Positions 1 to 63,939 are shown, numbered from the whole stretch's first letter. The stretch is DNA of 63,939 nt, filler included, from Dirinaria sp. TL-2023a (GCA_051941275.1; 40 parts of 40 records of this genome joined end to end with filler, not necessarily neighbours in it), one strand, 5' to 3'. The notes: generated by a model from the letters alone, not told the origin. Numbers and translations: made by a program.

Positions 1-1057
1 GTCGTAGACTGCGGCTCCGTTCTCTGCCCAGGCTGGGAGGCTTGCAAATATTCAATAGCTACTCTTCGGTCTGCCTTAGCACACTCAAGGTGCACTTTTG
101 CTGCAGCTTCCAGTGCGGCGGAAAGGTGTTGCATTGTCGAATCCCCGTCCACACTGTGTCGTGAATGTTTTAGCTGATCAGCCACATCTTTTCTCCGGTA
201 AGCTTCCTCTGAAGAAAGGAAAGCGTCATAATTGGAGATGGGGTTGTACTTGAAACGCAGGAGATTTTCAATTAGCTTGGAGGAGAAAGTGAGCGAAAAG
301 AAGAGCACGCAAGCTCCTGTACCGACAATGAAGGTAATAAAGACGTTTCGACTATCGTCATGGCCGGCGCTTGTGTCCAATCCACGTGTCCACGTGAAGC
401 CTTGATAAATAGTAAGACTAATCAGGAGCGAGAAGATAGAGGCTTTCATCATGTTGAATGGAGCAGAAAGGATCACGATCGCGGCTAAAGAAGCCTTTCT
501 GTTGTGACCCACATCTTCTTTTTCCCATGGTAGTCTGGGAAGGCTCAACCAGTCCTTGATCAATTGAGGTTGATAGAGTCTTCCAGTAATCCTTTGCAGG
601 ACGCAACAATAGTAGACGGTAAGGCACCCAGAAGCGACAGCGAAGAGAAGGCATGCGCGAGCCACCCAGTGGGTAGAACTCAGACTTGGTAACGACAAAC
701 CAGTTATGGCAACTTGTGCGATAATAGCACCCTTGAAGCTCCATCAGAATCTTAAAATCGCAGCTCTATAGGCAGAGATTGACGCACCGCAACTGCGGTC
801 ATATTACACTCGTCTGTCACGGATTGCCGGAATGCCACCGTCTCTTCCTCACTGCCATTAAGAATAATTCTTTGGACTCGTTCATGGTATTTGGCTGTGT
901 CGGGGAGGAGGGCAGAGACGAACAAAGCAACCAAAGTGCCGTAGTTCTCTGACAAGGAAGCATACCTAAGACCGACGAGCTGCCTTGTTGCGGTAATTGC
1001 TGCAGAAGTTATGTCAATTATTGCGCTAATCACGCCAATTACTGTAATAGAGTCCAT
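1..1057 (-). CDS. Uncharacterised fungal multi-pass membrane protein, 3' end truncated, intron 732..787
   Basis: Exon 1 (MDSITVIG...CNMTAVA) is followed by a 56-nt GTGCGT..AAG intron. The frame then stays open (GAIIAQVAITGLSLPSLSSTHWVARACLLFAVASG...) with hydrophobic segments to the window edge. Confidence 0.75.
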
Positions 1058-1530
1058 TATGGCCTATATATACTAGTTCAATGGTGTTGTCTATTTCTAT
1101 AGGTAAGCAAGTCTTGAAAGCTGTTGCTGCTGTTGTTGAGAAGTGCATCGCCTAGCTGATCATCAGCTGCAGCAACATACGCGGCTGACAACGCTGGCAT
1201 CGGCGAGAGACAAGTGATAGGCTTATTGGCCGACATAAGCGCGATCAACGCCATAATGTGGCTAACTGAAGGTCACCTGGGGGACCCCTATCACCACCAC
1301 TTAGACGTACATTTTACTACCTGGGGCTTATTTAGCTCACCCGAAAGCAACCTGTAGAAGCACCGTCAGCTAAGTCTTGGCGCTTCTCGCGCTAGCCAGG
1401 ACTTTTGATATGCTTCTCCGTAAGTACGAGTATACATCTTTCTGGGTGACACGGGTAGTAAATTTTACTTCGAGAAAAATAGCAATACAAATATTGAATA
1501 TTGTATAGTGAAGTTAGAGAATGACACGAC

Positions 1531-1630
1531 NNNNNNNNNNNNNNNNNNNNNNNNNNNNNNNNNNNNNNNNNNNNTTAATTAATTAANNNNNNNNNNNNNN
1601 NNNNNNNNNNNNNNNNNNNNNNNNNNNNNN
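1531..1630. other. Artificial contig linker N44-TTAATTAATTAA-N44 (first of 39; last starts at 62373)
   Basis: The identical 100-nt spacer, with stops in all six frames, recurs about every 1.6 kb. Contig lengths fall from about 1530 to 1470 nt. Confidence 0.99.
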
Positions 1631-2401
1631 ACGAATTACGAGAAAAAACTAATATCTCTATGTATAGATTCGTTGAAAACGATCGAAAAGAAGAAAATTT
1701 CGACAAAAAGAAATCACAGTCTTATTATGAGACTATGTTTATGAAATTGAATTCTATCGAACGCAAGAAGAAAAATCTCAGAATTAAATAAGATAAAACT
1801 AACAAAACGTATTATTTATGTGACAAATCAGATCATTTCGCAAAAAATTGTCGAATTAGAAACGCGATACCTAGAGAATAATTGAACGTTACGTTACGAA
1901 AAACTCTATCTGATGATTGATATAACTGCGACGATAATGCAAACTCGATAGAAAATACAGAATCAATATTGAAAGAGAAGTATTATTATATGAAGAATCT
2001 CATAGTATTTTAACAAGTTCTAAACGAGACGATATCAGACAATGCATCTGTCTCGACTTAGAAGATTAATACGATTATCGAACGAGAGCAGAAAACGAAA
2101 TTCGACGATGAATTCGAATGAGATAATGACGTATTTCGAGAACTAAAAAACATTACATTCGACGAATAGACACAGATCGATATAATTGATGCGATTGAAC
2201 GAATGTTAAACAGCGATGCAATTCGAGAACGAGAGATTTCGAGACATACGAACATATCAGTGTTAAATCGAGAAAATGCGACGATAAAAAATTGATATGA
2301 TTATCGATTCTATTGTACTCATCACTGTTGAATACATCGATAGCGAGAATGCGATGAGATAGTAAATGATATAATTCACGAAACAATTGATGATATGAAA
2401 T
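1631..2401 (+). mobile_element. Mutated Ty3/Gypsy gag remnant with zinc knuckle
   Basis: MKLNS (degenerate PMELD-like motif) precedes YYLCDKSDHFAKNCR (decayed CX2CX4HX4C) at about 1810-1855. The region has many stops and is AT-rich. Confidence 0.75.
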
Positions 2402-2699
2402 TGTTAGGGCCTACACAGCGCTCAATGATATATGGGTACGAATAGACTAGGATACTATCTATGAAGAAGAAAAGGAAAAGAAAATCTAAATACAGGTAGA
2501 TTTAAATGTGGGATCGGAACAATATCGATTCGAGAACGCTAAATCTAATCAGACAAAAACACAACACCTTTAGAAAAATATTTGATATAGACCTTTTCAC
2601 ACACATGTGATATTCAGGGACTCTGCTTCAGAGTTCAGAGCTCATGCAATCATGTGACTCAATTATGTGATCAGACTCATAGAGATCTGATTCATGACA
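2402..2699 (-). mobile_element. LTR family A (298 bp), 3' LTR of a minus-strand Gypsy element
   Basis: TG..CA termini. A polypurine tract (GAAGGGGAAGAGTAA on the minus strand) lies immediately adjacent at about 2700-2714. It matches 60559..60802 in reverse orientation. Confidence 0.9.
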
Positions 2700-3160
2700 T
2701 TACTCTTCCCCTTCAATAAACAACGTCTCTGTTGTAGCTGAAATAAGATTATTTCGTTTTAGATCTGATCATTATATTAGCAACAGCTTAATCGTGTGAG
2801 GGTTCGATGATGTTTTTGTATACGAATGTCTGTGAAATTGATTAGATAACAATCAAGATATTTAGCTTCTATGTGTGTCTAAGACTTCTGCGTTTGTTGA
2901 TCTCATTGTCGGTGTTTGATGCTTTGTTATTTGCGTCGTCAGACTTGTCAGGATATCGTGTGTGATAATCATTAGTCATATTCTTTGCATGCTCAAACTC
3001 ATCGTCATCAGTATTGTATCATGTTTTATCGCGATGCTTTTAATCAACTCATTGACATTGATATTGTAGACGTTCATAATGCAATCGTGAGTTTATCACA
3101 TCTGCAAGCTCTCATTCATCGTTTTTATCGATTATTATTTTATCGAGAGGTTCTTGAATC
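2700..3160 (-). mobile_element. Gypsy (chromovirus) integrase C-terminal chromodomain, mutated
   Basis: Minus-strand translation DE*ELADVINSRLHYERLQYQCQ*VD*KHRDKT*YNTDDDEFEHAKNMTNDYHTRYPDK fits a chromodomain with W->TGA changes, and is followed by PPT and LTR. Confidence 0.85.
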
Positions 3161-3260
3161 NNNNNNNNNNNNNNNNNNNNNNNNNNNNNNNNNNNNNNNN
3201 NNNNTTAATTAATTAANNNNNNNNNNNNNNNNNNNNNNNNNNNNNNNNNNNNNNNNNNNN

Positions 3261-3453
3261 CTAGCGTCGCTTGACAGTCGAGAGTGTTCAGAGATAATTC
3301 TTCGAGGTCTGAAGCATGACTAGCGTCGTCTAGAAGTCAGCGTCGAAAGATTGAATCTCGAGATTAACTAAAAGTCAGTGAGCGATTGACGTTTATAAAG
3401 CATTGTGTCTACGAGCGCTCGTGACTCGTCAGCGCGAGACTCGTCATGATGAG
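3261..3453 (+). mobile_element. Heavily mutated partial copy of LTR family B
   Basis: Aligns without gaps to about 3499-3691, differing only by C->T/G->A transitions. Confidence 0.9.
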
Positions 3454-3865
3454 TGTAACAGTGATATCTGATACATTGATATATATTGACCAATGCAGAC
3501 TAGCGCCGCTTGGCAGCCGGGGGTGCCCAGAGGCAATCCTTCGGGGTCTGAAGCATGGCTAGCGCCGTCTAGAAGCCAGCGTCGAAAGATTGAATCCCGA
3601 GACTAACTAGGAGTCAGTGAGCGATTGACGCTTATAGAGCATTGTGTCTACGAGCGCTCGTGACTCGCCAGCGCGGGGCTCGTCACGGTGAGGCAATGTT
3701 AACGCTCGCGGTTAAGTATAGAGGATCACTCACCCTTTCGAGGGGGGTCCTTAGTGATTAGTTCTAGCAGGAACTACAGTATCAGATAGCCATATAATCT
3801 ATTACACTGCCACGTCTTTCACACAAGTACTGCGCCGACGGGTAACCGACGCATACGACCTTACA
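3454..3865 (+). mobile_element. LTR family B (412 bp)
   Basis: TGTAA...TTACA termini. A full-length homologue is at 44538..44949. Confidence 0.9.
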
Positions 3866-3911
3866 TAGAGATCTGACTCGAGATCTGAGTAATCGAAACT
3901 CGAGAGTTTTG

Positions 3912-4401
3912 TGTTACGACCCTGGAACATCTAAGTAGTAAGATAGGCATTAAGTCTCTTGACTTGGTTTAGTTAGTCTTTTGACGCTGCCGGGACTTTT
4001 ATCATTGGGAAATCTATCTAACCAAGGTTGGGTCTTTGACATTAAATCAAGTCAACACGGTCGCAAGATTCTGAGTTCGATTCCCAGCTCGAACGCTTGA
4101 AGGGTTTTCGGGTTTCGGCGAGAACTTGTGACTGAGAGCTTATCTAAGCTCGAGGCGACTACTGTTCCCTGTTAACAACACTTTAGACTCTCTCTGAAAC
4201 CCCGCGCGTCATGACTCGCTCTGATTAGTCTTGCTCACCGCGGGACGCGGTTTCTCTAGAGAGAGAGGTAGTGTTACGACCCTGAAACATCTAAGTAGTA
4301 AGATAGGCATCAAGTCTCTTGACTTGATTTAGTTAGTCTTTTGGCGCTGCCGGGACTTTTACCATTGAGAAACCTATCTAACCAAGGTTGGGTCTTTGAC
4401 A
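3912..4401 (+). mobile_element. TRIM-like mini LTR retrotransposon (130-bp LTRs at 3912..4041 and 4272..4401; 230-bp non-coding interior)
   Basis: Two direct TG..CA repeats, with a purine tract AGAGAGAGAGGTAG before the 3' LTR. The same LTR occurs at 18017..18146, 43961..44090 and partially at 4402..4443. Confidence 0.9.
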
Positions 4402-4443
4402 ATGCCTATCTTACTACTTGGTTTTGTTTCCAGGGTCGTAACA

Positions 4444-4789
4444 AACTATAGAGATTTAAATAAAGTCATCATCAAAAATCGTCACTCTTTTTCTTTGATC
4501 ACTGAAACTCTGAATCGTCTCTGCGAGTTTAAATGTTTTTCTAAAATTGATCTCAGAGATATTTATCATCGAATTCGAATTAGAAAAAACGACGAGTGAA
4601 AAACGATTTTTCGTACACGTTACGATCATTTTGAGTATTTGATTATGTCATTTGATTTGATCAATGTCTCGACAATCTTTCAATCCTATATTAATAAGGC
4701 TTTAGTCGAGCTAGTGAATCGTTTCTGTATTGTATATCTGAATGATATTCTTATATTTTCTAAATCTCGCGAGTAGAACGTTCTGCACG
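4444..4789 (+). mobile_element. Ty3/Gypsy reverse transcriptase fragment, mutated
   Basis: NYRDLNKVIIKNRH...[38 protein letters not shown]...YLNDILIFS (decayed YLDD motif). Confidence 0.95.
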
Positions 4790-5063
4790 NNNNNNNNNNN
4801 NNNNNNNNNNNNNNNNNNNNNNNNNNNNNNNNNTTAATTAATTAANNNNNNNNNNNNNNNNNNNNNNNNNNNNNNNNNNNNNNNNNNNNTTTTTTTTTTT
4901 TTTTTTTTTTTTTCTGATTCTTTGATATGAAGGTATTCCGATAAATTTTTTCACTTTGCTGAAAATCTCCGTATCCTGATTCTCTACCTCTTCGACCCAT
5001 CATCAATTATATACATATGGTACAATATCCCACCTTGCGTCCACATGGTCGAAGATCGAGTCG

Positions 5064-5327
5064 TCAAGTGCTACCGCCGGCTGCCACATAGGCAGTGTCC
5101 ACGCCAGAGGGGTCATAGCTGACGACATTGCCTTGTGCGTCGGTCATCGCGGGTTCGTTGACAGCTGAATAGGTAATGATCAGCCTTTGTTTACACACAC
5201 GCTTGCCGTCCAGAGAAAAGTCGAAAGACATACCTGGTGCTTGGGGACCTCTTGGATGGAGCCTTGGCTGGTACGCAGCGGCAAAAGCGAGCAGGAGGGA
5301 GAGGGAGGCAATAGTGGAGAATTGCAT
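5064..5327 (-). CDS. Small secreted protein (about 64 aa after removing in-frame intron 5165..5233)
   Basis: Signal peptide MQFSTIASLSLLLAFAAA. A 69-nt GTATGT..CTGAT..CAG intron gives ...PRGPQAPAVNEPAMTDAQGNVVSYDPSGVDTAYVAAGGST*. Confidence 0.8.
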   Translation of the reverse strand: MQFSTIASLSLLLAFAAAYQPRLHPRGPQAPGMSFDFSLDGKRVCKQRLIITYSAVNEPAMTDAQGNVVSYDPSGVDTAYVAAGGST

Positions 5328-8300
5328 TCTGGAGACAGCTTGGAATTTGTGGGGGGACGGCTTCGAATCGGTCGTGCAAATTTATGAAGGAGTGTAAAGA
5401 GTCGGCCAGCGACGAGGTTACTGAAGTGAATGTGGTTGAGAGAGAGGAATAGGGAAATTGAACAAGCTTGGGATACCGGGAGAAGAGAAGCCAGTGTTGA
5501 GGGTTGAAGAAGAGTCTCTATATTGCCAAGCGAAGGCTCCTGAGCATGAGAGTAATAGGAATAGCATGGTGTCCGCATTATTCATGCGTTTGAGCAACAT
5601 AGATCCAGACTCTGCTCAATAATAATAATGTGACACGAGATGGTGTAAGATTGGGTATCTGGATCATGCGCTGTCAGGGAAAAGATTACGAGGTTGAGAC
5701 GGCAGTTTTCAAAAGGCCTTCGAATAACAATGCGCCATCTAGCAGAGAAAGACAAGAAGATCAGAGCATGATCAAATTCGAAACCTTAGCTTGGGTAGAG
5801 ATATAAGGTAAGATAGTACGTCAAAATCCTGAGACATGGAAAACCATCGGGCCGTCACTAAATGCCAAAAGCAGCTTCATGCGTCATGCTCCGACCCAAG
5901 GGAGAGAAATGGCGGATAAGGGCCAATGAGGTAAAAGGAGCATCAGGGCAAGTACTGTCGTATCTCAAGGCGAGACTGGTGTAACAGGCACAGATCATAT
6001 AAGTCACTTAGAGCGACTTTTGAGGTAAGGTACCTTACTTCAGGTTGTAAGGTAAGTCCAGAGCATTTCCCCTGTGTGGGTTGAAGGTGACAGGGCTAAT
6101 GCTGGGTTAGTCAGCGTCGATCATTGCCCCAGTGCAGCATTTGCAGGCGACGCTGGGAGGCAGGTCAGATAAAGATCTGGGGTCGAGCGAAGGTCTGGGT
6201 TGTCCTTCCGTTAAGGTACCTTAGGTAAGGAAAGGCAAAGTAAGGTAAGGCCAGATGAAGGGAGGCTTGTGATACCTCGCCTTGCCCTCTTTTCGTCATC
6301 CATTTCTCTCCTAGCTTCCCTTCACCCTCTCGTATGTCTTCTCCCTCTCCCAGCTTCGGATAGCTGCTGGACATCTGGAGCCTTGGGGAAATCTCTCCAG
6401 CCTTCTTACTACNNNNNNNNNNNNNNNNNNNNNNNNNNNNNNNNNNNNNNNNNNNNTTAATTAATTAANNNNNNNNNNNNNNNNNNNNNNNNNNNNNNNN
6501 NNNNNNNNNNNNTGCTTGGATTTTAGGTACACTGCTGATGAGGAACGCGAACTTCTTTTTTCTGCTTTTTTGTGGGGAGGAGGCTGCTTTTTTCTCTCTT
6601 TTTCGTCATTGATATCCAGCATCAAGCTAAACCTTAAAGAAAAAATAAATAAGTCATTAAAATCGTCCCACTTCCTACTCGCGCACATAACATTCTAAAT
6701 AGATAAACAGATCATTATATACCCCATCAAAATCAACCTCAGACATGCATCACCTGAGACAACACAAAGAAAACGAATAAATCGAGCATATGTATCTTTC
6801 TCTTAGTCAGGGAATAAAGTGCCCTGTGCTACCTATCCATCCATCTCATCTGGAGGAGGAGGAGTCGTCTCGGGATCGCGATGTCTAGAAGAATTCTGAG
6901 GATTTGGGTTGTGGGAAGGGGGGGGGGTTTGGTTTAGGATATGGGGTTTATAATGCATGAAGATGGGAGACGATTCAGCATTCCTTCTTCTGCTCGGCAA
7001 AGTCAGTATCGAGACCTCTCTATCTACTTCAGGAACTATAAGGACGGATAAGGGATTTGCTTTAAGGCAGGAGAGGGATCTTATACGGCGAAACAAAATG
7101 CTGTACAGCAGCACTCCGTGCGATCGGCAAGATACCTTTCCTGACTCTAGCACGTATAATAAACATATATACTCCATACAGCGAACCTGGTGTGTAAATA
7201 GTCAGGCGCTCCCGTTCCCAGGGTTAGGTTCGCTGCCTCCAAAAAAAAAAAAGACATCTTTAACTGAAGAGAAAGTGCCTAACATACGAAATGTCTCTCC
7301 CAGGGAAGCCTTCCGTCCACTTCGATCATTACTTTAATTCCGTTACTACTAGGCCAACTACCATTTTATAAACACGCTTGGTTCGGGAATTATTTATTTT
7401 CTGCTTCTTGTTTTTGGAGAGATTGGATGTATGTATGCCATCTATTGTTCGGTGAAGGGGATTTAGGTTTTAGGTTCGTTTTCTTGACTTGAAGTTTTTA
7501 ATTCGTTTGATGGAAGCTTGAATGTGTGCTTCGATCATATTACATTTTACGAAGTGATATATATCAGTAAAACTTGATGAGGGGTGCGTTGAGTGTATGA
7601 CATCCTCCCTCTCTTAAAAGGATGGACTGGGGTAGGCAAGATTTCCCCCTTTTTTTTATTTTTTTTTAATTTTTAAATCTAAACCCGATTAATGGGAGAA
7701 GAAGAATCTGCTATATCTCTACAGTAGCAGATATCAAGTTTTCTGACATCCCCTTATGAAGTTTCTCAGTTCGAAGGTAGATCCCTTAAATACGCTATTA
7801 AATTAAGTGGTTCAAGAGGAACATTTTTTTTAAAAGGGGGGTAGGCGGGAAAGGGAAAGAAGGTAAGCCGGAAGGGAGGATTATAATGAGATGAGTGATT
7901 GAGCTGGGTTTGAAGGAATTTACTGAGGTATGGCGGAGAAGATAAGAGGAGGGATTGAGGAACGCGTGGGGGGACTGATTGATATCGCTTCGCGGCTCTG
8001 GCAATGTCAATTGCATCCCAGGATTTGGACGAACNNNNNNNNNNNNNNNNNNNNNNNNNNNNNNNNNNNNNNNNNNNNTTAATTAATTAANNNNNNNNNN
8101 NNNNNNNNNNNNNNNNNNNNNNNNNNNNNNNNNNGTTTCGGTCGAGCCGTTGCAAATGCACAACACCCGTTCGAGCCACTTCACCGAGGAGCGGCTCGCA
8201 GCCATTCCGTAATTACGGAGTTGCTGATCAAGGCGACGGCGAATCCAATAATCATGTCCAATGAACCTGATACCACTGGCATGCATGAGCAGTTTTCTGC

Positions 8301-8723
8301 GGGTCCATGTTAGAGGTGATAGTCCGCTAATTCAAGCAGTGTGCAATGTGCACCATGCCGTACGCTATGCCAGCTTCTGTGCTGTTTATCATGGGACGTA
8401 CGACCCAAAGGATCGACATAGTGGAAGAAGGATCGGTCGGGAAAAAAGCTGTAAGTATTTCACCATTTTGAACAATACAACCCTCCGAGGTATGATTTCA
8501 TGGTCGTTATTTTGTGCTTCACGGAAGTATCAAATGAGCTCTTATCACATTGAGTTCTGGCGAGATTGAAGTAACCCTAATTGGAATAGCATTATTCAGT
8601 GCTCCTTTCTGTACCTTCTATCTACCGTCTCATGCGGAATGCTGGGCTCCTGTGATAAACCCTCTTTCACGAATTTCTGAGACCATGCGTCCTAGCGACT
8701 TGCCTTAGGATAGCTTGAATAAT

Positions 8724-9608
8724 TTATATATTGGCTCCGGAAGTCTGATTGATAGACACTGTCTTCAAAATCTGTTGCCTTCGCTCTACATTCACGCCGT
8801 CGGAAGACTGTTGACTGTTCTGTTGCTGCGATTCAATGTCTGTGAACGTTGATGGCAGCTGAGAGAAAGCGAGATCATCCATCTCTACATACTTCTTCCT
8901 CGAGATCGATGTTGAAGCGGCTCTGATGGCGTACGGTGGCCCGGATTTAGCCTCCGTGCTGTTGCGAAAGAGTCGAGGTATAACAGGCAAACAGCAAACT
9001 AACAGGCCGCTAGATACTTCCGCCGTCCTAATGAAACGTCAGCAGATTTTCCATTGAGCGCTCGACTTTGTTTGACGGACGCCCATAGCGACACTGGTAG
9101 TAACGCATAAGTAATGTCTAGTGAATCCACAGATCGAATACTCTCGACTGAGCGCATAACACTGGAGATGCAGGCGCTATGACGCATTAGCAATCATAAA
9201 GAGAGAAATTTGAACTAAGAATTACAAAAGCCCGGTCGCGAATACCAGAGAAATGCCAACTTTCTTTCGTGTGGAGGTCTTCAATTTCCATATCCAGAAA
9301 AGAGGTAATGTCAAGATGGTGAAATCGTCACAAACGTTGATCACAGCTGTTGCAATGAAGGTCTTCGAGATATTGATACATTTTCCGGAAAGTGTAGGAG
9401 TCCAGATTTTGGCTCGCGGCACGCATTGAAATATCTCAAGAAAGAATAGAATCGTGAAAAAGACCGCGTTCAGTCCGATCAATGTCAAAAGAGTATACCA
9501 TCGATAGTTGTGTTTCACAGGAACAAATAGTTGAAGTATCTGAAGTAAAATGGAGACTTTGGTGAACAGGATTGAAGGCATGTACACGATTTGTTGAATG
9601 TTGATAAT
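8724..9608 (-). CDS. Pth11-like (fungal rhodopsin-domain) integral membrane protein, 5' truncated, multi-exon
   Basis: FTKVSILLQILQLF...IFQCVPRAKIW...GKCIN...INVCDDFTILTLPLFWIWKL..RKKVGISLVFATGL, intron, ACISSVMR... matches the family pattern. Confidence 0.9.
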
Positions 9609-10349
9609 CTAACTTGTCGTCAACTTCAGGTGCACATGCAGCACTGTTCTTCAGACNNNNNNNNNNNNNNNNNNNNNNNNNNNNNNNNNNNNNNNNNNNN
9701 TTAATTAATTAANNNNNNNNNNNNNNNNNNNNNNNNNNNNNNNNNNNNNNNNNNNNTGAACGGCATGATGACGTTTGGCTCAGACGAATTTTCCTATGGA
9801 GATTCAAAGACCAAGAGAGGTCCGACGAGGAAGAGCGGAAATGCGGTCAACGGCACCCCCATGAACAGGCAATCGAGGCTGTTTTGAACCTAATCAGAAG
9901 TTATATTAGCAATTCGAACATGTCTGGAAGATGAAGCGCCGCACATGACGGCTGAAAACTCGCCATGCTAAGAGTTTTCGCGACTCACTCAAAGCGTCAG
10001 CCTTAATTTTTAGGCAACAGCCGCCGATGCATATAGCAGGTGATCGATCAAGGGCAAACGTCAATGGCAGAAGGCTTCCGTGCGAAGAGCTGGCTCTAAC
10101 GACATCGTTTGAGCGCCTGGAATAATGGCAGTGGCAGCACGTGAAGGAGAGTGCTCTTACTGCAACCCAGATCCCGTGGTCCTCGGATCCTCTATCTAAG
10201 CCCGCAGAGCCTCAGAAGGGCCACGCGGTGCTGAGTAGTTGGGAGAGTCGCAGGCAGTGCAGGACGAGGGGGACTCGGTGAGAGGGGTATTGCAGGCATC
10301 CAGGCTTTGCCGACCTCCAACCCAAGTCTAGCTAGATAAGGCTAGTCTA

Positions 10350-11277
10350 TGACGAAGATATGCCAAGACATATACTTTAATCAATGCAAGGAAAAATTTT
10401 GCTCAAAAAACGCTATTTTTGAAATAACTCAGCAACGAAACGTGCAATTGACCTCATTAACGCGTCATTCGAATCGCCTGACTATTACGCATCGACCTGT
10501 GTGCGATAGTCACGATGAGGAGACCGGAGCGACCGTCAATGAGGCAGCAGAAGCTATTAGATATACGCGAGCATGGCACAATGCTGCTTGTTAATACGAA
10601 AACCATGCAGGCCAGAGCGAAGAAAGAGAGTGTATCACAGCCAGCGATAAAGACATGACTCGACGAGATAGTAGAATATCTGAAGCGAGCGAAAAGTCTC
10701 ATAATGCAGTCAGAAGCAATGAAAATCATCAATCGATTGATCATCAAGATAGAACGCAGTCACGAGAGACTTGAGAAAAACACAACGATCATACGCAGTC
10801 AAATAGCAGAAATTGCAGCATTATCTATCACATTCTCATCGACGACGCTCACAATTCTCAGAACGTAAGCTGCAGTGACGACGAACGCGACAACGACGTC
10901 GTCGACATCTAAACTCTTCATCAACAAAAACACAGAGATTATAGTTCGTCTAAACGATAACAATGCGAAACAGAAACTTAAAAATTAATACGCGCAGCAA
11001 ATTATCAATAACGTCAACGCGATTATTGAAAAAAACGATCTCACAGCAAAGAGCATTAGAGTAATTAAAAAAATACTCAGTGACGATATCGTCATTTACA
11101 TGATCGATAAAAAAGAAGCAACGAAACTTAGAAACAACGATGCATAGACGAAAGTCTTTAACAGCAAAACAAAAACAGTGATATAAACGTACGCGATGGT
11201 GATTCACGAGATAGAAATTGAGGAATAAAATCTAAAGACGCAGACATCAAGAGAGACAGTAATGAAGACGATACAGA
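10350..11277 (+). mobile_element. Tad1-like LINE 5' region/ORF1, mutated
   Basis: T*AAVTT...EIIVRLND...IRVIKKILSDDIVIY..KKEATKLRNNDA*TKVF...TYAMVIHEI resembles fungal LINE ORF1 (WAAVA, LPSGDI, WTKVLG, YGVVVHG). The 5' boundary is approximate. Confidence 0.75.
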
Positions 11278-11377
11278 NNNNNNNNNNNNNNNNNNNNNNN
11301 NNNNNNNNNNNNNNNNNNNNNTTAATTAATTAANNNNNNNNNNNNNNNNNNNNNNNNNNNNNNNNNNNNNNNNNNNN

Positions 11378-12400
11378 GGATCTCCTATGTGGCTAATCTC
11401 GGCCTACTCTACAAGCTTCGACTCTGTCAACAAATACTGGATCCCGGCCGCTTGGTAAGCTTTTTCACCACCTGGATCTTCTTGCGAATCGATGATCCAA
11501 GGCTCCCTCGCGTATTCAGAGGGTTGTCCAGAATACAAAACTAATCCACTTCACAGGTTCCTCCCCAGCTTGATTACTATGGAGATGGTCACGCTTTCAT
11601 TCCCCCTCTATCAAGTCTTCAAGCACAAGAAAGCAGCGCGCGAGACCACGACCGTGATCCAAGAGTGGGAGTACAAAAACCGCAACACCAGTTCCACAGA
11701 TGGCTCCATCCTGAGCCGCGGCAGCAAAGGCCGGATGTGGTCAATGCAGAGCTTAGAAGAGTGCCTCAAAACCAACAGACACGACTCCCTCCAGATGTAC
11801 GCCTCATGCATGGAGCTGAACGGCGAGAACATCATCTTCCTGGTGAAAGTGATGAACTTCAAGAAGCAATGGGACTCCGTCTTCGCCGCCCGAGGAGCCG
11901 GGGACCAAGTCCAGCGCGCTCGCATGACCATGTTCCGCAACGCGCTCTCCATCTACGTCAGCCTCGTCCACGACGGGACCTCCAACTACCCCATCAACGT
12001 CGAGAGCTTCATCTACGCGCATTTGAACCGGCTCTTCGGCCCCGCCACGCTGCTCGTAGCCTCCCGCCGCCCGTCGACGCCCACCTCCCCGATCTCAGCA
12101 GCCACACCCTGGGACGAGCCCTCGGCGGAAGCCGGTGCCGAGTATTTCCAAATGGGCAGCCTGCAGTCCCCGCCGCCCGCGCGCCGCCGCTCCTTCGACC
12201 ACGAGAGCTCGGAACACATCATTTCCCTCGACGAGTCCGTGAACCCGAACGATCCTCTGGCGGATTTCAAAGTCCCGCCTGAATTCGACAGGGAGTGCTT
12301 CGACGCCGCGGAGAAGAGTATCAAGTATATGGTCTGGACCGAGACTTGGCAGCGCTACAACGATTGGATGAAGACCACCCCGTTGGCGGCAGGCTCTTGA
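11378..12400 (+). CDS. GPCR with C-terminal RGS domain (GprK-like), 5' truncated, intron 11455..11556
   Basis: Spliced GSPMWLISAYSTSFDSVNKYWIPAAW|FLPSLITMEMVTLSFP (last TM helices), then RGS-type motifs ELNGENIIFL, YPINVES and FDAAEKSIKYMVWTETW. Confidence 0.9.
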
Positions 12401-14614
12401 GGAAGCCTTCTGCATACATAGTTTCCCTTCCTTGGTCACCCATCATCCCTTTCTTTTTTTTGTGTGTGTGTGGGTGTTCAGCCGGGGTTGATCGCCGGCT
12501 TGATACAGAAAAAGTACTAATGTTTCTACATCAAACATATGTTTTTTTGTAATTCGATGCCTTTTGTACGGACGGAATTCGGTCTCGGTCTCGGTCTCGG
12601 GCGCGGCTAGGCTACTTCTTCTAATTCGGACCACCAAAAAAAACCACGAAAGATCCAAGGAACGGATATCATCTATTCAGCTCTCATCAGTCTCAGCCCC
12701 TTTTTATCACCGGCGTTTCCACATTTAAAAAAAAAAGCCACCCACGGCCCAAAAAAGGGGGATTCCCAAATCCAAGTATCAATGATTCGAAGGACCCTTT
12801 TTCCGGTGCGCCAGCATTACCCCAAAAAAAAAAAAAAAGAAAACGCACCTCCCCTGGCTTTAAGCATGGATGTGGGTCGAGGCAAAATGTTATTTAANNN
12901 NNNNNNNNNNNNNNNNNNNNNNNNNNNNNNNNNNNNNNNNNTTAATTAATTAANNNNNNNNNNNNNNNNNNNNNNNNNNNNNNNNNNNNNNNNNNNNCCT
13001 CCTTTCTCTCCAACGCAACCACTTCACAATCGCTCCTGAAACTCCCATGAATGAGATCACCAAATTTCTATTTTCCTTCTTCCCCCCCTTTTATTATTTC
13101 CTTCCTTCGCCATGTTATAGGCAAAAAAAAAAAACAAGGAACCATACCTTAATCTTACTTCCGTCAACAACAAAACTCCACAGATCCAAGAACCACACCT
13201 CACAAATCGAATTCTGTAACCTACCTATCTACGTTAAGTAGAGGATTAGATCACGGCTGAGCTGACTTACGGGATGTAGATTTGTGTATGTGCGGTGCTG
13301 TGGGGAGATATTGGTGAAATTAATACTCAGGCAGAGTATAACTATCTTAACTATCTCGTTCCCCTTGCTTGAATTAAAGCTTGATTGTTCCAGCAGACGT
13401 AATATTAATGTACCTAGTCGGCCACGAAAGTAGGCAACCTAGCCTTTGAGCTACCGGCCGAGGATCGATTTATCACCATAAATCTCGATGGTATGGTGAT
13501 ATGGATAGTGGTAGTACTGTATTGTAAGGGTGAGGGGCGGTGGGGTTATACTACATGATGATAATCTTTTCATTATAACGACGCGCGAAATCAAACTCAC
13601 AAATCGGGGGAGATTTTACTGATGTTATGGTCCTAGGTAATTGGACCTCGCCTCACAAATACAATGCCTATTCCTACGGCTTTTGCTTCTCTTGACGAAA
13701 AAAAAAAAAAAGAAAAAAGACATCGTTGTTGAGATTGGTGACCTAATTGGACTCGCATACCATCTTCATATTACTTCTATGTGGAGGTTGTTATTTACCA
13801 GACATAGTGTGTGTGCGGAGATCTTTGCCCCGATCAGGCCTAGCGTCTATCGGGCCGGCCTGCTCCATACAACACACGATGGAGGCTGATATCTCCTATT
13901 CTCAACAATCGTCATTATTGAGTCTCTATCTGAATGACTGGACCTTGGCTGAACGAAGGTGCACCGATCAAGGCTGAGACCCAGAGTAATGCGGGTAGAT
14001 TCAACCCTGAGTTTAACCCTAGACCTGTGAATTAAGCTGTCTCTCTGTTGTCCCACTCAGTACGGGGATTTTCATGTCTGAAAGACAGCACTTCTAGCAC
14101 TGCTACACTAACAACTGCAGGTACAGCCATAGCGCCATAAGTTCTCCCCCCTGCAGCTTCGATTGACGTTTGACGATGGTTTATGCGCAATCCCGTGCCT
14201 GAAGGATGACTAGCACAAGAGCAACTTTCCGCATCCGGACGCGAAACAGTTTATGCGCACATCGATGATTTGCGTATGCCAGCCTTACACTGGTCACAGA
14301 AAGCTTAGATCTTAAGCCTGCATCTCCCTTGTACGATTTGCTCGCTTCTGAAAGTTCGACGTAGCTTTGTGGAAAGATTGTACCTCGAAGATCCTTAATC
14401 TCAACTTCAACAACAATACTATTGTTCCCTCGAAGAACTTATGGCCTTCAGAAAGCAGACTAAAGCTCATGTTTCTACGCTACCAAGCTAGAAACACTCT
14501 CGAAAGCTTGGCATNNNNNNNNNNNNNNNNNNNNNNNNNNNNNNNNNNNNNNNNNNNNTTAATTAATTAANNNNNNNNNNNNNNNNNNNNNNNNNNNNNN
14601 NNNNNNNNNNNNNN

Positions 14615-16128
14615 AGATTCTGACGATAATTCAGAATATGATGAGGAATGAACTTCAGATTCAAGACTTATTTGATATTGCCTTCGACATCAGTGTTGAT
14701 AAGCTTCGTGTTCGAATCTTATCAGATGTCAAGCTTACAGATAAAAAAGGAGATCTCATTGTGTGCATCTTATTTCTACGCGACATGTCAGTTTCTCAAT
14801 GTGTTCACATTTTCGACGCATTGTCTCGAAAACTCTTTGAACGATCTCAAGAGTCGACAAACATCTTCAAACGTCTTCGTCTATCCTTAAAGAGATGATA
14901 TAGAGATGATCATTACGATGCGAACGCTCTCGAAGATCGTTTGAAGAAATATCTAGAAGTCGACGATCGCATGTTCGACTATCATTCACGAGTCATTGTC
15001 ACAAAAGTTGACGTTATCGTCGCCACGATTCATAATGCCTCTTCGATCATTTTCATCAATTATAACGGACCTGGCGTCAGAAAAGAAGAATGCGGTAAGA
15101 ACGAGTTTTGTGCTTGAAGACAATCGACTAAACAGAAGACTAGATTATACGCAAATTCGTTCGAAGAAAGTGAAGAATGAACCGTGCATATGAGAAGCGT
15201 GAGTGTCTCGTCACTGCGAGAAACCAGAAACTGACTTGATAGTGATCGAGGCACCTCGGCTGCTCCAGTGTAAGTGCAGTAGTGAAAGCCATAGGCGAAG
15301 TTCGACTAATTTGAAGCAGGCTATACAAATCAGCACAGCTTAAGGCATTCGAACTCGTTCAGGATGGTGGCATGAGCGAATATAACAATTCGATCAGAAT
15401 CGCTCTGTCAGAGCGCTCACGTAATGAAGTCTCTCTTTTGACTTCTGATGTTGTTGTATTCCTCGATACTGACGCTCAAAAGATCTCTGCATCTTCTCGA
15501 GTCATCGATTTTCGTCATGTATTTCTAGACGACTACGTATCTCGACTGTGGCGATTCTACATGTCATTCTTTAATGGGCAGAAGACTTGAGAGAAACTTA
15601 TGAACTCTGTGAACGAGAGAAAGCGAGAAGATTATTTTCGAATGAACACTGTCTTACTCAGTAACGAGTCGGCGATTGACAACATTGATCGCATGAATGA
15701 GCTACGGAAAAGCGTTCACATATCACAAATGTATCGAGATTGTAAAAAGACGCTTTATGCATTACTCGTCTTCGCATTCTACTTTGAGCTGACAAACTTC
15801 GAACGCGTTCGAGAAGATCAATATCGCTGTCATGATACGATAAGATGTCGTCTCTCGAGGATGTCGATCGTTAAGTTGTTCATCAGAATCAATATAATCA
15901 ATTTAATTTTCGCTACGAACGTCGAGACTTTGGCTTATTATGAAGATCGTTCAGATCTGTGCGCACTGTGTCATCGATATCAAAAGAAGATTGACTTTTT
16001 GATCCGCCATTCGACGGAGCTGATAATCATTTACTGTGAGAGCGTTACACAAGAGCGAAGAAAGATTAGTGCTTTCTCTCAGACAATGCGATGATTTGAA
16101 AATCATCAACATCTTGATGCTCCTTTTG
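14615..16128 (+). pseudogene. Patatin-like phospholipase, intron-containing, inactivated by RIP-like mutation
   Basis: DLFDIAFDISV|GDLI is a decayed GTSVGGLI (GxSxG). NYNG, RGTSAAP and QDGG are present. There are several TGG->TGA stops and a probable donor change GGTAAG->GATAAG near 14698. Confidence 0.85.
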
Positions 16129-16228
16129 NNNNNNNNNNNNNNNNNNNNNNNNNNNNNNNNNNNNNNNNNNNNTTAATTAATTAANNNNNNNNNNNNNNNN
16201 NNNNNNNNNNNNNNNNNNNNNNNNNNNN

Positions 16229-16690
16229 TGCGAAGACTGCGTCGAGCGATCTCTTTAAATTCAATCACTAAATCTACTGATCTGATCTCGAATAGAATGG
16301 CGATCAGACAGCAGCTCACCCTCAAGAAAGAGACGCATCCACTCAGAATCACCCGAGGTCACCTCGAATCACTCAGAATCGCGCGATGATTATCCGAATC
16401 GCGCGATCTTAAGACGGCGCTCACTCTAGACTCGATGCGAGATAAGATCGAGACAGATTTCTGTCTTTTTGACAGTGTCTATACAGTCTACGATAGTCAT
16501 GATAGCAACGATAGACGATCGTTTATCAGAGCTTCATCGTCTACGATAACAGTGATAGCAACGATAGACAACTGTCTATCGTTGCTACGCTGTCTATCAG
16601 AGTCCTTCGAAATATGTATATAGATCATCAACACGACGTCTTTCTAGCATCGTATTCAATTTCTCAGTTAACTTGTCTACTACTGTTACA
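16229..16690 (+). mobile_element. Probable LTR 3' part, mutated (the rest of the contig to 17739 is mutated repeat of unknown type)
   Basis: Ends in TGTTACA after a TATATA motif, has internal short direct repeats and is CC/GG-depleted. Confidence 0.4.
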
Positions 16691-18016
16691 AGTATTAAAT
16701 ATCGTATCTTGTGTGATATTTGTCATATCACATTAACACTCGTTGCTTCTTGACAGATCTCTTCGAACAGACAAAATTCTAGCATCTCTTATTAGACATC
16801 TAGAACTTTAGATCGATAATAGAAGATGCAACATTCTGTCTTTTTTGATACGTGCACACAGTTCTGTCTGACGCGATATACTTTCTAATCATTTATCGAT
16901 AGTTGTCACGTCTAGTTACGTCACTCTACAGTTGAATTGAATTCACAAAGCTGTGCGTTAGAGAGCATTTTCAGATAACTCATACGATCATTGAGTATAG
17001 TATACTATATATCATCTTCGAAGTTGAAAATCTTTCGTGAGAGAATCAATCGTCATCAGTGTCTTCAATTTGACAAAGATCAACGCTTTAATGACAAGAT
17101 GAAAATCGACGAATTTAGAAAAAGAAAAAGCGCTGATGCTTGAAAACGAATCTTAACAGAGACTCTCGAATACGATTATTAGAAAATGTCTAAGCGATTT
17201 GAGCGTCTACATGTAAATCGCATAATCTTCATCTGCTGCAGCGCAGTCTAAATAAACAGACGTCAATCACAAAGACAGCATTTATTCGAGCTCATCTCTC
17301 AGTCGCTCACAAGTTAGTGCTGTGAAATTCTCGAATCGATGAATCGACGCTATTAGAAAAGATCATTTTACATTCAAAGTTCTTGTCTGCTACGTCGAGC
17401 GTCTCGACTCAAACTCAGACGACGATGATGATTTCATTAGATACTCGAAGTTCGTCTATCAAGAATTAACTATGCAGTCACGATAATCTAAGTATTTATG
17501 ATTTTTGTAATAGTTTGATTTCAATGAGCGACTTCTTTCGACACGATCGTCTCAGTTCTTTACTCGTGAATTTTTCTGTGACGTAAAAGAGAGATCTCAA
17601 CGAACAAAAACAACTTCAAGAACTGAAGAGCTCTTTCGTTTATCAAAATCTTTGTATTCATAATATCGAGATTTTCATCTTTTATCGTACTCGTGACATT
17701 ATGTTGAATATCGAGAAGAACTTGCTAGTCTAATAAGAANNNNNNNNNNNNNNNNNNNNNNNNNNNNNNNNNNNNNNNNNNNNTTAATTAATTAANNNNN
17801 NNNNNNNNNNNNNNNNNNNNNNNNNNNNNNNNNNNNNNNGAACGAGAATGCTCGTCTGAATGAGAAAAATAATCAACTAAAAGTCGAAAATAAACGATTA
17901 AATGCAAAACTCGCTGTCGCTCGCGCACAACGCGAGATGTCGCAAGATGTCGATTCATTAAGAGTTGAAAACGAGCGACTGACTGCAGAGCTCGTCGTCG
18001 CTCGCGCACAACGCGG

Positions 18017-18146
18017 TGTCAAAGACCCAACCTTGGTTAGATAGGTTTCCCAGTGGTAAAAGTCCCGGCAGCGCCAAAAGACTAACTAAACCAAGTCAAG
18101 GGACTTGATGCCTATCTTACTACTTAGGTGTTCCAGGGTCGTAACA
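18017..18146 (-). mobile_element. LTR of the TRIM family (130 bp), no TSD
   Basis: Reverse complement of 3912..4041. Flanks CGCGG and ACAAT differ. Confidence 0.92.
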
Positions 18147-19256
18147 ACAATTGAGAATCTCTCTTTGAGCTTGAAGCAGCAGCTTTTTTCACAATTACTA
18201 AATGAAGCAAATCAATTAAGATATCATTCTCATCAGAAAAAGGGGTATTACAAGTTACAGATAAAAGAATTTCTTTCAAATTTGATTGATAGAGCTAACA
18301 CTGTTCTGAAAATCACAAAAGATCTCGAATCAAAAGTGACAGTTGAAAGAAGCACGATCATCAGTGCTTTGATGACAATCTCGAAATCTCAGATAATCGA
18401 CGAAGAACATCGTCGACAGATACGACTTTTTATCGACTCTCTCACATTTACAGAGAAAGCAATACGACGCGAGCTGATGCAGACAGAAATAATCATATTC
18501 AACTTGACACAGACGATTATGAAGAAGAAAGCAGTAGCAGTGAGAATAGCAAGATTTTTCTTGAAATTTCTGAGCTCAGATCTCGTTAAAGTCACAGAAG
18601 TCGATATCATTGAAGCATCATCTGACTCAAGCAAAGCAATCTCAACTTCTCACAAAGGGTCATTTCTTCTCGTCTTCATTGTTTTCAAAATTCTGAAAGA
18701 GCATCTCTGCAGATGTGTCAAATGCGAATCAGATATCATCAAGCATCTGAAGAAAGAGATCATGAAAGAATTCAAAAATAAGTTGATTAACGCATTCAGT
18801 CAAGACGAAGAACGTCAGCTTCGACAGAAATATCGTTAAGTCAACTATGTCATCATATTTGAAGTCACTAAGAAGCAATTGCAGCAAGACGCTTGAGATC
18901 AACTCAGGAAAAAAGCAAAGAAGAAAGCGTTTGCTGATATAGCAAGCAAAGAAAGAGAATCACGTCAAGCAGCAAAAGATCGCAAGTTTCTTATCTAGAA
19001 GATGAACGTCATGAGGACATGACGATAAAAGAAAAAGGGGAAGGCTGTTAGAAGATGCAAAGTTAGGAGATGCCTTTGCATCTTCTCGAAAATGTATCTA
19101 GCATGCTTTAGTCAGCGAGTGAGGGAGACTGCCCTTTCATCTTTAGCTTTTAGCTTTTTGCCTTTGCTTCTACAAGCAACTTAAGTCAGATAGTCAACAA
19201 CAAATAAGAACTCTTTCTTTGCTTCAAATAAGTGCCGAAATTGCTACTAGCAAACA
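18147..19256 (+). mobile_element. 3' end of an LTR element: unidentified ORF remnant, PPT and 211-bp LTR (19046..19256)
   Basis: Purine tract AAAAGAAAAAGGGGAAGG precedes TGTT...AACA. The upstream frame is mostly open for about 850 nt and has no pol motifs I can recognise. Confidence 0.6.
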
Positions 19257-19836
19257 GAAGGTTTTCACCGCCAGTGTCATGCTCACCACATTAGGAAAAG
19301 CAGGTGTCTGGTCTACCAAACCTCTTGTCGGAATCTGGTCCACCTTCTCTNNNNNNNNNNNNNNNNNNNNNNNNNNNNNNNNNNNNNNNNNNNNTTAATT
19401 AATTAANNNNNNNNNNNNNNNNNNNNNNNNNNNNNNNNNNNNNNNNNNNNTTACAATCTCATACCAGACGTTTCTAGTTCTGACGCTAAGCCGGAACGGG
19501 GATGCAGTGCGAAATACGTCATAGTCAACCTCCAGCACCATACCACAATACCACAAGGTACCTGCACTTTGGGTATACAGAGCGAAATAGACAATATAAG
19601 AGAATGGAATATTTCTCGCACTTTCTCATCTTTCCTGCCGCTCTTCAGCTTCTCAGTCACTCTTGTAATCTAAGCCGCATCAATCCATCTCTAGCATTAC
19701 CTCAACTAGTCTGCAAGTTCAACCCTTCCTCTCCTCTTACCGCTATCACTATTTGTCCCTCGCCTTATTCCCTTACTACCTTACGTGCCATCTCTCGTGC
19801 GCCTTTCAAACTCTCTTCCACCCATCTACAATAACA

Positions 19837-20319
19837 ATGTCATTCATATTCCAGCTTGCCGGCCTGCCATTCACCGTCATTGGCGGCGGTATCAGTCTCG
19901 CACAGGACGGTGTAGGCCTCGCAGTCCAAACAGTAAAGGACCGAAGACAGCGCCGCAAGATCTCAAGTCAGCTGCGCTACAGCCCTACCCAAGCGGGGTA
20001 CTCAGCACAGTCACCGCATTGCGCGAAGCATTGCGACTGCGAGATGTCTTCCACTGCACAGGACGTCCCAAATGACTCCCCACCTTCGTACAGCGAGGCT
20101 GTCGAACAGCACCCAACCCAAGAGCTCGGGTTAGCTCCGACCCATCAGATATCGCCTCCTTCCTCGACGCGTCTTCACAAGCGTCACAGGAGTGGAAAGC
20201 GACGGATCAATTTGGATCAAGGGTATGCACACCATGCGAACCGAGCCGCGAGTGTGTCTTTTACTGATATCGATCACACAGGCTTTGATGCTCGGGGCTC
20301 GTTGTTGCGCGCACCATAA
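19837..20319 (+). CDS. Hypothetical protein (160 aa)
   Basis: ACAATG start context; MSFIFQLAGLPFTVIGGGISLAQDGVGLAVQTVKDRR; PPSYSEAV (PY motif). Confidence 0.6.
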   Translation: MSFIFQLAGLPFTVIGGGISLAQDGVGLAVQTVKDRRQRRKISSQLRYSPTQAGYSAQSPHCAKHCDCEMSSTAQDVPNDSPPSYSEAVEQHPTQELGLAPTHQISPPSSTRLHKRHRSGKRRINLDQGYAHHANRAASVSFTDIDHTGFDARGSLLRAP

Positions 20320-20621
20320 CTCGGCCCTTTTCCTATATATGTACATAGAAGTGTGCCCGGATTTTTTGTCTTTATCTTCCTACCATCGGTGACGGGTATT
20401 CAGTACTACAGTACAATAGCTACTTCAGCTCCATTTCCCAACAATCCCCACGTCTGTGCCTTGCTACAGCAAGAAGTGATGTACAAAAAAAGCCATCTCA
20501 TGCGTCAACAATATCCAACATAGAAAGCGCAATGCGCAAGAAACCCAAATAACCCAAAATAAGCATACAAAAAGAAAAACATCCTCCAACCTGAGCCACC
20601 CTCTAATCCGCTCACCGCTAC

Positions 20622-20960
20622 CTACCCACCGACCTTATTCCCACCCCAAGCAATCCCATGCACCCTCCCATCCCCATTCGGCGCCACCTTCTTAAACAAC
20701 CCAGGACTGACATCAATATCATGCATCTGACACGCCTGGCACGTATCGACGACGGTGGCCTCGTTGAAGGTCTTGGTGTCCGGATTCCAGATGCCAATCT
20801 TGGACCCGCAGCGCGGGTTCGCGTTCGGGTTGCCCGCGTTCTGCATCATCGGGATCGAGAGCGCGACGATGTCGTCGTCTGACCCGCTTTGGATCCCGCA
20901 GGAACCGGTGCCCGGCGTGTAGTAGGTCATGTCGCCGGAGTAGGCGTGGAGGAGAGGGAG
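20622..20960 (-). CDS. RlpA-like double-psi beta-barrel (expansin-like/Asp f 7-like) protein, 5' truncated
   Basis: YSGDMTYYTPGTGSCG...IVALS...NPNANPRCG...ATVVDTCQAC..DIDVSP.LF. Confidence 0.9.
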   Translation of the reverse strand, partial: LPLLHAYSGDMTYYTPGTGSCGIQSGSDDDIVALSIPMMQNAGNPNANPRCGSKIGIWNPDTKTFNEATVVDTCQACQMHDIDVSPGLFKKVAPNGDGRVHGIAWGGNKVGG

Positions 20961-21426
20961 NNNNNNNNNNNNNNNNNNNNNNNNNNNNNNNNNNNNNNNN
21001 NNNNTTAATTAATTAANNNNNNNNNNNNNNNNNNNNNNNNNNNNNNNNNNNNNNNNNNNNGCGTATTTCAAGCTTGATTTCTTCGATCGGCCTTGCCATC
21101 AATGCCCACAAAAGCTCATAGAATGGTAGCAGCGAGTTCTTTGGATGTGGTAGATGGCCTTCAGACCGATATATTGATTTGGACGATGTTTCGACCACTC
21201 CAATTGAATGATTATGGCCATACTTCGATCTGAGAAGTGCACAAGCTCCAAAGATTAGGTACGATTTTGTACGCATTTTCTTGTGATAAGCATAAGTGGT
21301 AAAGTTTATGAGACTTTCAATCAGATTTCGAAAGTCGACTCACTGATTCGCAGATCTATTATTACTTAGTAGATCTTTTTCTTCTTCTTCTTTTTCTCTT
21401 TTTTTTCCTTTTTTTTCCCTTTTTTT

Positions 21427-21457
<31 letters not shown>

Positions 21458-23331
21458 GACGATTTGCGATTGTATTGCCTATCGACGCTGTTTCATTTTG
21501 ATGGACGTGATGGAGCAGAAGCGTTGCAAAGTGCTTGGCTGATGGATCAGAACTTAGTTCCAGGGGCTCAGCAGCTGTTGAATGATTCAACCCTTCTCTT
21601 ATTGCCACATCCTAATCTCTACTATATGTATACTGTATCATCCAAGTGCAGTACTCGCTTAGATCCGCGGATAAGCCCTAATTAGACGAGGTGATGAGGT
21701 TATCTTTAGGCATCAGTATGACGCAATAAGGACTTCATCGGCACTTTTATCTCTCAGAGCTCGAGGCTGCAATCAAGTATGTTGCGTCAGTTGAATGCAG
21801 GCGCAGATATCCCATGTCTCTGAGGAGAAATTTACACACAACAGGGAATGGAATGTGAAAAGAGAAAGGACGAGGTGTGAGCGTAAGAACTCCCTACGCC
21901 TTTCGCAGGGTTTGGCACTAACAAAGTTGTTATGCCTTCCAACTCTAATCACATTCTCCAATTGATTGAAAAAGGAGCGTCAAGTTGCAAAACGCGTGGA
22001 AAAAGGATATCAATAGTAGCCGAGGGTGTCCACGCAGTAGTTTCCTTCTAGCACGGCTTTAACAGCGTCTCATGCAGCTTTGGCAGGTGCTAACTGCTAA
22101 GACGGCTCCCGTCGTGCGTAGCGTACAGAGGCCTCAACCTACCTTATGGTAAGTCCTGGCCAGCGCCATGTACGCCAGACTGTGTCGTCTAGGTGACTAC
22201 AGTTGCCCTTTGATGAGCACAGCTGCTTCCTAGGTAGCAAGTTGGCATGTCCGGGCGATAATCTCGGGGGGTCTCTAGGGCGACTTCTAATTGACCCCAC
22301 TAGCGGCATTGACTACGCTAGCTAGGACTTATGGTGTGAACCTTTGTACACATCGGGAAAAAAATATCAGTGTCAAATTTAAGTTTCCTACGTCATGAGA
22401 GGGAAGCTCGGAAGTTACATGGTGAGGATAGTGGGATCAACGGGATCGGGAAATCTGCATTAAGGTAGATTCCTTACGATTGATGATCGCTTTTGTATAT
22501 AAGCTTGCTGATTTCGACAGCACGAAAACGGAATTGCCGGCTCCTTGTACTGTGGACTCGTGGTATGCNNNNNNNNNNNNNNNNNNNNNNNNNNNNNNNN
22601 NNNNNNNNNNNNTTAATTAATTAANNNNNNNNNNNNNNNNNNNNNNNNNNNNNNNNNNNNNNNNNNNNATTTTGATTGATGCGTTTAATCGTTCAATTCG
22701 ATCAGCACTCACATTTAATGACAATCGATTTGAAATTGAAACTTAAACAAGATTTAAATTTTTGAAATTAATTTTTAAATTGATGACAAACGAATGTGTA
22801 TAAAAATTTCGATTGATTTTTTGAGTTTAACGCAGTTAACGCGAGCATTAACTCGATTGTTTTTCGAATAAAATCGAATTTCACACGAGCATTTTATCAT
22901 GATCGTTTCTCAAACATAGATCGTTAACGATCAAACATGAACTGTTAATTTTTTTTCGATCAATGCTCGTTATGCGACGATTCTATTAATTTCGTTAACA
23001 TATTAACGTTTTACATACGAAAACAAATAAATCGCGCATAAAGTAAATTTAATCAATTTGAAATTTTTCAAATTATTTTTAAATGAGTTTTGATCAAAAA
23101 ATTTTTAAGAATACAAAATTTTTGATCGACATTAACGAAAGAAATGATGATTTTAAAATTTATTTTTTTACTCAAATATTATCGTCGATGCGAATTAATA
23201 ACGATACTCGTTGAAATTCGTTTTTTTACTCAACAAATCATTCATTGCAATATAAGTCGAAAAATCGATTTTCTATGAGAAATTTCGAATGAAAGAATCT
23301 CACATAAAATAAAATAAAGAAACGATAAAGA

Positions 23332-24175
23332 TGTTACGAGCCTGGCTCTCACTGTTGTTACCCGGGTCATTTTCTACAAGGTTTTTGTGTATGGTGTTGA
23401 GTTTTGACCTGATCGGGGTTAGCGCATCCGAAGTGGTGGTCGGTCCGGCTGATCAGAGTCCAACGCCCACACATCCATATTATGTCTAATTCCAGTTCAT
23501 AGATTTCTTTTCTTCTTCATGCTTTGTGTATTTAGTTGATAGCATCTGCATAGATCATACATTCTGCACCGATCCTGACATTACACAAAGCATCAAACCC
23601 CTTACCTCGTTTTGCAATTGTACGAGTTCCAAACAATCGCAACAACATCTGTGCCATCACCTACAATTGAACTGAACACTGTTGTTTACACACCTTATCC
23701 TTTGCCCTCGTTGCTTCGCGAGGTAATAAGAAAGAAGTACGATTTGATTGATGATATCAGCAATGGCTAGAGACGTCAACGAGAGAGCACAGACGCAACA
23801 GACGCAAGCACATGCTCAGACTCAGAAGCAGAAGAAAGAAGAGACGTCGACGCGGCAACTGCTATCGAAGTTCTCAGATGAGTTGACAATGACGCCTCAG
23901 CAACGCATGACTTGATTATTGAAAAAGACAGAAAAACGACGCGTATCGATGATGTCAGATACTGCCCCCGCAGGACCAGAAGAAGCAAACACCCCGAAGA
24001 ATATACATACGGTCCCACAGTTACAATTCTGAGTAAACAAGCGCTCTGTTGAGGTGCTAAACTCGATGAAAATGGGTCGTCTGAAACGCGATACTGCTCT
24101 TCATTGCGTCGACGATTGAAATGAGTTAGTTAAGAAACGCGACGAGGCCAATGATATTGTCATTGAGACTCAAGG
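23332..24175 (+). mobile_element. 5' LTR of family D (23332..23580, 249 bp) plus leader and start of a mutated gag-like ORF
   Basis: TG..CA termini and a homologue at 31914..32162. An LTR-complementary PBS is at 23582..23593 and an ATG at about 23763. Confidence 0.85.
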
Positions 24176-24275
24176 NNNNNNNNNNNNNNNNNNNNNNNNN
24201 NNNNNNNNNNNNNNNNNNNTTAATTAATTAANNNNNNNNNNNNNNNNNNNNNNNNNNNNNNNNNNNNNNNNNNNN

Positions 24276-24807
24276 TTGCTGCCACACCACCCTGTCAACC
24301 AAACCTATCTAGGTAGGATCTAGATCTAGTGAGGTAAGGAGTTCGCGTTGTTTACACACGCGTTGTGTCAGTATATCTGCTTCTTTCTCTACATTATTTT
24401 ATATCTGCACTCTCAATTGATCTATCTCGTCGTCGTCTTCTGCATTTTCAATTGATCTATCTCACTGCCGTCTGATCTACTCTCACTGTCGTCTGATCTA
24501 CTCTCGGGTGGAAGAGGTGAACGAGATCGACGAGAAGACGGCGACGAGATATCAGACGTTTCAGACGTCTTCATGAGCATTTTTCACATGTAAATCTAGC
24601 ATGTAGTAACTCGCAATGACGTCTGCTCGATTTATGCTCTGACGTCGACCTGATGATTTTACTAGACTTCAATAAACAAATTTTCCAGAGTATCACCATT
24701 TTCTCATGCAGTATTGTCAGTACAAAAAAGTTGGGTGCGGGTTCCTTACCCCACTAGGTCTAGATCCTACCTAGATAGGTTTAGTTGGCAGGGTGGTGTG
24801 GCAGCAA
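24276..24807. mobile_element. MITE-like element with at least 71-bp terminal inverted repeats
   Basis: 24276..24346 is the near-perfect reverse complement of 24737..24807, with transition-only differences. The interior is non-coding. The left end is cut by the contig edge. Confidence 0.85.
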
Positions 24808-27800
24808 AGTAAGGTGGTGTGGCGGTAGTGGTTACCTTGATATAAGGGTAGCCTCATACTTAGAAACGACTCCAACTATGGGAGCTTTGAGCTCAGACCG
24901 TCGGCCCAATATCGCCATGTATCCATATATGGAGAAAGCTAGTAGAATGTATTCTCCTATCATCAGCATATCATCTCGAGTAAGAGGCATGTTGAAAGAA
25001 ATGGTCTCGGGAATCTAAGTAACAAGGTGAGTAAATACCCGTCGAGGATGAAGTGTCTGTATCTGAATGGTTATCCTGTGCAACAATCAATCTGCTTGTG
25101 CAAAGCAAGAGCCTCAAGCAGCTTGGCTTACGAGGGTCAGAATCAAAAGTCCCGCGCGAATTTCGAGTGGCTAATGCAGGGATAGAAGGAATGCAGTAGC
25201 GCGCCAGCAACCAAAGCGATCGACGTTTACGCATAGCAGTAGGAAACAAAAGTAGTAGTGATGGTCAGATTAGAAATTTCCAGGCAGAGCGAGCACCAAC
25301 GTACGCAATTCCGAACGGAGCCCGGATCACCATCACCAAAGCATTGAAAGCTTTACCGAAGCAACCGCTCATTGGCATTTGCTTCTCTTGTCAGGCATGT
25401 ACTGTGCATAAGACAGCGGGGCGCACGAGAAATTCATGGTAAGAATTCTGTAGCATCTATGCATGCTGAGGCTGTGCAATGTCACGCCTACCATCCCATG
25501 CACGGCAATGGAGAGTTTGGACGGAGCCTGAAGCATTCTCGATCGAAGCAAATGAAGTTAATACATGAAAGCATCAAGTAGCGGAAACAGTCTATGATAT
25601 TGAGTCAGGGAGCCCATGTGACACCTACTTTATTGGTTGCAGTGATAAACTTGCCCGTTCTAGTCTCAACCTTGCCCGCCATGCTCTACGCACTCTATTA
25701 CAGCTGCAGGAGAATCGCAAGGAGAGGAGGGGCGGAAAGTTGCCAGATGATGCACGCTCGAGAGTCTATGACTGAAACTTNNNNNNNNNNNNNNNNNNNN
25801 NNNNNNNNNNNNNNNNNNNNNNNNTTAATTAATTAANNNNNNNNNNNNNNNNNNNNNNNNNNNNNNNNNNNNNNNNNNNNAGATAGTATAGCCGTGTCAG
25901 TTAACCAACAGGAAGGTTGCGGAACACGGATGAAATTGTAGGGTGTAGGCGTGGTGTTTGGATAAGTGATGAGCATCTTGACAAAAGGTATGGAGGAAGC
26001 GCCGGAATAAATAGCACTTTACAGGTCAACCTTTAAGACCGTACCCAGCCAGAATTTTGACACTGTTCGAAGTGGGTACGGTTCTATCAGGCTTTACATA
26101 CATTACCTTACAGATGAACACCCATTTGACTTAAGACCGTACCCACTTGCTGCTTCCGAGGTTCCCCCGTGGCCACGTCACCCCGCATTCGACTCTATTG
26201 GGTGTAGCTTATCCGAGGCTTAGCCTACTTTACACAGCCTACGTGAATACCTTAAAGGCTGAGGGGACGTCCTGGACACCTCATTCGCATCGTTATCGAG
26301 CGCGCGGAAAAAAACAAAATGGAGTACGTGCTGTACCCAGTGTCCTTCGCTGTTCAAGGCGCCACGGCGTTCATCATAGCGCAATATGACCCTTCACACA
26401 GCTCAAGATCTGGATCTCCTGCAATGGCAGTACGGGTACGATGGAGATCTGTTAAGCAGGCTCCCATCACAAAACTGACATCCTGAACTAGAATCCCTAC
26501 CTCGCCACTATCCAACGGGAGATCCTCGACCCTTCACCTTCCGTCTTCACAGCAGCTCTCTACATCTTCGCCTTCACAGGGTTGTCCGTGCGTCACTTGC
26601 ATCGGCGACACCGGCTCCAAAACCATTTTTTGATAGTCGGGATATGTATGGGCGTGCTTATATCGAGCATCAAGAATACCTTAGACCCCAAACGGCCGCT
26701 GGTAACGGACCTTCGGAAGCTGCTGCCGTGGAGTTGGTTGATAGCATCACTCTGCAGTGCGGCGGCGCATTGGTGGATTGGAGGAGTGATGATAGAAGAT
26801 GACAGGAGTGAGATCAAGGCGAGTAGACAAACGACCAAGGCGGGAAATCTCGTTCTGGAGAAAGGGAACGTGGAGGAAATTTAAGATGGCATCACGGAGA
26901 TTCAGTCTTGCTTTGAGATAAGGGGACCCAGTGTTTTGTGTTGCTCGAAGAATCTTTCGATTCTAGGCTACAGATCCTAACATTCCCTAATGTTCCAGCT
27001 TCAAGCTTTATGCAGAAGTATGCCCAGTATAAGATGGATAGTTTCTTTCCAGGATTATTTCGGCGTTCTCCCCCACTCAGTATTCATCTGAATTCCAGCT
27101 GTAGTCCGACCAGTACTCGCAGGAAGGCGTTCCTCTTAGGACTTCATCAGATTACAAACCTGGGTAGCTACTTTCATCAATCATACGCGTGACAATACCG
27201 AATTATGTCTCCTCATGAAGAAGCAGCTTTGTCTCCTCAGGGCACATAAAAAGGAGAGGTCTAAATCAAATATGTGCACACTGATAATCTCGCAGGACTA
27301 TTTTGACCACAACCCTTCCTGATGACCTATCCTCCCAAAGCTGCATGCTCCGTCCCTCAACTCATATTGATCATCTAGATGGAAGNNNNNNNNNNNNNNN
27401 NNNNNNNNNNNNNNNNNNNNNNNNNNNNNTTAATTAATTAANNNNNNNNNNNNNNNNNNNNNNNNNNNNNNNNNNNNNNNNNNNNCCCTTTCTAAGACCC
27501 GCTTTAGACTAGCTTCTTGAAGTCTTGTCTTGGCGCGTTTCGGCTGCGTTTCCGACAAAGTAAGGTAGTCCCGTCTTCCCAAATTCTGTCTTCGGTTTAG
27601 CCTTATCAGACATCTTCTTGACAAAGTTGGATCCGCAACGAACAGAACCATGACAAAGATGTGCTTAAACCCCAAGAAGGTTAGAGAAGATGAGAGAGAC
27701 ACTAGCCCCAGAACAACCCTAGGACGATTATGCAACATGGCTATTTCTGATGTTACATACATTCAAAAAAAGAGGTCAGCTCTTCTATCCAAGGTAGGTA

Positions 27801-28922
27801 TGTTTCATTGCAAAGTCTTCAAAACCACAGCAGCCTAGGATCCCCCCTTGTCGCCTACGAAATAGATGATTCCTGCAGTAAGGAGCACACTTGGTCTTTT
27901 GCATCAGGTAGGTTTTGTATGACTCAAATCAGGCGAAAAGATTCTGTATTGCAAGAGATAAAATCTACACCAAAGTATCGGGGATACTAGGGGGAAAGGA
28001 AAAGAAAAGCCAAGGGGCACAGTACTTCATCTCCATGCACACGCAGTACATAGCTTGTATAGCTCCTCAAGCAACCAAAATCAACAAAGAACTAGCTTCT
28101 CTACAGTACATTCTATGCTCTTCGCACTGCTGGACCTTTATGGAGGAATTCCCGCTCTCTCTTTTCTCTACTATTCGCACAAGCCAGGAAATCTAGCTCA
28201 TGATAGCAGGATGGAACAATACCGTCATGGCATGCCAAACCAGTTTCCCTTTCCGATTCCTTTGAACGGGAAGTACATGCATGATTATTTCATGCCATCA
28301 TGTGCAGCACACAATAGCATTGTTCCCTGACCTCAATCACATCCATCCTCCTTCTCATCCTTATCACCATCACTCAAAATCAGTTATTTCCCCTCCCGAC
28401 TAACAAGAGCCGCACCAAAAAAAAAAAAAAAAACACAAAGCCGCCATGGAATGGGGTAAGAAACTGGACCTTGGTTGGGTCCTGAGAGACGGGGAATTTA
28501 ATCTACATCAGGAACCACAAACAGCTCCACCGCGGCAGTCGAAGAAAGCAAGTGAAAAGGAGCGTTAGTATCAGCGCTGTGCACAGGACATGGTGATGGA
28601 ATGGCTTACTATAGCTATCTATAACCGCCGTCCGTGATTAAAACCGATTTATGCTCCTTTGAGCTACGACTTTGGGTACTGGCTATAGGTAACTTCATTC
28701 ATTGTGGCTAGTCGAGTGGATGCTCGAATAATACTTTCTTCACAGGAACATTCCCTGAGCAAAGGAATTTTCGTTCCGGACTTCTTAACTTCAATAATCA
28801 ATTCAATCCAACCATTCACACTCAACCCACCCTTGCTCGAATGGAAATTCTCTCTTTCTCAAGTTTTCTATTCATCAATAAAAAACGCCAAAAATGAAAT
28901 CAACCTAATGCAAATCCATCGT

Positions 28923-28925
<3 letters not shown>

Positions 28926-28990
<65 letters not shown>
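28926..28990 (+). repeat. (CAT)n microsatellite at contig end
   Basis: About 21 perfect CAT units. Confidence 0.95.
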
Positions 28991-29731
28991 NNNNNNNNNN
29001 NNNNNNNNNNNNNNNNNNNNNNNNNNNNNNNNNNTTAATTAATTAANNNNNNNNNNNNNNNNNNNNNNNNNNNNNNNNNNNNNNNNNNNNACGAGAGGTT
29101 GCGTGAATGGGTGATATGTAGTTTTTTCTTATTTTTTTGGGGGGGGGAGGGGGGATTTGGATCTGCTTGTTCAGTTGGCGTATGAGATTAAGGATGTACA
29201 ATATTATTATCTGTTCAAATAAAATAGAAATTTTCCTGCATTATCCCAAGGAAATTTAGGTGAGACTAAGCCTACCTCTGGGCTCTAGATAAGATCAGAG
29301 TTATGCGGATCTGACCCCGTGACGTTCACAAACCTCCTTTTTCCTAATTTCACCACCTCTGTCGGACCTCACGCCCTACCTCAATCTACATGCCATAATA
29401 AATCAACCAATCAATCGATAATTCATCTTGTGAAGAGTAGCATGCACTAATACTGTCTCTCTCTACATTTGTGGGGCTTTAAGGATGGTATGGCGGAAGT
29501 GTGAAGTGATAGAGGTATATGAAAAAAAGTAGACGTTCGCTAAGCACATGCCTTTTTTTTCTCTTCAATTCAGCCAAACACCCCTCCGCCTGCCTCGGAT
29601 GTATAGAATGTATTAACTGATACTTGAAATTGTGAAGAGTAGCATGGCCCTGCAGTACTACTGTTCTGAACAGGTGTAGAACTTAAAGGATGGTATGATG
29701 TAAACGTGAAGCAACACGATATTTAAAAAAA

Positions 29732-30316
29732 AAGGAAATCCTTATTCGTACCCGTCTCTTGATACTCGTACCCGAGCTAGAAGAAATCTTTCACCGACAC
29801 CAAAACCTCATGAGATAAACCCCCACCTCCACCACACCGAAAATTTCTGTATGTCTACCTCAGAAAACTTCCCAGGTAAAACCTCCTCTCAAAGATAGAA
29901 TCTATAAGTTAACTGTTTCCTAAAACATCTAAGTACGAATATCTACTAACTCCATCAAACAACCACCAAAGCACAAATTGAAAAAGGTCATTATCAATTG
30001 ACGATGACGACGACTTGATGAAGTTATGATGCTCAATAAATGTCAGGTGCAGATGCAACAAAGACAGTGATGTAGCTTTGTTCGACTTGAGTTATTCGTT
30101 CTCGGTTTTCTTCAAGAGATAAACTAATTTACATGATATTGACTTTAGTTATCTATCTTAGGTGCAGGTGCAGGTGGTGATGGTGGTCGTGTGTGCAGTT
30201 TTTTTTTCTGGTGTTTGGTGGTTAGGTATTCGATGCACCCTGATGGAAACTCTGAGAGTTTTCTCCGACTTGGAGGGTACGATTATCAACACTCGGGTAC
30301 GAATAAGGTTTTCCTT
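29732..30316. repeat. Degenerate inverted-repeat pair (old MITE-like element)
   Basis: AAGGAAATCCTTATTCGTACCCG..TTGATACTCGTACCC at 29732 is mirrored by GGGTACGATTATCAA..CGGGTACGAATAAGGTTTTCCTT ending at 30316. Confidence 0.6.
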
Positions 30317-30694
30317 AGAAAAGAAAGGTAGTATAAAGTTGATTTTTATGAGTCGTCTCGACACTCAACTCTCGGCTTAAGTATCTGTTGCGAGATTATT
30401 TACTCCGATAAGGTTTTGTCGAGAAAGTGTTTATTCTGAAGAAGGTTCATGATATTGTTTGGATAATTTTATTGTGATTTTGATATTATTTGTTCTCTTG
30501 GATGAGTTGAAATGGAGTGAATGAGCCATTATGGAAGTCTGAGGCAGACGGACGGGATTTTGGTGGAGGAAGGGGAGGGGCGCCTGGAGAGGGGNNNNNN
30601 NNNNNNNNNNNNNNNNNNNNNNNNNNNNNNNNNNNNNNTTAATTAATTAANNNNNNNNNNNNNNNNNNNNNNNNNNNNNNNNNNNNNNNNNNNN

Positions 30695-31913
30695 GCATAC
30701 TTCTACTCTATTGCGAAATCAGTATTGCCTTTGTTTGAGCATGTCTTATCGTTCCTGAAGGAAATTGACCTTAAACAGGCACTGTCAGCAGAACATATCA
30801 TCGAAGTTTGTTTGTCAGCTTCTTATTATTCAACATCAGACTGGAAGGCTAAGATCATAAAGACTGCTAAAAACATTGAGAACCGCTTTTCGATGAGCAT
30901 TCAAATACAAAAGAGAATTGAATTACGAAAGAAAATTCTCTCCCGTATAACATCTTGCAAATGAGGGATGGAAAGATAGATTCTAGATTTTGTGCCTCAC
31001 GATCAAAGGTCCAACGGCTATCACGGCGAATTTGAGCTCTTCAATACTGACGTCCTCTTTGAACGTCAGAAGCTTCAAGCTGCACTTGATCGGCTTGATT
31101 TGTACAGACCTTGAAACTCAAAAAAGACATAGACTCTAGAACAATATTAGATCAACGAAATGAGTCTTCTTCGTGAAAAGTTTCATCATTTCTCTGACCA
31201 TTTCAAGCAGGCAAGGAGATGTCTCGAGCAAAATCTGCATGCGAAACAACTTGAGGCATCCATGATATGCAAGACCATGGCTCACCTAACTGCAGTATGT
31301 TGCGAATTAGGAGAAACAACGTTAGGTATACGATACGCGTCCTCACAATTACAGGATCTCACAGCATACCAGTCACGAGCAAGTGGGAACGCACGACGCT
31401 TGAAGCTTGCTTTGGCGTATGCCTATTTGATGCAAGTTATGTGGGTTATCTACAACCAATCTATCACTTCCGACCATACACCTCTATCGAGAGATATCCA
31501 ACAGGGGCTCGACAAGGCGCAGGAGTTATTTGAAGTGCTCGCTCGGTTTTACGAGGTCGTCCCTATCACTAGCAGAGCCGATAAGACTAATCGATGCTCT
31601 GCACTTTTGGGCTTGGCTTTGATTTCACATATCAAAGGCGACTTGTCTGAAATCGTCCGCTGCTATGATAACGTCTTGGACGCTGCAAGTCAATGTAATT
31701 GAGGTGCCGACTACGTTGAGGCGATCGTTTACTGGTCTAAAAGCGTAGTATTGCATGATCTTAAGGAGATAGAGAAGGCGCAGAAGCTTAACAACTTGAC
31801 AGAGAGTCTTTATCGATCTCGATCATACTTCTTCATAGGATTTGGGACTCTTTGGCTCAAAATTATTGGGAAACAGGTCAGACAGCAGAGGCGCGAAAGG
31901 ATAATTTCGAAGC
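30695..31913 (+). pseudogene. Helical-repeat (TPR-like) protein pseudogene, interrupted by a solo LTR
   Basis: One reading frame with scattered stops and TPR-like patterns (TMAHLTAVCCELGE, ALLGLALISHIKGD). Confidence 0.6.
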
Positions 31914-32162
31914 TGTCAGGACCGGTGCAGAATGTATGATCTATGCAGGTGCTATCAACTAAATACACAAAGCATGAAGAAGAAAAGAAATCTATGAACT
32001 GGAACCAGGCATAATATGGATGTGTGGGCGTTGGACCCTGATCGCCCGGACCGACCACCACTCCGGATGCGCTAACCCCGATCAGGTCAAAACTCAACAC
32101 CACACACAAAAACCTTGTAGAAAATGCCCCGGGTAACACCAGTGAGAGCCAGGCTCGTAACA
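31914..32162 (-). mobile_element. Solo LTR of family D with 5-bp TSD GAAGC
   Basis: Reverse copy of 23332..23580. GAAGC occurs at 31909..31913 and 32163..32167. Confidence 0.95.
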
Positions 32163-33901
32163 GAAGCAAGATTGAGAGACCACAGTTCTAGAGCAGACNN
32201 NNNNNNNNNNNNNNNNNNNNNNNNNNNNNNNNNNNNNNNNNNTTAATTAATTAANNNNNNNNNNNNNNNNNNNNNNNNNNNNNNNNNNNNNNNNNNNNTT
32301 ATATACATATATGTATTTTATTTACTTGGATTTCGTGTGGAAGATTTCAGCTGCTTTACATAGAGGAATATATATATATATGTAAGCTAAGCGCAACCTA
32401 TGCATAGGTGGCATCCGGTTCATCTACTGTAGTAGAGGATCTACGATTAGCCCCGGGGCGCAACAGGCTTAGCCGAGCCCGCGGAGCCCATGGACAGATC
32501 CTCGGGAAAGTAGTGTAAGCCTCTTTTCCTACCCTAAATCATGGTCATGTGCAAGAGGCGCATCATTAATCGCTATCTTTGTACAGACTGCGCATCTCTT
32601 TCAAATTTTTGTTTGAAGACTGAAGTTTGTTTGCCATCGCCTGCTATTCAAGTCCCATTTCGTAACGTAGCAGATCCACTAATAATGACAGATGATCGGC
32701 GATTGCGAGCTTTGCCTCCTTATTCGGCTTTTTGGGTTCAATGAAGCGTGCATGCCTCGTGAGTGTGCAGCGTTTCTTCTGTGATATCTAATATGTCCAC
32801 CAGGATCTCGTCTATCTGAAAATAAGTCAAGGACCATTCGAGGTATTTTTTCCCACTACAAAACTGCTCGGATTTCATCTTATAATCGTACATCCACAAT
32901 CCTAAAGGAGGACATGCTGTTCTCACCACGGCATACAGCTATGGATGTTCCTTTTGTGACTTTGCTCTGGAGTCTTCGTTCAGTCTTGCCTTACCCTGGA
33001 AGTCTTCAAGCTCTCTGTTTCAGGTCATCAGAAGATCCCCCGTCATCCATCTATGTGCGTTTCTTCAGATACATTCTCTCAGCTTCGTGAGAACGTCGAC
33101 TCTTTTCGCCAATCTTTTGGACATGCTCGGGGAGAAGTGGCTTGCAGAGAAGATACATCTGGTCGAGTCGACGCCATGTGCTCGATGCTATAGTTATTTA
33201 GCACTCTAATGGCATAGAACGAACAATGGCGGATCTGGGCTCTGAGCTAGACGTCATTCTCGGCCGCTTCGAATAGCTAGTCTTTGGCAGTCGCAAAAAT
33301 CGCTAGACCTAAACTTGTCTCAAGGGGTCGTGGTCATGGCATCTTCTCTTGATCAAATGCACCTCAAAATGAAAGTATGACTCTTGTGGTACTAGTTCGT
33401 GTGCCCTCCTTATCGGATTAGGGAATTGGCGGGTTGCATGAAAGGAGCCTCAAGCGAGGTTGTGCCTTCTCGAGCATTATCACGTTAAAAAGAACCAAAA
33501 CACATGGCCCAAGAAGAAGGATACGATCTTGCAACCTATCGATCAATCATCACCAGTAACAGTGACCTCCTTTCCCCCCCGATCAGAGGTTGTAATGTCC
33601 CCCATATGCCGACCTTGGCTTAGTTCCCTCGGACGATGTACATCGTATCTTACATAGGTAATTTTTTCTTCTTGGTACTTCTAGGGTTAACAGCAACCCT
33701 ACCTTACCTTACCTTCTGTATCGTACCCTAAGGTACCGTAGGTACGACAAAAAAGACCTCTTCCCTCCCCCTCCCCCTCTCCCATCCATCACCTATTAAA
33801 CNNNNNNNNNNNNNNNNNNNNNNNNNNNNNNNNNNNNNNNNNNNNTTAATTAATTAANNNNNNNNNNNNNNNNNNNNNNNNNNNNNNNNNNNNNNNNNNN
33901 N

Positions 33902-35401
33902 ATATTATGACACTCGATGAAAGCGACGATAATAACGACGACTTTCTACTCACGCTGCGAAACAAGCTTCGCAGTGCGAAATATCAATCTGAGCAGACAG
34001 ACGACGAAGACGTCTCTGCTGCAGTCAAACTGACAGCGTTGACAGCGCAACTGAATGATATTATCATCGCAGATACTCAAGTCACGAACTTGAATGAGAA
34101 AGTGCTCGCTAGACGTCGCAGTCTTCTAGATTCTGCGTCGTCTCGATTTCTCGTACATCGAATTGCGAAGTCGAAGAGATTCTTCGCTGCGTTGCAAGAG
34201 TCTATGACTGCGTGATTGCGTCAGCTACAACAAAAGAACGCTTTTGTTGTAAAGAAGCAATGACGTCATAAATTCGCAAGCAAGAAGAATAAGCTTTCGC
34301 ATTGAAGTATGAGCGAGAATGAACTGCTACGTCGAGATCTCGCAGTCTATGTTTTTAACGACTCTGTTACAAAAGAAGAAATTCTTCGTACACATTACAA
34401 TGATTCTGAAGCAGATCATTTCGCGCGAAGTCGTATCGAAGCTGCGATTCGCAAAAAATATTTCTGATTTAGCATGCTATCTGAAATAGAAGAATATGTT
34501 CGCACATGTCTCGATTGTCAAAGAGTGCGTGTTCATCATCACAAGTCTTATGAAGAGCTTGAGTCAATTTCATCTGATGACGAACGCTCGTTTCACACAA
34601 TGACGCTAGATTTTATCACTGATATGTCGTCTGCGAAGGACTCATATACTGAAAAGATCAGTGATGCGATTTTGATACTGATTGATAAGATAATCAAGTA
34701 CGCAACCTACATATCTATCACATCAGAATTGAAAGCTTCAGAATTTGGAGAACTCATGTGACGAGAGTTTGTGTCGCAGCATGAAATGATGCGAAGCATT
34801 ATATTCGATAAAGGTTCGCTTTTCACAAGCCACTTCTGATTCACTTTATGTTGACATCTAGATGCGAAGCGCAAGCTCAGCACCGCGTATCATTCTCAAA
34901 CGAATGAGCAAATCGAACGACAAAATCAGATCTTAGAGCATTATTTACGTATATATTGTAACTTCAAACAGGACAATTGACCGAAGCTGCTATCTATGAC
35001 GATGCACGCTTATAATAACAGCGTGCACGCCAGCACAGGAAAAACACCGCACGAGCTACTTAAAGACTACGAAGCAGACTTCGCAAATGGTTCTGAGAAC
35101 AGACCCTTGAAGAGAGAGGCATCTCTGACTACAGAGCGAGCGCAATGACTGCGAAGTAGCAGAGAGTATCTGAAGAAGCTGTGAGCGAAGATTGCGAAGC
35201 AACAAAGCCGCAACTACAATGCTCGACACACGTCAAAATGCTTTCAAGAAGAAGACAAGATACTGTTGCGAAGTGTTAACATTCGCACCCTGCGTTCTAA
35301 AAAGAAAATTGATCATCGTCAGCTTGAATCGTTCACAATCACAAAAAGAATAGATTCGCAAGCGTATCAATTGAAGCTTTCAGAAAGGTATGATGCGATT
35401 C
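33902..35401 (+). mobile_element. Ty3/Gypsy integrase, mutated
   Basis: HYND..DHF...YF*FSM..IEEYVRTCLDCQR (HHCC), MTLDFITD, DKGSLFTSHF*, LSTAYHSQTNEQIERQNQ. Confidence 0.95.
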
Positions 35402-37099
35402 NNNNNNNNNNNNNNNNNNNNNNNNNNNNNNNNNNNNNNNNNNNNTTAATTAATTAANNNNNNNNNNNNNNNNNNNNNNNNNNNNNNNNNNNNNNNNNNN
35501 NGTGCATTCTATTGTCCCCATCAAAACCTGATCAAAAGTGGGCATGTATGTACCAGTATTACACATGTACACATACATATACACACACGCATAAAAAAAC
35601 CTCCTCTTTTTCCTTAAGGTAGAAAGTAGAAGTAGAAGAAGTCCGAAAAAAGAAAAAAAAAAAATAAAAATAAAAATAGATCTTCCTTTCGATCCTACTG
35701 ACTTACTTACTTACTTACTTACGGACTAAAAACTAAAAACCTGACTCTCGGGGGATTTTGGTTTTTTTTTGGGGAAAGGTTGGGTGTACAGTAGGCGTAT
35801 ATAGTTCAGTTGCTGAGAGCAGATGTTAAGATATAGATAGATAGACAATTAGTAACAAATCAAGCCCCCAGCCAAAAAAAGGTTGGGTGAGAGGGTAGAA
35901 AGAACAAAAATAATTGGAGCGCCCTTTTTTCTCTTGTTTCTTTCCCCGTAACGCGGATACGGTGGATGATGGATGGGTGGGTGTGGGTATTTGTGGGTTT
36001 GTGGAGTATCTTTGAAACGATTACGGGGGCTGATTTGCCTACATACCACGCTTTTACTATCACTACAAGAAAGTGGGTATGGGTATGGCGGGATAAATCC
36101 CCCATTGGTTCATTGGTTCGAAGCACACGGTACATTACATAGAGTGAAGTGTTAAGCTGCGGCTTTCTCGCCTACCTCCCTAGAGTAAAATAGGTGCAGA
36201 GGAAAGGAAATAGTAGGAGAGGAGAGCGAATATATCGCGGCAGGAATCAAAGCACAGACTTACTATATACATACATACATCTACAAAAAAGCGAATCGAT
36301 TGCTCGAACTCGTAACTACTCGTAACCCGTACCCGCACATACACACACGGACTCCGCGCGAGCAGCGTGGGCGTGGGGTCGGGTATATTCCATGTCTTTT
36401 GCCAGAATCATGAAAAAAAGATCGCCGCCCGACCAAAAAAAGATGTGTTTCCATCTTGAGAAATTAAAATAGCGCGGGAACCGAACAGCACACAATCAAT
36501 GGTACGGAGTAAAAGGTAAAACGGACGGACATCCCGAAAAAAGATTAAATAAAGTATACCGTACTCGTACGTACATGAACGCGCGGGGTTACGTTCAGGT
36601 TCCAGGTTCAAATTCACGGGATAAATCATAAATGGTGGGACCGTGGGAACCCTTTCCTTCTTTGTACCCCCTTGCCCTTTTCGGGACTTTTCCCGAAACC
36701 TAAGAAACCCGGTAACGCGTAGCGTAGTCGTGTGGGCGTGTGGAATCAGGAATGGAAGATTAAGGTACTTTCAATGCATCTATCTGCATCTCGGCGGCGC
36801 GGAACGACACGAGCTGAAAAACCCCAAAACCAAGAAAAAAGGGTCTAACAGGAACTTTAAAACAAAAACAAACCGAAGGAAGGGCGGTGCGGGCCTTGGC
36901 CCTTGATACTTTGACAGGGACAGGAAATGTATGTCGCGCATTGATTTTTCTTTTCTTTGCGTATCCCTCGGACGTGGGAGGTTTTGCGCGGAAGGAAGGN
37001 NNNNNNNNNNNNNNNNNNNNNNNNNNNNNNNNNNNNNNNNNNNTTAATTAATTAANNNNNNNNNNNNNNNNNNNNNNNNNNNNNNNNNNNNNNNNNNNN

Positions 37100-38597
37100 A
37101 ATGACATAGGTCTTTGTGTGCGCTAAGTATCTTAGGACCCTATTAGCCTGTTCAATGTGTTGCTCCGAAGGATTTGTAAGAAACTCTGCAAGTTTTGATG
37201 CTGCAAAAGCAACATCTGGGCGTGTCGTTACTGCGGCAAAGTTTATAGAACCTATGCGTTGTTGATATGTCAGTATTTCCTGCGGTGTTGCCTGGCCCTT
37301 ATTTTTGGTCAGCGTAATGTAGTTTGACAGCGGTGCTCCAGGCGGTTTTGCAGACGTGTTGACATTGAATTTGGCAGTGAGTTTGTCGATGTAACTGTCT
37401 TGGCATAAGGACATTTGCTGACGTTCCCTATCGCGTGTAATTCGTATGCCTAGGAACCATTCGATTTCACCCATATGGCGCATTTCATAGGTCTTGAAAA
37501 GCTTCTGCTCAAACTCATCCACCTTCTTACTATCGCGAGGATAGTATATAACTGCGATATCGTCCACATAGAAGAAGAGAATGAAGTATTCGCAGGTAAA
37601 TAGGCATTCGACGTCTGGAAGTGGTTCAAGTCCTAACTCAATTAGGGTGTTTGATAAGTCTTTGTGCCATAAGGCCGGCGATTGCTTTAACCCGTATAGT
37701 GCTTTTAGAAGCAAAAGTAGTCCCGCGAGTCCGGTCCATCCGTCAGGTGTTTTGCAATATGTAGGTTCGTCAATGTTACTGTTTGCAAATGCGTTGACGG
37801 CATCGTATTGACGTGTGTTCAATCCGAACGCGGTGACTACGGCCATAAGAGCCCGAAAAATCCTTATCGCGAGTGTTGCTGCGCGTACGTCCTGATCAGT
37901 ATATTGTAGATCGCCGCGAGCACATAGTCTGACCTTATATTTGACCAGATAACTTTCGTCATCGAATTTGTATTTGAATACCCATACAGTAGGTATAGGC
38001 ACTTTTCCAGCTTTTTCTGCATGTTCGTGGGAGACTAACCTCCATGTGCGTTTTGCTTCTAAATTCTCAACTTCAGATCCTAATGCTTTCTTGAATCCTG
38101 GGCATAGTGGGTGACGTAGCATCTGTTGAAAGGTTTTAGGCTCTGGTGGTAGGTTGTCTCTATGAAGCCTAGCATCTTGCTTCATTGGGTTGTTTAGTGC
38201 GGCAGTAAAGGCTCCAATGTATGACTGCATGCTTCCAGTAGTGGCTTCATTTAAGGCCGCACAGTATGCCTGACGCCTAGGATTTTTCTTGCGTGTGCGA
38301 GTTGACCCTTCCGGTAAGATATTATCCTCATTTAGCAAGGTCCGACTATAATGCGGAGGTGCACGTGATGAAGTCGATGTAGGGCCTGCATCCGTTGCCT
38401 GAGTAGGACCTGCATCTGTTGCTTGAGGTGGTTCCGAACTAGTAGGGGAAGAACTTGATGACGTGTTGCCTTCTGGAGTTGTTGAAGCAGGTGAGGGCAG
38501 ATATCCTGATGTACCTTCCTTTGTTGCATTTGTTGCTTCCTCATGTGCCTGATCATCGCGTATAGTGCCTGTAAGCGCTTCAAATAAGTCTTCGTCA
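37100..38597 (-). mobile_element. Ty1/Copia pol fragment (reverse transcriptase), uninterrupted
   Basis: WVFKYK, YKVRLCARGD, QYDAVNAF, LKALYGLKQSP, FFYVDDI, FLGIRI, TRPDVAFA. The frame is open over the whole contig. Confidence 0.97.
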
Positions 38598-40294
38598 NNN
38601 NNNNNNNNNNNNNNNNNNNNNNNNNNNNNNNNNNNNNNNNNTTAATTAATTAANNNNNNNNNNNNNNNNNNNNNNNNNNNNNNNNNNNNNNNNNNNNGTA
38701 CCGGGACTTTGAAGTGCAAGAACCGAAAACTCGAAATCAAGCTAGTAGCGAGAACATGGTTGCGATTCATTTTCCACCCCGCTTGGAGCCTGGGGAAGTG
38801 AACCATGCAAGACATTTCCAGACGTGCTTTTTTTTTCAATAATTCACCAATGTTGGGATTTAGGAGGGCAACGTTGAAGCAGTTTGCGACCGAGGTAGTC
38901 CGACTGGTTCAGAATCGTCCAAGCTACTTTAGATATTTGAAATTCCCGTCCTAGACACCCAACGAAAAGAGACACTTTGCATGTGTAAAGTGGTGTGCCG
39001 GCTTCTGTCTCCACATCAAGTATGACTGCCGAAAACAATCGCTGGTGTCTTGATATGATCCCAAAGGTCGACAAACAGGCCTTTGCCAGCTGTTACCGCT
39101 GCTGGTGTCATCATAACATCAGGCTGGATGGATCTTGCGATCGAATGGCATCACGGGCTACGGTATAGAAGACGAAGAAAAATTGTTGTTAGTAATACTT
39201 AGATCTCTTTCAGGCTGCACAAGAGGTGAAGCCTGTCTTATTAACAGTAGACGATGATTATATGTCGGCAGTTCGCTACGTTGGCTTGTTCATGCACAGG
39301 TGCCAGAGGTAAACGCTCCTTCGGCGCGGCTCGTGCGTGTGAAAAGCGTTAGCAATTGCGGTATCAGAAGCCGGCTTTGAAAGATTCACTACCAAAAAAG
39401 TAGGCCGACCTGAGATAGTCATAGCCCATATGATCATTGGAGCCCTTACGAAGCTTTCCAATGTGATTCGATCAAAGATGGACCCTTGTTGGCAGTAATT
39501 ACACAGCAAGATGTGCTCTTTCAAGGTCGTGTCAAGTCCTAAATGATGATCCCTTCGCTTGGCTGCTAAGGTCAAAATCGAGCTGGTGTCCTTCTTGTAC
39601 GGGCAAGCAATTGGCGCTCGAGCCACTCCAGTAGCTGAGAGCTGAAAGCAACTTGGAGCTTTTTATGACAGTCACAGAGCTTATATCCCATGATCGACCA
39701 GCTACAACTTCTTGGGAAACAAAAGGGCAATCAGTGATTAGGTAATTCTCAGGAATGCCCTAGCGACCTTCAGTACACGATGAAGACTGGCGTCTCTGTC
39801 CTCAAAACTCCTTCTCAGCGTCTATTGTCTGTGGAGGGTCTGGTCATGCATAGAGCATATGGTGCAGAAGACCTCTGCAATTTTTCTTCGCAATCTATGA
39901 CGTTGTAAGCATTTTAATCCCGCAAATCGAAAAGAAAACCCTAAGCAGTGGTGGAAGTGAAAACAGTCGTTGGAAGCTGCGAGATAAAGACGGTTGCGTG
40001 CCGCGATGCGATTGCTCTGCCGAAACTGCATTCTTTATCGTCGATAGAGTTTCTCGTACGTCTTGCTTCAATACGCAGTGCTCGCGATGTCGTCTGCGGC
40101 TCCCGCTTTTATACTCTTCCTCTCGTGTCTGTCGTGCGAGGATCGACTGAGAAAGGCAATGCAGATGACGACGAGATTTCCATGTGTTGGACATNNNNNN
40201 NNNNNNNNNNNNNNNNNNNNNNNNNNNNNNNNNNNNNNTTAATTAATTAANNNNNNNNNNNNNNNNNNNNNNNNNNNNNNNNNNNNNNNNNNNN

Positions 40295-41111
40295 CCATTC
40301 TCCCTCCCTCGTCTCCAACAAACCTACACCTCGACCCTAGCCCCCGACCTCCTAACCCTCTTTTACCAACACCACCCGCCCGGGCAACTACCCGGACCCT
40401 CTGGCCCCCGCCTGCGAAGCTGGGACGACAGTTCCCCCTACCACAAGAACCGGCCCCTGCGGGGCCCACGAGGCGGATCGCACCGCCTGTCGCTTCTGAC
40501 GCGGAACATCACCTTCCGCAACGTGCCGCGGCTGTCGAAGATCGTGGTGCACAGCTCGAGCTCCGAGGCGGGCGCGGGCGACTCGCGGTACCTGCACGTG
40601 GCGGGCATGGTGCTGCAGAGCATCACCAACGTGAGGGGCGAGGTGTACCGCTCGAAAAAGGACGTCCATGCCTGGGGCCAGCGAGCGGGCCGGCCCATGA
40701 GCATCGTGTGCGAGCTGAGGGGCGAGGATATGTGGGACTTCCTGGCCAAGTGCGTGGAGACGGTGATGCCCCGCGTGAGGGACTGGGTGGGCGTCAGCGG
40801 CGCCAGTGGAGACGGCAACGGGAATCTGGCCTTTGGGTTCGCCAGCGAGGTCGTGGGCAATATGGAGGAGATTGCGGTCAATTTTGATATGTGAGTTTAT
40901 TTATTTTTTTGTATACTCAGTCGGAAAGGGGGAAGAGGAGGGCGGGGATGAGGATATTGCTAACGCAATATTTTAACTGTTTAGGTATCCGCCCAAAATG
41001 ATCCCGGGGATCGACATCGTCGTGTGCACGACCGCGACCAACGACCGGGACGCGAGGCTCCTGCTGAGCGCGCTGGGCGTGCCGTTTCATGGCGAGCATA
41101 AAGATCACTGA
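40295..41111 (+). CDS. MRPL7: Mitochondrial large-subunit ribosomal protein uL5m, 5' truncated, intron 40891..40984
   Basis: LRSWDDSSPYHKNRPLRGPRG...NVPRL...MPRVRDWVGV..SGDGNGNLAFG...NFDM|YPPKMIPG..TTATNDRDARLLLSALGVPF. Confidence 0.93.
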
Positions 41112-41891
41112 GGGGAATGGAATGGAATGGAATGGAATGGGAGAAGGGTGGTTGTACATAACATAAGATATCTTCTATTCTATCCTATACCTACCTTTCG
41201 CAAAAACAAAAAGTCATCTCTACCAACTCAATCTCAATCTCAATTGCAATCAAACTCCATGAAAAACATTTCATGTCCACTCCTTCATATCTTACATTAT
41301 TAGTTTAGAACTTTCTTTAGGAAAACCTTTCCTTTTGAGGAAATTGATTTATTTCATTTTTCGAGCTCCGAGTAAATAAGTGGGTAACCCTCGTACAAGT
41401 ACAGTAGGTACGTTAAAAACACCTCCTTCCCCTTTAATATCCCTCTCCCTAGCTTCCCTCGCTTTCTTTTAGTGCTAGAAAAGGAGGTAGCTAATCGATG
41501 TTCATTTATCAAGATCTCGTATCGTACATATGCCCTGTTTAAAATAAAAGTACACAAACAAATATGGCAGGTATGAGTTCATCTCGACTCTGTGCTGATC
41601 TTGAATAAAGAAAGAAAGAAAGAAAAAAAAGACAATGATTCGAAAGGGGGAATAAAGAAAAAAAAAGGAGAAGGGCAAATATTGATTTTAATTCCATTTT
41701 CGAGTCTGGGTAAATAAATAAATGAGTACGAGTACAGTTACGTTAAAAGCAGTCCTCTTCCTCCCTTCCCCATCCCCTTCCATCTCATGCCNNNNNNNNN
41801 NNNNNNNNNNNNNNNNNNNNNNNNNNNNNNNNNNNTTAATTAATTAANNNNNNNNNNNNNNNNNNNNNNNNNNNNNNNNNNNNNNNNNNNN

Positions 41892-43038
41892 CCGCGATAC
41901 CGCTCGAGATGTGATCAGGCGCATGGGCCTCTTCGACCGCATCCGGGAACAGAGCTCCCACGAGGAAGGCATCATGGCCGTCGACGGCAACAACCGGTGC
42001 CTTGGGCGGTTTGGTGTCGACGAATCCGGCAAGGGCGACAGTTTTACCTGCGACATTGAGATCCTCAGAGGAGAGTTGGCAGGGATCCTCGTCGATGTCA
42101 CCAAGGACGACGTCTCCTACATCTTCGGCGACATGGTCGAGAGCATGCAAGAAACCGACAAAGAAGTCATCGCGAACTTTGCCAACGGCACATCGAGCAC
42201 GGCTTTCGACTTGGTGGTCGCGGCAGATGGCCTTGGCTCGAAAATCCGTCGCCTCGCTTTCGGCAATTCGAAATCCCACATCAGAGATCTGGACTCTTAC
42301 ATCTCGTACTTCTCCATTCCACCCGGCGACACAGACTCGATGTGGGCGAGAGTCCATTGGGTCAAAGGAGGTCGAACCATATCGCTGCGACCAGACAACG
42401 TAGGCCGGACCAGGGCTTTCATGGGCGTGACAGCCTGGGACAAGTCCGACGAACGACTCGCTCGGCTCGCAAAGGCTTTGAAACAGGGCATCCCGGCGCA
42501 AAAGGCCTTGCTCCAGGAACTCTTCCAAGACGCCGGCTGGGAGATCCCCCGGATATTGCAGGGCATGCACGAGTCCGACGACCTTTACATGCAACACATT
42601 GCACAGGTGCGACTGGATCGCTGGTCGAGCAGCAGCGGTCGCGTGACCGTGGTCGGGGATGCGGGCTATGCCGTCTCGCCCTTCGCAGGCATGGGCACCT
42701 CGGTCGCGTTCATCGGCGCGTACATCCTCGCCGGCGAGATCTCGCAGCAGCCGCACAACATCCCCGCGGCGCTAGAGTCGTACGAGCGCATCCTGCGCCC
42801 GTACGTGCAGAGCATCCAGAAGCTGCCCCCGGGCATCCCCTGGCTCGTCAACCCGCAAACGACGACGGGCATCCGGGTGTTGGAAACGTGTATCTGGGGC
42901 CTGGGCCTGCTGGCGGGGACGAGGCTTGCCGCTGTGCTCTCGAAACTGGTCGAGTATCTTCCGAGACCGGGGAACCGGTTCAAGCTGCCGGAATATGAGG
43001 CGTTCAAAAGCAGTAGGTTTTTATCAAATCATACATAA
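41892..43038 (+). CDS. FAD-dependent monooxygenase (FAD_binding_3 type), 5' truncated
   Basis: EILRGEL, FDLVVAADGLGSKIR (DG motif) and GRVTVVGDAGY..SPFAGMGTS (GD motif). Confidence 0.93.
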
Positions 43039-43960
43039 TGTTGTATATATATACCGCCATATCTAATACCACTTATTCATAAATACTAAACACATCAAAT
43101 CCAGTAATGAGGAACAAATATGTAAATGAAAGCTCGTCATTGCCCCCCTCTCCGCTTAGACATCCCCGTAGCACAGCGCTTCACTACCTTAGATATCCAG
43201 CCAGCTGGACAAAACCATACATATTTATAAGATACATGTATAGTATAGTGTACGGATTCCGGCTAAAACCGGCCCTTCCATCGTCCCAAAGGGACAAAAA
43301 AAAAAACAGTGTAAGACTAGATTCATGTATCCATCCGATGATGAGATGTAAATGTAAATTTATTACTAAATTAGAACTGCGCTATCTNNNNNNNNNNNNN
43401 NNNNNNNNNNNNNNNNNNNNNNNNNNNNNNNTTAATTAATTAANNNNNNNNNNNNNNNNNNNNNNNNNNNNNNNNNNNNNNNNNNNNTTTAATCATTTTC
43501 ACATCACAGCTCGTCACGAGACAGACGTTATTAATGAGCTTCTCTCTCGATCGATACAAGATCGTACAATCTTGAGATACAAAAGAACACAGATTCTTGA
43601 TAATTTATCGACGTTTCTCATTAGATACGACTTTATTCAAGATCATCGTTCGCGCAAAGCGATCTCGTTTCGATATCATCTGTGATAAAATCTTCAGAAG
43701 ATCGATCTTTTCATCATTCTCGAATCGTTTTTTTCTTCGCGTCATGATCTTTCAGTCTCTTCGATTGTGAATTTATTCAATCTTGTATCTCTGCAAGCTT
43801 TTCTCAGTGAGGCTAACGCGATAAACTCGAGTTTTGTTCTGAGCAGTTTTGATTTGTGAAGCAGAAACATGCTCGATTTAAAGTCGATAAATTTAATTCT
43901 TCAGTCTTAAAAGTTGTCAATCTCGCTTGATCGCAGTTTTTTTTTCGACTGAAAGACTGC

Positions 43961-44090
43961 TGTTACGACCCTGGAACACCTAAGTAGTAAGATAGGCACC
44001 AAGTCCCTTGACTTGGTTTAGTTAGTCTTTTGGCGCTGCCGGGACTTTTATCATTGGGAAACCTATCTAACCAAGGTTGGGTCTTTGACA
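43961..44090 (+). mobile_element. Solo LTR of the TRIM family with 5-bp TSD ACTGC, inside an older mutated repeat
   Basis: ACTGC at 43956..43960 and 44091..44095. Confidence 0.95.
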
Positions 44091-44537
44091 ACTGCTTGAG
44101 AGATTTTTCTCGCGAGAGTTTGCAAAGAATTGAAAGTAATCGATATAATCGTGCTGAGTAAATTCATTCAAGAATGTCGATCTTTCATTTACAGACGAGA
44201 TGTTCGTCACATAGTTTTGATCATAGACTCGAGTATCGATCTGCGTTATATGCTGAGATCGTTCAATCTCGATGTATCTTTTTATATAACTCTGTCGTCA
44301 GCGAGAGCTGATTCGAAATTGCTTTGTAATTAAGATAACTGATCATTGATCTTTTTATCGAGATAACGACGTATAGCATAAACTATAACATTGTCAAAGT
44401 ATCTCGAGAAGTTCAACACGAATTTGATGATACAATCAAATGTTATCTTCGACAGTGTGAGGTGAAGGGCCTCGTTTAGAGGAGCTGCGTAGTAGAAACG
44501 AAGCTGCAGACTAGGCAAAGACACACCGCGTGAACGC

Positions 44538-44949
44538 TGTAACAGTGATATCTGATACATTGATATATATTGACCAATGCAGACTAGCGCCGCTTGACAG
44601 CCGGGGGTGCTCAGAGGCAATCCTTCGGGGTCTGAAGCATGGCTAGCGCCGTCTAGAAGTCAGCGTCGAAAGATTGAATTTCGAGACTAATTAGAAGTCA
44701 GTGAGCGATTGACGTTTATAGAGCATTATGCTTACGAGCGCTCGTGATTCGCCAGCGCGAGACTCGTCACGGTGAGGCAATGTTAACGCTCGCGATTAAG
44801 TATAAAGAATCACTCATCTTTTCGAAGAAGATTCTTAGTGATTAGTTTTAGCAGAAACTACAGTATCAGGTAGTCATATAATCTATTACACTGCCACGTC
44901 TTTTACATAAGTACTGCGCCGGCGGATAACCGACGCATACGATCTTACA
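44538..44949 (+). mobile_element. LTR family B (412 bp), second full copy
   Basis: Colinear with 3454..3865. It is preceded by another TG-starting GC-richer fragment from about 44456. Confidence 0.92.
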
Positions 44950-45081
44950 AATCGGGACTATGTTCAATGCTTTGCATACTTNNNNNNNNNNNNNNNNNNN
45001 NNNNNNNNNNNNNNNNNNNNNNNNNTTAATTAATTAANNNNNNNNNNNNNNNNNNNNNNNNNNNNNNNNNNNNNNNNNNNN

Positions 45082-45586
45082 CTCCTCCCCCAGCTGCCAG
45101 CGGCTGCCCATTCTTATCCTTCAGCCACCCTCTATTCCTCTCAACCCACCGCTCCTCATACCCCGGTTTCCCATCCGGCGCCGGTCCACGAACCCCTCTC
45201 GCCTCCGCCTGCTCCAAATACCCGCCTGGGCCGTGTAGGGCAGCGTAGAGATCCGCCTCGGGACAATTGAAAGCGAAGCTAGAAACAGGTTTCCTTCCTT
45301 GGGGTCGTCGTGGTCCGGGACTGATGGGCGCGGCGAGGGGGGCGAGGTACCCGAATTGAAGCATCATGCGCAGCCAGTTTGCTTCCCAGTGCGGGCTCCC
45401 GTCCGGCGCAGGCCCAGGGATACCGCGCCGGGACGCTTGTTCGACGTACCCGCCCGGGCTGTATAGTTGGGTGTAGAGTTCTTGCCGGGGAAGGTCTGGG
45501 AGGTTGTCGAAGTAGGCGGCGCCGGGGGCAGCACCATAGGGGTTAAATGCGTAGGCGCCAGGGTAAAGGTTGACGGGCGGCGGCAT
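45082..45586 (-). CDS. Hypothetical protein with a duplicated ~40-aa module, 3' truncated
   Basis: GC-rich ORF starting MPPPVNLYP with a clear internal protein repeat. Confidence 0.75.
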
Positions 45587-46670
45587 GCTGATGGAAGTCG
45601 AGTTGTGGAAGGGTTTTTGAGGATGTTTTATTTAGATCACGAGAGATGCTGAGAATTAGAGGTAGAAGATCCGGTAAATTTGGTGTGAAAGGAAGAGGGA
45701 GAAAGGAAGTAAGATACTGTTTTAAGTAACAGACATTGCTGGTGAAAGGAAGTATATGAGAAATAGCACCGTCTACTAACTGACTCACTTGCTTTTCAAA
45801 GAGAGGAAGAAGACGCATGGAGTGGTGTATTGACCTCGGAGTCTTACCTTAAGACTTCATTCAACATGATCTCGACTTCAAGGAACGACTCATTTCTGAT
45901 AGTCTCGCTGCAACATTGACTCATGAAGCCCCAGGGAAAAGCCATACCCGGCATCTTTCTCGACCCAACTCTACGAAAGCCACAATTTTCCTGCTCAGTG
46001 CGCAAGTGCTAAGCAGCGAGGATTCGTGGCGGCTTGATTGAATCCATAGCCCACTTCTGTGCAGGCATTCTGTTCCTACTGTAGCTATGAGCAAGCTCGT
46101 CAATGAAAAATGTAAAAACAAGAGAATATTTAGAGCATTAGCTGCTGCGTCTTGGATTCACACATATTTCGTCCTCTATGGATTTGGCAATCCCTGACAA
46201 CATATGCAGGCATGATAGAAGCTCACATAGGAGTTGCTTTTTAGATGTTGGTGGTTCTGCAGGTCCAACATTCCTTTATATTCCATGATCTAAGTACCAG
46301 ACTTTTCGTTAGATAGTCTTTACAAACCCAATTAGCCCGGTGAGATGGATTACATCCTATATCAACACTACTGACACCAGTGTATCCAAAACGCTGCCAC
46401 TTTGTAAGGCGTTGTGCGAAGATAAGACACAACCTCCAATGTTAATACGACATCTGTCATTATCGCTACCCGCTTCAATATATGAAAGGAAGTTACCTAA
46501 ACACACGACTGACGATAACAGCCTTTTGACCAGTAGATCCCAGACAACGCGTGATCCTCATGGGGGTCAANNNNNNNNNNNNNNNNNNNNNNNNNNNNNN
46601 NNNNNNNNNNNNNNTTAATTAATTAANNNNNNNNNNNNNNNNNNNNNNNNNNNNNNNNNNNNNNNNNNNN

Positions 46671-46718
46671 GTTCGGGGTAATACCCAATGGCGGCGGTAT
46701 GGCTGGCACTTGAGCCAT
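46671..46718 (-). CDS. Probable N-terminus of a Pth11-like membrane protein
   Basis: MAQVPAIPPPLGITPN resembles the PPPPG-x-x-PNF start typical of this family. Only 16 codons are visible. Confidence 0.5.
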
Positions 46719-47534
46719 AGCAGCAGGTTTCGTTTGAAGCTCAAAGCCATGAAGACATCCGCGTGACTATCTATATATGAATGACACTGTCGCACAAGAG
46801 AGGGCTATGCGCGGCACCGCCTGGTGCTCAATGCCAGAATGACGTACTTAAAGAGATTATGCCGGTATATATCGAGCAAGGCTATCACAGTGTGGCCGAA
46901 TGCAGCCAATAGCAGAGTTCCAGGTCATGGATGGTTTTCGTTGCAAGCATAGCGGATTTTGAGCCAGCCTTAGAGACAGCCTAGCATGGCTCTTTTCAGG
47001 TTGTAAGGTCCACACCACAGGCTGTGTAGAAGCCACATAAAAATTTGACTGCACAATTTGATCCATGAAATATTTCAGCTTGACGAGTGAACTATCAAGT
47101 CTCAGTAGACGACAGAGTATGGCTTCGAAATAGCGGCCAACTCCATCGCACATGTTTATTGAATCTCGACTTTCAGTGCTATAGCTAAACAGATCAGCCG
47201 ATATGCGACCACACGCGGATTTCGAGGCTGGTGTGGTGGAAGCAGCAACGTTCTTCGAGTACTAGAACATCATCCCCGAGGCCGGATATGCAGTCTTCGC
47301 CAAGCCGTTGTTGCCCCTTTTTTTACAGATACCCAAGATCCCTCCGACCTTTTCCCGGACGAGTCTAACTTGATCAGGAAATTGAAGTCCGCAGGCGGGG
47401 CCATGGCAGCCTCTTATCAAACAAGTCAGTGACGCCTCTTTGTTTTTTGACCGGACTCGATGCTGCTCAGCAAAGTCGTTACATCGTTTCCTTGCAAAAA
47501 GTTGGCCAGGTATCAAGCAAGACAGGTGTCGAAG

Positions 47535-48158
47535 ATGGCGCAGGAGCATACCAAGCGCTTCGCACCGCTCAATCCATCTCGCAATAATGAATCTCAGGCT
47601 CCACTTCTCAAAGGCATCATCTTTGATGTAGACGGCACTCTATGGTAAGTGGTCGTATCTGTCACTGATAATGACCTGGAACAAATAGCACTTTGTCATT
47701 CATTGTTCAGAGCATGTAATATGTTCGAATCAATTGTATTCAAAAGATGATTTACGGTTTGGTTACACAATCTGAATCAGAATTCGTGTTTCCAAGAATC
47801 CGTTCATAATCAGCTCAATATCTTTTACTAGTCTTTGAAAGAGGACGATGACACCGCCCTGACACCTCATCTTCTAGCAAACCTCAATCGTACATGTTCA
47901 AAGAAATGAGGTTCTCCTTCCTGTCCTTCCATGACCTTTGAACCCTTAACCAAACCAAAAATCTTATCAAAGCGAGCTAATTCCTCCTCCTCCACCTAAG
48001 ATCGGCGCTATCAATATCACACCAAACCGACATCCTCGACCACATCTACGCCCTGCCTCAGCCCCAGCAGACAGAAGCACTAGCCACAATCCGAGCCATC
48101 GAATCCACCGCCATGCTATCTCAAGAAGCGCAACCCGGCCTCCTCGAACTGATCGAGT
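47535..48158 (+). CDS. HAD-superfamily hydrolase, 3' truncated, introns 47645..47877 and 47911..48000
   Basis: LKGIIFDVDGTL (DxDGT), then C|KPQSYMFKEMR|SAL..DILDHI...IRAIE..AM..QPGL. Confidence 0.9.
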
Positions 48159-48258
48159 NNNNNNNNNNNNNNNNNNNNNNNNNNNNNNNNNNNNNNNNNN
48201 NNTTAATTAATTAANNNNNNNNNNNNNNNNNNNNNNNNNNNNNNNNNNNNNNNNNNNN

Positions 48259-48659
48259 TGTTCGCGTACAAATTCCGCCCAACAGAAATGTTGCAGCCAT
48301 ACATGACGGAGAAAGGCATTACAATCCTCGGATTCTCTTGAACGTCTCCCAGCAAGGACTGGAGTAATTCCCTGCGCGTCCGGAGAAGAACATCGTCAGT
48401 CAGGTTTTTGTCCTCGCTCCAGGGACCGGTGTTGTTGTATTGATAGCAGAGGCCTGACGCCCGCTGTTGACCCCTTTGCAGTTCCGGAGATTTCCATGAT
48501 CGAAATCTAGTGTTGTTAGGAGCTTGCGACAGCGAATCTTTCCAGACCAGAGACGCACGGCATACCCGAGATCATCCTCTCATACTCCTCACACAGCGGA
48601 ACGTCTTTGAGGGTGCGGCTGCGCTCAATTGCCTCGACATTTTTCTGACTGACTGCCAT
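48259..48659 (-). CDS. Maltose/galactoside O-acetyltransferase-like protein, 3' truncated, intron 48507..48558
   Basis: MAVSQKN...VPLCEEYERMISGM|..RRELLQSLLG...PFSVMYGCNISVGRNLYAN (Mac domain followed by the start of the left-handed beta-helix). Confidence 0.88.
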
Positions 48660-50284
48660 CTCAGGTATTGGAAGAGTTGGTCATACAATGAGAATATTTG
48701 ATGAAAAGCATAGGAGACATGTAAGTACATTTAGATCGAAAAAGCTACTGCGAGTGCGTGTATGATTGACATTTAGTTTCAAGCTTTATGATTAGTAGTT
48801 TGAAGAGCACCAGTAAATGTTCAACCGAGCATATACGCGAGCCTACATAGCTCGCTGGTCCAGAGTCCATGACGTCATCCGTAAAGTTGCTTCGCTCGCG
48901 GGATAAAATCTGTGTTATCACACTTGGACTGACCTTCTCTTCAAAAGATCCTCGCGTCTTAGGGATAAGAATTTAGTACCTGAAAGTCCTACGACATAGG
49001 AAATGATCTATCATATGGAGCTATAATTATTCGTATAAGTTGTTGCGATAAACATACGCTGTCACACAATAATTATGAGAAGTCGACCATAGAAAGAAAA
49101 GATTGATATGGCGGTTGAGATCGATTTTGACAACAATTCATACTTATCTCGAGAGATTGACGACTGACAAGACAGCGACTCTTTCGTGGATAATCAACAC
49201 TTGAAGCGCAACACTCTCCACGAATGATGTCAGTCTGCAAGAGATCTCCTTTGGCCCCGTATCCTTGGATGATAAGATGCTATACAAGGACGTCCATTTA
49301 CCTCTGGGAGGCATCTATGAAGTTTTCTGTAGTTTGGCATCATCAATGCTCATTTCCTCGTCATCCCTGTTTTAATTACAACAATCTTCGTATTGCTCGT
49401 CGTACTGTCTGTCATACTGCTTATCGCACTGCTTATCATGCGAAATATCACGCGACCAACCTTACTGTCTTTCAAACTGTTGATCATTCTGTCTGCTTCC
49501 CAAGTTTATCAATACTTTTGTTACAATTTGATATGCATGACTAGTCAATTAGTGTAGCATTATCTATTAGGTAAAGTGCATGCATCTCGTCAAGTAACTC
49601 CCCACTCTACTATTGAAATCCTTCAGCAACATCAAACTTGTCTAGCAAGTATCTCGCCCCTGTTGGACGAACAGCATATTAGCGATTGCAATTCGGGCAT
49701 CTCTCGGTTTTGAGATGCTTGCTCCCACATACTTTCCCGTCCTTNNNNNNNNNNNNNNNNNNNNNNNNNNNNNNNNNNNNNNNNNNNNTTAATTAATTAA
49801 NNNNNNNNNNNNNNNNNNNNNNNNNNNNNNNNNNNNNNNNNNNNTCGCATATATTGCCTTTTTTTTTAAATCGGTTTTGAAAGATTATGCATCATTTCAT
49901 GAAATCTGGGTTGCTTGGTGTGGTGACTTAGGTGCCGTTGATGTTGAGCTACGAGAGATCTGAGGTAGTAGGAGAGATCCTAAGAGGTAGGGGGTTTGAC
50001 TGGCATCATCGTGCTTGCCTCAGGTCCCAGAACATAAGTAACTCGCACATCCTTTCACAGCACCTACTACACACACAGCAATACCTTAGCAGGCAAAACG
50101 ATCGAGAAGAAACAGCAGCAGCTAAAAAAAGCCCTTGATTTTCAATTCCGCAACTTTTGCAACTATCTATGGGCTAAAATCTCCCTGGGCTTGCCTTTTT
50201 TTTTATCTAATCTAAGCTCCGTCTCTGCACTGCAACCTACAAACCACCACATTTCCTACATCTCCCCCACAGATCCGACCGACT

Positions 50285-51330
50285 TTATGAAGAAGGATGA
50301 CCACTGGGGACAGGGCTGCCCTTGCCATGTTCACAGCCACAGTGTCCATGCTCGTCGCAGATCTGGGGACAGAATCTGTCGTTTGCGGGCTCAGCGGCTG
50401 TTTCCTTTGCGTGGGGTACGTCGATGGTCCCCGTGGTGCCATGATGTTGCGGCTTGTCTCCAGAAGGAGGTGGAGGGCCGGCAGCTATAGGGAATGTAAG
50501 TTGATGTCTTGATACCGGCTTTGATTTAGGGGGATAGCCTCCTGGGAGCAGAGCACAGAAGCTTTCGGGTGGACTTACGAGGACAGTTTATGCCTGGAGA
50601 ACAATGCACGGGTGGAAATTCTTTAGAGGGAGCAGCTTGAGAGTGGTCGACCGGCGCAGGTGCCTCTGGGTAAGGAGCGAACGCGTAGGAGGCCGCGGGA
50701 TGCGGCGCTTCCGCAGTGGACGCCTTAGGGTGAGGAACGGCCGGAGTTGGCGCCTTGGGGTGAGGAACAACCGCAGTAGGCCCTTCAGGATGAGGAACGA
50801 CCGGAGGCGGATGTTTAGGATGGTGGAAACCCGCAGTAGGCCCCTCAGGGCGAGGGATGACCCCAGTAGGTACTTTTGGATGATGGAAACCCGCACTAGG
50901 GCCCCCATGATGAGGGAAGACCGGAGACGGCACTTTAGGATGATGAAAACCCGCACTTGGTTCCTTGGGGTGAGGAAAAGCCGGAGTTGGCGCTTGAGGG
51001 TGGTGGAAACCAGCACTAGGTTCCTTGGGGTGAGGAACGACCGAAGGTGGCACTTTAGGATGATGAAAACCCACACTTGGTTCCTTGGGGTGGGGAAAAA
51101 CCGGAGTTGGCGCTTGAGGATGGTGGAAACCGGCAGTAGGACCCTCGGGGTAAGGAATGACCGTAAAAGGCACTTTTGGATGGTGAACTCCCGCAGTAGG
51201 CTCCTTGGGGTGAGGAGCGACCGGAGTAGGCACTTTGGGGTGGTGGAAGCCTGCAGTAGGACCCTCGGGGTAAGGAATGACCGTAAAAGGCACTTTTGGA
51301 TGGTGAACTCCCGCAGTAGGCCCCTCAGGG
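50285..51330 (-). CDS. His/Pro-rich tandem-repeat protein with Cys/His C-terminus, 5' truncated, intron 50485..50578
   Basis: 30/60-nt tandem units encode PKVPxxVxPH / PEGPTAGFHH. A GTAAGT..TAG intron joins them to ...FCPQICDEHGHCGCEHGKGSPVPSGHPSS*. Confidence 0.8.
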
Positions 51331-51430
51331 NNNNNNNNNNNNNNNNNNNNNNNNNNNNNNNNNNNNNNNNNNNNTTAATTAATTAANNNNNNNNNNNNNN
51401 NNNNNNNNNNNNNNNNNNNNNNNNNNNNNN

Positions 51431-52915
51431 ATCAACACAAACACTAGACACAAACACCTTCTCTCAGCAAGGATTTGAAGATGTGCTGAATACAGCACAA
51501 AAAAATAATCGGCTAAAACGGTTCCGAGGGAAGAGAAGAAGGAGGTACGTGTCCTCATTCGTGTAAATCTATGACGAGCTGATGATTTTCAGACTAAGTG
51601 GATGTCTAAAAGAGATTCTCTAAATTTGTCTACCAATAATCAAATCCATCATGAATGGAAATTGCAGTGACGCTCACCGAAGCTCCAAAATGCATCAGGT
51701 ATTTTCTTCAAGAATTCTATCTACGAGTGTTTCTCTAACTCATAGTCAAAGAGTTGCAGACAAGGAGAAACCCAGCAAAGAGCTTGAGGATGTGCTGTGC
51801 GCAGCACAAGAGAACAATCGCTTGAAGAAAAAGACAATGAGTGATATTTATTCACACCAAAGCTCTGAGGAGGGAAAGGTAGTCGGCACACTTCTCTTTA
51901 AGAGAATTCTCTATACTGTGCAGAAGAGTTATAATGATAGCGCCTTCGAAAAAAAATTGGACGATATGCTACAACCAGCACAAAAAAAATCCAGATTGAA
52001 AAACTTCGAGATGCCGCGGATTCCTTCACTAATCACTCAAGTCACAATGATAAACAATAATTCGCATCAAAGCTCGCAAGAGCAAAAGGTACTTTCTTAA
52101 TCCTGCTCTCCAAGAGAATTCTCTAATTGAAAATAGAAGGACCACGAGAAAGAAAAATCCAAAAAGGACCGAGAAGACGTGCTACAACCAGCACAGAAAA
52201 AACCTCGATTCAAAGCTTTCAAGAAGAAGAAATCGAATAAAATTGTACGCTTCGTCATTACCCACCAGCTAATTATGAGAGGCTGGCGATTCATAGATTG
52301 AGCCAAGAGGAATATTCTGCACTTCCTCCACCAATGACTCAAGTCACCATGACAGGAAATAATGCACATGAAAGCTCGCAAGAGCAAAAAGTAAGTTTCT
52401 CAACACTTCTCTTCAAGAGAATTCTCTAACTTATGACGAAAGTTTTTTACCAATACCTCTTACCTCGATCATCACACATCATGGCAGATCGCTACTGTCA
52501 TTAAAGCTCGAAAGAGCCCAAGGTAATCTTCCCGAAGATTCTCTTCAAGAGAGTTCTCTAATTGAGAATAGAAGGACCACGCAAAAGAAAAATCCAAGAA
52601 GGACCGCGAGGACGTGCTGACCTCATCACCAAAACAGTCTAGATTGAAAATTTTCTCAAGACCAAAAGGTATTTTTTCAAAATTTCTCTTCAAGAGAGTT
52701 CTCTAATTCGCAATGAGAGTAGAATTCAGACACATCCTTTCAAAAAGAATCGAGCCATGTGCTGCAACCAGCACAGAAAAAGTCCCGGTTACAATTGAAA
52801 AAAAAAAAAGGAGCAGGACAGAAATGTATGTTTCGTCGTCGCCTGTTCTGACATTGTGACGATCTAACAGTTTCCAATAGTCCGGGGAGGAGGAGAAGCA
52901 GAGGAGAAAGGGGGA
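51431..52915 (+). CDS. Multi-exon Lys-rich repeat gene or pseudogene built from duplicated exon+intron units
   Basis: An exon motif (K)xxEDVLQPAQKKxRLK occurs six times, alongside six mutually similar 45-55-nt GT..AG segments. Confidence 0.55.
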
Positions 52916-53390
52916 NNNNNNNNNNNNNNNNNNNNNNNNNNNNNNNNNNNNNNNNNNNNTTAATTAATTAANNNNNNNNNNNNNNNNNNNNNNNNNNNNN
53001 NNNNNNNNNNNNNNNTGCTACTCAATTGTGGGTTGTAGTCTTCTTGTTGTATTAGGCAGTCTGTAGAAACTCCTGCAAACTTGTCACATCGCGCCTCTGC
53101 AGCATAAAGTCTCGTGACCCTTGAATACGCACGCTCCTTTGATCCTACATTAGCCTACTACTGCATTCAAGCATGCATCAAGGGGGAATCATGGCTTCTC
53201 TAGATCTTGATTTGCACAGCATCTCTACGTGGACGCTCGGTATTTGGTATGGCCGGTAATTCCGTCGTCGCCCGGAACAGAGGCTGTCTATTATCGGATA
53301 GAGAGGCATGTCATCCCAGGACTCTACAACTATATCATTCTATAGTGACCCCTTCGCTATCTCTTCATCAATCCGAGATTGTCAACAGCA

Positions 53391-54495
53391 ATGGCCGCCA
53401 CAACAGCTAGCCCTCTCCTTTCTGAACGTATCGAAGTGGTCAAGAAAGAGCTTGAATCACTCACGATTTCCACCAAAGGCGACGAAGAAGCGCGCAAGTC
53501 CCTACTAGCAGTTTCCCAACAGACAACGAATGCTTTGCAGTCGGCCTACGAGGCGATATGGCGTTTCTTTTACGAGGTTAGGAAAGATACATCTCGTGTC
53601 CATGTCCATCCGTTCATGAAATCGAAGGATCTAAACTGACTACTTGCCCATAGCCCGCATTGACAGCCAGCTTGAAGATCGCTTTAGACTTGGGAATCAT
53701 CGAACAGCTGAACAACGCTCAGGGACCACTAAGCGCCTCCACCCTAATCAAGTCAACCGGCGCCGACAAGGTTCTTGTTGGTTCGTCGTTGCTTTGATAT
53801 ACCTCTAAGACTCAATATGCAAAGCTAATTGTGCTCAGTGCGTCTCCTCAGAACCCTCGCCGTCGCAGGAATCATTGTCGAAACCGGTTTCGAAACCTAC
53901 CAAGCCGGCCCCGTTGCTCAAGGGTTTGCTACCACCCCATCCGTCTGCGGGTTCAATTTCATGTAAGCAACCCACCAGCATACATTCCACGACCCAGACA
54001 CCACCCCGTCACTAACTGACACCAACCCCAGATTCGAACTCGGAACCTCCGTCTTCCACAAACTCCCTTCCTACCTCTCCCGCACACACTACAAAAACCC
54101 CAGCAGCTCCCCCGGCCCCTTTGAATACGCGCTCGACACCCCGCTCAGCCTATTCGACTACCTGAAACAGCATCCAGAACAACTGCGCAACTTCAATATT
54201 TTCATGGGCGACCATCGCGCCACGCGAGCGGATTGGTTCGACCTGCACCCCGTCAACGAAATTCTATACTCGGGCTTCGACAACAGCCGCGGAAGCGAGA
54301 GCGTGCTGATGGTGGACGTAGGCGGCGGAAGCGGGTACAATCTTCAGAATTTCAAGAACAAGCACCCGGATGCGCCGGGGAAACTGATCGTGCAAGATAT
54401 GCCCGCTGTGATCGACGACATCAAAGAGTTGGACGAGAGTATAATCCGCATGGGATATGATTTCTTTACTCCACAGCCAGTGAAAGGTATATATC
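53391..54495 (+). CDS. SAM-dependent O-methyltransferase (secondary-metabolism type), multi-exon, 3' truncated
   Basis: LKIALDLGI, RLLRTL, LMVDVGGGSG, LIVQDMPAVI and YDFFTPQPVKG, with GT-AG introns. Confidence 0.93.
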
Positions 54496-55839
54496 NNNNN
54501 NNNNNNNNNNNNNNNNNNNNNNNNNNNNNNNNNNNNNNNTTAATTAATTAANNNNNNNNNNNNNNNNNNNNNNNNNNNNNNNNNNNNNNNNNNNNCTCTC
54601 TCTCTCTCTCTCTCTACAATTTTAACACACTTATCTTTTTAAATCAAACTCTCTATTGCCTTGCTTGCTTCCTCTGCCTTTGCGGTTTTTGGTTTTCGGG
54701 TTCTAATTTTGAAGGTGTGGGGGTGGGGTTTTTTAATTGGTTGTTGAAAAAAAGATGAGAGAGATTTGTTTGATATTATACATATATACTCTCTATATAG
54801 AACAAGAAGAGGTTAAATCATTCGCATTTGATTTCCGGGGTTTTTACTTCCTTGCTTTTGCTTTGGATGGTGAGGTGAGGTTAAGGTAGATAGATAGGGG
54901 AGTAACGCGGTGATACTAAAGTACACGTAGAATGTTTACTTCATCGCAGTCTGCACGCATTCTCTTCTCTCTGCTACTTCAAAAAGATTATCATTCCCGC
55001 CTGCGGTTCCCAGATCCTGTGCACACCATGCATGCTACTATACAACTTTTGGCCTTCGTTTTGATGAGCCCAGTGGCTTCGTCCACCTGTACGAGCCTCC
55101 CATGGAAGGTCGTCAAGGTCCTGAGGCCACAACGTGTGGCTGGGTGCTAATCAGACCCCTAGGCTGTTGTTGGTCCTGACATTCAGGAACGTGCGCAGAG
55201 GATAAGGCAGTTGAAGAGAAAGGCTATGATCTATGTGGACACTTGCGATTGTGCAGGAGTTGTTAAGCTAAAGTGTGCTGTCAAGTTAGGAACAACAATG
55301 ATGAGATGATACTACTACCTTGTTATTGTCCAGAAGCTTGAAAATACATAGGGACAAAGACCTGATTATTGGCCTACAACTAGCTGGCATTTCGATGATA
55401 GTCCTGTCGGCTACCTTACCTATCGCATAGGGTTCCCAGGAACAGCTAGCACTATCCCATGCGAAGCTTACCTTGATTTGGCACTAGTCATTCGTATCTT
55501 TGTGCGCTAAAGAATCGCTATTCGGAGAATGTTTCTTTTTGATTCACTCGTTTTGTGCGGAAGAAAGGGGGGTGTGAGGGGAAAGAATGAGATGGAATTC
55601 CTACTCCTTCTTAGCGTAGGATATATCGGTGGATTTCGAATACAAAGAGATTGGAGAGAGATATTGGTTTTAAGAGTGGGTGAGTGAGGGAAGGGGGAAA
55701 TGCGGTTGGGATTTTGTGAGATTGGAAGCCTGGACGGTGGGGATATATTGTATGAAGTTGGTGAGAGCTTGACGGAGGCTGTGTGTTTTTTTTTTTTTTT
55801 TTTTTTATTTTTTTTCCCCCTTTCTTTCTTCTTTCTTTT

Positions 55840-55874
<35 letters not shown>

Positions 55875-56175
55875 TTCAAGTATTAGACAGACAGGGTCTG
55901 AGAAAGATCAGAGAGATAGGGTAGGGGCAAAATAGAAGAAAACTGGAAGAAGAAAAAAAAATTAAAATAAAAAAATAGAAAGAGAGAAAAGGAGAGAAAA
56001 GATGATGCGAATGTGTTTCTGAAACTAGTAATCTTTGATATGTTTAGTTGATTTCATTTTTATCATAGCGAAGGGNNNNNNNNNNNNNNNNNNNNNNNNN
56101 NNNNNNNNNNNNNNNNNNNTTAATTAATTAANNNNNNNNNNNNNNNNNNNNNNNNNNNNNNNNNNNNNNNNNNNN

Positions 56176-56870
56176 CTCTCACGCTGACAGCCACCTTGTC
56201 GTCCACCCTGACAATGACACCCTCAGCAGCTACCTTTTCAACAGCAGCAGCAGTCACTGGCGCATCGACTCCAGCATCCATGGCACCATCTGCAGCAGTG
56301 ACTCCAGCATCATCTCCAGCATCCGTCGTCTCCTCTGCAGCAGTCACTCCGGGATCATCTCCAGCACCCGTAGCTCCCTCCGCAGCAGTGTCTCCAGCAT
56401 CATCTCCAGCAGTCTCCTCCGCGCCATCAGGCACCATGGCAGCCATCTCCTCAACACCGACAACAGCGGCTGCCATGTCCGGCCCAAGCTCAGGAGCCGC
56501 AGCCTCGAGCGGTGCTAGCTCCAGCAATACCACTCCATCAACTCCATCCAGCGCCGCCGCCGCCGCCGCAGCCTCAACACCCAACAATGGCTCTTCCCCA
56601 ACAACCTTCGACTACAGCACCGTCACCAGCACGTCGACGTCCACAAACACATACACCTGGACCGCGCCGTACCCGTATGCCAACGGCACCAACCCTGCCT
56701 ATGGAACGGGCACGGGCACCGCATCTGCAGGTACTGCGACGGGCTCCTCGGGCTACTATTATCCGGCGCAGACGTCGGGGATCACGTATGCGAAGGGCGA
56801 TGCGGCGCCCAGGAGGAGCGTGGGCGGGTTTTTGGTTTTCTTGACCGGGGCGTTGCTGCTGGTTCAGTGA
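56176..56870 (+). CDS. Ser/Thr/Ala/Pro-rich cell-surface protein with GPI-type C-terminus, 5' truncated
   Basis: Repeats PSAAVTPASSPA, an NGT sequon, and the tail YAKGDAAPRRSVGGFLVFLTGALLLVQ*. Confidence 0.85.
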
Positions 56871-59126
56871 CGGGCATTGTCTTAGGTTCTTCTTACTTCT
56901 GTAGCAGGGATGGGGAGGAGATGGGGAGGGGCTTCTCCCACTCTGTGATGACTAACTAAGATTGTTTTTTTTTTTTTTTTTTAATTACTGTTCACTTCGA
57001 AGGATGTTGATTTAAGTAATTTGAATAGCGGAAAGTAGTATTGAATGGATTCTGTTTCGGCACACGCATCCAATACTGGAATCAAAGCACTGTAGCGTCT
57101 GGATCATGTGATCTTAGAGTATGATCGGAATAGTTAACGCTGTCATAGTGAATGCCGATATGCCTCTATATATATATATCTCGATCCCCGCCAGCTATAC
57201 GAATCGATAAGATCGATGCTATAAGTCCCCTTATTGGATAATAACATTTGATTAATGCAACTGGTTATTGGAAGTCCTTTATCTGGAGGCATAACCAGGT
57301 GCCTATATAGACAGACATTGAGTGTTTGTTTGTTTGATTGGCCTATCTGGTTGTCATGAATGTAAGGTAAGGGAAAAAAAAATGAAAGAAATCAAAGAAA
57401 TTTATCTACGATAGCATGCAAATACCTATCCTGCATCGGTCGAATCATGCATGGTAAGACTGATTTCCAACACCCCTGGCTCAGGTCGCCCAATCATCAC
57501 CGCTAATAATACGAGACTGAGTAGAAGTCGGCTTTGAGGATCCCGGAAGGGGGGGGGCCACCCCAAACTTACGCACCCCTCTTGCGCGCCCCTAAAAATG
57601 GCTGCTCGCCTAGAAAATAAATAAAGTCCTAAAGATGACGAGGGGCGCTGTAGNNNNNNNNNNNNNNNNNNNNNNNNNNNNNNNNNNNNNNNNNNNNTTA
57701 ATTAATTAANNNNNNNNNNNNNNNNNNNNNNNNNNNNNNNNNNNNNNNNNNNNATAAAAAAAAAAAAAAAAAAAAAAAAAAACAATTCTATATACAGCAT
57801 CTGAAGTGGGTGCAAAAAAAAAGACCTATCCTTCTTCTTTATCAAAGACCTTGAATCAAAAGGCTACCAATACAACCCCGCTTATGGGGAATATAGCGGT
57901 TTCAACCCGAGGCATGGTTCAATTCAAAGAGCTCATATTCATGAACACGATCCTCTGAAGACAGTCGCCGGACAGATAGACTACGGGCGGGTATCGATGG
58001 CTGAGATCGCTCGAAGGTTGACATCGGCACACGAGATAAGACTAAGTAAAAAGCGATCAAGGGCTGGCTTTTTGAGTAATCGACTGAAGCGTGCTTATGG
58101 AATATCAATTCCTTACGTAGTTGGCGCCATGAGCGGACTGAGTACATTCTCGTCCTCATAAAGCAAGTTTGTAGTCGTGAAAGGTCAAAATCCGGTACTA
58201 AGGGCTCTCGTCAGTGAGATGCACCGACGATAGTGTCCTAGAGAAAGTAATGAGCTTGGTCCTCATTTACGTTCTTGGAATCTTTCCGCAATATCTAGGA
58301 GACAAGATATATATAGTTTCCAATGTGTACAGATCACGACTAAAATTGAGCAATTAGCAACAGTGCCGGGTGATGATAGAGCAATGGAATGGATATTTAT
58401 GCCTTTGGATTTGGGGCAGGCATATCTGATCTTTTAGCTTCCTAGTTGAGTAGGCGAATATGTACCTCGACTTCAGTGTCTGGAAATACTCAAAAAAAGT
58501 CCAGAGACTGGGATTTTCCATTTTTTGCTTGGGCCCTTGAGAAATATAGTTCCGAGTATGCTATCGTTGTCGTATTAATTCGACATGGATAATATGACAT
58601 AGAGATCTCCTACCTCGAAGACCGAGCAATTTTGGAGACGCTACAGTTCCTGGGTCGACGCAATCCGCGCTGATACTTATTTTCACCCATCAGCCATCTC
58701 CAATCAGTTGATGCCTAACGGTCGATTTTATGTAGAGAACTACTCCAGCAGGGCGCATAACTTCACGCGAAAACGAGATCATAGATTGACGATGGACTAA
58801 TTCGCCATTGAAGTGCCATTTCTAAACAGGCAATTCGGATTGTCGATAGTACATAGAATTCGAAAAAGAATGAGTACCTTACTTACCGTACCTCCTTACC
58901 TTACCTAGGCGAGACAAAATTCAGCCCTAACCCTAAAACGATTTTCTGACGAAGTTTCTTCCTAATGACCGGCGACCCCCAGGAGCGAAGCGACTGGGGG
59001 CGCGTCGGTTCCAGCAGTCAGTAAAGGCAGCACAAGAGTGACAAAAATTTTGAGCTTCGGTTTGATTGAGCGTGTCAAGAAATTTAAAAGAAAAAGTTTA
59101 TATTTTCTATTATGCCTAAACTTTCC

Positions 59127-59228
59127 GCCTTCGGGCATTTGGTCAATTTGAAACGATACAGAGAAGATTAGCATGGCCCCTGCACTAAGGATGACACGCT
59201 CAATCAAAGAGAAGCTCAAAATTTTTTT
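59127..59228 (+). ncRNA. U6 snRNA
   Basis: 5' stem GCCTTCGGGC, then GATACAGAGAAGATTAGCATGGCCCCTGC..AAGGATGACACG (ACAGAGA box, AGC triad), an oligo-T end, and a TATA-like TTTATA about 30 nt upstream. Confidence 0.97.
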
Positions 59229-59800
59229 NNNNNNNNNNNNNNNNNNNNNNNNNNNNNNNNNNNNNNNNNNNNTTAATTAATTAANNNNNNNNNNNNNNNN
59301 NNNNNNNNNNNNNNNNNNNNNNNNNNNNCAATCTCCATGCGCCATGACTGATTCAAACGCCATAACACCCTCAAAAGCCCTGCGCGGCAGATATCTCTAC
59401 ATCGTCAAGATCTGTTTAGACACCTTATCAAAGTCCTACGCGATAGACAATACACACATAGCGAGTCGACTACAAAAGACGCTTTTCTAATGTCAACACA
59501 AACGACGAGTCTGCTACAAAAGACACTTTTCTACGTTATCAACACACACAGCAGATCTGCTACAAAAGACACAAAACATCGATGCAGAGTCAATCTCTAT
59601 TGATCAGAATATTAGAATACGAACTTGAGAGGAATGAAGTCGTCATACATGATATAAACGCTACGAATTGAATCTACAACAACACCTTACTATGGACTGG
59701 ATTGCTAGAATAATTGGATCTTCACAAACGCCTTATAATACAGAATAGGATAAGGCTTGTATGAAGTCATGAGGACATGGCTTGTTGGAGGGGGAGATAG

Positions 59801-60016
59801 TGTTACGAGCATGCATCTGATATACTATCTGAGGCAACACCTCCCAGGGTTCTCAGGGGTAATGCGCTAACCCGATCGGGGTACGCGACACTCGCACGCG
59901 TATATATCTGAGATTTTCATTGTATCTAGCTTCTCTTCTTCTTCTTTTCTTCCTTAGTGATAATATCCTTAGTTAATCATACCTGCATTAATCAGAGCTC
60001 TGCACCGGTTCTAACA
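59801..60016 (+). mobile_element. 3' LTR (216 bp) with preceding PPT; termini related to family D
   Basis: GGAGGGGGAGATAG, then TGTTACGAGC...CTGCACCGGTTCTAACA. Confidence 0.85.
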
Positions 60017-60558
60017 GTCGCTCGCTTAAAAATTGATTGAAGTCTATCTTACTCGTTCTCAGCTGTGTAAGTAAAGCGCTGTGTGACTTCGCTCGATCAT
60101 CGTGAAGTCGCATATGACGCTGAGTTATCGTAAACTTCAACGCGCGATAATGAGTTTCGTTGATATCTTCTTTTTATTTTCTTCGTCATTCTGCGCGAAT
60201 TTATTTTTGAATCAGCGCTGCTCTGACAGCAGATTCACACGTCAGTTGATCGAGCAGCGAATATTTGTGTGTCTCGTTGACTACTTTATTCGTTTTTTCA
60301 TTATCTTTTATTTCTTTGTGATCGAGTATTCAGTGAAATTCGAGTGAAATTTTTTTTTCTCGTATCGTCTCGCACGCGCTCTGTATGCGTCGCAGACTTG
60401 ATTAATCTGTTGTCGAAATCATTGTGTGTATCATTTTTAGTGAGATTTGACTGTCTGAGTAAACTTTATACACTCTGTCTACGCAGTTGTCATTTCTTTC
60501 GCAGTGAGTTGTCAGTTTCTCAATCTCGATAATGAGTTTCTCGAGTTTCTCGTGATGT
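60017..60558 (-). mobile_element. Tad1-like LINE ORF2 RNase H region, mutated
   Basis: VYSDSQISLK...LEFH*ILDHKEIKDNEKTNKV (decayed WVPGH..GNE.AD), followed by LLTQLRTSKIDFNQFL. Confidence 0.88.
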
Positions 60559-60802
60559 TGTCATGAATCAGACCTCTATGGGCCTAATCACATAATTGGG
60601 TCACATGATTGCATGGATCCTGAACCGTGAAGCAGAGTCCCTGGATATCACATGTGTGTGGAAAGATCTATATCAAGTGTTTTGCTAGAGATGTTGTGTT
60701 TTTGCCTGATCAGGTTTAGCGTTCTCGAATCGATGTTGTTTCGATCTCACATTTAAATCTATCTGTATTTAGATTTCCTTTTCCTTTTCTTCTTCATAGA
60801 TA
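60559..60802 (+). mobile_element. LTR family A, truncated by contig end
   Basis: Reverse complement of about 2456..2699. Confidence 0.9.
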
Positions 60803-60991
60803 NNNNNNNNNNNNNNNNNNNNNNNNNNNNNNNNNNNNNNNNNNNNTTAATTAATTAANNNNNNNNNNNNNNNNNNNNNNNNNNNNNNNNNNNNNNNNNN
60901 NNGTCTTCTTCCTCCCCCCCTCAGCACCCGCGCCTTCTCCTCCGGGCCCATTCACCCAGACTCCAACAAAAGAAGAAGAAAAAGAGGAACC

Positions 60992-62182
60992 ATGCCACCA
61001 CATACGCGGGTGCTCATAATCGGCTCCGGCCCCGCGGCACACACAGCGGCCATCTACCTGTCGCGGGCGGAACTCAAACCGGTGCTCTACGAGGGGATGC
61101 TCGCGAACGGGATCGCGGCGGGGGGGCAGCTGACCACGACCACGGACGTGGAGAACTATCCCGGTTTTGCGCAAGGGGTCGGGGGCACGGAACTGATGGA
61201 GGCGATGCGGGCGCAGAGCGCGCGCTTCGGGACCGAGATCCGCACCGAGACTGTTGCGAGGGTGGATTTCTCCGCACGGCCGTTTCGAGCTTGGGTTGAA
61301 GACGAAGAAGAAAATGCGGCCATCACAGCAGACGCGGTGATCATCGCCACTGGCGCCAGCGCCCGCCGCCTCGATCTGCGGGGGGAAGACAAGTACTGGC
61401 AGAACGGGATCAGCGCGTGCGCGGTGTGCGATGGGGCGGTGCCCATCTTCCGTCAGAAACCCTTGGTCGTGATCGGCGGCGGGGACTCGGCGGCCGAGGA
61501 GGCCATGTTCCTGACCAAGTACGGCAAATCCGTGACGGTGCTGGTGCGCAAGGACCACCTGCGGGCGAGCAAGACGATGGCGAAGCGCCTGCTCGCGAAC
61601 CCGAAGGTGGATGTGAGGTTCAACACCGTCGCGACGGAGGTGGTTGGGGAAGATGGGCCAAGGGGGCTGATGACGGGGCTGAAGGTGAAGGATGTGCGCA
61701 GCGACGGCGACGGCAAGGAGGAGGTGTTGCAGGCTAATGGCTTGTTTTATGCCGTGGGCCATGATCCCGCGACGAAGATGTTCCGAGGGATCGTCGACAT
61801 GGATGAGGACGGGTATATCCTCACGAAACCGGGCACGAGCTACACGAACGTCGAGGGCGTGTTTGCGGCGGGCGATGTCCAGGATAAGAGGTATCGCCAG
61901 GCTATCACCAGCGCCGGTATGGAATCCCTCTTTCCCCCCTCCAACATGTACATACATCTAACAAATAAAACAGGATCCGGCTGCATCGCAGCGCTCGAAG
62001 CGGAGAAATTCCTCGCCGAGCAAGACGACATCGAGGATGTCCCCGACGGCATCAGAGACAACGATGACAGCAACACAAAGCAAGCTGAGAAAGCGACGCA
62101 GAACGGAGATACGGCCGCTGCTGCCCCTGAGTATAGACGGAACCCCATCCTGGCGGAGACTTCGAAGGGGAGTAAAGTATAG
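60992..62182 (+). CDS. TRR1: Thioredoxin reductase (low-MW type), in-frame intron 61917..61973
   Basis: [40 protein letters not shown] (CxxC), [10 protein letters not shown] and [26 protein letters not shown]. Confidence 0.98.
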
Positions 62183-63939
62183 AGAGAAGAAAAAAGGGTC
62201 ACTGCTTTTGGGGTTTTGTGGGGAGAAAGAGGGGGGGCGCTTGGTTAAGAAGTGGAGAACGATAGAAGAAGCTCTCAGGACGAGAGCGATGGGGTCATTA
62301 GAAAAGGAATTGCATACTAAGGTACTAAGGTACCTAGCCCGTGGTAGACTACTTTCCACGAGAGAAGAGGGGNNNNNNNNNNNNNNNNNNNNNNNNNNNN
62401 NNNNNNNNNNNNNNNNTTAATTAATTAANNNNNNNNNNNNNNNNNNNNNNNNNNNNNNNNNNNNNNNNNNNNATAGGTAGACCGCAGGGCTCCGGGTAAT
62501 AGTAATATCGGGTATATAGTAACCCACAAATGCTCGCTTTTCTTATAGATGTTAGGCAACTAATCACACACATACAAACTGCCAAACATAGGTGCAATTG
62601 ACCTCATAAAAACCTCCTAAATCTGACATTAACAAAACTGGTGGCAGTTAGTGTATCTCTCTTACTTTTTTAAATTTCACTTTTCTCTCTGGATTTCTCT
62701 CCAGAAGATTACAGTGATTACTTACCCCACATCAAGCTACTTTATAGTAACATCCACCATTACATCCTCATCCATCGAAATCTATAGAACACAAATCTAC
62801 ACATCCACAATCAACATCTCCGTACAGACATATCAATAAATCATCAATAACGCAATTTCTCTCATAAAAACTTTTCTCCGCTTCACTAAACGCCCGTCTA
62901 ATATCAAATAGCATCACTTTCCAACCATCGCGCATGCTCAAATTATCACTCGACCCTATCATTGGCCTTCAAACCAGTCAGCTCTCACCACAATAAATAA
63001 TCATTCACCTACGCGAATTAAAATCATCCAATCTTACGCCTTGCGCAAACTCAAAAATCAAAAACTGCGCTCATCATCGTCGCGTAGATTCTAAACCTGA
63101 GTTCTGAATTCGAGTCTCTATTTTTGCAGCTTCGCGATCGTAGTAGTATATATCAAGATGTTAAAGATGATATCAGAACTTTGAGCACAGAAGACACGAA
63201 AAGCTTTCCGAGATGAGCAGTCGAAATCGTTCGATTCAGAAAACACTGGATGCTATGAAGAAACATCATCGAAATGCAAGAATATCTATGATAATACAGA
63301 ATCTAACAGAGACAAGAAAGATATAGATAGTCCGATCAATGACAATGATCTCGAAACATCTTTACTTCGCAGCCCACAATTTCAAAGCATAATCCACTCC
63401 CCTCGATTTGAATCCCAGCAACACTCTACCATCAAAAGGTTCTTCCCTTCCTCCATTCACACCCATATCCCCAACTCTCCCTTGCGCCTCTCCTTCCTCC
63501 GAGGCTCTTGAGAAACATCTACATTCCATTCTGTGAACACTTTTCTTACCCAAACATTATATCCGACACGCGCAATCGTTAACGCTACTCCTATCCTCCT
63601 CTGGCCTGTATAAAAGCCAATATGAATCGTTGATCTCTACAGCCCTTATTTTCTCCCCACATGAACAGGTTCATGTCAATGTTGGATACCATTCTATTTT
63701 ATCTAAACAAAACCGTATTTAATTAATCGACGATGAAGGCATCGCCATCGATACCATTCTACTCAAACAAAATCACTACTCAATAGGTCCACTCCAAAAA
63801 AATTAATCAACTTGATCTATATCCAAACCCCTTAAAAAGCCCATCTACCCGAAGGAATGACCTTCATAAAGTCCCCAGAACACAGAATAAAATAGGTAGG
63901 TAGCTGGAGAGTGGAGTTGATGAAAAATAAAGAGGAGGG

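Follow-up and report, generated by a model that had tools for sequence, protein, structure and literature searches.

The window, by which we mean the whole stretch of 63,939 bases that was analyzed, is composed of 40 unplaced contigs of 1,467-1,530 bp ordered by decreasing length and does not represent one locus. The contigs are linked by 39 identical 100-base spacers of the form N44-TTAATTAATTAA-N44 (e.g. 1531-1630, 3161-3260, 4790-4889, and 36 more), and distances between features of different contigs are therefore meaningless. The third of the 40 contigs (3261-4789, approximately 1.5 kb, unplaced) carries a 490-bp element at 3912-4401. A repeat search returned a direct repeat of 131 nt (3911-4041 and 4271-4401, 95% identity), within which two LTRs were delimited. 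The 5' LTR (3912-4041, plus strand) is 130 bp long with TGT...ACA termini (TGTTACG...TTTGACA), and the 3' LTR (4272-4401, plus strand), defined by the direct repeat, BLAST, and alignment, is likewise 130 bp. The two are identical at 123 of 130 positions, leaving 7 differences. Between them lies a non-coding interior of 230 bp (4042-4271, plus strand) that is single copy within the window, the longest stop-to-stop frame inside the element being 45 aa.

The interior ends in a polypurine tract (PPT; 4258-4271, plus strand) consisting of AGAGAGAGAGG (4258-4268, 11 purines) followed by T and AG, which abuts the 3' LTR. Purine runs of at least 11 occur at a rate of only 0.0013 per base and strand across the window, making a chance PPT at this exact site unlikely. 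With the primer-binding site (PBS) described below, the parts follow the canonical order LTR-PBS-interior-PPT-LTR. The paired 130-bp LTRs, the 230-bp non-coding interior, and the PPT, all of which had been proposed in a first-pass annotation of this DNA, were confirmed at these positions. No TSD was found around the 490-bp element, the flanks being TTTTG on one side versus ATGCC on the other.

The surroundings of the element are heavily disturbed. Directly at its right edge is an inverted LTR fragment (4402-4443, minus strand), which corresponds to the diverged first ~40 nt of a related LTR (86-88% identity over 42-43 nt by BLAST) and contains a 3-nt insertion. Since the right flank is formed by this fragment, a TSD is not to be expected, and recombination or rearrangement has affected the element on one side at least. 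Following the fragment is a relic of a Ty3/gypsy-type reverse transcriptase (RT; 4444-4789, plus strand) with two in-frame stops, the site at which the inverted LTR had been inserted. Matches of the relic to RVT_1 were weak and below the Pfam cut-off. A homologue search returned 143 of 145 candidates at E<=0.001 (best 2.7e-41), with PF00078 present in most among the matches listed. The two stops are a TGA at a position where relatives have Trp and a TAG, and many Pro and Gly residues are changed, as decay of the CC>TC type predicts. A chromodomain was looked for in the ORFs of the window and none was seen. The element thus sits in a nest of broken elements.

A second repeat family, with a unit of 412 bp and TG...CA ends, is also represented on the focal contig (3454-3865) and on another contig (44538-44949), with 92% identity between the two. 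A truncated copy of the same family (3261-3453) directly precedes the full copy on the focal contig. In the 45 nt following the 412-bp repeat no self-priming site was found, the longest complementary run being 7 nt.

Within the window the LTR is represented by four full copies and one fragment, and the interior by one copy. BLAST of the window at word sizes 9 and 7 yielded no second copy of the interior and only chance matches of up to 23 nt. Two of the full LTR copies are solo LTRs on other contigs, with 94.6-95.4% identity to the LTR of the element (BLAST within the window). The solo LTR at 18017-18146 (minus strand) belongs to the same family and has neither a TSD (ATTGT versus CCGCG) nor an adjoining PBS or PPT. 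The other, at 43961-44090 (plus strand; 43956-44095 including the TSD), is flanked by a 5-bp TSD, ACTGC/ACTGC, from which it follows that the LTR family has integrated at least once. The solo LTRs that had been cited as a sign of past movement are therefore genuine, one of the two carrying a 5-bp duplication.

Alignment of the four LTRs yielded 119 invariant and 11 variable columns out of 130. All 11 variable columns are transitions, 9 of them within CC or GG, a pattern that fits a CC-to-TC hypermutation, RIP-like in kind, of the LTR copies. Given this pattern, the 5% LTR divergence is not readable as age. Matches to the LTR were also sought in larger sequence collections. The exact 24-nt LTR end had 0 matches in metagenomes, and a 28-nt degenerate LTR pattern had 0 matches in prokaryote genomes and 0 in viral contigs. 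A C/T- and G/A-degenerate pattern of the LTR end retrieved 7 loci from metagenomes; the likeness stopped at 24-26 nt in these, and they were rejected as chance matches.

The feature that most clearly distinguishes the element is its PBS. The sequence after the 5' LTR begins with TTAAAT and not TGG, and no TGG-type PBS is present. Instead, the 13-nt PBS TAAATCAAGTCAA (4043-4055, plus strand), located one base past the 5' LTR, is the complement of a segment inside the LTR, TTGACTTGGTTTA (3959-3971, plus strand; LTR positions 48-60). It is complementary at 13 of 13 positions to LTR positions 48-60 of the 3' LTR and at 12 of 13 to those of the 5' LTR; the 14-mer originally proposed (4042-4055) scores 13/14. 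When the LTR was shuffled 5000 times, the longest stretch complementary to the first 25 bases of the interior reached 13 nt in 0 of 5000 cases, with a maximum of 12 observed twice. Furthermore, when 25-nt windows were moved along the interior, a 13-nt run was obtained only in the first ones, and runs elsewhere were 8 nt or shorter. The claim that the PBS is complementary to the inside of the LTR and is not of the TGG tRNA type is upheld by this exact 13-nt run, unmatched in all 5000 shuffles. A search of the window for the PBS motif with up to 2 mismatches returned 9 sites versus 4.26 expected, of which 5 are the PBS itself and the four LTR primer segments. At the other four (4457, 30082, 30139, and 53744) an LTR context was looked for and none was seen.

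The single imperfection in the pairing has a probable history. LTR position 56 is G in three of the four copies, giving a G.U pair with the PBS, and A only in the 3' LTR, giving a perfect pair. T4047 of the PBS precedes a C and A56 of the 3' LTR follows a G, so that both changes are of the CC>TC / GG>GA type. The ancestral primer and PBS were most likely matched perfectly across all 13 positions, with a G-C pair at this site. Decay of the CC>TC type would account for the single discrepancy between primer and PBS, as well as for the mismatch in the hairpin discussed below.

Pairing between the two segments is also present in the predicted RNA structure. In the minimum-energy fold of 3959-4100, nt 1-15 are paired with the LTR end and the PBS region. 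The energy of the fold is ordinary overall (z = -1.37), being equalled or surpassed by 20 of 200 shuffles. From the position of the primer segment we infer that 3959-3971 would form the 5' end of the genomic RNA. The U3 would then be 47 bp long (3912-3958, plus strand), a value that presupposes a transcription start at the primer segment. For a Pol II promoter, 47 bp of U3 would be very little, and this counts against the explanation preferred below.

The arrangement was compared with that of known self-priming elements. In the partial texts of the sources cited here, the first 11 bases of Tf1 RNA are described as pairing with the PBS, with RNase H cutting between bases 11 and 12 (PMC7175516), and Tj1 is described as having the same self-priming layout as Tf1 (PMC4600332). 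As in both of these, the PBS of the 490-bp element follows directly on the 5' LTR and finds its complement within the element's LTR, not in a tRNA 3' end (PMC7175516, PMC4600332), which is the combination by which a Tf1-type element is recognized in sequence. A PPT before the 3' LTR and a 5-bp TSD in the LTR family are further likenesses to Tf1-type elements, as far as these are covered in the sections available (PMC7175516, PMC4600332, PMC6934838). Unlike the element described here, which has 490 bp and no gene, elements of the Tf1 type are autonomous Gag-Pol-encoding units of several kb. The pairing also differs from that of Tf1 in length, 13-15 nt versus 11, and the RNA start and RNase H cut proposed for this element are predicted ones. 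Taken together, the pairing of the PBS with the element's own LTR supports a self-priming arrangement of the Tf1 type, and our confidence in this part is higher than in the explanation of the element as a whole.

The overall design is that of a TRIM. The element measures 490 bp in total (<1000 bp) and has two short direct LTRs. Its interior is bounded by a PBS of the self type (4043-4055) and a PPT (4258-4271), and the element has no protein-coding capacity, with no frame longer than 45 aa. TRIMs, as described in the accessible portion of a recent survey, are likewise under 1 kb, with two short LTRs and a PBS and PPT around a non-coding interior, and are presumably mobilized in trans (PMC10886601). 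In structure the element qualifies as a TRIM, and it is a candidate member of a family that may have moved as this small unit. Described TRIMs use a PBS of the tRNA type, in contrast to the self type seen here, and the interior is present as one copy in 60 kb. Outside plants, TRIMs are recorded from insects, cestodes, and bivalves, and as Helenus from fungi (same source, in the part available).

A subgroup of TRIMs with Pol III-type motifs, TRIMp3, comprises Cassandra (5S), Helenus (tRNA), and Ajax (5S) according to the excerpted text of Kojima 2024 (PMC10886601). There, Helenus elements are described as TRIMs with tRNA-derived LTR sequence in which boxes A and B are conserved. Fungal Helenus is given there as occurring in Pucciniales and some Agaricomycetes, not in ascomycetes, and as using mostly anticodon-loop tRNA primers, and the same excerpts report no complementarity between the tRNA-like part of the LTR and the PBS (PMC10886601). 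The 490-bp element resembles TRIMp3 in its miniature LTR design and in having a Pol III-type motif, and 5-bp TSDs are also stated for fungal Helenus in the same excerpts. Unlike in TRIMp3 as characterized there, where the small-RNA-derived sequence and both boxes are inside the LTR and can be recognized as tRNA or 5S, only a B-box hairpin is present here, and it lies in the interior. Its main feature, the complementarity between LTR and PBS, also sets it apart from Helenus as described there. The LTR contains no tRNA-derived sequence and neither a box A (TRGCY...YGG) nor a box B (GGTTC), and with nothing tRNA-like in the LTR and a different mode of priming the element is not a Helenus. Placement with Cassandra or Ajax would call for a 5S-derived sequence, and there is no 5S among the 5 matches that Rfam, run at E up to 10, returned. 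The literature searched yielded no account of a TRIM that primes itself. Self-priming is mentioned in passing in the available part of a paper on bivalve TRIMs (PMC6934838), and one Tf1 paper cites TRIMs in its reference list.

We consider it probable that 3912-4401 is a dead, gene-less, TRIM-like LTR retrotransposon of 490 bp from an ascomycete (probably lichen-forming) that was self-primed in the manner of Tf1. Its RNA would start at or before LTR position 48, and the RNA segment UUGACUUGGUUUA would fold back on the site one base past the 5' LTR. The RNase H of a helper RT would cut the resulting duplex, and the freed 3' end would prime the minus strand, as in Tf1, while the purine tract at 4258-4268 would prime the plus strand. 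Gag, protease, RT/RNase H, and integrase would be supplied in trans by an autonomous self-priming Ty3/gypsy element, and integration would leave 5-bp duplications. This copy would later have been struck by the C-to-T hypermutation of the genome at CC. Pol II, or else read-through, is the most likely source of its transcripts, rather than Pol III. Mobilization may have been by a chromovirus, as the first-pass annotation had suggested. The model does not explain the B-box hairpin.

The main rival derives the 490-bp unit from an autonomous self-priming Ty3/gypsy element by a single event of internal deletion or recombination, in which case the self-priming parts would be real and inherited from the parent. 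We regard this as unlikely overall, while taking it more seriously than any other alternative. It would be in line with the copy numbers in the window, where the single-copy interior stands beside four full LTRs and a fragment, and with the lack of a TSD and the broken elements in the neighborhood. The size of the LTRs speaks against it, as LTRs of 130 bp are in the size range of TRIMs and small for an autonomous fungal element. The interior, moreover, retains no coding remnant of such a parent, and the window covers only about 60 kb of the genome, so that a single copy here says little about copy number.

A second alternative retains self-priming and adds transcription by Pol III. The element would then be a TRIM with a split promoter of the tRNA type, having an A box in the LTR, a B box in the leader, and a start near LTR position 48. 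The proposed A box (3965-3976, plus strand), TGGTTTAGTTAG, is part of the primer segment. Compared with the A-box consensus TRGCNNAGTGG, it has 3 mismatches in the 9 specified positions. Sites with up to 2 mismatches to this consensus number 198 in the window versus 201 expected from shuffles, and TGGTTTAGTTAG is not among them. All four LTR copies carry the same string, so its mismatches are not excused by decay. On sequence grounds it is not a promoter match and amounts to no more than the 3' portion of the primer segment.

A T-arm-like hairpin, CTGAG-TTCGATT-CCCAG (4071-4087, plus strand), has 4 of 5 stem pairs and carries the B-box-like AGTTCGATTCC (4074-4084, plus strand), which has one mismatch to GGTTCGANTCC. 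The hairpin is present as had been noted, and its B-box-like motif becomes perfect once one GG>GA change is reverted. B-box sites of that quality number 2 in the window versus 3.26 expected. To place the hairpin in context, the window and 200 mononucleotide shuffles were scanned for 5-bp stems with at least 4 pairs, including a G-C pair closing a TTCRANY loop. Four such hairpins are present in the window versus a mean of 0.38 in the shuffles, and 0 of 200 shuffles reached 4. Dinucleotide composition may lie behind this excess. The other three, at 19713-19729 (plus strand), 22687-22703 (plus strand), and 54027-54043 (minus strand), lie outside any LTR element and are not tRNA-like, which speaks against a promoter role. 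At the empirical rate, the chance of one hairpin on the plus strand of the 230-nt interior is approximately 0.005, a value that is suggestive, though the hairpin was noticed after the fact. In the minimum-energy fold a rival hairpin (4075-4080/4089-4094) is formed in place of the T-arm-like one.

Searches for a tRNA, including after reversal of the presumed hypermutation, were negative. ARAGORN detected 0 tRNA genes in the window at default settings and 0 in the focal contig at a 90% threshold. At 80% and 70% it made 2 and 8 calls in the contig, respectively, one of them at 4026-4096 with an irregular two-base anticodon, and these were set aside as noise. Rfam at E up to 10 gave no tRNA or 5S in the contig (5 unrelated matches) or in 4015-4115 (1 unrelated match). 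Back-mutated sets were then constructed by reverting T to C wherever a C follows and A to G wherever a G precedes, in all combinations, amounting to 16,384 variants for 4020-4100 and 131,072 for 4003-4100. ARAGORN at default settings called no tRNA in any of these combinations, nor in the 16,384 variants of 4020-4100 at 90%, and none in 25 control stretches. At 85%, calls were made in 1,856 of the 131,072 variants, the most common one being on the opposite strand.

Termination signals and spacing are also at odds with a Pol III unit. The longest T run on the plus strand of the element is 4, in agreement with the earlier observation that runs of five T are absent. Such a run is, however, also absent from 771 of 1656 windows of 490 nt (47%), and its absence cannot be read as a sign of Pol III transcription. 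T4 runs are located at LTR positions 68-71 and 86-89, i.e. 20 and 38 nt past the proposed start, as well as at 4105-4108, and no T run longer than 4 that could end a Pol III transcript is present in the 3' LTR. From the start of the A-like box to that of the B-like box is 109 nt, a distance that exceeds the usual tRNA spacing. The sequence does not match the pattern of a type 2 Pol III promoter, i.e. an A and a B box of consensus form followed by a T-run terminator.

Against these results, a Pol III-transcribed origin could draw on the near-perfect B box within its hairpin, the hairpin excess, the 47-bp U3, and the existence of TRIMs with Pol III promoters, namely Cassandra and the proposed Helenus and Ajax (PMC10886601, in the part available). 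A tRNA-type Pol III promoter is nonetheless not supported by the sequence, and we consider this alternative improbable. The hairpin may be either chance or a small tRNA-like relic. As a long shot, the hairpin, 16 nt past the PBS, could be a working TFIIIC site, either within a Pol III-driven self-primed TRIM or steering the integration of a Tj1-like helper alongside. If true, the TFIIIC-site reading would represent a third route to TRIMp3, distinct from those of Cassandra and Helenus, with a promoter lying partly outside the LTR. Of the first-pass annotation, the anatomy, the PBS, the hairpin, and the solo LTRs stand, and the A box and the lack of T5 runs proved to be at chance level; correspondingly, its model of a non-coding LTR-PBS-PPT-LTR unit of TRIM size with a self-type PBS is retained without the Pol III promoter.

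It is very improbable that 3912-4401 is not an element at all and consists of independent or recombined LTRs around host DNA with a scrap of a tRNA gene, or of repeat copies mis-joined in the contig. The absence of a TSD and the inverted LTR fragment at the right edge would suit such an origin, a mis-join is possible because the element is on a short unplaced contig of 1.5 kb, and Tj1, a self-priming relative, is reported to target Pol III genes (PMC4600332, in the part available). A 13-nt self-complementary PBS and an 11-purine tract located exactly at the LTR edges would be unexpected for host DNA, and the 7 differences between the LTRs show that the pair is not a single collapsed repeat. 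Least probable of all is that a cellular tRNA primes the PBS through an internal stretch or a half molecule, the mode used by Ty5, copia, and most fungal Helenus, with the LTR match being secondary: anticodon-loop primers are attributed to fungal Helenus and Copia in the excerpts of PMC10886601 and the window has 0 tRNA genes with which the PBS could be compared, but an exact 13-nt complement in the element's own LTR (p < 1 in 5000) and the failure of Rfam to find anything tRNA-like in the LTR argue against it.

Returning to the self-primed TRIM-like element, confirmation of the family genome-wide would mean that miniature non-autonomous LTR elements also parasitize self-priming chromoviruses in ascomycetes. 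Such a TRIM would carry its own primer and need no tRNA match, and it would offer a small and clean template on which the sequences needed for self-priming could be tested. At present, the element is one decayed, single, rearranged copy, and all its features are expected from known biology in the expected host group. It is a tidy but largely expected example of self-priming, all of whose parts are known biology, and the more exciting Pol III claim finds no support.

Repeats and coding sequences elsewhere in the window were also surveyed. A 120-bp repeat pair in 51431-52915 was considered as a second miniature element and rejected, as the region is an irregular tandem array. It comprises direct repeats of 37-115 nt at spacings of 130-580 nt and is not an LTR element. 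Among the ORFs in other contigs of the window are one with a fungal rhodopsin domain and one with a Copia-type RT. A 529-aa open frame extends across the whole of one contig (37055-38641, minus strand) and has a strong match to a Copia-type RT (RVT_2, E = 1.6e-33), suggesting that it may derive from a less decayed Copia element.
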